Assembly: GCA_964016885.1 (NCBI GenBank)
Contig: OZ024759.1
Coordinates: 15,190,001-15,254,000, forward strand
From: Eledone cirrhosa
Taxonomy: Eukaryota
DNA: 64,000 nt
Reading direction: 5' to 3'
Numbering within the stretch: position 1 is the first letter of the stretch; the number at the start of each line of letters is the position of its first letter. The notes beneath the pieces were generated by a model. It made no database searches, had not been told where the DNA came from, and was given only the letters and a program-made list of their open reading frames with translations. Of the stretch, positions 1 to 64,000 are shown piece after piece. Made by a program: the position numbers and the translations under genes.

Positions 1-1185
<1,185 letters not shown>

Positions 1186-1514
1186 TACATATATCCCGCC
1201 GTTTCTATTAAAATAAATGTTCTCTTTAATTTCCTCTCAGTAAATTGATATGATAAATAATGGCTGAATCATATCGTCTGTTTAGTTTATTAGATATTTT
1301 TTGTTCTTTAATTATCTTTTCTTTATTATAATTTCAGTTTTATTATTTCTTTGTAAGATTTTTTTTTACGTATTTATTTAAATATTTTCTCATTTACTCG
1401 AACTATTTACTTAGCAAACATTGCATCTAAATTCAATATTCGAAGTTCGAATTCCACTGGGGTTTTGACAGTGTTATCAATAATAATAATAATTATTATT
1501 ATTATTATAATTAT

Positions 1515-1652
1515 TTCTTGCATAGGCACAAGGCCAGCTATTTTGGGAAGGGGAAAGGCCATTAAAACGATCCCAGTGCGTTACTGGTACTTTATATTAT
1601 CGACCCCGTAAGGATGAAAAGCAAAATTAACCTCGGCGGGATTCGAACTCAA
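1515..1652 (-). mobile_element. tRNA-derived SINE, 5'-truncated
   Basis: Matches the body of the full copy at 24081 (ggcacaaggccagc...ttactggtacttt...cgaccccgtaaggatgaaa...cctcggcgggattcgaactc). Confidence 0.85.
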
Positions 1653-2635
1653 TATAATAATAATAATAATATTAATACTGGTAATAATAACATTAGTGTA
1701 GATGATTCAAATTGGTGACACTACACCACGGCTACTACTAATACTTCTATGCAAACAATTGTCTTGCGTCTCCAGATCAAAAATCGATATTTAAAATTGA
1801 AAACGTACTAAAATATTATATTCGCATTTGATTATTATTTTCTCACTCAGCAGAAATGAGATATTTTTCACTTCGTGGAAGAAAAGTTAATATTAAAATA
1901 ATTACGCCTTCTCCTTGGGAGTAGGGAAACAAAATGGTATGAATATAATTACGTGCTTCCATGTAATAAATGCAAGGAACATAAATCCTTAATTTTACAT
2001 CTTGAAAGGTTTAGGCTTCGTAATTTTGCAATGACTTTCTGAAATATATAACCCCTATTATGGAGACAGGTGATGCTTATCTGAATACAGAACTCACAAG
2101 GCTGGAGCAGGTGTGACAATATATCTCGGTCTATGCTCTCGCATAGTTTCACAAGTTACACCTTTGGTCGGGTAATGTATTTATTGAGCATTAATAGTTG
2201 AAAGGTAATTTCGATTTCGACTAGATTTGAATAATAGAATCTGTTGTATTACTTTCAAATTAATATTAATCTCATCAAGCTGTGCGTAACATAGGATTAA
2301 ACATATGATGGTATTTAGATAAATATATAATCATATATCAGAGAACCATAGATGGTTTCATGTAATTTGGTTTCAAAACCTCCTCGCAACACCACCACCA
2401 TTATAATAATAAAAATAACCGCCACAAAACATATACTTATATATATGAATATATAATATAGAAATGGTTTCTACAGGACTAGAACTGTTTCATGTATTAA
2501 GTACCTTACTTACTGTGGTTACCCCCAATTGAAGCCAGGATACATACACACACACGGATCTAGCTATCGAAAAGGACGTGTCCCAGCCGTCGGGATCCTG
2601 ACTATTTTCCTATGTATATAAATACTAACTGAATT

Positions 2636-3534
2636 ACCCAGCATTTCCCGGGTTAATGCTGTTCTTATTCAGATAAGTAAACAATAAATATGAAGTCATG
2701 TTGTTTTTTTTTCTCTCCTAATTATTTCAAAATATCTATATTTTATTTTTTTAATTAACAAAATTGTAAATTTAATAGAATTTAGAAATGAAAATCTGAC
2801 AATCTTGAATCACCTTAGGGGGAACACTGTTCATTGTATTATCTTTTGTAGGTGTCCAAATGAATAAATTGTTGCCACACACTTAGACACATACACTCTC
2901 AGATACACTCACATATATATACCAAGGCAGACATACATTCACGCATATCTTTTCTATTCATTTTTTTTTGTCAGGTGCAACATATGTATCTATATGTGTA
3001 GATGAGTGGGTATTTAATAAGGTGCCTAATGAACGCGCACACACACTCACAGACATACATATTCATATACAAAATGTTACGTCGTTGTGTTGTTTCCTAT
3101 TATTTTAATCCAAACGAAAATAAAAAATGATCACACATACATACACATACACACACACTCACACACACTCACACACACATACACTCACATACACATACAC
3201 TCACACACACATACACTCTCACATACACTCACATACATAGACTAAGACAGACACACGCAGGTATACCTTCACGCACACCTATTACTTGTATGTGAACACA
3301 TGTATGTGTATATATAAATATATATATATAGGAACTTGTTCAGGACACAGACGGCAGCGCTCAATCCATTTCGACGGCTATTTCTGGATGCAATTAGATT
3401 TTTAGCGTGGTAATAATTAGCTGAACTTTTCAAGGGGTAATTCCATATATGGGCGTGCGATAATCATGCATTTCTGAAGATAGTAGTTGTCAAAAGGATT
3501 CGTCAAAGTTAAATCTTTCACAATTAAATCTTTC

Positions 3535-3540
<6 letters not shown>
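2636..3540. repeat. left arm of ~0.9-kb inverted duplication (partner 6947-7825)
   Basis: gcatttcccgggttaatgctgttcttattcag...caaagttaaatctttcacaattaaatctttc is the reverse complement of 6947-7825. Confidence 0.9.
3345..3438 (-). ncRNA. degenerate hammerhead ribozyme, family E
   Basis: Reverse-complement copy of 7046-7139, within the inverted duplication. Confidence 0.5.
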
Positions 3541-3599
<59 letters not shown>

Positions 3600-3673
3600 T
3601 GTGTGTGTCTGTATATTTATATATATATGTATATATATGCATATGTATATATATGTATATGTATATATATGTG

Positions 3674-3704
<31 letters not shown>

Positions 3705-3855
3705 GTTTATATATGAATGTATTTATATATATATATATATCCAAAATTAAGATAAATTAAATGAATCTAATCCAAATCGAAATTGTGGGTGTCATGTCAC
3801 AACGGCATGCGCCATATCGACTGGAAAACAAGCTCAAAGATAGATCCGAGCATTT

Positions 3856-3892
<37 letters not shown>

Positions 3893-3969
3893 GTATATAT
3901 GTATATATATATGTATATATATATGTATGTATATATATATGTATATATATATGTATGTATATATATATG

Positions 3970-4003
<34 letters not shown>

Positions 4004-4051
4004 CGTATATATATATGTATGTATATATATATATATATGTATATATATATG

Positions 4052-4084
<33 letters not shown>

Positions 4085-4123
4085 GTATATATGTATATAT
4101 ATATATGTATATATATATATGTA

Positions 4124-4172
<49 letters not shown>

Positions 4173-4273
4173 GTATATATATATGTATATATATATGTAT
4201 ATATGTATATATATATGTATATATATATGTATATATATATGTATATATATATGTATATATATATGTATATATG

Positions 4274-4308
<35 letters not shown>

Positions 4309-4321
4309 GTATATATATATG

Positions 4322-4352
<31 letters not shown>

Positions 4353-4355
4353 GTG

Positions 4356-4440
<85 letters not shown>

Positions 4441-4649
4441 GTATATATGTATATATATATGTATATATGTGTATATATATGTATATATGTGTATATATAT
4501 GTATATATATGTATATATGTGTATATGTATATATGTGTATATATATGTATATATGTATATATATATGTATATATGTATATATATATGTATATATATATGT
4601 ATATATATGTATATATGTGTATATATATGTATATATATGTATATATATG

Positions 4650-4684
<35 letters not shown>

Positions 4685-4873
4685 GTATATATATGTATAT
4701 ATGTGTATATATATGTATATATGTATATATATATGTATATATATATATATGTATATATATGTATATATGTATATATATATGTATATATATGTATATATAT
4801 GTATATATATATATGTATATATATGTATATATATGTGTATATATATGTATATATGTATATATATGTATATATG

Positions 4874-4905
<32 letters not shown>

Positions 4906-4927
4906 TATGTATATGTATATATATATG

Positions 4928-4958
<31 letters not shown>

Positions 4959-4959
4959 G

Positions 4960-4991
<32 letters not shown>

Positions 4992-4995
4992 TAAA
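3856..4995. repeat. (TA)n/(TATG)n microsatellite
   Basis: Simple repeat visible directly. Confidence 0.97.
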
Positions 4996-4999
4996 ATAT

Positions 5000-5461
5000 G
5001 AACACGTACATATATATATATATGTATACAGACGTACAGTCGTATTTATATATATATACATACACGCACACATATATATATGTACGTATGGATTCACCAA
5101 CATTTATTATAATGCTCGGTGTGTTTGTAAACAAACATCCCCTATTAAGCCGTAGTGTCCAGCAACCATCGTTGCTCGTTTGTTCAACACTGACAAAGGA
5201 ACGCTGTACTAGATTCAAGCTTATTAGCTATTGTCAGCAACGTATACCTTCCTGCCAGATTGTTGAACGTATATACTTACCTTATGCATATCAACGGCTG
5301 AGTAGCCCAATTTGCATATCGAGTGGGTTAATCGGCCGGGTGCAGCGAAAACGATACACGGAAAAAATGAAACGAAATTTCATTTCCCACTTTTAGTACG
5401 GCTGTTACTTAAATATAAGTATATACACGTACATACATATATGTATACAGACGTACAGTAG

Positions 5462-5506
<45 letters not shown>

Positions 5507-6050
5507 GCACACATATATATATATGTACGTATGGATTCACCGAACATTTATTATAATGCTCGGTGTGTTTGTAAACAGACATCCCGTATTAAGCCGTAGT
5601 GTCCAGCAACCATCGTTGCTCGTTTGTTCAACACTGACAAAGGTACGCTGTACTAGTGTAAAGCTTATTATCTATCGTCAGCAACGTATACCTTCCTGTC
5701 AGATTGTTGAACGTATATACTTACCTTATGCATATTAATGGCTGAGTATCCCAATTTGCATATCGAGTGGGTTAATCGGCCGGGTGCACCGAAAACGATA
5801 AACGGAAAAAATGAAACGAAATTTAATTTCCCACACTTAGTATGGCTGTTACTTAAATATAAGTAGTTACACGTACATACATATATGTATACAGACGTAC
5901 AGTAGTATGTATATATATATATATACATACACGCATGTATATATATATACATACACACCGAGCATTATGATAAATGTTCGGTGAATCCATACGTACATAT
6001 ATATATATGTGTGCGTGGAAGTATATATATATATACATACTACTGAATAT
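5000..6050 (+). repeat. ~430-bp unit in tandem (2 copies) plus short inverted tail; further copy on - strand at 7826-8200
   Basis: gtatacagacgtacagt...ggattcaccgaacatttattataatgctcgg...gctgttacttaaatataag is repeated; inverted piece at ~5953-6050. Confidence 0.85.
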
Positions 6051-6096
6051 GTATATATACATATACATATATATATATATATATACATATATATAC

Positions 6097-6254
<158 letters not shown>

Positions 6255-6864
6255 GGTGGCTGCCAACTCGTTTTCGAGTACGGCCACTACTTTATATCCA
6301 TGTAGGAGAACCCCTACCAATGCGCTGAACGAGTGTGACTTTTTAGTCCAGCCAGCGACTTGAAAACTCTGGTACAAAACTACACTTGTGACAATTATTG
6401 ACACATAGTGCTAAGCCCATGGTACCATGTGACGACAAGTGCAGAGAGATCTCCAGATACAAAGCAATGCCTGTGCCGTCAAGCTTTTATAGTGAGCAAA
6501 GGCACTGCACAAAGCCAGTCCCACTCTCTTAACCAACATGATATTTACCAAAAAGAAGAACAAGTCAACATCATTGGATATCATCAGGGTTGCAGGTGTT
6601 ATATCAGAGTTTTCCTTCTCCTAGAATTCTGCCTTGACAAAGGCTAAGGGGTCATCTCTCCCGGTGATTTTGGATGGCCATTGACTCTTAAGAGCTCTTT
6701 TGCCCTTTGACAGGTTTTGTTTTTAGTCCTGCAGGATGTCCAAAGCCACCCTCCTCACCAAGAAACCTTGGTGGGGTTGCCAGTTTAGTCGCCAACGACC
6801 CGACCATGAGACAGGTTGTACTGGAATACATGTTACCAGTAGCACCAACTGGTGACCTGACATA
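6255..6864 (-). mobile_element. ~600-bp non-autonomous RTE-derived repeat
   Basis: Near-identical copies at 15589, 21329, 62191; on - strand contains ctaggagaagga(a)aactctg, resembling conserved RTE 5'-UTR sequence; flanked by TA repeats. Confidence 0.7.
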
Positions 6865-6886
6865 ATATATACATATATATATATAT

Positions 6887-6946
<60 letters not shown>

Positions 6947-6947
<1 letters not shown>

Positions 6948-7825
6948 GAGAAAGATTTAATTGTGAAAGATTTAATTTTGACGAATCCTTTTGACAACTA
7001 CTATCTTCAGAAATGCATGATTATCGCACGCCCATATATGGAATTACCCCTTGAAAAGTTCAGCTAATTATTACCACGCTAAAAATCTAATTCCATCAAT
7101 AAATAGCCGTCGAAATGGCTTGAGCTCTGCCGTCGGGGTCTTGAACAATTTCCTCTATATATATATATATATATTTATATTTACACATACATGTGTTCAC
7201 ATACAAGTAATAGGTGTGCCTGAAAGTATACCTGCGTGGGTCTAATTAGTGTATGTATGTGAGAGTGTGTGTATGAGTGTATGTCGGAGTGCATGTGTGT
7301 GTGAGTGTGTGTGTATGTGTATGTATGTGTGATCATTGTTATTTTCGGTTGGATTAATATAATAGAAAACAACACAACGACGTAACATTTTGTATATGAA
7401 TATGTATGTCTGTGAGTGTGTGTGCGCGTTCATTAGGAACCTTATTAAATACCCACTCATCTACACATATATATACATATGTTGCACCTGACAAAAAAAA
7501 AAGGAATAGAAAAGATATGCGTGAATGTATGTCTGCCTTGGTATATATATGTGAGTGTATCTGAGAGTGTATGTGTCTAAGTGTGTGGCAACAATTTATT
7601 CATTTGGACACCTACAAAAGATAATACAATGAACAGTGTTCCCCCTAAGGTGATTCAAGATTGACAGATTTTCATTTCTAAATTCTATTAAATTTAAAAT
7701 TTTGTTAATTAAAACAATAAAATATAGATATTTTGAAATAATTAGGAGATAAAAACAACAACATGACTTCATATTTATTGTTTACTTATCTGAATAAGAA
7801 CAGCATTAACCCGGGAAACGCTGAG
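6947..7825. repeat. right arm of inverted duplication (partner 2636-3540)
   Basis: Reverse-complement identity. Confidence 0.9.
7046..7139 (+). ncRNA. type I hammerhead ribozyme, family E (degenerate core)
   Basis: Stem I ACCCC/GGGGT; core TTGAAAA (cf. CUGAAGA); long stem II ending TAGCCGTC; GAAA-TGGC..GCCGT-C (GUC site). Confidence 0.6.
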
Positions 7826-8199
7826 TGAGTTAATCGACCGGGGTACCGACAACGTTATGCAAATTAGGCTGCTCAGCCGTTAATATGCATAAGGAAAGTA
7901 TATACTTTCAGACGTTCAACCATCTGGCAGGAAGGTATACGTTGCTGACGATAGCTAATAAGCTTGCAACTAGTACAGCGTTCCTTTGTCAGTGTTGAAC
8001 AAATGAGCAACGATGGTTGCTAGACACTGTACGGCTTAATTCGGGATGCTTGTTTACAAACACACCGAGCATTATAATAAATGTTCGGTGAATCCATACG
8101 TACATATATATATATATATATGTGCACGTATATATATATATATATATATATACATACTACTGTACGTCTGTATACATATATGTATGTACGTATACATAC

Positions 8200-8200
8200 T

Positions 8201-8237
<37 letters not shown>

Positions 8238-8272
8238 GTATATATATGTATATGTATATTTATATATATATT

Positions 8273-8306
<34 letters not shown>

Positions 8307-8492
8307 CATATATATATGTATATATTTATATATATATGTGTGTATATAAATTTACATATATGTATGTATATATGTATATATATGTATATATATGTATATA
8401 TATGTATATATATATATATGTATACGTATATATATATGTATACGTATATATATATGTATATGTATACGTATATATATATGTATATATATATG

Positions 8493-8534
<42 letters not shown>

Positions 8535-8570
8535 TATACGTATATATATATGTATATGTATATGTATACG

Positions 8571-8649
<79 letters not shown>

Positions 8650-8810
8650 GTATATATGTATATATGTGTGTATATATGTATATATGTGTGTATATATATA
8701 TATGTGTGTGTATATATGTATATATGTGTGTATATATATATATGTGTGTGTGTATATATATATATGTGTGTGTGTATATATATATATGTATATATATATA
8801 TGTGTATATG

Positions 8811-8858
<48 letters not shown>

Positions 8859-8900
8859 TGTGTTTGTGTACATGTATATATATATACATATATATATTAT
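8200..8900. repeat. TA/TG microsatellite
   Basis: Simple repeat. Confidence 0.95.
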
Positions 8901-9419
8901 GTCGGGTGAGGTTGGTAACATGTAACCTAGTAAAACCTGTCGCATGGTCGGGTCGTCGGCGACTAATCCGATGACCCCACCAAGTTGACTTGGTGAGGAG
9001 TGTGATTTTGGACAACCTGCTGGACAAAAAACAAAACCTCACAAAGGATGGAAGAACTCATAAGAGTCAACGGCAATCCAAAAGTGTGTAAATATGTATA
9101 TACACATGTACTGTGCGGTTAAACCACTGGGAGTGAAGGACCCCTAGCCTTTGTCAGGGCATTCTTCTAGGAGAAGGCAACTCAAGCAACTTGGACAACT
9201 CCGATATAAAACCTGCGGCTCAGTAGTTGCCGACGATGTTGATCTTTTCTTCTTTTCGGGTTAAAGCTAATGTCTCTCAGAGAGTGGGTTTGGCTCAGTG
9301 CACAGCCTTTCCTCACTTTAAAAACATATCTTTACGCACAGGCATTGCACGACGGAATTAATAAATAATTATTAATAATTGTATATCGTGCCATGGCCAT
9401 ACTCGATAATGAGGGGGCA

Positions 9420-9425
<6 letters not shown>
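8900..9425 (+). mobile_element. diverged copy of the RTE-derived ~600-bp family
   Basis: catggtcgggtcgtcggcgactaa...ctaggagaaggcaactc...caggcattgc is homologous to the reverse complement of 6255-6864. Confidence 0.65.
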
Positions 9426-9459
<34 letters not shown>

Positions 9460-9867
9460 CAAATATGGTTTACCTAATCTGGTGGGGGTTCCACATAATT
9501 TTAGGTGTACTCTTCGTACACAGATAATTAGTGTGTAGGAATACAAAGTTCTGTAGTCTTTGATTGAAGGCACATGTTTCTTTTTTTCAACTCGCTCCCA
9601 ACATGAGAAGATTAAAGACTGCGCTGCAGATCATTTGTTGCAGTTTTGCCAAATAGTATGCTGACGTCCTTTGAAGAACTACTTAATTTTTTATAATCTG
9701 AAAGAGAATGTTGAAATGAACGCTCGAGTACATGAAACTTAGTATTTCAAACTCGTATAAAAAGGAAACAAATAATAACAACAACAAAACCAAGAAGAAA
9801 TATTGTATATATACATACTGCTGCATTTGCCGACCTTAGCTATTTACATCTTAGAAAATAAACAACA

Positions 9868-10646
9868 ATTGTTTCTACTTTAGGCACAAGGCCAGCAATC
9901 ACCCAGTGCATTACTGGTACTTTATTTTATCGACCCCGTAAGGATGAAAGGCAAAGTCAACCTCGGTGGGATTTGAACTCAGATCGTAAAGGGACGTAAC
10001 TATGCTGGAAAGCATGTCGTCCGACCCTCCACGGATACTGCCAATCCACCGCCAATACACAGAAAATAAACAATAATGGTTGCTACTGTTGGCACAGGGC
10101 CACCAATTTTACCCCAGTGCATTACTGGTACTTTATTTTATTTACACTGTAAAGTCGAAAGGTGAAACTAACCTCCGCGAGATGTGAACTCATAGAGTAA
10201 AGGGCCGAAACACTATGCTGCAAAGCATAGCGTTCGACCCTCTAACGATACTGTCAATCCATTCTGATTCAGTTACAAGGTAAATAATTTTGAGAAAAGG
10301 GAAAGTTGAATAAATCTACCCCAGTCCATTCCTGGTACTTTATTTTATCGACCCCGTAAGAATGAAAGGCAAAGTTAACCTCGGCGGGGTTTGAACTCAG
10401 AACGCAAAGGGGTGTAACTCTATGCTGCAAAGCATGGCTTCGGACCCTCTACCGATAGGGTTTCTAATTTAGGCACAATGCCAACAATTTTGTGGAGGGG
10501 AATGTCGATTAAATCTACCCCAGTGAATTACTGGTACTTTATTTAATCGACCCCATAAGGACGTATAATCGGAGAGTAAAGGGCCGTAGCTCTGTGCTGC
10601 AAAGCATATTGTCTGACGTTCTGCTGATACTTCCAACCCACCGCCT
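9868..10646 (-). mobile_element. head-to-tail cluster of four tRNA-derived SINEs
   Basis: Repeated ggcacaaggcc...ctggtactttattttatcgacccc...gaactcag...gccaatccaccgcc units. Confidence 0.9.
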
Positions 10647-10749
10647 TTAGACTATAGACAATAAGAATAATTCCCCAAGACAAGAAAAAGCAAACAAGAA
10701 ACACTTGTAATGCTGGGTTATCTACGAGGTCAACTGAACTACTGAAAAG

Positions 10750-10930
10750 TTCATAGGCTAGCTATGAAGGAGTGATGCTAGAGCTGTGAAATATTGCATG
10801 CATTAATTTCAATTCCCCTTATTGCTGAAAATAAACAATATCTATGCTGTTCAGTATTTATTTTCAGCAAATATGTTGAAAAATAAACCTCATTGATCAT
10901 TCCATTAGAGTATCTTGGTCAGCCTATGAA
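10750..10930 (+). repeat. isolated unit of the 57590-58373 ~149-bp repeat
   Basis: tcataggctagctatgaaggagtgatgctagagctgtgaaat...aaaataaacctcatt. Confidence 0.75.
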
Positions 10931-12543
10931 GTTTTCAATTCGACCCTCTTAGAAATCACCCTCAGATTTACATCAACGGGTGGAGTCGGAAGTAAGTCAA
11001 TATCTACGTAGATAGAGGGGGAGGCGGCATAGGAGAGAGAATAAAAGAGGGAGAGATAGAGTCAGGGGTGGAGGAAAGAAACAGAGGATTTGGAGGTGGG
11101 AGAAAGTTTGAAATGTGGTTTTAAACAGATTTAATAAATTGTTTCTTAATATTAACAAAAATTAAATGCTAAAAAGCATATATTCTCGTGAGTAAAATAT
11201 ATTTCCTCGTCTTGAAATCAGCCAGTAACATGTTACCACTATCTTTCACTGTATCATTTTGAATTCAGGAAATTGTCAAGTAAATTAACATGTTTTGTGT
11301 CATGTGCTATGTGCTACCACAAATATGTCTATAAAATATGTTTTATTTGAAGACTAGCACAATGTGAATCGGTAAATATTAAAAACTAATACGATAACTG
11401 TGACGTTAGGATGCTAACTTGTATGACTTTAGAGGTCCTTATATTTCGGTATAAAATCTTTATATATTTTGTCGCGCTTAGCTACCATTTTTAAAAATGT
11501 GAAAGTGTTTTGTCTTCTTTAACGCTAGCTGGTATATTTGGGGATCAAGACCAACGGCGTGCAGATCTCTGGTGATGTCCGGATCAAATCTTGATTATAT
11601 GTCCCGAAGACTCAAGTATAAGGCCTAATATACTGACAAAACTTATAAGAAAGGAAAATATTTTGAATATATAAAACCAGATGAAACATAAAATAAACGG
11701 TTTATTCGATTTTAATATAAATCAATCAAATTTATTAAGTTCTTTTCCCCAAATGATTCCCCCATCCAAAGAATATCTGGTCTGTTATGCCTGCATTTTA
11801 TTGAGGTTTTTACTGGAACACACTGCACCTTCTGCGCGCTACTGATCCAGCCAGATCAGTTGGAGACGGTTTCGTCTGACAGAACCCACTAGAAGGAGTG
11901 TTTGATGCATCGCTCTTCCCCTACGACACTCAGGAATAAGTGGGCGAAGAAGCAGAAGGAGAATGCTGGAAGTGGTGAATATATCACGTGGTATGAAGCA
12001 AAATACAGTATCCATAAGTTTTTCTGAAGTAAAATCTCTCTTTCTCTCTCTCTCTCTCCAATCACCCCTCATTCGGTGTGTCATCTTGAAACTAATTACT
12101 GTTGATGAAGCTAACCGTATCTATAGGAAATTCTATATCCCGAGGAAATATTTTTGCTTTTTTTACAATATCCTATTTAGATCATGTTTCTAGCCAGTGA
12201 TTCAATATTTATTTTAACGAATTATCTGAGACGTCCATTACTTTACAGCAAAATGGAATACATTTTATTGGTGTTCTCTGTTTAAATATGTCACATTCTA
12301 AGAAAATGTTCATCCTTGTTAATTTATGTAGATTTCTTTGTCACTACGAAACTACATGTATATGTATCTTTTAGAAAATACAGTTACAATATGTTATTTT
12401 ATCTGATGGTTGTAATAAAAAGAATTACCAGATAAATATTCAATAGTTACGTTGTTGTAATCGCTGCTTTTTTTGTTGCCTGTTTAAAACAGTATAGGAG
12501 GGGAGAAGAGCGATAGAAAAACAAAGAATAATGAATGACAATA

Positions 12544-12682
12544 ATGGTTTCTACTAGAGGCACAAGGCCAGAAATTTGGGGGGAGGGGAAAGTTGATTAA
12601 ATCGACCCCAGTGCGTGACTGGTACTTTAGTTTATCGACCCCGTAAGGATGAAAGGTAAAGTTAACCTCGGTGGGATTTGAA
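12544..12682 (-). mobile_element. tRNA-derived SINE fragment
   Basis: Same SINE body as 24081. Confidence 0.85.
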
Positions 12683-12828
12683 TAATGAATGACAATAATG
12701 AAAGAGAATAGAGGTGGGGCTAAATATTCCTTCAAATTACCGGCCCTTGTTTAACCTCTCAAGTTATATTTCCGAAAGGAAACCAAATTCAACCCCTGGC
12801 GGTCATCTTTATTTTTATTTTTATTATG

Positions 12829-12898
12829 ATAGGTTGAATGAGTTGGAGGTCCAGAACCCAACGTAACTTAAATATCTGCTTATGCCACTGTTGCAAAT
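12829..12898 (+). ncRNA. degenerate copy of hammerhead family G (cf. 55119)
   Basis: ataggTTGAATGAgttggaggtccagaacccaacGTAACttaaatatctgc aligns to 55119-55185. Confidence 0.45.
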
Positions 12899-13746
12899 AT
12901 ATATATGTATATATATATGAAGTGAACAGGGTACAAGGAATAACTGTTCATTTTCTGATACTCCGAGGAATTTAAATTACTTTAAAATACCCCGTCAAAT
13001 GTTCCCTGGAACTTATGTACCAAACACGATGAGGATCTCGTGTCATCAAGTTAGTTATGTTACACAACTCCACCGACCAATTTCAGCGCGATTAACCGGT
13101 AAGCTGCCTCATCTCCCATTTGTTGTTTCGCATATTCATTTTACATCACAAACGTGGATTAGCCTACATAAAACCAATACTCTTCTTTCTTCTCATATAT
13201 ATAAGAAAAATAGGGAGAAACCAAACAATAAAAGACAGGATCGATTAACATAATGAACGGACTTTGTCATGCCACTAATATAGACATTTATTTTATATAT
13301 ATATATATATATAACTACTGGAATGACTGCTTTAAATAATTATTTATCAGGTTGATTTCTACGGACTAGGGAGGAAAGAATTGTATAAATTAAGGAAAAG
13401 GATAATGAAAAAGAAAAAATGTTTTAACGTATTGAACTTTAATCTTTTACCAGGAAAGCGTAACATTATTAAAACTTCTATGAAAACAATGATCTGAGGC
13501 GTACATAGCTTTCTCTACAGATATAATCGGCGTAGGTGAGATGAAATAGTGTCCATTGCGAATCGAAACATAGTCGCTGGGTTTACTCTTTTAATGTGTG
13601 AGCAAATTTTGAATGATCAACGTACTTAAGTAAAACTAACTCGGGCAATGATACACACGTGCATATACGCACAGATATATACACATATCTACCTCTATTT
13701 CAATCAGTGTACGTGTATGTCTGTATATGTATACACACATACACAG

Positions 13747-13786
<40 letters not shown>

Positions 13787-13964
13787 CAACTTGTTTATAG
13801 AATTCTTTCTGCCTTTGTTACTCTAAATATAAACTATAGCTTTGAAGAATTAGCTTTTAATGAATTCCCTTTTCTATCAACCAATGACCTACACCCATCC
13901 CACTCCCTACCCTCTCTTAACACCTGAAGAGACCTATAAATACCATATTTATTTTTTGATACCC

Positions 13965-14015
13965 AGATTCCTGATGATTTCTAAAGAATGAAACAGTTCT
14001 AGTCCTGTAGAATCT
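13965..14015 (+). ncRNA. type I hammerhead ribozyme, family B
   Basis: Stem I AGATTC/GAATCT; CTGATGA; stem II tTTC-TAAA-GAAt; GAA-ACAG-ttctagtc-CTGT-A (GUA site). Confidence 0.8.
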
Positions 14016-14027
14016 CATCTATATTAA

Positions 14028-14113
<86 letters not shown>

Positions 14114-14264
14114 TTTGATAGAGATATGTGGATATGTTTGTATCTATGTGTATATGTATATATATATATATATATACACACGCATTCATATATACATACA
14201 CATGCGCACACACCCACACACACCCACACAAACACACATCCACACACACACACATAAATATATG

Positions 14265-14790
14265 CATGATGGCTGCAAACTCGGCTAAGAGTATTGCAAT
14301 CACTTGTCAGATTAGATAATTGTGCACTGTTATGCTACAGCTAGTCACACGAACCTGTAACACATCCTGAATAAGCAATGCCTGTGCTTTGAAGGTTTTT
14401 TAAGAGGGGAAAGTCTTGCACTCGTCCAATCCACCTCTCTGAGCATCGAAAACACTACCCGAAAAGGGACTGGTCAACATCATCGAATGCTTCCGAAGTC
14501 GCAGGTTATTTATTTCATAGTTTCTCTCCCCTAGAAAGGTGTTGTGACAACAAATGGGGGGAGGGGAGCCTTTCACTGCCAGGTGAAAAAAAAAATACTA
14601 TTTGGATGGCCGTTGGCTGCTGAGTTCCTCTGCCTTTTGCCAGGTCTTGTATTTCATCCTGCAGGTTGTCCAAATATCACCCTCCTCGCCAATCAAGCTT
14701 GGTGGGGTTGCTGGTTTAGTCACCGAAGACCCGACCATGAAACAGGTTGTACTGGGTTACATGTCAACAGTAGAACTCGAGAGCGACCTA
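14265..14790 (-). mobile_element. old copy of the RTE-derived ~600-bp family
   Basis: tggctgcaaactcg...caatgcctgtgc...catcctgcagg...gacccgaccatgaaacaggttgtactgg. Confidence 0.6.
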
Positions 14791-14856
14791 CCATACATAT
14801 TCATATATATATATATATACATACACATACATATATATATATGTATATAGATACAT

Positions 14857-14888
<32 letters not shown>

Positions 14889-15108
14889 TTTTATATATAG
14901 ATATAGATACATACACATCAGAAATATATGTATATATATATATATATAAAGAAAATATATATATATATATACGCATCAGAAACATATATATATATATATA
15001 TATACACGCACTCATAAACATATATATATATATATATACACACGCAGTCAGAAATATATATATATATATACGCACTCAGAAACTTATATATATATATATA
15101 TATATGTA

Positions 15109-15144
<36 letters not shown>

Positions 15145-15148
<4 letters not shown>

Positions 15149-15501
15149 GGAGGTGAGTTTTATTGTAGCAACAAACATCGGATAAGTAGCACTCTACAGT
15201 TTGTAAGACCGGAGTATAAATAATATAAGATCAAAAGATTGTTAAAAGAGCTCCAAGTATTTTATTATGCGCATTTCAAAAACAAATATCATCATGGGAT
15301 GATATTTGCGTTCTCATATATGTTGCGTTCTGATGGTATGTTGATTCAAAACTTCACTGCTCTCAAGTGTGTTTTAAACTACATATCATGTTTCCCCATT
15401 TTATCTGATGAGAACGAAAATATCATCCCATGATGATATTTGTTTTTGAAATGCGCATAATAAAATGCTTGGAATTCTTTTACCCATCTTTTCATCTTAT
15501 A

Positions 15502-15508
<7 letters not shown>
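15145..15508. mobile_element. PLE pLTR-like insert with inverted repeat, hammerhead family C
   Basis: 15220-15325 is the reverse complement of 15408-15505; homologous to 55338-55665; lies inside (TA)n. Confidence 0.75.
15399..15465 (+). ncRNA. type I hammerhead ribozyme, family C
   Basis: Stem I TTTTAT/ATAAAA; CTGATGA; stem II including AAATATCATC-CCAT-GATGATATTT; GAA-ATGCGCAT-A (palindromic stem III, AUA site). Confidence 0.85.
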
Positions 15509-15551
<43 letters not shown>

Positions 15552-15588
15552 CTATACACGCACTCATAAACATATATATATATATATC

Positions 15589-16180
15589 GTGGCTGCCAAC
15601 TCGTTTTCGACTACGGCCACTACTTTATATCCATGTAGGAGAACCCCTAGCGATGCGCTGAATGAGTCTGGCTTTTTAGTCCAGCCAGCGACTTGAAAAC
15701 TCTGGTACAAATACTACACTTGTGACAATTATTGACAGATAGTGCTGGGCCCATGGTACCATGTGACGACAAGTGCAGAGCGATTTCCAGATATAAAGCA
15801 ATGCCTGTGCCGTGAAGCTTTTATAGTGAGCAAAGGCACTGCACAAAGCCAGTCCCACTCTCTTAACCAAGATGATATTTACCAAAAAGAAGAACAAGTC
15901 AACATCATTGGATACCATCAGGGTTGCAGGTGTTAGATCAGAGTTTTCCTTCTCCTAGAATTCTGCCTTGACAAAGGCTAAGGGGTCATCTCTCCCGGTG
16001 ATTTTGGATGGCCATTGACTCTTAAGAGTTCATTTGCCCTTTGACAGGTTTTGTTTTTAGTCCTGCAGGATGTCCCAAGTCACCCTCCTCACCAAGAAAC
16101 CTTGGTGGGGTTGCCAGTTTAGTCGCCAACGACCCGACCATGAGACAGGTTGTACTGGGATACATGTTATCAGTAGCCTT
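15589..16180 (-). mobile_element. RTE-derived ~600-bp repeat
   Basis: High identity to 6255-6864. Confidence 0.75.
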
Positions 16181-16182
16181 AA

Positions 16183-16215
<33 letters not shown>

Positions 16216-16619
16216 GGTAGATACTGTATATCACTGCATTAGGTGAGTCATAATATTTATTACGGGTAGAATGATTATCGATCTTAAACAGTAGAATCAC
16301 CATTACATTAGAAGAGATAACAGCATACAACAGAGTAGTTTAAGTCTGTGACTTCCAATGTATCATTTCATATCAATCTTGAACAACTGCGGCAAAATCG
16401 ACCATCCACTTTAGAGTAGTTGGTACTGACCAACTCTCTGTTCTTTCATTCCTTCTTCTACACTTCTTGCTTCTTTATTTTCTTCGTTACTTTCTCGTTT
16501 ACTTTCCTTCTTACTTTTTTCTCTTCTCTTCTTCTTCGATCCTGTTTTTTTTTTTGGGGGGGGGGGGATTGGTTCGGTTTTTGTTTCTTCGTTCTTTGGT
16601 TTCTTTAAATATTAACCAC

Positions 16620-16631
16620 TCCCTCTCTTTT

Positions 16632-16668
<37 letters not shown>

Positions 16669-17100
16669 CTTTGTCTATCCCTCGCTCTCTCTCTACTTAT
16701 GTTTCTCTCGCTATCTCTTTATTTGTCTTTCTCTCCCCCCCCTCTCTCTCTCTCTCTCTTTGTCTTTCTCTCGTTCTCTCTCTCTTTCATTCTCTTTCTT
16801 TCTTTCTCTTTCTTTCTCTTTCTCTCTCTTTCTTTCTCTCTCTTTCTCTCTCTCTCTCTCTCGCTCTCCCTTGCTCTTTCTCCCCCTCCCGCACTCTCGT
16901 TCTCCTCATCCCCTCCCTCTTTTCACTCACTCCTCTTTCTCCCTCCTTCTCTTTCTCATTCACTCCATCTCACACACTCACTCAGTCTCGCCCTCTCACT
17001 CACTCACACTATCTCTTTCACTCGCCCACATTATCTCTTCCTCGCTTCCCCCTGTCTCTATGCCCCCCCCCCGTCTCTAACCCCCTCCCCTCTCTCTCAC
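16620..17100. repeat. (CT)n-rich low-complexity tract
   Basis: Simple repeat. Confidence 0.9.
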
Positions 17101-17149
17101 AAACACGCATGCCCATTCTTCATAATATTCGTATCCTGGTATCGCATCA

Positions 17150-18512
17150 ATGCAGTCCAGTATTCACATACATATACAGGGTCACTCACACCAGGACTCA
17201 AGAACACCACAATTAAGGGATCCAGAATGGCCGCCGTTGACACCTGGCCAGGTGTCATACCGACAGCCATCGCTGGCACCCCAAAAGTCACAACAGTGCT
17301 GCTGCTGAATGTCAGACGCCTGCTGAAACTCACTAACATGAGTAAAATTTCCTACCTGGGAGACCTAGCCATAAGCATTCAAGCATTATGCATGGCACTA
17401 ACCGAAACGCACTTGACAAGCAGTATAGCAGATGTGGGAATACATATACCTAAATATACTCTATTTCGTTCGGACTGGAAGGAGAGAACTCGTGGTGGGG
17501 TTGCTCTGTATATCCGTGATGTCACACCAATTGTACTGTTAACACATTCAAACTCTGTCTGTGACACACTGATAGTACATATGAAGCAACTATAGACAGT
17601 AATATGTGTCACATATCGGCCGGCCGATGCCCCCAGTCATAAGGGTAAACTTGAGGATAGCCTCAGTAGGATAGAAGAGGTCCTTGACAAACTGGACCAG
17701 AGTCTCAACATCATACTGCTGGGAGACTTCACTCTGCCAAAGGTCAAATGGTCGGAGGGCCACCTCCTCCCTGGAATGGCATCAATAGAACAGTGACAGA
17801 CGGAGTCTATGCTGGCCCTTACACAAAGGCTGTTCGTGGAACAAGCAGTACTCTTCCCAACCAGAGGGGAGAATGTACTTGACCTCTGTTTTACAAACAA
17901 CGAAGTGTTCATCCAAAAGTAAAGGTGACACCAACAATTTTCTCGGATCATAACTTAGTAGAACTAATGATATGTGGTCAGAGGGAATCAACAAAGACAC
18001 AGCCATCAAGAAGCACCGGGACCTTATCCAGCCTTAACTTCTACAAGACTAACTGGAAAAAGAGCAAGAGAGAAATCCAGAAGCAAATATGGTGCGAAAA
18101 CACCGCCACACAAGACACCAACACACAATTACACTTCATGACAACGATACACACTATATGCCAACAGTTTGTCCCAGAGAAAAAGGCCAACAGACACAAA
18201 AATCTTTTTAAATTTGCAATAGTAACTGCCTCGGAACACTGCAAGATTGGGCCACCCTTCTATACAGACGGTTCATTAACCAAGAATCAACAAGAGATAA
18301 GTGAAATACTGAACGAACAGTACAAATTGTATTCAAATGTCCACTGAGGCTCATGCAAATAACAAAGACAGAGGAGTTCTTTTAATGCCACAACACTCCA
18401 TGAAGAAATGGCGACCATCAACCACATAGACATAACGGAGGATGTGGTCTACGCCATGGATGAAATTAGAACAGACTCAGCTGCTGGACCTGATGGATTT
18501 CCAGCAGTCCTC
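17150..18512 (+). mobile_element. CR1-like LINE ORF2 fragment (APE endonuclease), pseudogenised
   Basis: LLLNVRRL..ALTETHL..YTLFRSD..RGGVALYI..IILLGDF..PTRGENVLDL..FSDHN..SAAGPDGF, with stops and frameshifts. Confidence 0.9.
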
Positions 18513-20860
18513 TTTACCTGTCCCAGCCATCCGGCTGAGGCCTTGCTGGGGTACCGTCCTTGTTTCTACACATGTTATCTCCAGCCTGCATTGGTTGGCC
18601 ACAAGTGCAAGAGGGGGTTCGCTGCTGCTGCCCTTAGGTTTCCCTCGTGTCTTGTTGTGGGCTCATCCGGGATCCTGGATAGCAAGGTGTCGAGATGTTT
18701 CTTGAAGACATACACATCCACACCATGCTGATCTCTCAGATCCCTCGGCAGCTTGTTAAAGAGTTGAGGGCCCTTGAACCCCAGGCTATTTCAATATCTG
18801 CTCCTTATTCTAGATGTGGAAGATGGGATCTTTGGCACCACACAGTGACGTCCTGTTCGATGGTTGGTCCACCTCCCAATGCCAAAGTTTGGTGCTATTC
18901 CCTCCAGCATTTTCCAAATGTAGATCACTGCGTACCTCCCCGTCTTCGTTCCAAGTAGTAGAGGTTCAGTTCCTTTAGCCTCTCCCAGTATCTTGTCTCC
19001 TTCATCGTGGCAATACCTCTTGGTGTAGCTTCACTGGATTGCCTCAAGCTCCGTTTGACACTATGGGGTGACCATACCTGGGAGCAATAGCCCAGGCGGC
19101 TTAGGACAAATGTCGCCCATAGTTTCAACATGCTGTCTCGGTCTCTTGTCCCGAATGTCCTCAAGATCCAGCCAGCAAGCGTCTGCACATTGTCGCCACT
19201 TTCAGGATCTGTGAGGAAAAAGATGCATCATCGCTCATGTCTATACCCAGGTCTCGTATCGATTTCGACACGGGGATATCGGTCCCTCCTGATCCCGCGT
19301 AACTGTGTTTGCAGGTTTGCATTTTATGGCTTGGGACTTGCCAGCATTAAACTGCATGTATGTACTACAGAGGGCATGACTAAGAGAACCACCAAAAACA
19401 GCAGTGGTCCCAGGACTGTTCCATGGGGCACCCCACTTGTTATTTATGTTTCGTTTGAGAGGGCCCCGTTTGCTGCTACTGTCTGGCTTCTGTCCTTTAA
19501 GAAGTCATGCAACCACTCACCTACTTTTCCAGTTATGCCGAGTCCGTGTAGTTTGTGACATATCATTCCGTGGTCGATTTTGTCAAAGGCATTGCAAAGT
19601 GAAGATATATCAAGTCCACATGTGAGCTGTCTAGCAGTTGTTTCAGTACCCAGTCGTAATAATGTAGCAGCTGTGTAAGGCAGCTTCTTCCTGGGCGAAA
19701 GCCATGCTGTGTGCTAGTCAGGCGGTCATTTTCCTCGAGGAAAGTGATCAGTATCCTTCTGATGATTCGCTCCATGACCTTACTATTATGTGACGTTAGT
19801 GAGACTGGCCTATAGTTTTTGACCACCGCTCTGCTACCTCCTTTATGGATAGGGCATATTGTGCCTTCTTTCAGCTGCCTGGGTAGTATACCGCTAGCCA
19901 AGGAGCTTCTGAAGAGCGTCTTCAGTGGAGTTGCTAAGGCCCGCTTACATATTTTTAAGAGGACTGCTGAAAATCCATCAGGCTTGTTCTAATTTATTCT
20001 ATAGCGTATACCACGTCCTCCTCTGTTATGTCTATGTTGTTAATGGTCGCCATTTCTCCATGGAGTGTTGTGGCATCAAATAATTCCTCTGGCTTTGTTA
20101 TTTGCATGTGCCTCAGTGGACATGTGAACACACTTTTGTACTGTGCGTTCAGTATTTCACTTTTCTCTTGTGGATTCTCGGTTAATGAACCGTCTGTATG
20201 GAAGGGTGGCCCAATCTTGCAGTGTACTGAGGCAGTTTCTTTTGCAAATTTAAAGAAGGCCTAAGGGTTTGTTTTAATATTTTATATGGTCCTGCTTTCT
20301 TTCTTTGCCCTCTCATTTTCATGGGAAAGTTTCAGTGCAATCTCGGTGTCAAGTAGTGCACATTTCAAATAGGGTTCTTTCTTGTTATTGTTTTCTTGTT
20401 GTGCATTCAGCTGGTTTGAGAGCTTGGTTCTACGTCTCATAAGGATTTTCCTATCTCTGGGAATAAGATGTTTGTGCCTGTTGGCCTTTTTCTCCGGGAC
20501 AAACTTTTGGCGTATAGTGTGTATCGTCATGAAGTGTTGAAATTGTGTGTTGGTGTCTTGTGTAGTGGTGTTTTCGCTCCATATTTGCTTTCAGATTTCT
20601 CTCTTGATCTTTTCCCAGCTAGATGCCGGTGCTTCTTGATGGTTGTTTCTCTGTTGATTCTCTCGGACCACATATCTTCAGTTCTACTTAGTTATGATCC
20701 GAGAAAATTGTCGGTGTCACCTTTACATTGTGGATGAGCACTTCGTTGTTTGTAAAACAGAGGTCAAGGACATTCTCGCCTCTTGTTGGGAGAAGTACTG
20801 CTTGTTCCATGAATAGCCTGTGTGAGGGCCTGTCTCTGTTCTATTGATGTCATTCAAGGG
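18513..20860 (-). mobile_element. CR1-like LINE 3' part (RT), pseudogenised
   Basis: PIHKGGSR..NYRPVSLTS..QHGFRPGRSCLTQLL..GVPHGTVLGPLLFL..GWILRTF..YCSQVWSP..YWERLKELNLY. Confidence 0.92.
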
Positions 20861-21262
20861 AGGATATATATGTATGTATATATATATATATATATATATA
20901 AAATCTTATTCGTCGCACCACTGATTCTCCGTTTCTTATGTGATACTATACCCTGCTTTGTAAGAGCATCGAGTGCTCAAATGACATACCGCTTAAGGAC
21001 GTTTTAACCATCCCACACCAATTATATATATGTATATATGTATACATATATATATATGTGTATATATATATATATATATATGTATACACATATATATATA
21101 TATATATATATATATGTATACACATATAATTATATATGTATACATACATATATATACATATATATGTATGTATGCATATATATGTATGTATGCATATATA
21201 TGTATGTATGCATATATATGTATGTATACATATATATATATGTATACATATATATGTATGTA

Positions 21263-21328
<66 letters not shown>

Positions 21329-21329
<1 letters not shown>

Positions 21330-21643
21330 CAGGTCACCAGTTGGTGCTACTGGTAACCTGTATCCCAGTACAACCTGTCTCATGGTTGGGTCGTTGGCGA
21401 CTAAACTGGCAACCCCGCCAAGGTTTCTTGGTGAGGAGGGTGACTTTGGACATACTGCAGGACTAAAAACAAAACCTGTCAAAGGGCAAAGGAGCTCTTA
21501 AGAGCCAATGGCCATCCAAAATCACCGGGAGAGATGACCCCTTAACCTTTCTCAAGGCAGAATTCTAGGAGAAGGAAAACTCTGATATAACACCTGCAAC
21601 TCTGATGGTATCCAATGATGTTGACATGTTCTTCTTTTTGGTG
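21329..21643 (+). mobile_element. RTE-derived repeat, partial
   Basis: Reverse complement of ~6548-6862. Confidence 0.75.
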
Positions 21644-22183
21644 TGTGGGACGACGTCTCGGGCTTAAACGCTTCATCGGGAGAAAACTGGGTAGAAAAAG
21701 AGTTCCGAGGGTGAGTGGTGGAAAGACATTAAAAAGGCGGGGGGGGGGTCGAAATGGGAGGAAAACAATTTTTTAGAGGGTAAACAAATTAAAATGAAAC
21801 AAGTGGTGAAAGGGTGTGAGGCGTGTAGGGGTGGTGGTGGATGGAGAGGGTTTTGGTCCGAATATATATATATATGTATGTATATATGTGTGTGTGTTTA
21901 AGTTTGTATGTATACACTCTACATGCATGGAGGATGTGTTCAGTGTTCATACAGTTAATGTTTGAATGTTTTAAGTGCTATAGGATTGTAAATACATCTT
22001 TAACTTAATATAAATATTTAACTGAGAAGGTTCGTACCTTATGGTCGTTCGAGTCACAATCGTAAGGTGGTGGGTTTAATAGGGGTGTGTTTTATACTTT
22101 AGCAGAAATTACTGGTATCTTTAATTCACAGAGCCAGCTTTACCACGTCCTGGACAATATTATAGGCGCATATGATATTGTCC

Positions 22184-22370
22184 GGTGGATTGGCAGTATC
22201 GGTAGAGGGTTGGACGATATGCTTTGCAGCAAAGAGTTACGGCCCCTTATGGTCTGAGTTCAAATCCCGCTGAGGTTAACTTTGCCTTTCATCCTTACGG
22301 GGTCGATAAAATAAAGTACCAGTAATACACGGAGATGATTGCTGGCTTTGTGCCAAAAGTAGAAACAAAT
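22184..22370 (+). mobile_element. tRNA-derived SINE
   Basis: A-box-like tggcagtatcgg, B-box gagttcaaatcc, SINE body. Confidence 0.9.
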
Positions 22371-22537
22371 ATTATAGGCACACATATCAGTGGAATGCTC
22401 AGCTATTTGAAAGTTAATTTCACGAGCAGGAGGGCTGTCCTGAACTAAATAGGTACTCGTCTTCGGACCCGCTAATAGCCAGCAGCAATAAATATATTTT
22501 GACGCATATATATAGTATGTGTGTATATGTATATCCT

Positions 22538-22995
22538 CTTCTTCTTCGACCACTTATTACTGAGAGGGTCCTGGGGCCAGAGTCATCAAACATACCTTAC
22601 AGCGGGTCATGTCAGAGGCAACCGTCTCCAACATATACGACTGGATCCCCAAGCGACACCAGCCAAGCAGCTGGAAGTTATCCAACCATCTTGCTCACGG
22701 TCTAAGCCTGGATCTCCTGTCGGTTAGTTTTGCCCGTAAAATCTGTCCAGCGGTTATTTCCCGAGACTCTATAACCACATGCCCATAAGTATCGGAGACG
22801 TGAACTCTCAATTCGGACAAGTAGCAGCTCTACCTAGAATGAATCTCTGATCTCCGCGCTATGCGCTCTAGTGACTAATGTTACTCCAAAGGCCCTTCGA
22901 AGGAACCCCATTCAGGCCGATTGTTATCGCGATCGTATTCCTTCGGTCATTACACAGGATTCATGACTATAACTAAAGGTTGGCACTTATACCGA
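22538..22995 (-). mobile_element. RTE LINE 3' fragment
   Basis: Degraded RTE-type C-terminus ending in a gaagaag tail; related fragment at 31687-31870. Confidence 0.6.
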
Positions 22996-23121
22996 ATTGT
23001 ATGTATATATACATATAATATGTATTTGTTTTATTCTGTGTATGATCATATATAAATAATTTACCAGCTCTCTTACAATTGATACAGATCTGTTTCCTTC
23101 CTTTTCCTCATTCACGGATAT

Positions 23122-23172
<51 letters not shown>

Positions 23173-23176
<4 letters not shown>

Positions 23177-23330
23177 GGGTTACATATGATAAAATTAGTC
23201 CCTCGTCAGTGATTTGCCAACCATCATTGATATTCCATCGCATTAAAAATAATATACCTCAGGTTGGGGCGAGCAATAACTAAAAAAAAGCTATTGGGAC
23301 AAGTAAATCGCGTAAAGCGAGTGAGACTAT
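23173..23330. repeat. copy of the direct repeat at 37127/37641
   Basis: catgggttacatatga...agctattgggacaagtaaatcgcgtaaagc. Confidence 0.75.
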
Positions 23331-23749
23331 ATACATATGTATATATATTGCGCATAATAAAATACATGGAACTCTTTTAACCATCTTTTGTTCTTATATA
23401 TTATATATATATATATAACGTTGAGAGAGATAGAAGGCTAAACAATGCAAAATGGACTGTAAGATGAGGTAACGAAAAGTAAAAGTTACCTGGTAATCTT
23501 TGTTTTGTTTTGTTGTCATTTTATCTGTCCAATATTTCGGAACCTAAATGTCCCTTCACCAGAGTTTAAGGAACCTTCAGTTGATGACTTTCCAATTTCT
23601 TCTCTTTGTGATAGAATATTGATTTCGTTTACATGTTTTTCTAAGTCGTTTTCAAGCGTTTTTCGATGGTACTTCGCTTTCCAGGCGCAAATTTCGCAGT
23701 ATGTCCAGAGTACAAGTGGCATGAAAATTGTCACTTATTTTTAGGAACG

Positions 23750-24080
23750 TATACGCTACTCTGTGTAACGATTTTGTTCTGTTTATGAACTTTTTCACGC
23801 TCAGAATTGCTGAAGCATGGAACAAACTACCTTCATCAGTTGTTAGCTGTCGAATCACTGCATCCTTTAAGACCTCCATGCTTCCTGAAATTCGCCAACA
23901 CTACACCTAATAGTCACCCTCCATACACATATACACATGTATATCATGACTCATACACTGTTCACTTCCCTGACATTTGTATATTATTCTATGTACTATA
24001 CATGCACATTTGATGAGTTATAGTGCACCTGAGCACTGTACACAATAATTTCATTATTATTATTATTATTATTATTATTA
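23750..24080 (+). mobile_element. CR1 LINE 3' end with (ATT)n tail
   Basis: FFTLRIAEAWNKLPSSVV..SFK C-terminal motif, 3'UTR gtgcacctgagcactgtac, then (tta)n. Confidence 0.85.
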
Positions 24081-24280
24081 GGGCGGTGAATTGGCAGTAT
24101 CGGTAGAGGGTCGGACGCCATGCTTTCCAGCATAGTTACGTCCCTTTACGATCTGAGTTCAAATCCCGCCGAGGTTGACTTTGCCTTTCATCCTTACGGG
24201 GTCGATAAAATAAAGTACCAGTAATGCACTGGGTATTTGCTGGCCTTGTTCCTAACGTAGAAACAATTATTATTATTATA
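24081..24280 (+). mobile_element. full-length tRNA-derived SINE
   Basis: gggcggtgaattggcagtatcggt (A box), gagttcaaatcc (B box), body, (ATT)n tail. Confidence 0.92.
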
Positions 24281-24939
24281 AACAAATAATATTTCTGCTC
24301 TCTTCAGATTGGACACTGTTTCCCTGTTTCCTATTTACACCTATTTACACCTAATTATACCTATTGTTAATTATACGTACAACACAACACACACACGCGC
24401 GCATGCGTGTGTGTTTATATAAATATGTCGGTGTTACTCCGTCGTTTCTGGTGAGCAGTGGTCATACGAAACAACCTCCTGCTAGTGAATTTAACACGAA
24501 ATGGCTGGTAATTCCACAGACACGTGCACTGGTGCAACATGAATTAAACCGTTTGGTTCAAGGACTCAACGTACTGCATGGCCCAGGTATCGAACTCACC
24601 ACATTTCGATCATGTGCAGAGCACTGTAACAATTAAGTTACACGCATTCTATGTGTATATATGGGCATATGTGCATCCGTATGTGCTCTGAGATGGTCAG
24701 TATGTGTGTGTGTGTGTGTGTAATTATTTATAAAAGGCCGGAAAGCGCTTAGCAATATTTACATGTGTTAGATTCCATTCAGTTGAATGAAGATGATGCT
24801 TTTGTTGCTACATAGTGTTACGCCTTGTCCGACCGCTTGAAAGTATTTGATAATATGCTTCCTTTATCAGTGCTGACATGAATAACAGAATACAAATATA
24901 CCACTTTAAATAACACCACCCACACAAACCACCTCTACT

Positions 24940-25230
24940 GATTCTACGTCTCTAGATCTGCTAGAAATAGCAGCAACATTTCTTCTGCCATATTAAACAA
25001 AATAAAAATTTAAAACTTTAAACAGCAACACCATCATAAGCCAACAATCCAACGCTACGCAACCTCTAGATTAGCTAAAAATAACAGCAACATTTCTTCT
25101 ACAACATTAAACAAAATATGAATTTAAAACGTTAAAGAACAAACCATCACAAGCCAACAAAACCAACTCTATGTAACCTCTAGGTCAGCTAGAAATAGCA
25201 ACAACGATTCTAATACAACCTTAGACAATA
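24940..25230 (+). repeat. ~115-bp tandem repeat, about 3 units
   Basis: ctctagat..gctagaaatagcagcaacatttctt recurs three times. Confidence 0.7.
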
Positions 25231-26298
25231 TAGAAGACATTTGATAATGTATTTCTGTATATACTGTATCGAAAACTAGAGATAGAGTTGTCACGGTTGG
25301 TTACTCATAGGTGTACTTGATTCATGCTGACTTCGGGCTAAACAACTACAAATCTCTTTCCCTAAGCTCCATTAAGAGTCATTCAGAAAGATTCCACTTG
25401 ATTGCATACTGTGGTAAACCTAATAGTCTAATCACCTACAAATCACACCCTACTGTCTTAAACATATAAATACACGATGGATGCTGTAGTACTAGATATG
25501 ACTGACATAAAAACAAATGATAAAAACTATAAAATGGCCATAGCCGGAACACCTTTGATCAGAGGCCTGCTCAATCAAAGCTGACCTACAACTGACAATA
25601 ACACAAATACGTTCCCCAATACAATTAGAACTCAGGAAGTTTGCTTGTATTTGCGTATAGACGTCAGTGAGTCTGTGAGTATCAGTATTGTTGACTAAGT
25701 GTGTGTGTATGTGTGTGATATTGTTGACTAAGTGTGTCTGTGTGTGTATTGTTGAGTAAGTGTGTGTGTATCGTTGACTAAGTGTGTCTGTGTGTGTATT
25801 GTTGAGTAAGTGTGTGTGTATCGTTGACTAAGTGTGTCTGTGTGTGTGGTTTTGTGTTTGTGTATCAACAGCTTCAAGGCATTGATTTGAATCTTAGGGA
25901 AAGGAAAAAAGAAAGGAGGGAGAACACCCCATAAGAGATTGTAGAAAATATGTACACTTCACCCTTTTCACAAAAGAATGAGTGAATAAATAAGTAGGAT
26001 ATAAGGCAGCTAGCAATATGCGTTTGTGAAAATGGCTGTTACATCAAGTTTAACAGACTGAGAGGAAAATGGCGGCGGAAAGAGCTAGCAGAATCACGTT
26101 GGAGTTGTTAGACTGTAAAAGATGAATGGCGTTTAGTTGAACTTTTGCCATTTCTTGCTTAATTGCACCAATTATACTCGAAATCATTCGGGGTTTTTTT
26201 TTCATTTGTGTGTGTATTTGTGTGTGTGTATGTGTGTGTGTGATTTGTTTTTATTTTCGGTATTTTGGGTATTGCATATTTTATCTCACACTTTACAT

Positions 26299-26352
<54 letters not shown>

Positions 26353-26814
26353 TTATACAGATGAATATATATGTATATGTATATGTGTATATATATGCAT
26401 ATGTATATACATGTATATATATGTATATATATGCATATGTATGTACATGTATATATATATATATGCATATATATGAGGGATAGAAATATTGATAGTTAGA
26501 GACGTATAGACATATATATGTGTATGTGTCTCTATAAATAGTGGTACTTTACGTATATCATTTATCTGTTGTATTCTACCCAAGTATTTTATTTGTTTAC
26601 ATTATTTTTTCTTATATTTATTATGTTTTGTGTTTGTTTTCCGCGCCAAGAAGCAATTTCCATTTAAAGCAGCACCAGGAATATAAAATTCCGAAAATTG
26701 GCTTACACTATACGATATGTAAAGAATGCTTTTTGTGCCTACATATGCAAAGCCTAGCTAAACGCAGTCAGATTCAGTTATATATATATATATATACATA
26801 TACACACACACACG

Positions 26815-26864
<50 letters not shown>

Positions 26865-26993
26865 CATACATACATACACATACACACACATATATACATA
26901 TAGAGAGAGACATACACATATATATATATGTATATATATATATATACACTCACATACACACATATAAATATATATATATATTCATATACACAC

Positions 26994-27042
<49 letters not shown>

Positions 27043-27243
27043 TATCTATACAATTACTTATATATATATAGAGAGATGTTTCTTTATATATAGAGATAGA
27101 TAGAGTGTGTGTGAGTGTATGTGTATATCCATATAAATATCTTAATGCCTACGTGTATAGCTATATATATTTTTCTTTGTATAGATATATATTTCGTTAT
27201 GAATACGGTTCACAATTGATCATATGGCATATCTGTCTCGTAA

Positions 27244-27480
27244 TAATTGTTTCCACTTTAGGCACAAGGCCAGCAAATACCCAGTGCATTACTGGTACTT
27301 TATTTTATCTACCCCGTAAGGATGGAAGGCAAAGTCAACCTCGGCGGGATTTGAACTATGCTGGAAAGCATGGCGTCCGACCCTCTACAGATACTGCCAA
27401 TCCATCGTAATAATAATAATTGTTTCTACTTTTGGCACAAGGCCAGCAAATACCCAGTACATTACTGGTACTTTATTTCA
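27244..27480 (-). mobile_element. SINE plus partial SINE
   Basis: Same family as 24081. Confidence 0.85.
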
Positions 27481-27520
27481 TCGTAATAATGATAATACAT
27501 TCGCACATGCATTATGGATA

Positions 27521-27560
<40 letters not shown>

Positions 27561-27625
27561 CAATATCAGAGAAAGTTTTTTTGCGATACTCTGGCCATAT
27601 ATATATTTATATATATATATATATG

Positions 27626-27656
<31 letters not shown>

Positions 27657-27815
27657 CCAGGGTGAGTAACGCAGAGTTATTGTAGGTTCAACCTGGTGAG
27701 CACTCGATGTTTAGGTTCACGTCAGTATCGATATAGATGGAACCTTGAACTGATCCGTAGCGAAACACGCGTCACTAACCAATAAAGGTAATGAAGGAGA
27801 AACCACTCGTCATTG

Positions 27816-27858
<43 letters not shown>

Positions 27859-27863
<5 letters not shown>

Positions 27864-28066
27864 TTTATTTTATAGAAGGAGCTTCTACAGGACTAGTACT
27901 GTTTCATTCAGATGAAATCTTCAGGAAGCTTCCTGAAGATTTCATCTGAATGAAACAGTACTAGTCCTGTAGAAGCTCCTTCTATAAAATAAAAAAAATT
28001 TACTCTGCCATGTATTGAGTACCTTACTTACTGTGGTTATCCCCGACTCAACCCGGGACCTACGTA
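27859..28066. mobile_element. perfect ~140-bp palindrome carrying two family-B hammerheads, plus pLTR-like tail
   Basis: Centre aagctt at 27926-27931; AGCTTC-CTGAAGA-tTTCA-TC-TGAAt-GAA-ACAG..CTGT-A-GAAGCT. Confidence 0.85.
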
Positions 28067-28080
28067 TATATATATATATA

Positions 28081-28272
28081 TAATTGTTTCTACTTGTTGG
28101 CACAAGGCCAGCAATTATCCAGTGTATTACTGGTACTTTATTTTATCGACCCCGTAAGGATGAAATGCAAAGTTAACCTCGGCGGGATTTGAACTCAAAT
28201 CATAAAGGGAGCTAACACTATCCTTCAAAGCATGGTGTCCGACTCTCTACCGATACTGCCAATCCACCGTCC
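28081..28272 (-). mobile_element. tRNA-derived SINE
   Basis: Same family as 24081. Confidence 0.9.
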
Positions 28273-28381
28273 TCTCTATATATATATAATGTGTGTATGC
28301 ATGTCTTTGTATATAGGGTTGTAAGTAATGTCTGTAAAATTCACAGTACACAAAATATATATATATATATGTGTGTGCAGG

Positions 28382-28501
28382 AAAAGAGTTACGACGCCGG
28401 CGGCTGAGCTCCGGTCGTTTCGACAGCTAGATCAGAACTGTCTGAGTTCGGATCTAGCTGTTGAAACGGCTGGAGCTCAGCCTTCGGGGTCCCGACTCTT
28501 T
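28382..28501. repeat. family-E fold-back element abutting the PLE RT
   Basis: ggctgagctcc..gtttcgacagctagatc...gatctagctgttgaaacggctggagctcagcc. Confidence 0.75.
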
Positions 28502-29895
28502 TGAGTACTCTGGTGACACATTTCCTAATAGTATAGTGGGTTTTCTTAAAAGGTTATGTTTTGCTGATCAGAGATTTTATGGTAGTTCCTCGCTTTTCTA
28601 CCACTTTAATCTTTAAGTGGGTCTTTCTCAGGGCCTTTCTACACAGGTCAGCTAATTTCCCTCCAGGGGTAGCGTCCACGAACATGACACTCTGGTATCT
28701 CTGGTTGTCGTACCATGAGGTTGCTTTCCCTATCTTATGTGTAGTCCTATCTAAGCTATTCCATGATTTGCTCCTGTATAATGGGCAAATTCCTTTCATG
28801 TCCAGTTGTATGAGGGTCTTATGCTTCTCCGTGGCTCCTTGGTATACTCTGACTCTGTCTCTTTGGTTGTAGCCAGAGAACTGCTTGCGGTTGATGAAGT
28901 GTTGGATGTGTCTTTCCACTTCTGTTGAGTCGCACATGCGGGACAGGTTCTTCATCACTCGTACCAAGTCTGCGATAAGAATATTAAACTTAGCACTACT
29001 GGACATTGCTGAGTTTTTGAGTATCAGGTATTTGGAGGCCAAGGGTTTAGCGTAGTGTGACTGGAGAATTTAGGCCCTCTCGTCTATAGTTTTATTCCAG
29101 AGTTCCGTGTCTAATACAGGTAGTCTACTGTTAGGGTGTTTCGAAGGGTAGTCGATAGTTACAGTTATACTCTGGTGTATGGAGTCAGCTATCTGCTGGA
29201 TGCTTTCCATTGGGCTACATTCTAAATCATATTTGTTAGTACTCTCTTGTGGGTGTGTCCCTATTACTATATTAATGTCGTCTACGTAACGAGAGTACAT
29301 GATGAGGTCTATGGAGCTCTCCTCAAGGAGATCTCTGAGTCCTCTTTCCCACAATCCCATAAAAAAGTTAGCAACGTCAACAGCTATGTTGACGCCTATG
29401 GCTGCTCCTTCATTTTGGGTGTAGATCTTTTCGTTGAATTTGTATATGTGGCCCTTTATGCTAGTTTTAATACTAGACCCTATTGCATGCGCGACCATTT
29501 TCTTACCTGATCATCGTTTTGGGGGGTCCGTACCGCTTAGGTCCACCCAATCCACCTTCCCATGGGTGTCCTTTTTGCCATTGATGTTATAGGGAGGGGG
29601 TCTATCTCTTATGGGTCTACTGGGACGGCTAAGGTCATGGTGTCATAGGTAAGTCTAAGTAGGAGGCCCAGTTCATCTGTGTCGACGGCGCAGAACTCCA
29701 CCTCAGTCTCACTGATCATCTCACACATTTTCCCACAGCAAAATCAATGTTAATGGATGGGTATAGTGATACCACGTCCATACTGCCTATTATGCAGTTA
29801 GATAGGTTTTTGTTGCACTCATTGATTCTGCTAAAGAGGCCCTCTGTACTGTCACATACATCTGGGGACATCTTGATTATGGGGCGTATAACCAT
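28502..29895 (-). pseudogene. Penelope-like (Neptune-type) reverse transcriptase, disrupted
   Basis: GSMDVVSLYPSI, YTQNEGAAIG, YSRYVDD, LPVLD, HYAKP, SGY, PLYRSKSW, FVDATPGGKL, KVVEKRG motifs; TAA stops and frameshifts. Confidence 0.88.
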
Positions 29896-29907
29896 ATATA
29901 TATATAT

Positions 29908-30100
29908 AACGAAGGAAGTGTGGTAAGGAACCAGATGGACCATAACGCACCAGAGTACTCAATACTTAGAGTAGTAGAGTGGGTAATAGGAGAAAGTATG
30001 ACCCCGACGGCAGAGCTCAAGCCGTTGAAACGGCTATTTCTGGACTGAAATAACCGTTGAAACGGCTTGAGCTCTGTCGCCGGGGTTAAACATTTTACTA
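29908..30100. repeat. family-E fold-back element
   Basis: aacgaaggaagtgtggtaaggaacc...gagctcaagccg...cggcttgagctc. Confidence 0.8.
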
Positions 30101-30491
30101 TATATATATATATGTGTATATATATATATATATATAAACGTATATACACACACACATGTATATAGGATTACGCCAACACACACAAATAAGATAAAGAATA
30201 TCCACTCACAATACAAGCATAAGTACATACACATACATGCATACAAAAAAGTATACACATACGTATAAATTACAACTATAATTTATTACAGTTTTTTTCG
30301 TACAGATGCTGTCTATCTCCATCTTCAATCACAAATCCTGGTTTCACCATTAAATGATGGTACAATACATGTATCTAAGATACCGCTTATTGGAAGCAAA
30401 ACTTGGGCTCACATATTTGCCCAATATAACTACTTAAACACTCTGTCATCACCTTCTGGTGTGAGTGTATATATATATGTGTGAGATATAT

Positions 30492-30528
<37 letters not shown>

Positions 30529-30884
30529 GATGTGTGTGTAAGTTTGTATAAACGTGCACACACAGCTACATATATGTGTATGTATACATATATATATAGG
30601 TATACATATATGTATGTATATATATGTATACACATATATATGTATACATATATATATGTATACATATATATATGTATATATATATACATATATGTATATA
30701 TATATGTGTGTATAATTATATATATGTATATATATGCATGTGACTTTATATATATACATATATATATATATATATGTATATATATGTATGTATGTATATA
30801 TGAATATATATATATATACATATATATACATATATATATACATGTATACATATATGTGTGTGTATATATATATGTATGTATATA

Positions 30885-30946
<62 letters not shown>

Positions 30947-31686
30947 TTTGTGTGTGTGTACGAAAATACACAAACTTTCATCGCCATTTTCATTTATTCT
31001 TCATATTATTCTGTGCTGACATTTTGTTGGCAATAATTTAACAGCAAAGTTGGCAGACACGGAGAACAGGTGCAAAGATCGTGACAGAAGACTTACTAAA
31101 ACCACACAAATTACAATAACAATTAAAGAAGGAGATATCTTTAAGTTTTTCTTACACTAAACAATAGAAGCTAATTCTTCCAAAAATCGCACAGTAATGG
31201 GGCTTTTAAAATGGAGAAGTGTACATCAAGTAATCCAACCCAGTCTTATATATATGTCTAACATCATGGTATATATTACTTCTATATAAGGCTTTGGAAA
31301 TAATTCTAGAGGATCATTTGTGTTGAGGTTGACGAAAGCCACCACAAAGAATGTAATCAATGACTGCAGCAACTTCAGCGATGACGGTAAACCACGCCAA
31401 AGATGGCGACGAACACGAGGTCAAAGACAACAACAACAACCCCAATGATTACAATTACAACTTGAAGAAGAACGACAAGGACACCTATATGACAGCCATT
31501 GGTCAATTTAAATAGAATTCACGTACAACATGTGGTTTACCATAGATTTAAACTCTCATGTCTTACCTGGCTTTACACAACAAGTGTAGCAGGGAGTAGC
31601 AAATAATACAACAACGCATTGACCTGAAGCAAACGTATTGTGACCTAAATGGATATATTATAAAGTTTGTCATCTTCTAGATATTC

Positions 31687-31870
31687 ATGGGAGGGTCGTG
31701 GGGGCTGAGTCCTCAAACACACCTTCAAGCGGGTCCTGTCAGAGGCAACCACCTGAAATTGATCCGGCTGGATCACCAAGCGAGACCACCCACGTTCGTG
31801 GATGCTATCGAACCATCATCCTCTGGGTTTACCCCTGGGTCACCTTCAAGCTGGTTTTTCCCGTTAAATA
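31687..31870 (-). mobile_element. RTE 3' fragment
   Basis: Homologous to 22565-22745. Confidence 0.55.
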
Positions 31871-32157
31871 TGCAACTACTCAAAAACATGTGGATTCTCG
31901 ATCTACTAGAAATAGCAAACAAAATGTCCTCAAATCACATTTTATCTTTTTAGAAAAAAAATTTTGTATCAAACTATGGTTGTTTAAATGACCTGCGAAC
32001 AATTAGGCTTTTTTTCCATGGTGAAATACGTGTGACTTTGTGTTTGTGTGTATCGTTGAAGGGCAGGCTATTATACACAGAAGCCGCTAACATCATGAGA
32101 AGCCCATTGCGTTAAACTAATAATGTCATTCATTGTATATATATATATATCCAGACG

Positions 32158-32530
32158 TTAAACTCCTCCAGTTGCAGTCGCTGCGCCAGCATGAGATATT
32201 TTTCTCCACAAAGTTCGATCACCAATAGAAGAGTTTAAAGAGCATAGATCAAGTCCAGTCCATAAGTTGATATTATCAAGCCATCGTTTCGAATGCCGAC
32301 CTCTGCTTCTCTTACCAGCCAACCTTCCTTCCAAGCACAATCTACTCACACCACAAGTTGATCTTTCGATATCACCGTATAGTTTGAGTACTCTTGACCT
32401 GACAACTAATGTAATTGGTCTAAGTTTGGTAATGTTGAGCAGCTCACATGATGTGGTTCTGGAATGTAGAGAGCTTCTGAAGTGATCTTGTGGTCCAATT
32501 AACACAATCAAGACCATATAACACAACTGG
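32158..32530 (-). mobile_element. RTE-like LINE C-terminal fragment
   Basis: LKLYG.I.R...LEGRLAGKRSRGRHSKRWLDNI...DRTLWRKI. Confidence 0.75.
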
Positions 32531-32796
32531 TGTAGTGCCGTTTGATTTGTTAATTGTTTAATTAGCCCGAAGGTGAAACTTAAACCCATGGCTGAGAAAC
32601 CCTATAATAATCGTTTCTACTTTTTGGCGCAAAGCCAGCAATTAATCCAGTGCATTACTGGTATTTTTATGTATTGATCCCGTAGGGATGAAAGGCAAAT
32701 TTAACCTCGAGTCTTGCATGCTGTATAATATGGAGAACAGTTGAATAATGGTCTTACAGGCATTTCAATTTCCAATCTCTATATATATATATATAT

Positions 32797-33055
32797 CGGA
32801 GTATTCCATCTTCCCCGAGGGTCCAGGTAACTATTTCAATCATATCTTATTTTGTTTGAACCGTTTAGCTTGTACGCTTTTTTGACTAAGGTGGTTAATG
32901 GCTTCTTAACCATCGTCTCAGTTTGTAAGTCCATTTTAACTTATGTTTATAGCTCTGGTATCTTCATATCCATGGAGCGCTTGTCTGCACAATACAGAAG
33001 TTGCGTTACGCTAATTTCTACCCGCCGAAATGAGATTCTAGCTAAATTTATATTT
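32797..33055. repeat. interspersed repeat homologous to 60615-60875
   Basis: Shared ttaaccatcgtctcag, tagctctggt, gagcgctt, gaagttg, cgctaatt, gccgaaatg blocks. Confidence 0.65.
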
Positions 33056-33061
33056 ATATAT

Positions 33062-33117
<56 letters not shown>

Positions 33118-33345
33118 CTAGGGTGGGTAAAATTTCCGAGATCCATGGACGAGTTCTCTCCAGCGGTCTCTGTCCCTCATTATCGCTGCCATGTCCTGCG
33201 TCTCCAACAGACCAGTGTCTGTCCTTAGGGCATCAACATACGTTGACCTTGGTCTCCCACTTCCAGTGTGTCCATGTAGGGGCTCCCACAGGAGCACTGA
33301 GTGCAATGTCAGCTAACCTCAATCTCCTCTGTGTCACTTTTGAGC
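33118..33345 (-). mobile_element. RTE/RTEX-like C-terminal fragment
   Basis: VLLWEPLHG...GRPRSTYVDAL..DTGL....MRDRDRWR. Confidence 0.75.
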
Positions 33346-33692
33346 TGACGTTTAGAAACGTTAAGACCCGCTTCCTGTTATATCAAGCGTTAACCTAATA
33401 TATCCCTTCCATATACTGTACCAATTGTGTTGCTATTTCTGTTTACCTTTTCCACACACACACACATACACACATCCGTGTGTGTGTATGTGTGTACGGA
33501 AATTCAATCGGATCATTTTGAAATGACTGCCCATATATAGGGAGAGAAAGAGAGACAAGTATGCTTATGCACCCACAAAGCTATACATTCTTACACAAAC
33601 ACATATATATAATTGAATATATATAGAGAGGGGAAATGAATATATATATATATATATGTATATATATATGTATATATGTATATATGTATATA

Positions 33693-33785
<93 letters not shown>

Positions 33786-33861
33786 GTATATATATGTGTG
33801 TATATATATACATATGTATATACGTATATGTATATATATATGTATATATACATATATTACT

Positions 33862-33902
<41 letters not shown>

Positions 33903-34262
33903 CTAACATATTTATATATATATATGTACATATATATATATATATTTATTACTAACATATATATTACTAACAAATATATATATATATATATATATATACA
34001 TATTTATATATATATATATATATATATATAGGGAATAAAATAGACCAGTGCTGCTTTCTAAATGAAAGGTGAAGTAACAGATTGCTAAGAGAGATAACTA
34101 TTTACGCAATCATTTTGTGTTAAATGCGAACGAAATCCGTTGTGTTTCATGTTGGGAAATATCTTATCTACAAATCTCCTGAATTACTTTACTTACTGAT
34201 GGCAAGATGCGGCTAAATGTCTACAACAGCAGCAACATAGAGAACTACTAGTTATTATTATT

Positions 34263-34620
34263 ACGCCATGCTTTGCAGCAAAGAGTTACGGCCCTTTATG
34301 ATCTGAGTTCAAATCACGCCGAGGTTAACTTTGCCTTTCATCCTTACGGGGTAGATACAATAAAGTACCAGTAATACACTGGAGTAATTGCTCACCGTGT
34401 GCCAAAAGTAGAAACAATTATTATTTATAATTGTTTCTACTTTAGGCACAAGGCCAGCAATTACTCCAGTGTATTACTGGTACTTTATTTTATCGATCCC
34501 ATAAGGATGAAAGGCAAAGGTAACCTCGGCGGGATTTGAACTCAGTGCGTAAAGGGACGTAACTCTATGCCGTAAAGCATGGCGTCCGACTCTTTAATGA
34601 TACTGCCAATCCACCACCCT
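34263..34620. mobile_element. two SINEs in tail-to-tail inverted orientation
   Basis: + copy 34263-34425, - copy 34428-34620. Confidence 0.9.
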
Positions 34621-34661
34621 CTATCATTATTATCAATAATAGTCGGTGGATTGGCAGTATC

Positions 34662-34960
34662 GTGATGATGATGGTGGTGATGATGATGTTGATGATGATG
34701 GTGATAAGTATGGTGATGGTGATGATGATGATGGTGGTGAAAGGTGATGCTGGTGATGATGATGGTGATCATGGTGTTAAGTATGGTGATGGCGATGATG
34801 AATATGATGATGGTGGTGATGATGATGATGGTGATAATAAGTATGATGATGATGGTGATGGTAAGTATGATGATGATGGCGATGATTAGTATGATATAGG
34901 TGATGATAAGTAGGATGATGTCATAAGTATGACGATGATGATGATGATAGTGATGATGGT
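34662..34960. repeat. (GAT)n microsatellite
   Basis: Simple repeat; poly-H/D/M ORFs are artefacts. Confidence 0.95.
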
Positions 34961-35072
34961 AATACTAATATTAAAAAGAAACTTTGATCAAAGCGGAAAT
35001 ATGGATATGAATTCGATAGTTGAGATAATAAAATAGATGTTGAGATAATAAAATAGATATTGAAGTTGTTTG

Positions 35073-35675
35073 TAAGCATTAGGGAACATTTGAAATCAAC
35101 GGGCTGGTTTTCGCATTCCCTTTTACAATCTCAGCTATTTTTTCTATCAATCACATCTTGCCGTGTCCTCAAGAGTATCAGTTACAAAGCATGACTAGAT
35201 GTGGTTCCACCACAGCTGAACTAAGCATTAGGGAACATTTGAAAACAACGGGTTGGTTTTCGCACTCCCTTTTACAATCTCAGCTATTTTTTCTATCAAT
35301 CACATCTTGCCGTGTCCTCAAGTGTATCAGTTACAAAGCTTGATTAGATGTGGCTCCACTACAGCTGAACTAAGCATTAGGGAATATTTGAAAACAACGG
35401 GCTGGTTTTCGCATTCCCTTTTACAATCTCAGCTATTCTTTCTATCAATCACATCTTGCCGTGTCCTCAAGTGTGACAGTTACAAAGCATGACTAGATGT
35501 GGTTCCACCACAGCTGAACTAAGCATTAGGGAACGTTTGAAAACAATGGGCTGGTTTTAAGCATACCTTTCTATAATCATCACAATCTCACTTATTTTTT
35601 CTATCAATCACATCTTGTGTCCACTAGAGTGTTAGTTACAAAGCTTGGCTAGATATGGTTCCGGCGCAGCTGAAC
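35073..35675 (+). repeat. 149-bp tandem repeat (4 units; a further unit at ~35935-36125)
   Basis: taagcattagggaa at 35073, 35222, 35371, 35520. Confidence 0.95.
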
Positions 35676-36149
35676 ACATTGCTGTCCTTTCTGATTAAAC
35701 TCTGCCAAGTCCAATGATGTGCAGCAGGGGGCATATCAGGAGGTGTTGCGTACTCTGTGGTTTGAGGCCCTAAGTCACACACACCGTCCCCATCCTTTTT
35801 AAATATCCCCGTTTTGCAAGGGTGACTTTTGTACGTACAGTAGTACAGAAGTTATTATTAGTGGCTATCAGAGATAATGTATCTAGGACTATATTATCCA
35901 ATGTACACTTCTTCAGCTTGCTGTTTCCAAAAGAGTGCCAGATATAAAGCTTGGCTAGATGTGTTTCCACCACAGCTGAATTAAACATCAGATAATATTT
36001 GAACACACCGGGTTGGTTTTTAACATCCCTTGTTTAAAATCATCACAAACTCAGCTAATTTTTTCTTCTAGCAATCATACTTTCTTTCTTGTGTTCACAA
36101 GAGTGTTAGTTATAAAGCTTGGCTATATATACAGGATGTCCACTATATA

Positions 36150-36192
<43 letters not shown>

Positions 36193-36389
36193 GTATAGGA
36201 TTATCCAAGATGTAGTAATGGTTAATTACTACACTGATATGGTTGACGTACAGTAAGAGGTTACTCTACGAGTTATGGAAGAATTGTTGAAGAAACTTAG
36301 TTCCTGATCCTTCAGTATTCCGGAGTGTATAAGAATATAAAGAATGAATAATAACAGGTAGACATCATAAAAAGGTAATTTATTCCGTG

Positions 36390-36501
36390 TGCTTACAAGT
36401 GTTTCCACGGTGGTACTGCAGCCTAGTTATGCTACGTGCAAATTCACAAGTACTTGCAGAACTCAAATATCCAATGCTGTGACCACTGTTTCCTCAGAGC
36501 A
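36390..36501 (-). ncRNA. type I hammerhead ribozyme, family F (long stem II)
   Basis: On - strand: TGCT-CTGAGGA-aACAGTGGT...ACCACCGTg-GAA-ACACTTGT-A-AGCA. Confidence 0.8.
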
Positions 36502-36559
36502 GAATGTAAGCACACGGAATAAATTACCTTTTTATGATGTCTACCTGATATTATTCATT

Positions 36560-36595
<36 letters not shown>

Positions 36596-36747
36596 CAGAA
36601 AAAACAAGGAAGTTGCGTTTACATATGAACAACAATTATTGCGTATCGACCTGTTACGCGCGTTTCGGAGAGGATTGACTCAAGGTGACCAATAGGATTT
36701 ATAGACCCTAACCCTAACCCAACACCAGTATTTCACCGTACTACCTA

Positions 36748-36780
<33 letters not shown>

Positions 36781-36783
<3 letters not shown>

Positions 36784-36861
36784 GGGGTGTCCCCAAAAAT
36801 TATATACCAGCTTCGACAGCATTCTAATAAATATGTGTATACATTTTTCGGACATCCTGTA
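36781..36861. mobile_element. tiny Tc1/mariner-type MITE
   Basis: TA-cggggtgtcc...ggacatcctg-TA terminal inverted repeats. Confidence 0.6.
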
Positions 36862-36962
36862 TACGCAGACACGCACACATACACATACACATGTATATAA
36901 TATATAGCGAATAACGCATACTTAGATAGATAGATAGGTAGGTAGGTAGGTAGGTAGGTAGG

Positions 36963-37002
<40 letters not shown>

Positions 37003-37126
37003 GTAGATAGATACTAGCAGGTAGTGTAGTGCATGGGATGAAAATATCACGTGATATTCGATCTGGGTCCCTGCACTGTGTTTCAAATCCATTACAACGT
37101 ATCAGAGTCACTTCAAACACAAAAAA

Positions 37127-37776
37127 AATAGTCCTTCATCAGTGATTTTCCAACCTTCATTGGTATTTCATCGCTTTAAAAATCATATACCTCTAGCTGG
37201 TGCGACCAATAGCTAAATAAAGCTATTGGGACAAGTAAATCGCGTAAAGCGAGCGGGACAAGTAAACAAACATAGAAGGGTATCAACACAAAGATAGGAA
37301 AAAACAAGCAGATGGAGTCCGATCAGCTTAAGCTGTGTGGATTTCATGGGCGAGAGACAACAGATCGTGCGACGCGAGTGAGCTATGAGCAAGAAAGGGC
37401 CCCACATCAGGCCAAACGGGAGGAAGTGAGAAGGGGAGAAGCAGAGAGTGAGTGAGTGGAAGTGCGAGGAAGAGGCCAGTCGAGAGAAAGTGTAACTGAC
37501 CGAGGGGGCGAAAGAAGGTGAGAGAAACAGAGAGAGGGGGGAAAGAGTAGGAGAGAAACAGACAAACGCAGCTGGGGAAAATATATATAAAAAACATGAG
37601 AAGAATTGAATACTGCGTGGTTGCACATGGGTTACATATGAAAAAAATAGTCCTTCATCAGTGATTTTCCAACCTTCATTGGTATTACATCGCTTTAAAA
37701 ATTATATACTTCCAGTTGGTGCGAGCAATAGCTAAATAAAGCTATTGGGACAAGTAAATCGCGTAAAGCTAGCGAG

Positions 37777-37780
<4 letters not shown>
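37127..37780. repeat. element bounded by ~135-bp direct repeats
   Basis: aatagtccttcatcagtgattttcc...cgcgtaaagc at 37127-37255 and 37646-37775. Confidence 0.8.
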
Positions 37781-37809
<29 letters not shown>

Positions 37810-37812
<3 letters not shown>

Positions 37813-38006
37813 CGAAGGAAATGTGGTAAGGAACCAGGTGGACCATAACGCACCAAAGTACTCAATACTTGAGGTAGTAGAGTGGGTAATAGGAACCAGT
37901 AAGACCCCGACAGCTGAGCTCAAGCCGTTTCGACGGCTAATTCTGGACCAGAATTAGCCGTCGAAACGGCTTGAGCTCAGCTGTCGGGGTCTTACTGGTT
38001 CCTATA
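37810..38006. repeat. family-E fold-back element (perfect palindrome 37888-38006)
   Basis: Centre ctgg-a-ccag at 37947. Confidence 0.9.
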
Positions 38007-38368
38007 TATATATATATATATATTTATATATACAGAGAGAGAGAGAGAGAGATACTGATGAAATAAATACATCATCATATACATGATTTTACTTTCATCA
38101 GTACGATTCTATTAATATTTCTATCCATCTATTTGTTGCTCAACAACAAACGAAGTTTTAATTAGTACTTATAATCCTTAAAAGAGAAATATAATCACGA
38201 TTCTGAGATCATGGACAAGATGGTCTGTTTATTTCAGACATATATATATAATTACTGCCTTTTAAGCTTTGAAGTAACGCCAGCTCAAAGTCCACATACA
38301 TATATACACACGAACACACAGATGAATATACAGTGTAAATAATCACACACCCACATGCATATATATAC

Positions 38369-38410
<42 letters not shown>

Positions 38411-38469
38411 TTCCCGCATACATAACTTTGTATAAATACATAGGTATACAGGCATACACATGCATATGT

Positions 38470-40540
<2,071 letters not shown>

Positions 40541-40806
40541 ATTTTGTATCTCGAAGAGGACATCACCAGATGGCGTAGCCCCCCGGTGTTTGCATATCTA
40601 CGGCTTCCTAAAACTGTATTTCTTTGGAGATTCAAAATATTTATACATATTGTATAAAGCTATGCTTGAAGCGAAATCCTATTTCTCATATATATATATA
40701 TATATATACGTATATATATATATACGTATATATATGTATACGTATATATATATGTATACGTATATATATATGTATACGTATATATATGTATACGTATATA
40801 TATATA

Positions 40807-40873
<67 letters not shown>

Positions 40874-40985
40874 TGTTCATCTATGTGTGGGGGACCATAT
40901 ATAAATGGCAGTCAGACACACACCTGCTTTTTCCATTTCTCTGTCTTCCTATTCTCCTCAATCTTTTTTCTTTTATATCTCCTTC

Positions 40986-41025
40986 TGTCTTCTGATGAAG
41001 GACTAACGTCCGAAACGCTAGGACA
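40986..41025 (+). ncRNA. minimal type I hammerhead, family A
   Basis: TGTCTT-CTGATGA-a-GGAC-TAAC-GTCC-GAAAC-GC-T-AGGACA (U16.1 mutated to C in this copy). Confidence 0.7.
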
Positions 41026-41112
41026 CTTTTTCTACTACGCCAATCGTTAGATTAATGCAATATATCCATTGTACTGTATTACTTGGTTTAATGTTTTCCG
41101 TTTACTCCCCAA

Positions 41113-41210
<98 letters not shown>

Positions 41211-41344
41211 TGTAATAAACAGCATAAGGCAATTATTCCATTTACCAGTGGTTTCTTAAAAGCAAAAGATTTGCTTTCAATCCTCAGAATAAAAAAATCT
41301 TGGTCTGTTTATTGAATTTTGATTTTAAAAACAAAAATGCAATC

Positions 41345-41375
<31 letters not shown>

Positions 41376-41380
41376 ATATA

Positions 41381-41415
<35 letters not shown>

Positions 41416-41449
41416 ATCCGTCTCTTCAATCTTTCTAATTTCTCATTCT

Positions 41450-41487
41450 TTCTTCTGAAGAAGGACTAACGCCCGAAATATTAAGAA
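41450..41487 (+). ncRNA. minimal hammerhead, family A, degenerate
   Basis: TTCTT-CTGAAGA-aggactaacgccc-GAA-ATAT-T-AAGAA. Confidence 0.6.
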
Positions 41488-41568
41488 CCTCTTCCTGCTA
41501 TTTCAAATGTTAACATAATATATTCCTTTCAAATACTGTACCGATTGTGTTGTTATTTCTGTTTACCT

Positions 41569-41602
<34 letters not shown>

Positions 41603-41758
41603 CATTGTTATATTAGGCGAGGGTCATATTGTTATAATATTGCCAGAAATAATAATAAAACACACTCACTGTTTGGTTTTGATTGGTTTTCACTTCTGCC
41701 TCATTGATTGACCAACGGTTCAAAATACAGATATAAATATATATATATATATATAGTC

Positions 41759-41802
41759 TATCAAAGTTCTTTCGTCACACATCTGTGACCTCATCAATGA
41801 TA
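41759..41802 (-). ncRNA. hammerhead-like motif, family I (U at core position 3)
   Basis: On - strand: TATCA-TTGATGA-g-GTCACA-GATG-TGTGAC-GAAA-GAACT-T-TGATA. Confidence 0.65.
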
Positions 41803-42796
41803 CTATTATGTATCCTCCCGTTGTATTGTAATGTCTACGCCATTTTAATTCTGTGGGTATGTTCCATTCGTTTTATTGATTTTTTTTCTCTCAACAGTGT
41901 GTGTCTGTAGGTAAGTTAAATGGTTTCATGTGCTGATTATGTGAGTCGAGAAAACGTAGAGGTAAAAATATCTGTAGAGAAGAGAAGATTCATCACATAC
42001 ATCATACTTAATCATACTTACAATTAGAATCTTGCCTCCTGAAAATCATTTCTCATTTTAAAAGTGTTTAACAAATGATATATCAAATAATGTCATTACT
42101 TCATTGGATCTATGTTGCAAGAAATGCAGTTAGAAGATTCTTTTATAATTTTAACTTAATCAATGATGCTTATATTGTATTATATTTGATAATAAAAAAA
42201 CTATTCTATATAATAACGATAATAATTTAGTTTGAAAAATATATCCAATGCATGATTACGACGTTCAGTTTTCTGCTGACTTTGATTAGATTTGTCTGTG
42301 GTATATGATTGCAGAAGTAATTTAAGTTTACGTTTCCATAAAATCCCGAGGCTTTAATGTATATTATAATTTGATATTAGTACATTTTAATTGAAAATTA
42401 TCAAAATATATAGGTTTTCTTTTAAGACATAGTACAATTTTTATCAGTTGGATTTCATATGGTTTTCGATTTATAGTGAAATCTGCACTTAATATATTTC
42501 AGGAGACATCTGGAACACAAGTGATTAATAGTATATCATATATATGACAGCACTTGTGTAAATAGTATTAACTGTTTGTACTAAAAGAACTTGTTTCTAA
42601 CATTTGAAAAAGGTCATTTACATAATAAGCAGATAAATATTAGATCAACGTCATAGGTTGTATTGCGCCATAAGTTGATATATTAAAATGTTGGTGTATA
42701 TGAAACATACATTGCATGTATATATATATATATAGTATATCCGTAGACAGGGTAAAGGAAGCGAGAGTGTTCTATGTATGCTACAGAGCTATTTAA

Positions 42797-43014
42797 TTAT
42801 GTAATAAGCAACACAATACAATTATACCATTTACCAAAGGTTTCACGAAGACAGGCGAGCTCAACAGAAAAGTCTGAAGTCGTTCATCAAAATGAAAATG
42901 TTCATATTAAAATGTTCTTTCTGATGAACGATTTCAGACGTCTCTGTTGAGCTCGCCTGTCTTCGGGAAACCTTTGGTAAATGTAATAATTGTCTTATGT
43001 TGTTTATTACATAA

Positions 43015-43015
<1 letters not shown>
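42797..43015. mobile_element. inverted repeat with two family-D hammerheads (42828-42894 -, 42917-42983 +)
   Basis: Consensus CATT-CTGATGA-ACGA...TCGT-GAA-ACC-TTT-GGT-A-AATG. Confidence 0.75.
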
Positions 43016-43050
<35 letters not shown>

Positions 43051-43053
<3 letters not shown>

Positions 43054-43175
43054 GTTATTCCGGGTTGAATCGGAGGTAACAGTAAGTAAGGTACTCAATA
43101 CATTGCAGAGTATAAAAGTTTTAATATAGATGAGATTCTACAGGACTAGAACTGTTTCATTCTTTAGAAATCATC
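43051..43175 (-). mobile_element. family-B pLTR-like fragment, truncated within the CUGAUGA core
   Basis: Reverse complement of 13973-14025 plus the tail shared with 28000-28066. Confidence 0.7.
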
Positions 43176-44239
43176 GTTTTCATTTATCCATGATAAATAT
43201 TTTAATATTTTGACGATAATGTGGGATTGTTTCCTTTACAACAAATCCCGCAGGAGGTGTGGACTCGTGTCTTTTAAAATCCCTTTTGTTATATAGATAT
43301 TTCGTGCAATAATGTAGGTAGATATAAAAGATGTGTTTAAGTTGTGATGAGAGAAATCCATTTGTAATTGTTTTAAGTTTTTGATTAAAGGTTTCGAAAT
43401 CGAATTATATAAAAGCATCAATAGAAATTGTATTTGATAAATATTCTTTACACAGAAGTTCTTTACTTTCTTTAAATGCATTGCAATTAGTTTCAGATGA
43501 CTTCTCCAATTACATTACTAGATTCGCTGTATCTAATGATCTATGTTCGTTAGATATACAATCATTCAATTGCTACGAAATGTACTTTTACATATAGAAT
43601 GCGAAATATATCATCATATATTGATCACGTTATTATTCCAAACAAAGACTTCTTTTACTGATGCTGCAATTTATTTGAAATAATGTAAAGTACGTGAAGA
43701 ACATATAAATAACCATAGTTATTATACACCACTTCAAGTTTCAATGTCTAATCATGTATTCAGAAATCGATACAGCTAGCACAAAATAAAATATTTGTGA
43801 TATTTCGCGGAAGATATATCAAAATACAATCAATTTGTTAATACGTTTTTATATCAACATGAATTTCTCTTACAGATTGATCAACTACGTATATTTGTTA
43901 TTAATGTGTTATAATAAACTAAACGACAAACATATTTTTTATATAAACAATGATGTCTCGAAGGTGATGTGCGAGTATTTTAGAATTCATAAGAGAAACC
44001 AGAAAAACTGAACGAAAGAAGTGCTGTTAAAGCAGCAAAATGACGACAGGTTGAAGTTTTAAAAGCTTTTCTTGCGTTGAGTTTTTCTCATTATTCTATA
44101 GAGTTTTTTTAATAATATCAGTAAACAATCTAAAGCTTATGAAATAAAATATATGAAATATCTAAACCGATTGTGGAGTTGCAGAACAGATGAACAAATA
44201 TATACAATCAAGAAGAAAATTGTGCCAATTTTAATACCC

Positions 44240-44815
44240 CATCAAATTCTATATTCTAACTATGTCCAAATACTGCCAGAAGCCTCGTTAGGCTGGTGCT
44301 TATCCCGGTTTCATCATGTGGAGCGACTGAAAGTACAAGACTTCACCCTGGATAGGACGCTAGTCCATCGCAAAGTACTCATTTTCAGCTGAGCATACTG
44401 GAGCAATGTGAAATACCCATATCAAATTCTATAGACTAACTACGCCTAAAGAATGTCTCAAGCCAGAAGGCTCGATAGGCTGGTGTTTATCCTGGTTTCT
44501 TCATGTGAAGCGACTTAAATACAAGACTCCCCCTTGGAAAAGACGCTAGTCCATCGCAAAGTACTCATTCTCAGCTGTGCATACTGGAGCAACGTGAAAT
44601 ACCCATATCAATTTATATAGACTAACTACTAATTTCGTCGTGTGAAGTGACTGAAAGTACAAGACTTCCTCCTGGATAAGATGCCAGTCCATCGCAGGGT
44701 ACTCATTATCAGCTAAGCATACTGGAGCAATGCGAATTGAAGTGTTTTGTTGAAGAACACAACACGCAGCCCAGTCCAGGAATCGAACCCCAACATCCTT
44801 TCCACTAGGCACGCG
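44240..44815 (-). mobile_element. second tRNA-derived SINE family with tandemly triplicated 3' portion
   Basis: ctagtccatcgcaaagtactcatt..catactggagcaa three times, then gaacacaacacgc...ggaatcgaaccc (B box on - strand). Confidence 0.65.
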
Positions 44816-45214
44816 CATCTATCATATTAAATTGCTTTATATAAATTATTCAAAGAAAAGTGTAAGAGAATATTGGAATAATTTTGAGGATTTGGATATT
44901 ATGGGAATAATAAAGGAATAAAAGTTTGCTTTTAATCAGAGGTTTAGTCGATCAGGTCTGACAATTGGTTAAGCTAAAACCATAACAACAACAGTATTTA
45001 CCAAAACGACAACTGCAATTGAAAATGACATGGTGTGGTCCTGTAACTCTTAGTGGAGTAGTAGGGTGCCATAGTGGGATACGGTGTTTCTTGGGCATTT
45101 GGAAGCATTGCTGAGACAATCCCTCTCCAGGTCAGATTTCTGCCAGAGAAAACTAGAATGTGTGAGAGGGGGAGGGGAGCTGAGAAGGATATATAAAAAA
45201 GAATTGATCTCAAT

Positions 45215-45366
45215 ACTCAACTGGTACTTTTTTTATCGATCTCAAAAGGATGAAAATCTTAATTGACATTGCATCGATGGGATTTGAACCCAGATAAAAG
45301 CGAGCCGAAACGAATAACGCAAAGCGCTCTATCCGACGTTCTAACGATTTTGCCAAGTTGCCGCCT
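45215..45366 (-). mobile_element. diverged SINE
   Basis: actggtacttt..aggatgaaa..ggatttgaacc..tgccaagttgccgcc. Confidence 0.7.
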
Positions 45367-45938
45367 ATGGAGTATATGATCATCAGAGAGAGCCGCATTA
45401 CGATCCTACTGAAAGCTGACCCATCCGTCTTTACATATGCCCTATAAAGGTCTCTGTCCATAATTAGGGTTCCGAGCTCTCCTACCCTATGCACTCAGGT
45501 ATCCGACAGCAGGTTATAAATATAATTTCTTTCTCTTTACCCTTTTTTGTGTATCCATCTAATGGTGCCCACAAAACAAGATCACTTAGTATTTTGTAAC
45601 ACTGGCCTGTAAGTTTCATTCTTTTCTGATTTTTCCGTTACTGCTGATACAAATCTCTGCTGGTAAATTTCTGTATTAATGAAACATTAAGTACCATGTG
45701 CAACAATCATGTAGCCATCAATTCTCTTCTCTAGTTGCTTTGTTATGCTCCATGCTTCTGATCCATACAAGAGGTTCAGTGTTGTACTACTCGTGACAAT
45801 ATTAACCATTTATATTACAAGTAAAACAATCCTCTGACAGGTTTCCAAATAATTTCTGCTCAGCCAGCTTCACTCGAAAGACTTGGATCGCTTCGAAGCT
45901 ATAGTAAATTACTGGGGTCCCTATCATTAAAAATCATT

Positions 45939-46077
45939 GAAGCCGCATGGCTTGGTAGTTAGAGCATTGGGCTTGCAAACGAGAGGTTGTGAGTTCAATT
46001 CTCGGACCGGGTGGTGTGCTGTTTCCCTGAGCAAGACACTTTATTTCACGTTGCTCCAGTTTACTCAGCTGTATAAA
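45939..46077 (+). mobile_element. tRNA-derived SINE head and core
   Basis: A box tggcttggtagtt, B box gagttcaattc, core gagcaagacactttatttcac..ttgctccagt. Confidence 0.75.
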
Positions 46078-47429
46078 TCAGATGATAGGACTGGGGTCCC
46101 TATCATTAAAATCACCAAATACACCTCCAACGATATATACCTTGGAGGGGGCCAGCAGAACCTGCATAGGTGGGAGCTGTCACACACACATAGTAAATGA
46201 CACTTGTTTAAGATGTCATAGAAAGAGATTGAAATCAAGATCTTACTATTAAGAACGTTTAAGAATAAAAGCATAAAGAACCCATAACTCCTTGTGGACT
46301 CGTAGGGACACCGTCATACGGCGTATCTAGGGCACTTTAAACCTGGCGGAACCCAACCCTTTCCAGGTCTGAACACAGCTGATTTTTTTTCTATAGAGAA
46401 AGAATCGGCCCCAATACTGGACTGGTACTTTTTTATCGACCTCGAAAGGATGAAAAGAAAAGTTGACAACGACGGGATTTGAACTCAAAGCGTGCAATGA
46501 GGTGGGGGCAAATACCGTAAAGTATTCTATCCAACGGCTTAACGACTGCTTCGAAACTATAGTAAATGACACTTATTTAAGATGTCATACAGTGGGATTG
46601 AAACTAAGATCTCAGTATTGTGAACGTTATGACATTAAAAGCTTCGCCGCTGTTAGCTGTGCTCACAATTCTTAAATATCTTTCATATAAAAACTCGGGT
46701 TGGACAGGTTTTTAAAACGTTATCAGTAAGGAGTGTACTGGAGATAAACAACAAAATCCCTTTTATTTAGTAGACTGCGATAATATTGACTGCATTATTT
46801 AGAGTACTTAATGACATTGGACAAGTATCTGTTTGAAGACTAAAAACATCGTAATTGCTACTGATGTAATTTCTTGCTAACATTCTCGAGCATTGTCGGT
46901 TTATGTTGACAGTTTGTGAAAGGAATTAATCATCCTGAACATGTTGGATGCGAAGGAAATGTTAATTATGAAAATGCTTTTACGAGAATTTGGAAAAAAA
47001 TACCTCTTGCACTAATCTAATTTGGTCAGAGACTGAAAAGGGATAATTTGATTGTGGATGATGACAAATGGTGCTTTCTTATATTTTAAATAAAAGTACC
47101 ATGTAAGGCTAAAAATAAATAGTGAATCAGGTTATTACGTTAAACATGTCGGGAAGTGATGATGTAGATAAAATACAAGAACACAACCGAAGCATATCAA
47201 TAATAGATTACATGCATCTTTGTGTAAAGATCAATTGATTGATGAGCACAGAATATATTGATTTCCTTATTTTTACTTAAAATAAAACGAAAACATGTAA
47301 ACATCACGTTATTACAAAGCGGCAGAATTTAAAATTAAATTGGATTTTTGACTACAGAAAATGTGCTAATAATAAAAGTGTGTATAAGCCTCTAGCAAGG
47401 GGATTAAACTCTATGATATTATGAGACTA

Positions 47430-47640
47430 TGTTGGCAGTAATCGGTTGAGCATCCGTCATCATGCTTTGCGGTATGGAATTACGTCACTTTAGGTTTTGA
47501 ATTTAAATCACGTCGAGGTTAGCTTTGCCTTTCATCCTGACGGGGGTCGATAAAATAAAGTACCAGTAATGTACTGGGGTAGAGTTAATCGACTTTCATC
47601 TTCCTCCTACATTATTGACCTTGTAACTAAATCAGAAACC
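47430..47640 (+). mobile_element. SINE, diverged
   Basis: Same family as 24081. Confidence 0.75.
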
Positions 47641-47872
47641 TATCCAACAATCGAGGAAGCAAACCAAATTCAAAGTGTTTACCAATGTTTCCGAACACTG
47701 AAGAGCCGAACTCCCACTGTCATCACCTCCATTTCTCTCGCCCTCCCAATCTCTCTGTATTGGCCGCCCCACAACCCTGGCGGACAGAATGGAGAAGGTG
47801 TTTCCCTGGCAATTTACTAAGTCAATTATACTTTCGAAGTACACTTTCAGTCAAAAGCTGTATTATTTCAAT

Positions 47873-48053
47873 ATTGGCATTATCAGTAGAGGATCAGACG
47901 CCATGCTTTACAGCATAGTTACGTCCCTTTGCGTTCTGAGTTCAAATCCCGCCAAAGTTAACTTTGCTTTTCATCCTTACGGGGTCGATAAAATAAAGTA
48001 CCAGTAATGTACTGGGATAATTACTGACCTTGTGCCAAAGGTAAGAAACAATT
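47873..48053 (+). mobile_element. SINE
   Basis: Same family as 24081. Confidence 0.85.
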
Positions 48054-48644
48054 ATGTCATACGCTAATATATTACGTAATTATCACCGGTCAGTTATTGA
48101 CAGACGTCACTGCATTGAATGTTTAGCCCCTAATAAGACAATGTAAACGATAAACAGTCCAACCGAGACCACTCTGACTTTAATTAAGATATAGTATTAC
48201 TGTGACTAAATAAACGTCTGGTATGAAGCAATGACTCAGTTTGAGCTGTTGCATAGTTCACTTTGGTATATTTGATCTCATTTTATTTTATAAACGAATG
48301 GAAATTGGAAGCATCTAGCTGCTGAACTGTATTTCAGAAATCAAAATGAGCTACAAGAAATGTATACAATTATTTATAAACCAACACAACAGTAAATATG
48401 TACATTATTTAAAATTGTTGCGACATTCACGACATAAAATACACAGGAAAATATTAAGAGGAGGGCTGAATATAATGGACAGTATACCAAAATATATTGG
48501 TAAACAAAAAAAACTCAAGACAGACTAAAATGAAAAGGGGTTTTGAATTGTGGTGCCTATAAAAATTACATGATAATGTAATAATAACTTAATGTTTTTT
48601 TTTATGAAATAACATATCATAAAATGTATGCAAAGCACACACAC

Positions 48645-48647
<3 letters not shown>

Positions 48648-48700
<53 letters not shown>

Positions 48701-48859
48701 GCATATATATATATATATATATATATGCATATATATATATATATATATGCATATATATATATATATATATGCATATATATATATATATATATATGCATAT
48801 ATATATATATATATATATGCATATATATATATATATATGCATATATATATATACATATA

Positions 48860-48911
<52 letters not shown>

Positions 48912-48979
48912 TATATATATATATATATATATGCATATATATATATATATATATATGCATATATATATATATACATATA

Positions 48980-49013
<34 letters not shown>

Positions 49014-49113
49014 TATATATATATATATAAGCATATATATATATATATATGCATATATATATATATATATGCATATATATATATATATATGCATATATAT
49101 ATATATATATATA

Positions 49114-49147
<34 letters not shown>

Positions 49148-49169
49148 TATATATATATATATATATATA

Positions 49170-49203
<34 letters not shown>

Positions 49204-49235
49204 TATATATATATATATGCATATATATATATATA

Positions 49236-49276
<41 letters not shown>

Positions 49277-49375
49277 GCATATATATATATAGATATATAC
49301 ACGCACGCACATATATATATATATATAAATATATATGTATATATATATAAACATGTATATATATACATATACACA
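48648..49375. repeat. (TA)n microsatellite punctuated by GC
   Basis: Simple repeat. Confidence 0.97.
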
Positions 49376-49594
49376 TGGAAACCATATAGTTATGTGTATG
49401 ATTTCAATTTGAAACTCAACCACGTATGTTTATGCGTATACATGACTGACACTGCAATGTTACAAAACAATATCTATCTATCTATGTATTTATCTATCTA
49501 TATCATTCTCTCTCTCTTTCTATATGTATATATATATATACACACATGTGTGTGTGCGTGTGTGTGTGTGTGTATGTATATATGTTTGTATATG

Positions 49595-49625
<31 letters not shown>

Positions 49626-49753
49626 GTGTGTGTGTGTGTGTGTATGTATATATGTTTGTATATGTATGTATGTATATATACATATGTATATATATATGTA
49701 TGTATATATTATATGTATGTATATGCAGTATATATATAAATGTATATATATAT

Positions 49754-49809
<56 letters not shown>

Positions 49810-50022
49810 TCATCCATTCTATATGTCTCCTCTCAGTCTATATGCCTATTGTGAAAGATGCCATTAAACTAATGAAATTAAAGAAATTTCTCTAGAATTT
49901 CGATATGAGATATTTTTTTACTGTCCGTTTACCTACTCAGACTATTTCAAAACTCCATCAAATCTATGTTTGTCTCATCTCACATCCGCCATTCCCATTT
50001 TCCGCCATCTTTACCTTAATCC

Positions 50023-50475
50023 TCTCACAGTCTCACTGTATTGTTCTCTCTCTCTCTCACAGTCTCACTGTATTGTTCTCTCTCTCTCACAGTCTCACTG
50101 TATTGTTCTCTCTCTCTCACAGTCTCACTGTATTGTTCTCTCTCTCTCTCACTGTCTCACTGTATTGTTCTCACTCTCCTCTCACAGTCTCACTGCATTG
50201 TTCTCTCTCTCTCTCTCTCTCACTGTATTCTTCTCTCTCTCTCTCTCTCTCTCACTGTCTCACTGTATTGTTCTGTCACTTTCTCGCACTTACTATCTCT
50301 CTCTCTCTCACTATCTCTCTTTCTCACTCTCACGCTCCCTCATACTCCCTTTTTTTCTCATACTACCTTTCACTCTCTCTCTCTCTCTTTCTCTCTTACA
50401 CTCCCTCCTTCTCCATCATTCTGTCTGTCACTCACTTTCTTTTTCACCCTCTCTCTATCTCTCACTCCCTCTCTC

Positions 50476-50539
<64 letters not shown>

Positions 50540-50725
50540 TCTCTCTCTCTCTCACTCTCTCTCTCTTTCTCTCTCACACTCCTTCTCTCTCACGCTCTGT
50601 CTCTCTCTCTCTCACACACTGTCTCCGTTTCACTCTCTCTCACGCTCCGTCTCACTCTCTCGCACGCTCTGTCTCACTCACATTGTCTCTCTCCGACTCA
50701 CCCCCTTCCTCACACACACACATAC
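50023..50725. repeat. 30-bp minisatellite merging into a (CT)n tract
   Basis: tctcacagtctcactgtattgttctctctc repeated. Confidence 0.9.
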
Positions 50726-50989
50726 TGTCTCTTTATCTGCTAACTATTTATGTTTTGGTTCGTCTCAGTTTCCATTGTTCACAGTCATCGTTTCATATCG
50801 TCTTATTCACACTCTCCCTTCACACAATTACACTTTAACACACACACACACAGACATATATATATAATATTCATATACACACATATATATATATGCTTAC
50901 ATACACACTGGACATATTATTTTATCTAAAGACATTTTTTGCCAATTCTATCCCGCTCGTCCCCTCAATCTATCTTATTTCTCATTCTT

Positions 50990-51025
50990 TCTTCTGATGA
51001 AGGACTAGCGTCGGAAACGTTAAGA
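50990..51025 (+). ncRNA. minimal type I hammerhead, family A
   Basis: TCTT-CTGATGA-aggactagcgtcg-GAA-ACGT-T-AAGA; palindromic stem III ACGT. Confidence 0.7.
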
Positions 51026-51109
51026 CCCTCTTCCTGCTATATCAAGCGTTAACCTAATATATCCCTTCCATATACTGTACCGATTGTGTTGTTATTTCTG
51101 TTTACCTTT

Positions 51110-51147
<38 letters not shown>

Positions 51148-51150
<3 letters not shown>

Positions 51151-51246
51151 CGGAAGAAATGTGGTAAGCAACCAGGTGGACCATAACGTCCAGAATTAGC
51201 CGTCGAAACGGCTTCAGCTCAGCCGTCGGGGTCCTACTCGTTCCTA
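51148..51246. repeat. family-E element, internally deleted
   Basis: aacggaagaaatgtggtaagcaaccaggtggaccataacg joined to tccagaattagccgtcgaaacgg. Confidence 0.75.
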
Positions 51247-51266
51247 TATATATATACCATTATTTA

Positions 51267-51312
<46 letters not shown>

Positions 51313-51318
51313 TAAATA

Positions 51319-51654
51319 ATGGTGTTGTACAGCATAAGATGTACAGAGAGTACTTCTTGCAGAAACATGACCACAACATACATAAGCGAGACAGCTCGTA
51401 GCATAGGTGAAAGGATAGACCAACACTGGGGAGAACTAAAAGGACGAAAAGACGGTTCAGTACTATACGAACATGCCAGACAACAACACAACGGTAACAT
51501 AGACAACAAAGAAGTTAGAATAATATCTAAGCATAGAAATGACCCAGCAGATATGCAAATCGGAGAGGCCAGTGAAATAGAACTTAGAAGGCCAAGGCTA
51601 AACAGAAAAATGAATGGAATAACAACAACACCCAAACAAACCACACTGACCTAA
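51319..51654 (+). pseudogene. Penelope-like GIY-YIG endonuclease fragment (5'-truncated PLE)
   Basis: VLYSIRC....C.....YISETARSIGERIDQH...SVLYEH...H...EASEI....PRLN matches the PLE GIY-YIG pattern. Confidence 0.85.
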
Positions 51655-51908
51655 GAGAAGTATAAATAAATAAATAAATACATACACAAGCACCATAACA
51701 ACAAATACATATAAACACACACTAGTAAACTAAGATAGAATACATTAACCAATACACAGTCACCCAAACAAGAACACACATCAAACAAAACACTATACAC
51801 ACACGCAAACGCATGCGCAGAGAAGACAAAAAAATAAACAAATAAATAAATAAACAGACTAAATAAAGATGGCGTAAGCATACAATGCAACGGGAGGAAA
51901 CATAATAG

Positions 51909-51952
51909 CACCAATGACGATGTTGCAGATATGCAACGAAATAACTTTGTTA
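51909..51952 (+). ncRNA. hammerhead-like motif, family I, in the 3' region downstream of the GIY-YIG fragment
   Basis: ATGACGA-t-GTTGCA-GATA-TGCAAC-GAAA; homologous to 41759-41850 with covarying stem II. Confidence 0.55.
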
Positions 51953-52168
51953 GACTATATATATGTGTTTGTGTCTATATTGTATCTGTATTTTTTACCG
52001 TTGGTCAGTCAATGGTAACATTGTGGACCGAATAAATTAAATTAACTGATATAAAAGATACAGAAGCGAAAACCAATCAAACAGTGAGTGTGTTCTGTTA
52101 TTAATTCTGGCAATATTACACAAATATGACCCTCCCCAAGCATATATATATATATATATATATATGCA

Positions 52169-52204
<36 letters not shown>

Positions 52205-52205
52205 T

Positions 52206-52246
<41 letters not shown>

Positions 52247-53855
52247 TACTTATATATATGCACACTTATATATATACATATATACATATATATATATATG
52301 CATACTTATATATATACATATATATATGCATACTTATATATATACATATATATATATAAGTATGCTTATATATATATATCGTTTATTATTCAGTGACAGC
52401 TTATATATATAAATATCGTTTATTATCCAGTGACAACTGTGACCTCTTCAGGCAGTTTGAATTAGTATGGTATAGACAAGTACATATGTTGTTGAGGTGT
52501 ATAATATTGTCAATACTCTGATATGCCCAGTTCCTGGTTGTTATTTCACTGAGGAACTGGAATCATATGAATTCAAACAAACGAATTTCAGTGTCAAAGG
52601 TCCTCTTCACCTCTCATTGGTCAGTTATTAGAACATTCCTCATTCTAAGTGTTGTTATTGTTGGAGTTAGCTTAAAAAATTGATAAAATGACCGAAGGGA
52701 CAAGGTGTTAAAGGAACAAAATAACAAAAAAAGTGTCAAACTTCCCAGTGGTCAGTTCTGAGGGCATTCCTCAGTCAGAAGTCTATAGAATTTTTTCTGG
52801 AGCGAGGCTCCCTGTAGTGTTTTTGTTTGGTATTGTTAAGTACATTTGGCCTCTACCATTATTTGGTAGTGTTGGTGTTGTGGTCAGCTTATATCTTGCT
52901 GCTGCTAACAATTTAGAAGTCCAGTGTGTGTTTTTTCTTCATCCCTCCTGCCACCATCTCTCATAGAGGTGGTGGTGGTGATGGTTTTCTTCCATGTATA
53001 TGAAGAAATATAAGGCAATAAATGCAGAAAACAGAAAATAAATAAATAATATAATAAAATAATTAATATAATTTGTATAATTTGAAAATAAATAAATAAA
53101 TAGAGGATAAAGAATAAAGAATAAATGAAAAATTGGTGAAAAAGTAATGAAAATGAATATGGAGAAGTGAAAAATAGTGTAGGATAAAGTGTGTGTGTGC
53201 TATAACCAATCTCAAGGTTTAGAAATATGTTGGATAGATTGGTATGAGGACAAGATGTTAAGATAAGATAATCAAACTAAATGTGTTTGTGTTATAATCA
53301 ATCTCAACTTAAAAATAAATATAAGGTGATACAGTGAAGAGGGCAGAAAACAAATAACAGATTAATAAAGAGAAATCAAGATTTAAAAATGGAACTTGAA
53401 AATCAGAAATCTAGTAAATTAAAAAGTGTTTGTGTTATATAGATGTTGGCCAAATTATAATGGTTGTGTCCGATTCTATCTCTAGGCTATCATGGTGGTC
53501 TGGCCGAGAGGTGTTTTCATGTTCTGTAGAAGTCCCTATAGCTTGAGGGGAGTTCACATCTTCTTGTGTTGCTACTGTCCATATATCTTGAGAAAGGTCC
53601 CGGCTCTAAGGTGTCTGCATGTCCCGAAGAAGTCGGTTCTGAGGTTTATCAGGCCGCTTCCACCTCTTAGTATCTCGATGGCTGTCACTGAAATATATAT
53701 AGCAGTAATAAACGAAGCTAAATTTTAATCATTTGACTTTTTATTTAACTTTATTTTACACTACTCCGGAGTAACCAAACCAACCTGCGCACTACGTCGA
53801 GTGCTCCAGATGCATACTAGGTGTTAGTATACAATCAACATTACCTCAAAATCTG

Positions 53856-53886
<31 letters not shown>

Positions 53887-54424
53887 GCATACTTATATAT
53901 ATACATATTCACACATGTGTGTATATATATATATATATATGTGTGTGTGTCTTTCTCGTTGGTACCTCTCTTTTTTTCCTATTCTTCCCTCTCTTTCTCT
54001 CGCCTCTATGTATCTATCTATCAAGCCATCCATTTATGTTTAGAGTTTACTGTTCGGTATTATCCTCACAATCTTCAGCTATTGGAGAATGGCCATACTG
54101 AGGAATCGTATTTGAATTTCTTTGTTCATTTTTCAATTATATCAATCACTCTATTTAGCTTGTGACTCCTCATTACACCTATTTTTCTCAAATGGTTAAG
54201 ATCTGTCTTATTATGTATTTCAATATGTATAACTGAACGTTATAAAGATACGTTTATGGAGCCGTAACTTCATGTGGAATCGTAGGGCCGACTTAGTGAT
54301 ATGAGTATCTTAACCATGTCGGCGACTTTCTTCTCTCTAGATTTAAACACAGCCTGCATGGAGGCAGAAAAATACCGCTAAGCATTCTATCTGAAGTTCC
54401 TTAAGGCTTTGCTAGAGCTTGTTC

Positions 54425-54617
54425 AGGAACGAGTAGGACCCCGACGGCTGAGCTCAAGCCGTTTCGACGGCTAGTTCTGGACTGAACTAGCCGTCGAAAC
54501 GGCTTGAGCTCAGCCGTCGGGGTCCTACTCGTTCCTATTACCCACTCTACTACCCTAAGTATTGAATAATTTGGTGCGTTATGGTCCACCTGGTTCCTTA
54601 CCACATTTCCTTCGTTA
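54425..54617. repeat. family-E fold-back element
   Basis: Palindrome 54425-54535 plus unique tail. Confidence 0.9.
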
Positions 54618-54669
54618 TATATATATATATATATATATATATGTCTGTGTGTGAGTGTGTGAGTGTGTG

Positions 54670-55035
54670 TATGAGGAACGCATGCTCCGTTGGATGTGCA
54701 ATGTGAATGTACGTGAACGAGCGAGCATGGATGTGTTGAGAGAGAAACTGTGTCTGAGAGGGATAAATTGTAGTGTGCGGTAGAGGAGGCTGCGATGGTA
54801 TGGACATGGGATGCGCATGGAGGATGACCGATGGGTGAAGAAGTGCCAGTTGAAGGAAGATGTAGTAGAGGAAGACCACGAAAGACATGGGCGGAGGTGG
54901 TGAGGGCAGGCCTCAGATCACTGAAACTACGGTGGAGATGACGAAGGACCGTGACAAATAGAGAGATGCTGTACTGAATAATAGGACCCGTCCCACCCTT
55001 GCAAGCAGGGAAAAGCGGACGTAAAATGATGATGA
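54670..55035 (+). mobile_element. RTE LINE 3' end with (GAT)n tail
   Basis: RRLRWYGH.MRMEDDR motif, then agaggaagaccacgaaagacatgg (RGRPRKTW). Confidence 0.75.
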
Positions 55036-55118
55036 TATATATATATATATATATAAATATAATTACAAAGTGACATAAACAGGTACTCAAGTTTCGTTGG
55101 GCTCTGGTCCCCAATTTG

Positions 55119-55168
55119 ACAGGCTGAATGAATTGGGGCCCAGAACCCAACGAAACTTGAGTACCTGT
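55119..55168 (+). ncRNA. type I hammerhead ribozyme, family G (8-nt core CUGAAUGA)
   Basis: ACAGG-CTGAATGA-aTTGGG-gcccagaa-CCCAAc-GAA-ACTTGAGT-A-CCTGT; lies in the inverted repeat 55061-55188. Confidence 0.75.
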
Positions 55169-55277
55169 TTATGTCACTGTTGTAATTATTTATACTTAAC
55201 TCGTCCAATGGACTGAGTGCTCTTACCCTTTGATATTTCCACCTAACCTTTACTACAGTGTATATATACACACACAC

Positions 55278-55337
<60 letters not shown>

Positions 55338-55343
<6 letters not shown>

Positions 55344-55660
55344 AGATCAAAAGATGGTTAAAGGAGTTCCATGTATTTTATTATGCGCATTTCAAAAACA
55401 AACATCATCATGCAATAATATTTGTGTTTTCATCAGAATGTTCTCCTGTTTTCATCAGAATGTTCTCCTGTTTTATCTGATGAAAACACAAATATTATTG
55501 CATGATGATATTTGTTTTTGAAATGCGCATAATAAAATACATGGAACTCCTTTAACCATCTTTTGATCTTATATTATGTATACTCCAGTCCTACAAACTG
55601 TAGAGTGCTTCTTATCCGATATCTGCATTGCTTTATTGTACTACAATAAAACTCACCTCC

Positions 55661-55665
<5 letters not shown>
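55338..55665. mobile_element. fold-back pLTR-like insert with family-C hammerhead (55471-55537 +)
   Basis: 55338-55438 is the reverse complement of 55476-55576; TTTTAT-CTGATGA...GAA-ATGCGCAT-A-ATAAAA. Confidence 0.85.
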
Positions 55666-55724
<59 letters not shown>

Positions 55725-55900
55725 GTTCAAGAGTAACCAATCTTAAAGAGAGAGATGGAGATAGTAGAGGAGATATGAGATGAGAGATTGGTGAGTTAGT
55801 TAGAAGCCAACGCGTAAAGGCATGTGCTCAATGTGCAATATGCAGTAGAAAGCAGCTAGGTGGCTGGGTTGATGCAGAAGTTAGGTGCGCAGAGCTGGAA

Positions 55901-56059
55901 ATATTCATTAGTTAAGCAAAACAAGACCACAGACTTCACAAGGAAGACATTATTAAAATATTATTATTCTCTACATTCCTTACATCAAACTAAAATATGT
56001 TGACAATATTTTAATAATGTCTTCCTTGTGAAGTTTGTGGTCTTGTTTTGCTTAACTAA

Positions 56060-56065
<6 letters not shown>
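55901..56065. repeat. ~60-bp inverted repeat ending at (TA)n
   Basis: atattcattagttaagcaaaacaagacc...ggtcttgttttgcttaactaatgaatat. Confidence 0.85.
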
Positions 56066-56128
<63 letters not shown>

Positions 56129-56416
56129 AAAGAGAGAGAGAGATCGGAGATTTTAACCCGACCGCGACGCCAAGCTGTTTCCGCTTGTGTTCAGCTAGTG
56201 TGTGTGTGTGTGTGTGTGCCGTGCTGAAAAGGCTTGCTGAACACAAAACCATATATATCTCTCTCTCGTCCCCCCCTCTCTCTCTCTATTCCCCCCTTTC
56301 TCCCCGCCCCTCTCTCTAACCCCGTCTCTCTCGCACCCTCTCTCTCAAGAGAAAGAGAGAGAGAGAGAGAGAGACATATACCTGACTTTGGGGTTAACAA
56401 CGTGACATTTCAACGA

Positions 56417-56595
56417 TAATTGTTTCTACTTTTAACACAAGGCCATCAATTATACCAGTGTATTACTGGTACTTTATTTTATCGACCCCGTAAGGATGAA
56501 AGGCAAAGTTAACCTCGGCGGGATTTGAACTCATACCATAAAGGGGCATAACTCTTTGCTGCAAAACATGGCGTCCGACCCTCTAGCGATACTCA
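56417..56595 (-). mobile_element. SINE
   Basis: Same family as 24081. Confidence 0.88.
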
Positions 56596-57000
56596 ACGAT
56601 AATGTTCCTAGATGAGATTCCACAGCGTGGCACCATCGTCGAATGCAGTTGCATTTATCCATTCCCCTGGGGTGTATCCAAACGTCTTGACCGAACCTGA
56701 GTACATCGAATGGGCTACACCTGAACTTTTGAAGTTTCAGCTGTGTCAATTGTTCTCCCGTAAGTATTACCTTAACATTTCTGTGAGAGAATTTCATTAA
56801 AAGCTACACGTGACTGTGACATTCTGTGGTAACTATATCATAATACAGAGCCCAGGGCCTAAGCCGTGATGATTCTCCACAAAATATACATTAAGGGAAA
56901 TAACAATCGTATTTACATGAATATTTCGCTTAAGAGGGAAATAGAAAACATTAAATAATGAAGAAAAGGGAAGGGTGAGAGGAGGGAGCAGACTCTACAC

Positions 57001-57208
57001 CAGGCATGTCAAACTGAGGGCCACATGGGTCACATATGTGTTGTCAGAGGGCCACACATGACAACTAATGGCGGACATTACAACACATTTTTTGAATTTT
57101 ATATTACGAAGATAAAACATGCTTGCGCTGTAAAAACCTTTGTGGGGGCCGCAGGTGTGCTTCTGAAGGGCTGCATACGGGCCGCGGGCCGCATGTTTGA
57201 CATGCCTG
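57001..57208. mobile_element. hAT-type MITE
   Basis: 14-bp TIR caggcatgtcaaac/gtttgacatgcctg; 8-bp flanks ctctacac/atctgcac (6 of 8 match, probable TSD). Confidence 0.85.
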
Positions 57209-57589
57209 ATCTGCACCATATCTCACCATATCTCTTAGCTGCACCCCCGTGGACATGATGGAAAAGGGATTGCTGCAGAGAACATCCAGAGATGCCCGCT
57301 GCATCAACCACACCACCTTACATGATCTCTCCGCGGGGCTGGATGCAATCCTTCCATGTTTGCTGAGGAAAACGGTAGATCCTGACGGAGACTGACACGA
57401 AGGGGAATCCTTCGCTCTTCCTCTCATCTGTGATAACCCGGGGTAACCCGGGGACCAGGGTAGGCGGTCTGTACCAAACTAAAGAACCAGTATATCCCAG
57501 TATATTTTGTAAGTAAGAATAATACGCTACGCTGCATAATGGGAATCTGTCTTAAAATACTCGAGTTACGTCGGTCGGTTGAAAACATA

Positions 57590-58373
57590 ATCATAAGCTA
57601 TCTATTAAGGAGTTATGCTAGAGCTGTGAAATCTTGCATATAGTATTTTGAAATGTTCTTATTATTAACCACTTTGTTTCTTTCCAGGGACTGTTGAAAA
57701 GTAAAATTCATTTGGTCATTCCATGAGACAATCTTGGTCATAAGCTGACTATGAAGGAATGATGCTGGGGCTGTGAAATCTTGCATATAGTAATTTGAAC
57801 TCTTCTTATTAGTAACCACATTGTTTTTTTTCAGGGACTATGTTAAAAAATAAACCTCATTTGGTCATTTCATGAGAGAATCTTCGTCATAGGCTGACTA
57901 TAAAGGCGGGATGATAGAGTTGTGAAATCTATCATACAAAAATTTGAACTCTTCTTATTAATAAATGCATTGTTTCTTTCCAGGGCATATGTCAAAACAA
58001 ACCTTATTTGGTCATTCCATGACAGAATCTTGGTCATAGGCTGGCTATGGAGAACTGATGCTAGAGCTATGAAATCTTTCATACATTAATTTGAACTCTT
58101 CTTATTAATAAATGCATTGTTTCTTTCCAGGGAATATGTTGAAAAATAAACCTCATTTGGTCATTCCATGAGAGAATCTTGGTCATAGGCTGGCTATGGA
58201 GAACTGATGCTAGGGCTGTGAAATCTTCCATACATTAATTTGAACTCTTCATATTAATAACCACATTGTTTCTTTCCAGAGACTTTGTTGAAAAATAAAC
58301 CTCATTTGGTCATTCCATGAGAGAATCTTGGTCATAGGCTGACTACGAAGAAGAGATGCTGGTGCTGTGAAAT
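57590..58373 (+). repeat. ~149-bp tandem repeat, about 5 units
   Basis: gatgctagagctgtgaaatc-like motif recurs at intervals of about 147-150 bp. Confidence 0.92.
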
Positions 58374-58799
58374 CGGGGCCTTGTATTTGATTATATTCAT
58401 CTCGTCTATGCTACGAGAGGCAGTGCCCGCGTTTGTGTCTACGCGTCTGTAGAACAAACTACATTTAGAGACGCGCCAACAGAAAGAAAGTTTGGTTAAT
58501 TTAATTAAACTTCAACAACCACCTTCAAAACAACCACGAGCTCTATCGTACATCTGGTATATTTTCATATAAATCTTTCTATTTACTACTTTTATTATTT
58601 ATCTATGCTGTGCAGTTTATTTTACTTTATTTTATTTTATTTTATTTTACTTTTACTCAGTTCGTTTTTTCTCATATTTCATTCAATCATAATTTATTTT
58701 TTAGTTTTGACTTTTTTACGCTGTATTTCGTTTCCATAATATAAGCTTGCATAAATATACACACCCTGACAGACAGACAGACACACACACACACACACG

Positions 58800-58838
<39 letters not shown>

Positions 58839-58863
58839 GTGTGCGTATGTATATATATATGTA

Positions 58864-58908
<45 letters not shown>

Positions 58909-58910
<2 letters not shown>

Positions 58911-59074
58911 ACGAAGGAAATGTGGTATGGAACCAGGTAGACCATAACGCACCAAAGTACTCAATACTTAGGGTAGTAGAGTGGGTAATAGGAACGAGTA
59001 GGACCCCAACGGCTGGACTGTCCAGAATTAGCTGTCGAAACGGCTTGAGCTCAGCCGTCGGGGTCCTACTCGTT

Positions 59075-59078
<4 letters not shown>
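58909..59078. repeat. family-E element with central deletion
   Basis: Homology to 37810-38006. Confidence 0.85.
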
Positions 59079-59107
<29 letters not shown>

Positions 59108-59171
59108 ATATATATATATATATTTGTGTGTGCATGTGTGTGTGAATGTGTATATATACATGTAAATATAA

Positions 59172-59208
<37 letters not shown>

Positions 59209-59299
59209 TGTATAAGTATATAAATATATATATATATATATATAAACATGTATATATATGTATACGTATAGCTATCTATATATACATGTATGTATAAGC

Positions 59300-59392
<93 letters not shown>

Positions 59393-59436
59393 AGAAAAAA
59401 GAGAATCAGTGTGGCGACGAAAGGAATTTATTGGAC

Positions 59437-59525
59437 ATATTACAATTGTTTCTCGGGCGACCAGCTCTAGGCACGATCGATGTGGTGATCAAACCTGACT
59501 CTGAAATTGCGCGGTCCTCGGATAC
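59437..59525 (-). ncRNA. degenerate hammerhead, family H
   Basis: On - strand: GTAT-CCGAGGA-(long stem II)-GAA-ACAATTGT-A-ATAT, followed by AATAAA. Confidence 0.5.
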
Positions 59526-60871
59526 TTCTCGATTCTACGGAGTAGATTTTTCTATTATCCTTTAACATCGAATTCTTTCGTTTGTTGATTTAGATCTTGT
59601 TATTGTCATTCCATGCGTGGTCAAGAATTATACACGTCACCGGTATTTTTAGCCACGCATGGTTGCCCACGGTTTAGTTCTTCTCCTTCCCCACCTGTCA
59701 ATCAAAATTTCTTCATATATCAGAATTACTACTGTGGTGGGAGAGGGGTTGTAATCTTCAATGTCTGGCATCACAAGAAGCTGTAGCATGCGACAGCGGC
59801 CACAACCCTATAAACCGCCCTGGCTGGTGGGCCGAACCAGGTTGAGAGTTGCCGGAGGGGTCTGAAAACCCGCGGTGAATTAAATAGGGGGTGCCTTCCC
59901 CTGCATGAGAAGACTGGACCCGGCGGAGTGAGTGGAAGAGGACAACATCGTCCCAACGGTCACAAACTCGGCGACAGCAAGCGGTGTGGAGCGCTAGGAC
60001 ACGGCAAGGCATTACAGACGTCGTGGCCATCCACTGCAGCCAAGGAAATCCCTGGTCGTGACGGTCCTCCGTACCACCGTATTCTCGCTTCTGCGTCCGA
60101 GTGAGTGCGACCGTCACTCTGCACTGGCCCTCCCACTATAAACCTTTCCCGCACAGGTTGCTTTCTTTAGCATCCACTCCCAAAGCCCTGCGGCGATGGG
60201 TGAGAGGTGGAGGTAACATCTGGAAGTTGCCGGTCTGACTCCGGTCTCTTTCCCTGCCACCATTAATCTCCAGAGTCTAGCTATTGACCAGTTAATTTTC
60301 TTGAATTTTTTAGTTGATTCTATTGACTGATGAATAGCTTTTGTTAACTTATAACCATTCTGTTGAGAGCTTAATTCGTTTTGTGATATTTTGCATGGTT
60401 GGAATAATATACATTTACTGAATTTCATCCACCAAAAATAAGGGTTGCCTCCCTTGTCGAGCCCCACGTGGGTATCGGTAACGGTCATTCCCTGCCTGGC
60501 ACTTGAACTAAAACCTGTTGAGAAAGTGATTTCCTTGTTCAATCATCTTACCAGAAGCCTAACATTATTTGTCTAAGCGGACAGTACTTCATTTAGGAGT
60601 CGCAGAATCCCAAATGCTGGATTTTACCAACTATCCAGGGGTCAGGGTAAATGTTTTCAATCACATATTTTTTTATTTGTTTGACCCGAATTACTTGGTC
60701 GTTTCTATGGTTGTCCGGATGACGGTTTAACCATCGTCTCAGTGTGTTTGGCCTTTAACGTATGTTGTAGCTCTGGTTTGTCAGAATTATTGAGCGCTTT
60801 CCACACATCTCGGAAGTTGTTTTTCGCTAATTCCAAAGCCGAAATGCGATAATGCGATTCTCGGTAATTTA

Positions 60872-60914
<43 letters not shown>

Positions 60915-61110
60915 TAACGAAGGAGTTGTGTTAAGGTACTAGGTGGACCATAACACACCAGAGTACTCAATACTTAGGGTAGTAGAGAGGGTAATGGGAA
61001 AATGTATGACCCCGACGTTCAGGCTCAAGCTGTTTCGACGGCTATTTCTGGACTACATATAGCCGTCGAAACAGCTTGAGCTCTGCCGTCGGGGTCATAC
61101 ATTTTCTTAT
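60915..61110. repeat. family-E fold-back element
   Basis: Homology to 37810-38006. Confidence 0.85.
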
Positions 61111-61511
61111 GTATATAATCTATTCAGGTCTACTACAAAAAAAATAACAATAATAATAATAATCGCCACCAACACCAACAAACACAACGATATACCAAAC
61201 ACAAAAAACACAAAAACAGAAAGAAATACGATTTAAAATAGTTGAAAGTGATGTTCTCACTGGAGGTCCAGCATAAATTTACAGAGATTCTTACATGAGG
61301 TTGTTGACTTTCATCAAGTTAGACAACTGCTCCTGGAGTCTCTTTGTCTAGATCGAAATACTACATTGGGAATTTTGTAATTCCTCAGCTCAACACTCTC
61401 TCTGGTAGGAATCTTTATACAAATCCTTCGCTTTCATCTTAATGTATATTGACGTCATACGGTATTTTATGATTTTTGTTTTTGCTGTTTTGCCACTACA
61501 TTGAGAGGTGA

Positions 61512-61866
61512 GTCTCTTTATCTCTCTTTCTCTCTCTCTTTCTCTCTCTCTCTCGCTCGCTCTTTATCTCTCTCTCGCTCGCTCTTTATCTCTCTCTCTC
61601 TCTCGCTCGCTCTTTATCTCTCTCTCTCTCTCCCTCTCTCTCTCTCTCTCTTTATCTGTCTCTCTCTATCTCGCTCTTTATTTCTCTATCTCCCTCACTC
61701 TATCTTTCTCTCTTCCCCCTCTCTATCTCCTCCCCCTCTCTCTCACTATATCTCTCTTTATCTTTGTCTTTCTCCCTGTCTCTCTCTCTTATTCACTCTC
61801 TCTCTCTCTCTTTCACTTTATCTCTCTCTTTCACTTTCTCTCTCTTTCACTTTCTCTCTCTCTTTT

Positions 61867-61913
<47 letters not shown>

Positions 61914-61985
61914 TTCTCTCCCCCCCCCCTCTCTCTCCATATCTCCATCTCTCTCTGCCTCTCTCTCTCTCCCTCTTTCTTTCAC
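61512..61985. repeat. (CT)n tract
   Basis: Simple repeat. Confidence 0.95.
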
Positions 61986-62190
61986 TTACACACACATACA
62001 CTAACTACACTCACACTAACACATCACATTCATACCAACAGACCAAGAAATACCAACTACAGTGAGAGATATGATTACTTAGGTCATCCATGTACATTTA
62101 CAAATATATACAACGAGGTTAGTATACGTATATATTGCACACACACACACACATACACGCACACACATACATACACATACATACATACAT

Positions 62191-62635
62191 GGTGGCTGCC
62201 AACTCGTTTTCGAGTACGGACACTACTTTGTATCCATGTAGGAGAACCCCTACCAATGCACTGAACGAGTGTGACTTTTTAATCCAGCCAGCGACTTGAA
62301 AACTCTGGTACAAACACTACACTTGTGACAATTATTGACACATAGTGCTGGGCCCATGGTACCATGTGACGACAAGTGCAGAGAGATATCCAGATACAAA
62401 GCAATGCCTGTGCCGTGAAGCTTTTATAGTGAGCAAAGGCACTGCACAAAGCCAGTCCCACTCTCTTAACCAAGATGATATTTACCAAAAAGAAGAACAA
62501 GTCAACATCATTGGATACCATCAGAGTTGCAGGTGTTATATCAGAGTTTTCCTTCTCCTAGAATTCTGCCTTGACAAAGGCTAAGGGGTCATATCTCCCG
62601 GTAATTTTGGATGGCCATTGACTCTTAAGAGCTCC
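62191..62635 (-). mobile_element. RTE-derived repeat, truncated
   Basis: High identity to 6255-6700. Confidence 0.8.
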
Positions 62636-62666
<31 letters not shown>

Positions 62667-62686
62667 CATACATACATACATACATA

Positions 62687-63330
62687 ATATGAAAGAGTAC
62701 TGGTGGAATGTTCCAGTAAAAATCACAATAAAATGCAGGCATAACAGACCAGATATTATGATATGGGACAGAGAAATGAAAGCATGCACAGTAGTGGAAG
62801 TTAGCTGTCCAGCATATGCCAATATAATATCAAAGATTAGCGAATAGGAGAATAGTTATGCAGAACTGATGAGAAATCTGCAGATACTCCACTCTGATTA
62901 CACCTTCAGATTTATGCCTGTGATTATTGGGCCACTGGGGTATGTTAGTAACTGCCTCAATGCAAATCTTGTGAAGCTGGGCTTCACAGGAACAGAAAGA
63001 ACACAACTAGTTAGGAAATTACAAGTACGATCCATTAATGGAACAGTAAAAATATGTAAAACATTCCAAAAATTTGGCATCTAATAACTGCATATACACA
63101 TGTACAGATACAAAGCATATACACATGCACACATCCAACTCAAATCATACACATCCACACATACAATAACATCCATATCTACACATGCATGCATGCATAC
63201 ATACATATCTACCTAGTTGATGTTGTGTAAATTCCAATGACAGAGTCTTGTGTCTATGTTAGAAACCGACTCTCTTTCTATTGGTAAAACTTTGTGAAAT
63301 TATAAAACCAGAAGAACATACATTGAACTC
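62687..63330 (+). mobile_element. Dong/R4-clade LINE 3' end (restriction-like endonuclease and 3'UTR)
   Basis: YWWNVPV....HNRPDIMIWD.....VVEVSCP...Y.EL...PVIIGPLG. Confidence 0.85.
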
Positions 63331-63334
63331 TCTG

Positions 63335-64000
63335 TGTAAAACAAAACAGCGGCCCACAATGCGTTTGCTGTGCCTGTCCTAATACCAACGTTTGGAATAC
63401 TGAATTGAACGATAGACGAAATCCGAACAGTTGATGTTAGAACTCGAAAAATACAATACAACACTGGAAACGTCCACATCAACAGTGACATAGACTGCCT
63501 TTAATTGAAACGTAAGCAGGGAGTCAGAAGCCTAACATCAGTTCAGACAGCATTTGAATGTCCCATCATATCCATCCGACATCTACGAACCCCGAAGCGT
63601 AGGAGCCCGTCTCTCGAGCAAGTCTATCTGCATGAAACAGAGGAGATCATGATACTTGGGAAGGAACTCCTCGAGAGATATTCCCTGTGTGATAATCAAA
63701 AACTCGCACCCTGGGATGTCGCTCAGCAGTATCGCAGTGAATCCATGGATGAAAAACTGCATACTTATCAGCAAAATATCATGCATGGATATGTTGCCAG
63801 GAAGCTCCAGAGTGAGAGTAATATAGATAAGGAAAGTAGTCTATCTTGGACCAACAACCGCTATATTGGCTCCCACTTTGAAGGATACCCTTTTGAAATC
63901 CAAGAACAGGAAATTAACACGAAATATCTGATTCACAAAAGAGATAGGGATGCAGGCAAAACATCTAGATGTGATAACAAGTGCAGACTCTGCAGAATTA
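63335..64000 (+). mobile_element. second Dong/R4 LINE fragment (RT C-terminus to Zn knuckle), runs off the window
   Basis: NAFAVPVLIPTFG...DVRTRK...MHGY...QEQEINTKY...CRLC, with stops. Confidence 0.85.

Follow-up and report, generated by a model that had tools for sequence, protein, structure and literature searches.

A perfect palindrome with opposed hammerhead motifs in Eledone cirrhosa, very probably a dead insertion of a Penelope-like element (PLE) pseudo-LTR

The palindrome and the insert around it

The window analyzed here is a 64,000-nucleotide stretch of the Eledone cirrhosa assembly GCA_964016885.1 (contig OZ024759.1, forward-strand positions 15,190,001 to 15,254,000), and all positions below are counted from its first letter. 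Positions 27859-27998 are identical to their own reverse complement at 140 of 140 bases, as the first-pass annotation had claimed, and they exceed every other perfect palindrome in the window in length, the runner-up being a 68-bp palindrome centered on (TA)n; in 20 base-shuffled windows the longest palindrome by chance was 14-26 bp. The whole insert is about 206 bp long and consists of an inverted 5'-truncated arm, a sense arm and a one-sided tail, with (TA)n on both flanks, within which a target-site duplication is unreadable. The features of the locus are:

27819-27858, no strand: left target, a (TA)n microsatellite plus an extra T
27859-27998, no strand: perfect 140-bp palindrome, the symmetric part of the insert
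27859-27930, minus: inverted 5'-truncated arm, from the first base of proximal stem I to the family's first 3' end (an A-run)
27880-27930, minus: type I hammerhead motif of the minus arm, predicted cut after the A at 27886, distal helix I missing
27927-27930, no strand: AGCT micro-palindrome, the first four bases of stem I, common to both arms (junction microhomology)
27927-27977, plus: type I hammerhead motif of the plus arm, predicted cut after A27971
27955-27970, plus: near-palindromic helix III, self-complementary at 14 of 16 bases, with a dimer duplex predicted at -15.2 kcal/mol
27999-28064, plus: one-sided tail of 60-66 bp with two predicted hairpins, its end being the family's second 3' end; homologues at 43112-43060 and 2491-2540
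28065-28082, no strand: right target, a (TA)n microsatellite

The other loci of the same family in the window are:

2456-2540, no strand: second head-to-head junction, with the hammerhead 3' half 2493-2456 (minus) joined to the tail 2491-2540 (plus)
13790-14030, plus: longest family copy, ending at the first 3' end in (TA)n, with no tail and no inverted arm; its hammerhead begins at 13965
43050-43175, minus: family copy truncated inside the core (starts GATGA), running through the tail into (TA)n

The axis of the palindrome lies in AAG|CTT at 27926-27931 and overlaps the 5' strand of stem I, in agreement with the AAGCTT center proposed earlier. The native base upstream of stem I is C, both in the 13965 copy and in the loose ends before 27927 in public run X4, so the outer A at 27926 derives from the inversion and the natural micro-palindrome is AGCT. 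The terminal runs of the two arms are unequal, with T12 at the left end (plus strand) and A8 in the other arm, a difference of four extra T. The coordinates given in the first-pass annotation are right for the palindrome itself and too narrow as limits of the feature, since the plus arm continues into the 27999-28064 tail, which is absent from the minus arm. The claim of a recent event stands insofar as the arms are identical, while the bound that this sets is loose, zero differences in 70 bp being compatible with a divergence between the arms as high as about 4% (95% bound). A 71-nt contig of public run X5 (record 22) equals 27927-27997 with zero differences and has different letters upstream; together with the identity of the arms, this places the insertion in a young subfamily.

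Hammerhead motifs and their predicted folding

At the level of sequence the hammerhead reading holds, both arms containing the type I core elements CUGANGA, GAAA and NUH with A15.1-U16.1. In the plus arm a 6-bp stem I (AGCUUC/GAAGCU) is followed by the core CUGAAGA, a stem II made of a U-U and 3 bp (UUC/GAA) under a tetraloop, then GAAA, a 4-bp stem III and GUA; the positions given earlier for the GUA cleavage triplet fit predicted cuts after A27971 and, in the other copy, after A14009. The three stems around the core can form (6, 3 and 4 bp), yet the fold is not that of minimum energy, an isolated single arm preferring another fold at -9.8 kcal/mol to the hammerhead at -6.7 kcal/mol. The U-U reported at the base of stem II is present in both the 27927 and 13965 copies, in place of a purine-pyrimidine pair at 10.1-11.1, and is not disqualifying. 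It has natural precedents in the parts of two papers drawn on here, one describing U10.1-U11.1 as a natural hammerhead variant (PMC3088659) and the other showing a U-U at the helix II base of the axolotl hammerhead HHR_Amex2 (PMC7229834). Searches with Rfam gave no hammerhead match at the gathering score in the window and none at E<=10 in the right arm, and in another Rfam scan the 150 matches listed of 530 were microsatellite-driven microRNA matches alone.

The 27927 and 13965 copies differ at 8 of 51 positions: the two of a compensating pair in stem I, N7, four loop II bases and one loop III base. All eight differences spare the core and every pair, an outcome reached by random placement in 0.07% of 200,000 trials, and sparing so far beyond chance indicates that selection has acted on the fold in this family. 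Covariation in stem I, as originally noted, is thus present as one double change (C-G versus A-U), but the covariation also claimed for stem II is not: the UUC/GAA pairs are invariant and its four differences all fall in the 4-nt loop (AUCU versus UAAA), where a putative fourth pair would leave a loop of just 2 nt. T27947C, which occurs in reads of other family copies, is not a compensating change either.

The description of a complete ribozyme on each strand is correct for the type I core in each arm and fails on completeness. In the 13965 copy distal helix I provides eight further pairs beyond an internal loop, its 5' strand coming from the native upstream sequence, whereas both arms of the palindrome lack this strand, and with it the distal helix I and loop 1 for tertiary contact, which leaves each ribozyme incomplete. 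Moreover, a read-through RNA from either strand would contain the perfect antisense of the ribozyme ahead of the ribozyme itself, and it is therefore predicted to form one hairpin, at -126.8 kcal/mol compared with -48.0 kcal/mol when the hammerhead stems are enforced; the mean probability of the hammerhead pairs in the computed fold is about 1e-17. With the hairpin 79 kcal/mol below the ribozyme fold, the implication of two working ribozymes, one per strand, is unsupported, and cleavage at 27859-27998 in a read-through transcript would be unlikely. The helix III, with its 14 of 16 self-complementary bases, is by the duplex prediction built for dimers. The hammerheads at the palindrome are most likely passengers copied from the element, and the long double-stranded hairpin, if transcribed, would more plausibly feed small-RNA silencing; at most 7% of the words of the stretch are present in the public RNA runs.

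Relatives of the insert in the window and in public runs

The first 3' end of the family, an A-run, is common to the 27859 arm and to the copies 13965-14030 and 2493-2456, and 13 contigs of public run X4 end at 27993 in (TA)n. Ends thus recur both before and after the tail, so that the family has two 3' ends which bound it. The 5' ends are more scattered: among six family arms in the window the start point is base 1 of stem I in two, both in the palindrome, and +9, +24, within the tail and 175 nt upstream in the others, a dispersal in four of six arms that counts against a fixed stop at stem I. At the second head-to-head junction (2456-2540) the overlap is 3 nt, and the arms share nothing beyond it. 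None of the four family loci in the window is in a head-to-tail tandem and none has an attached ORF that would point to an autonomous partner; nor did any PLE protein match with a meaningful E-value lie around the other loci of the family in the window. Directly upstream of the copy at 43175, 43180-43520 (minus) is a frame that stays mostly open for about 110 codons, interrupted by a single internal stop, with no PLE protein match. Pattern scans for the family in metagenome contigs and in viral contigs gave no match in either.

Inverted repeats are common in the window, which contains 14 local ones with arm identities of 72-100% after masking of simple repeats. A scanned hammerhead core is present in three of the 14 (27859-27998, 15219-15506 and 55338-55575), and several have a one-sided tail. 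A second hammerhead family (15180-15510, 55311-55618 and 23349-23417) has a long helix II, a minimal helix III and an AUA triplet; each of its two full copies consists of an inverted pair, joined head-to-head, and a tail of about 38 bp on one side, and there is a short tandem duplication at the 55437-55480 junction. A third palindromic family (37808-38002, 54425-54619, 58907-59078, 60915-61106, 29905-30094, 28382-28502 and 51146-51245) has head-to-head arms of about 110 bp, 79-99% identical, with a one-sided tail of about 85 bp into (TA)n. Its pivot lies near GTCCAGAA, at about the same place in most copies, a near-constancy that may reflect a defined 5' end of an RNA; the core scan found no hammerhead in this family, and Rfam no match. 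The segments 42797-43014 and 41294-41206 (minus) form an inverted pair with 87% arms and hammerhead-core-like motifs recognized by eye, which adjoins the copy at 43050-43175 and is related to a scanned motif at 41287. Further inverted repeats lie at 55059-55189 (with a one-sided tail), 55905-56062, 36340-36562 and 44001-44088, three of them beside (TA)n. An abundant SINE-like repeat of about 190 bp, with what we take to be a tRNA B-box-like motif on its minus strand, occurs at 28080-28270 and about 20 other places, with an inverted pair at 34263-34585.

Fragments of PLE coding sequence are also present in the window:

28518-29904, minus: broken PLE reverse-transcriptase fragment, 67% to an Octopus vulgaris protein
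51322-51609, plus: fragment of a GIY-YIG endonuclease of PLE type, whose 3' region contains a degenerate hammerhead-like motif of a different kind

Relatives of these fragments bear a C-terminal GIY-YIG. The reverse-transcriptase fragment is bordered by a different repeat family, and none of the PLE fragments in the window is attached to the hammerhead family of the palindrome. Two copies of the GIY-YIG 3' region, 51860-52015 (plus) and 41850-41702 (minus), have a minimal-hammerhead-like motif with a G-C helix II base, in which the first core base is not C. Between 17080 and 20600 there are LINE-like fragments on both strands, comprising endonuclease-like and reverse-transcriptase stretches, with Pfam RVT_1 at 19563-19988.

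Contigs of public runs were placed on a 451-bp stretch around the locus, 4,678 from run X1 and 5,491 from run X4, the latter under another organism label, and contig depth was not taken as copy number. Of 25 joints 15 are listed, and all 15 read as head-to-head, with a hammerhead arm joined to another arm or to the tail: seven lie within the hammerhead region, eight run from the hammerhead arm to the tail start, and in three the arm reaches the stem I edge. The listed joints are mostly short-sided (21-28 letters in 12 "skip" rows) and from other copies, and several alignment ends fall at subfamily divergence, so that the joints show inversion to be common and give no exact map of pivots; the table of arm limits was likewise left unused as a pivot map because many of the alignments stop in loop II, which is variable. 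A pivot almost identical to that of the palindrome is crossed by two contigs, X4 record 9 (27902-28001, six differences, no gap) and X1 record 7 (27901-27976, two differences, two gaps), which reach 27 and 28 letters to the left of it, both below the 31-letter bar. No contig among those listed bridges the center with 31 letters on each side or spans the stretch, so the exact locus rests on the assembly. Such a missing bridge is to be expected if, as we reason, a word-graph contig of a perfect palindrome cannot pass its center by more than about 15 letters. Next to the pivot, position 27930 is the end point of 90 of some 172 molecules in the RAD-seq run X23, probably at a restriction site; these ends were set aside as evidence, since a restriction site would give the same pattern.

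Origin of the insert

We regard it as very probable that the palindrome is a dead, doubly 5'-truncated insertion of the pseudo-LTR (pLTR) of a Penelope-like retrotransposon, or PLE, made of two head-to-head repeat copies with ribozymes that are predicted to be shut off. The insertion unit of endonuclease-positive PLEs, as set out in the sections of Craig et al. 2021 (PMC8557442) used here, comprises an inverted 5'-truncated copy beside a pLTR, a tail at one end, a bias toward microsatellites and a hammerhead in the pLTR, and inverted PLE junctions show overlaps and junction palindromes, with a TATA-initiator pair in one pLTR (Arkhipova et al. 2013, PMC3846280, in part). At our locus there is likewise a head-to-head inverted 5'-truncated copy with a short junction overlap, a one-sided tail and a hammerhead inside the repeat, with (TA)n microsatellite on both sides; the first-pass annotation passed over this signature, although a palindrome with a one-sided tail in a (TA)n target is a standard PLE insertion by the account in PMC8557442. 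The locus differs from the units in print, as far as those portions describe them, in having no ORF left and a tail of 60-66 bp rather than 30-40 bp, and, because both arms are cut at the same base, its palindrome is perfect, unlike theirs.

The motif itself can be compared with the type I hammerheads of PLEs, for which the available portion of Cervera and de la Pena 2014 (PMC4209133) describes the same topology, a palindromic helix III, an AU-rich distal helix I, a mostly solitary occurrence and residence in pLTRs. Dual minimal hammerheads on opposite strands, 100-700 bp apart, are already reported there. The metazoan consensus in that source combines a minimal helix III with a long helix II that has G10.1-C11.1, whereas the present family has a weak helix II (the U-U plus 3 bp) and a 4-bp helix III, the latter closer to the fungal and protist variants with a large helix III. 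The axolotl HHR_Amex2 and the non-LTR retrozymes, in the part consulted of Cervera and de la Pena 2020 (PMC7229834), share with it the type I topology, a more stable helix III and the U-U, but those retrozymes are head-to-tail tandems expressed as circles. With the Poseidon element PAc of Anolis carolinensis, characterized in vitro (Frangieh et al. 2024, PMC11167929, in part), the locus has in common two 3' ends bounding a tail and an AT-rich target. The ORF of PAc starts within the hammerhead, while here the ATGs of hammerhead and tail meet stops within five codons.

The Anolis work also suggests how the two arms could have been made, since in the portion of PMC11167929 drawn on the PLE protein cleaves and extends both target strands, which fits the two arms here, and reverse transcription starts at two internal sites bounding the tail. 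By analogy, a PLE reverse transcriptase-endonuclease would nick the (TA)n target on each strand, with one 3'-OH priming a cDNA at the tail start to give the minus arm without tail and the other priming a cDNA at the tail end to give the plus arm with tail; both cDNAs would stop at the first base of stem I, where their self-complementary AGCT 3' ends could anneal and be filled in. The joining of two cDNAs is a step that we propose beyond the PAc account in that portion. This route predicts the geometry seen, an antisense arm without tail on the top strand and with tail on the bottom strand, and slippage during priming is compatible with the four extra T on the left. As an exact sequence of events we hold it tentatively, at a little below an even chance.

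Within the same PLE origin, the joining step alone might instead have been a snap-back, with the inverted arm made by self-priming of a single cDNA, or of an antisense template, at AGCT. Junction palindromes are read as self-priming on an antisense template in the part of Arkhipova et al. 2013 (PMC3846280) considered here, and the AGCT micro-palindrome at the pivot would suit such a step, but four palindromic nucleotides cannot fold back into a hairpin of their own. Apart from 3 nt, moreover, the arms joined at 2491-2493 have no sequence in common, and in 8 of the 15 listed joints the hammerhead arm passes straight into the tail start; fold-back copying cannot make such non-overlapping arms without a jump, and by their sequence the arms at 2456-2540 are a better fit to two cDNAs. 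We therefore consider a snap-back unlikely, though not negligible. No relevant literature was found on head-to-head joining by target-primed synthesis on both strands or on twin priming.

It is considerably less probable that the element is non-autonomous, retrozyme-like or MITE-like, with the palindrome itself as the spreading unit. The very high copy number with no linked ORF seen, the two contigs (X4 record 9, X1 record 7) that cross nearly the same pivot, and the derivation of animal retrozymes from PLE pLTRs reported in the accessible part of bioRxiv 2026.07.22.740005 would all accord with it. Head-to-tail tandems, the defining retrozyme form, are however found at none of the four family loci in the window, the copies differ in their ends and junctions, and the X5 contig is a non-palindromic copy identical to one arm. 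A fold-back artefact of assembly or library is very improbable, even though the arms have zero mismatches, the flanks are microsatellites and no listed record bridges the center by 31 letters or spans the stretch: the mirror stops exactly at the 3' end used by other copies (13965-14030, 2493-2456 and the 13 X4 contigs), the T and A runs differ in length between the arms, older and diverged palindromes of the same build (arm identity 72-99%) fill the window, a contig filed under a second organism label extends 27 letters across this pivot, and the missing bridge is what we would expect of word-graph contigs. Least credible of all is a functional ambisense device, transcribed and self-cleaving on both strands in the style of a viroid-like replicon, for which the intact cores on both strands and the conservation of the motif at family level might speak, but which faces the vanishing probability of the hammerhead pairs, the missing distal helix I, the preference of a lone arm for another fold, the inactivity of a PLE hammerhead assayed as a monomer (PMC4209133, in part) and the protein requirement of the Anolis one (PMC11167929, in part), conservation among family copies being uninformative on this locus.

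For a PLE insertion built from two cDNAs, one important consideration is why both should stop at the same base. Upstream of the hammerhead, the 13790-14030 copy has CCAAT at 13881, TATAAA at 13935 (30 nt before stem I) and an initiator-like CCAGATT whose A, at 13965, is the first base of hammerhead stem I. The X4 loose-end consensus has a CATAAA variant 29 nt before stem I, and the TATA/initiator reading is drawn from this consensus and the one window copy, with the TATA-to-start spacing rule and the initiator consensus as its background. The chance of a TATA hexamer at one of five offsets is about 0.5%, for a pattern noticed after the fact. That the cDNAs stopped at stem I because these motifs place an RNA 5' end there seems doubtful to us. 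Less likely still is the fuller version, in which the pivot would be the 5' end of an element RNA initiated from a pLTR promoter and devoid of distal helix I, at which two opposite-strand cDNAs would run off and join via AGCT; jointly with this, and at the same low probability, the ribozyme would be off at the 5' repeat and whole only in the read-through 3' repeat. No literature match was found for a TATA and transcription start in a pLTR promoter, though Schostak et al. 2008 (Penelope promoter) may already place the start, and among the passages covered there was no relevant match for a transcription start site together with a hammerhead.

Taken alone, the locus at 27859-28064 is of little importance, inverted stumps being numerous in this repeat-rich, octopus-like genome. 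What it offers is a clear illustration of how PLE insertions are arranged and, in addition, a hammerhead family of high copy number whose helix II is weak and has a U-U at its base; we found no cephalopod description of such a hammerhead family in the literature, though supplement file 1 of PMC4209133 and the supplements of the bioRxiv report may hold cephalopod motifs. If the pivot were the RNA 5' end, it would explain how head-to-head PLE insertions arise from a sense template and would give the PLE hammerhead a positional on/off logic, and, were it a transcription start, both the mechanism of PLE head-to-head inversion and the role of the PLE hammerhead would become testable.

Follow-up and report, generated by a model that had tools for sequence, protein, structure and literature searches.

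The recurrent short palindromes in this part of the Eledone cirrhosa genome are probably head-to-head pairs of very short copies of a Hydra-clade Penelope-like element, produced by two primings of reverse transcription, with each cDNA running off at the 5′ end of the element RNA. Our window, the whole 64,000-nucleotide stretch of DNA that was analysed, lies on contig 20 of the assembly; all eight copies of this palindrome family (family E) that a first-pass annotation had named were located where it had placed them, and its description of the palindrome arms as hammerhead 3′ halves without the 5′ core proved right.

The insertion at 37810–38005 consists of an 80-base unique stretch followed by a near-perfect palindrome, and the whole of it lies within (TA)n, with target microsatellite at 37782–37809 on the left and 38004–38030 on the right. 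The palindrome proper (37890–38005, 116 bases) has an arm identity of 99% and a fold z-score of −17, none of 200 shuffles being as stable, and the window contains 10 occurrences of TAGCCGTC, where 0.63 would be expected. Its tailed arm (37890–37948, minus strand) is a hammerhead 3′ half that ends 40 bases 5′ of the cut site; 37806–37948 matches positions 592 to 450 of L108, the reference copy among our fetched loci (which carry L-numbers), at 99.3%. The tail-less arm (37948–38005, plus strand) holds the stem II 3′ strand, GAAA, stem III, the GUC cut site and the stem I 3′ strand, and ends 38 bases 5′ of the cut site on one side and at +17 on the other; it matches L108 452 to 509 at 100% and shares one base with the tailed arm at the junction. 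The one-sided tail of about 80–82 bases (37810–37889, minus strand), which the first-pass annotation had left unexplained, is the stretch of the element between +17 and +99, counted from the cut site in the 3′ direction, and only one arm has it. It maps to L108 507–588, which continues into the open reading frame (ORF), and its far end would be the first priming site.

The family is abundant and tied to TA runs. A 17-base motif of the arm has 60,041 exact matches in the 3.0-Gb assembly, against none for the reversed control, and matches on opposite strands lie from 25 bases to more than 5 kb apart. At least 23 loci on many contigs, the window's own counted, are identical over all 195 bases of 37810–38004; because of this identity, the mirrored letters that had been put down as copy-specific variants are instead letters of a subfamily. 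TA runs adjoin all 30 top copies on the left and, on the right, the 29 whose right end was located, and 120 of 135 tail ends are followed by TATA; these (TA)n flanks mask any target site duplication of fixed length. Our pair counts come from about 1 Mb of fetched DNA, most of it taken from around the window and from the beginning of contig 1, with some loci chosen for carrying a core.

Within the window, palindromes with the tail on the left lie at 29907–30101 and, in an older copy, at 60915–61106, while that at 54425–54617 has its tail on the right and its tail-less arm is the longer. The two arms at 29907–30101 resemble different subfamilies, a possible chimera; a small hairpin loop in both of its arms (30017–30064) reads as flipped relative to other copies. 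In the palindrome at 28382–28515, of a divergent subfamily, both arms end at the homologous position, with an extra G on one, and the tail is partly deleted. The insertions at 51148–51247 and 58909–59079 had been described as internally deleted copies; an early end of the tailed arm at insertion is the better reading, within the tail in the former and 8 bases past the cut site in the latter, the tail-less arm reaching 40 in both. A longer tail-less arm of an older subfamily (6945–7152, plus strand) carries a complete hammerhead: the full layout reported for this copy, at 7046, stands, but its supposedly degenerate core reads UUGAAAA (7051–7057), the U3–A8 covariant core. A second copy of the same arm lies at 3328–3543 on the minus strand, within an inverted duplication (2636–3636 against 7826–6865, 90.6%) that takes in about 1 kb round the core-bearing arm and has simple repeats between its halves.

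Where opposite-strand pairs of the motif lie wide apart, they enclose a reverse transcriptase (RT) with a C-terminal GIY-YIG domain, and the longer copies run into this ORF, which bears out the earlier proposal of a Penelope-like pLTR hammerhead as the source of the arms. The full copy L108 has direct pLTRs and an open frame of 786 codons, in which YRDD and YIG motifs are found; L108 and L096 both combine direct pLTRs with an inverted arm, a partial tandem layout of Penelope-like type, and tandem arrays give a unit length of about 3.53 kb. The L108 frame carries the Hydra-clade motifs DKT, RWR, CNCPDRSIC, CNLC and CKH, in which RWR, against the clade's RWK, is one conservative change. As set out by Craig et al. 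(PMC8557442), the clade is defined by DKT, RWK, a CxCx5C linker, CxxC and CxH, a C-terminal endonuclease (EN) and insertion into (TA)n, and the L108 protein is, by eye, close to the Hydra proteins of file S4 of that study. By its motifs and (TA)n target, then, the parent appears to be an EN+ Penelope-like element of the Hydra clade. Homologues of the ORF numbered 1,906 among 8,000 scored candidates, the best about 40–54% identical, and a Pfam scan of the L108 ORF returned no family. DNA transposon classes that target TA were dropped as candidates after the RT–EN ORFs were found. Many other Hydra-type ORFs lie in the fetched blocks at 30–50% identity, the clade being diverse in this genome. At L384 6770–9900, a 55-base piece of ORF is repeated more than 55 times head-to-tail at the 5′ end of a tandem array, through either reiterative synthesis by the RT or satellite expansion.

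The parent pLTR fits a type I hammerhead in its core, GAAA, UH and three stems, and is predicted to carry a complete one: the L108 pLTR takes the hammerhead fold at minimum energy, and this fold lies 4.0 kcal/mol above the minimum in the decayed copy at 7046 and 5.3 kcal/mol above it in a C3–A8 copy. The core pattern has 4,822 matches genome-wide, so relatives with an intact core do exist, as the first-pass annotation had expected. Among 30 fetched core-bearing loci, 25 have UUGANAA (U3–A8) and 5 have CUGANAA (a C3–A8 mismatch), and position 7 of the core varies freely; U3–A8 is a known covariant of C3–G8 in Penelope hammerheads (PMC4209133). Full pLTRs with an intact core were therefore found, mostly of the U3–A8 form, but the CUGANGA that had been anticipated, placed directly before the palindrome stem, gave no match. 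A looser core pattern gave 24 matches, 9 of them full ribozymes with a G8 core, which we rejected as a separate family since they look like single changes within C3–A8 subfamilies; in the divergent subfamily, one stem II pair has changed from G–C to A–U. C3–A8 mismatched cores make up about one in five core matches yet are widely spread, so ribozyme activity may not matter; successful subfamilies with this core are seen at L136, L148, L149, L158 and L164. Rfam searches gave no match on L108 330–640, 8 weak matches and no hammerhead family on the family F motif (below), and, on the whole window, at least 150 matches, those listed being to miRNA families and nearly all on simple repeats; hammerheads with a U3–A8 core and a long loop thus escape Rfam. 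The short palindromes have no complete catalytic core, their arms ending before the 5′ half.

We found that arms end at one of two places downstream of the cut site, +17 or +99, and that exactly one arm is tailed in 59 of 61 short head-to-head pairs and in 31 of 34 wider ones, the short tail-less exception being the copy at 28382 with its partly deleted tail. Either arm can be the longer. Among the 40 of the 61 short pairs that were well matched to the reference, the longer arm was the tailed one in 15 and the tail-less one in 14, with 11 equal, and in 23 long insertions scored by eye it was the tailed arm in 10 and the tail-less arm in 13. Some tailed arms (that at 51148 in the window, and others) end within the tail, and the partner holds the ribozyme half; the 135 tail ends show no excess of tailed arms that end precisely at the cut site. 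The combination of one tailed and one tail-less arm per insertion, either of which may be longer, favours two primings. It also fits what is described for a purified Penelope-like (Poseidon) protein, which cuts and extends both strands and starts reverse transcription at two internal sites that bound the tail (PMC11167929).

Arm sequences and junctions bear on how many RNAs and how many events are involved. Arms differ by a mean of 5.1 within pairs against 10.2 between pairs, both values being inflated by misregistered indels; the two arms are nearly always of one subfamily, which suggests one RNA, and two possible chimeric pairs (at 29908 in the window and at C1:13301054) suggest two RNAs at least sometimes. 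The 61 short pairs show 26 different spacings at their junctions, which is at odds with a centre fixed at a stem II hairpin, as the first-pass annotation had it, and supports its view that palindromes form again and again. Indeed, all 10 of 10 junctions in the youngest subfamily differ, and an identical junction recurs in different subfamilies, so that each insertion likely makes its own junction.

The 5′ limit of the arms is sharp. In the 100 motif matches at the head of the contig 1 list (88 scored and 12 read by eye), 79 arms stop 48 bases or fewer 5′ of the cut site, 3 stop at 49–100 and 18 carry the core, which makes the stop rate per base about 24-fold higher before 48. Most family E stops fall at 35–45, within loop II, with exact-match reaches peaking at 35, 40 and 41 and ending at 45; we preferred these reaches to a first x-drop histogram, which self-similarity had inflated by 1–7 bases. 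The stop is spread over 41–46 and does not fall on one base. The A of T(T/C)AGT(C/T), which we take to be an initiator-like motif, is at position 41, inside loop II, and in the youngest E subfamily TATTTAAA precedes the stop by 29 bases; older E subfamilies have only a poor TATA-like box, and the 28382 type has none. Wherever one arm passed the stop and its partner held the 3′ half, the partner had passed it too (8 of 8 in the contig 1 sample, in which three further core arms had no partner with a 3′ half), suggesting that passing is a property of the template. Contigs from three sequencing runs cover the element and have opposite-strand joints near the stop; the runs, which may come from the same sample, cannot show starts.

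A natural control is provided by family F (27859–28065, 13840–14032 and L335), a second Hydra-type family with the canonical CUGAUGA core, which leads into a Hydra-type ORF, 47.6% identical over the first 560 aligned residues. It has about 5,500 palindromes, in which complete hammerheads are kept; that at 27859–28065 has the same tailed and tail-less layout as in family E with its CUGANGA core in place, and pairs have exactly one tail in 12 of 13 cases, the exception lying at a locus edge. A perfect TATA box, TATAAATA, starts 75 bases 5′ of the family F cut site, and the arms stop at 45, that is, at TATA+30; in the longer arm at 13840–14032 (plus strand), the box is at 13935, 30 bases before the stop position at 13965. 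Here the entire ribozyme lies 3′ of the stop, which falls at the 5′ base of stem I, so it is the promoter, rather than stem II, that the stop tracks. Twelve listed arms of that subfamily reach the stop A; two templated bases beyond it are seen in none of the 12 and an extra G in 4 (by eye).

In full-length L1 insertions, an extra G marks capped 5′ ends (PMC11702581). At 50 listed junctions with both family E arms reaching 41, a single C/G insert is present in 5 and a templated A/T in 1, and about two thirds of the E arms in that set continue to 42–46 (by eye). Across E junctions, C follows both cDNA ends in 376 cases against 8 for T, a count that overstates the cap signal and is supportive only, because short templated repeats of CTG(G), taken from the arm itself, would also account for many of the double-C junctions. 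The first 30 of 411 pLTR–ORF junction matches belong to 26 insertions, of which 6 show run-off and jump: the cDNA stops at L108 446–460, resumes at 651–1407, mostly at the ORF start, and stops again, and L351 shows three stops. Such copies indicate a template that carried the ORF downstream of the priming sites and that likely began at the stop. Together, the extra G at the stop and the run-off-and-jump copies are consistent with an RNA whose 5′ end is capped. Other insertions pass the stop: in one array of about 4.3 units it is read through every time, which suggests a circular or tandem template, or seamless jumps. Two cases, at L385 586 and L371 1600, hint at a cleaved or ligated template: the end of a full-length arm in one, and a jump by an arm in the other, lie a single base 5′ of the cut site.

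The parent element, the TA target, the ends at +17 and +99, the sharp stop, the diverse junctions and the jump products are read directly from the genomic copies; the course of events that we propose from them is as follows. Transcription of the family E element would start in loop II of the hammerhead, as the stop and the initiator-like motif suggest, and the extra G points to an RNA that is likely capped at that start. The element protein would bind near the front of this RNA, and both cut ends of the (TA)n target would prime reverse transcription internally, at +99 and +17, usually on one RNA molecule. Both cDNAs would then run to the capped 5′ end in loop II, and their 3′ ends would be joined head-to-head via 0–2 bases of microhomology or short inserts, giving as the usual product a palindrome of two half ribozymes with one tail; sometimes the RT would jump. 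The core would be missing because the start lies after the ribozyme 5′ half, which was never on the template and so was not deleted, and the palindromes would be dead ends because the upstream promoter is lacking as well. Long insertions, a minority, would need a template without this end (a circle or tandem read-through) or a seamless jump; arrays that pass the stop at every unit are explained only by a second template class.

The first-pass annotation had proposed instead that a single cDNA snaps back at stem II and copies itself, so that the core is deleted. This would give arms that mirror one subfamily, as they do in nearly all pairs, small hairpins are indeed present in loop II, and self-priming has been put forward for the palindromic junctions of rotifer Penelope elements (PMC3846280). 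Fold-back of one cDNA, however, needs a tailed arm at least as long as its partner, and the tailed arm is longest in only 15 of 29 unequal short pairs and 10 of 23 long insertions, the tail-less one being longer in the other 14 and 13. This arm-length symmetry largely refutes the model; tailed arms that end in the tail with the ribozyme half on the partner, junctions that lack the complete loop expected to survive fold-back at stem II, and family F palindromes that retain the core also speak against it, and we regard it as very unlikely. A less improbable alternative, although still an unlikely one, keeps the two primings and ascribes the stop to a nuclease cut of the RNA, or to an RT that stalls where a bound protein or a structure forms a barrier at one set point of the pLTR. 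It is favoured by the similar distance of the stop from the cut site in the two families (41–45 in E and 45 in F), by the weak TATA of older E subfamilies and by the templated repeats that confound the extra-C counts. Yet the stop lies in loop II in E and at the 5′ base of stem I in F, which share no RNA structure there, and in F it falls exactly 30 bases after TATAAATA; independent stalling would not let both arms pass together as they did in all eight cases, and arrays repeatedly read through the supposed barrier.

Two further explanations were weighed. If the palindromes were non-autonomous MITE- or SINE-like units amplified from a few palindromic masters, the 23 or more identical 195-base copies on many contigs would be expected, and these insertions do resemble MITEs in being short and palindromic, in their tens of thousands of copies and in their TA flanks. 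They differ from MITEs in their asymmetric ends, with a tail at one end and no symmetric TIRs, in their variable centre and in their RT–EN parent, into which the arms grade continuously, and the first-pass annotation was right not to class them as such; given also the wholly different junctions of the youngest subfamily and the sharing of a junction across subfamilies, amplification from masters seems highly improbable. About equally hard to credit is a loss of the centres of long inverted insertions after they had inserted, by cruciform or replication slippage deletion. Long palindromes are unstable, and long inverted-repeat insertions of this family are common, but deletion gives no boundary at a single position, no extra G and no repeated stop-and-jump units, and copies identical to the youngest subfamily are already short. 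Two primings with run-off at an RNA 5′ end remain the reading that we favour.

The parent closely resembles the Hydra clade as described by Craig et al. (2021, PMC8557442), its nearest named member by eye being Hydra-1_Obim: shared features are a single ORF with a C-terminal GIY-YIG domain, DKT, a CxCx5C linker, CxxC and CxH, the (TA)n target, a hammerhead near the 3′ end, inverted 5′-truncated copies and a tail at one end. Set against that description, our element has RWR in place of RWK, a unit of 3.5 kb rather than less than 3 kb, and a tail of 82 rather than 30–40 bases; it differs from the Hydra rows examined in file S2 in its U3–A8 core and long loop II, and most of its insertions are palindromes of less than 200 bases. 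The Poseidon element PAc of the green anole (Frangieh et al. 2024, PMC11167929) shares two internal RT starts that bound the tail, extension of both target strands, an AT-rich target and a hammerhead upstream of the starts. That work was done in vitro and left later steps open, whereas the genomic products here show one site per strand, a stop at the probable RNA start, and jumps. Schistosoma minimal hammerheads (Cervera and de la Peña 2014, PMC4209133) share the U3–A8 covariation, a palindromic loop III and opposite-strand motif pairs 100–700 bases apart; they keep whole cores, in contrast to our family, in which pairs of half ribozymes are commonest and stem III has its full 5–6 pairs. L1 twin priming (PMC11702581) likewise has a second target end that primes internally and an extra G at the capped end, but twin priming in L1 begins at poly(A) and yields halves without overlap, whereas the two cDNAs overlap here. 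Identity with the non-LTR retrozyme, described in a 2026 preprint as tandem units each with a complete type I hammerhead, was rejected, as our pairs are inverted half ribozymes and the short tandem units of L351 also lack the 5′ half.

If this reading holds, the palindromes would expose a missing replication step of Penelope-like elements, since tens of thousands of abortive insertions record, to the base, where the two primings take place, where the RNA likely starts and how the RT behaves there, and the same marks are seen in two families of one genome. In retroviruses, minus-strand strong-stop DNA is a short cDNA made near the RNA 5′ end that must jump; it is tRNA-primed and is not integrated, whereas both cDNAs here are target-primed and fixed in the genome. 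We suggest, tentatively, that Penelope-like elements regenerate their pLTRs by a similar strong-stop-and-jump, and that in this family the promoter splits the ribozyme, so that the mRNA would start with the substrate half and carry a whole hammerhead only at its 3′ end, and the 41 bases from start to cut would act as an R-like repeat for strand transfer (or the ends might pair as a bipartite ribozyme to give a circle). Tens of thousands of palindromes would then be a fossil record of failed jumps. The account of Drosophila Penelope placed the start in the upstream pLTR and noted no obvious mechanism of pLTR regeneration (PMC2377424), and octopus Penelope-like elements have been counted without such detail (PMC13282606). 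Head-to-head truncated copies, tails, pLTR hammerheads, U3–A8 cores, two start sites and an octopus Hydra family are already in print; in the literature searched, which did not extend to subscription journals or Repbase reports, we found no account of strong-stop palindromes or of a start within a Penelope hammerhead. The element is then of a known kind, with a mechanistic signature that is likely new. For annotators, products of this kind may lie behind abundant 'MITEs' or 'SINEs' in (TA)n, as de novo annotation could misfile them.

Further palindromes of other families lie elsewhere in the window. Those at 15215–15510, 42790–43021 and 55331–55582 are also in (TA)n and have CUGAUGA...GAAA hammerhead layouts, and are probably the same phenomenon. 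Other near-perfect palindromes, mostly beside TA runs, were seen at 34263–34585, 36335–36567, 55052–55194 and 55901–56066. Two short CUGAUGA...GAAAC motifs with a 5-pair stem II, at 40991 and 50993, are likely minimal hammerheads of another family.
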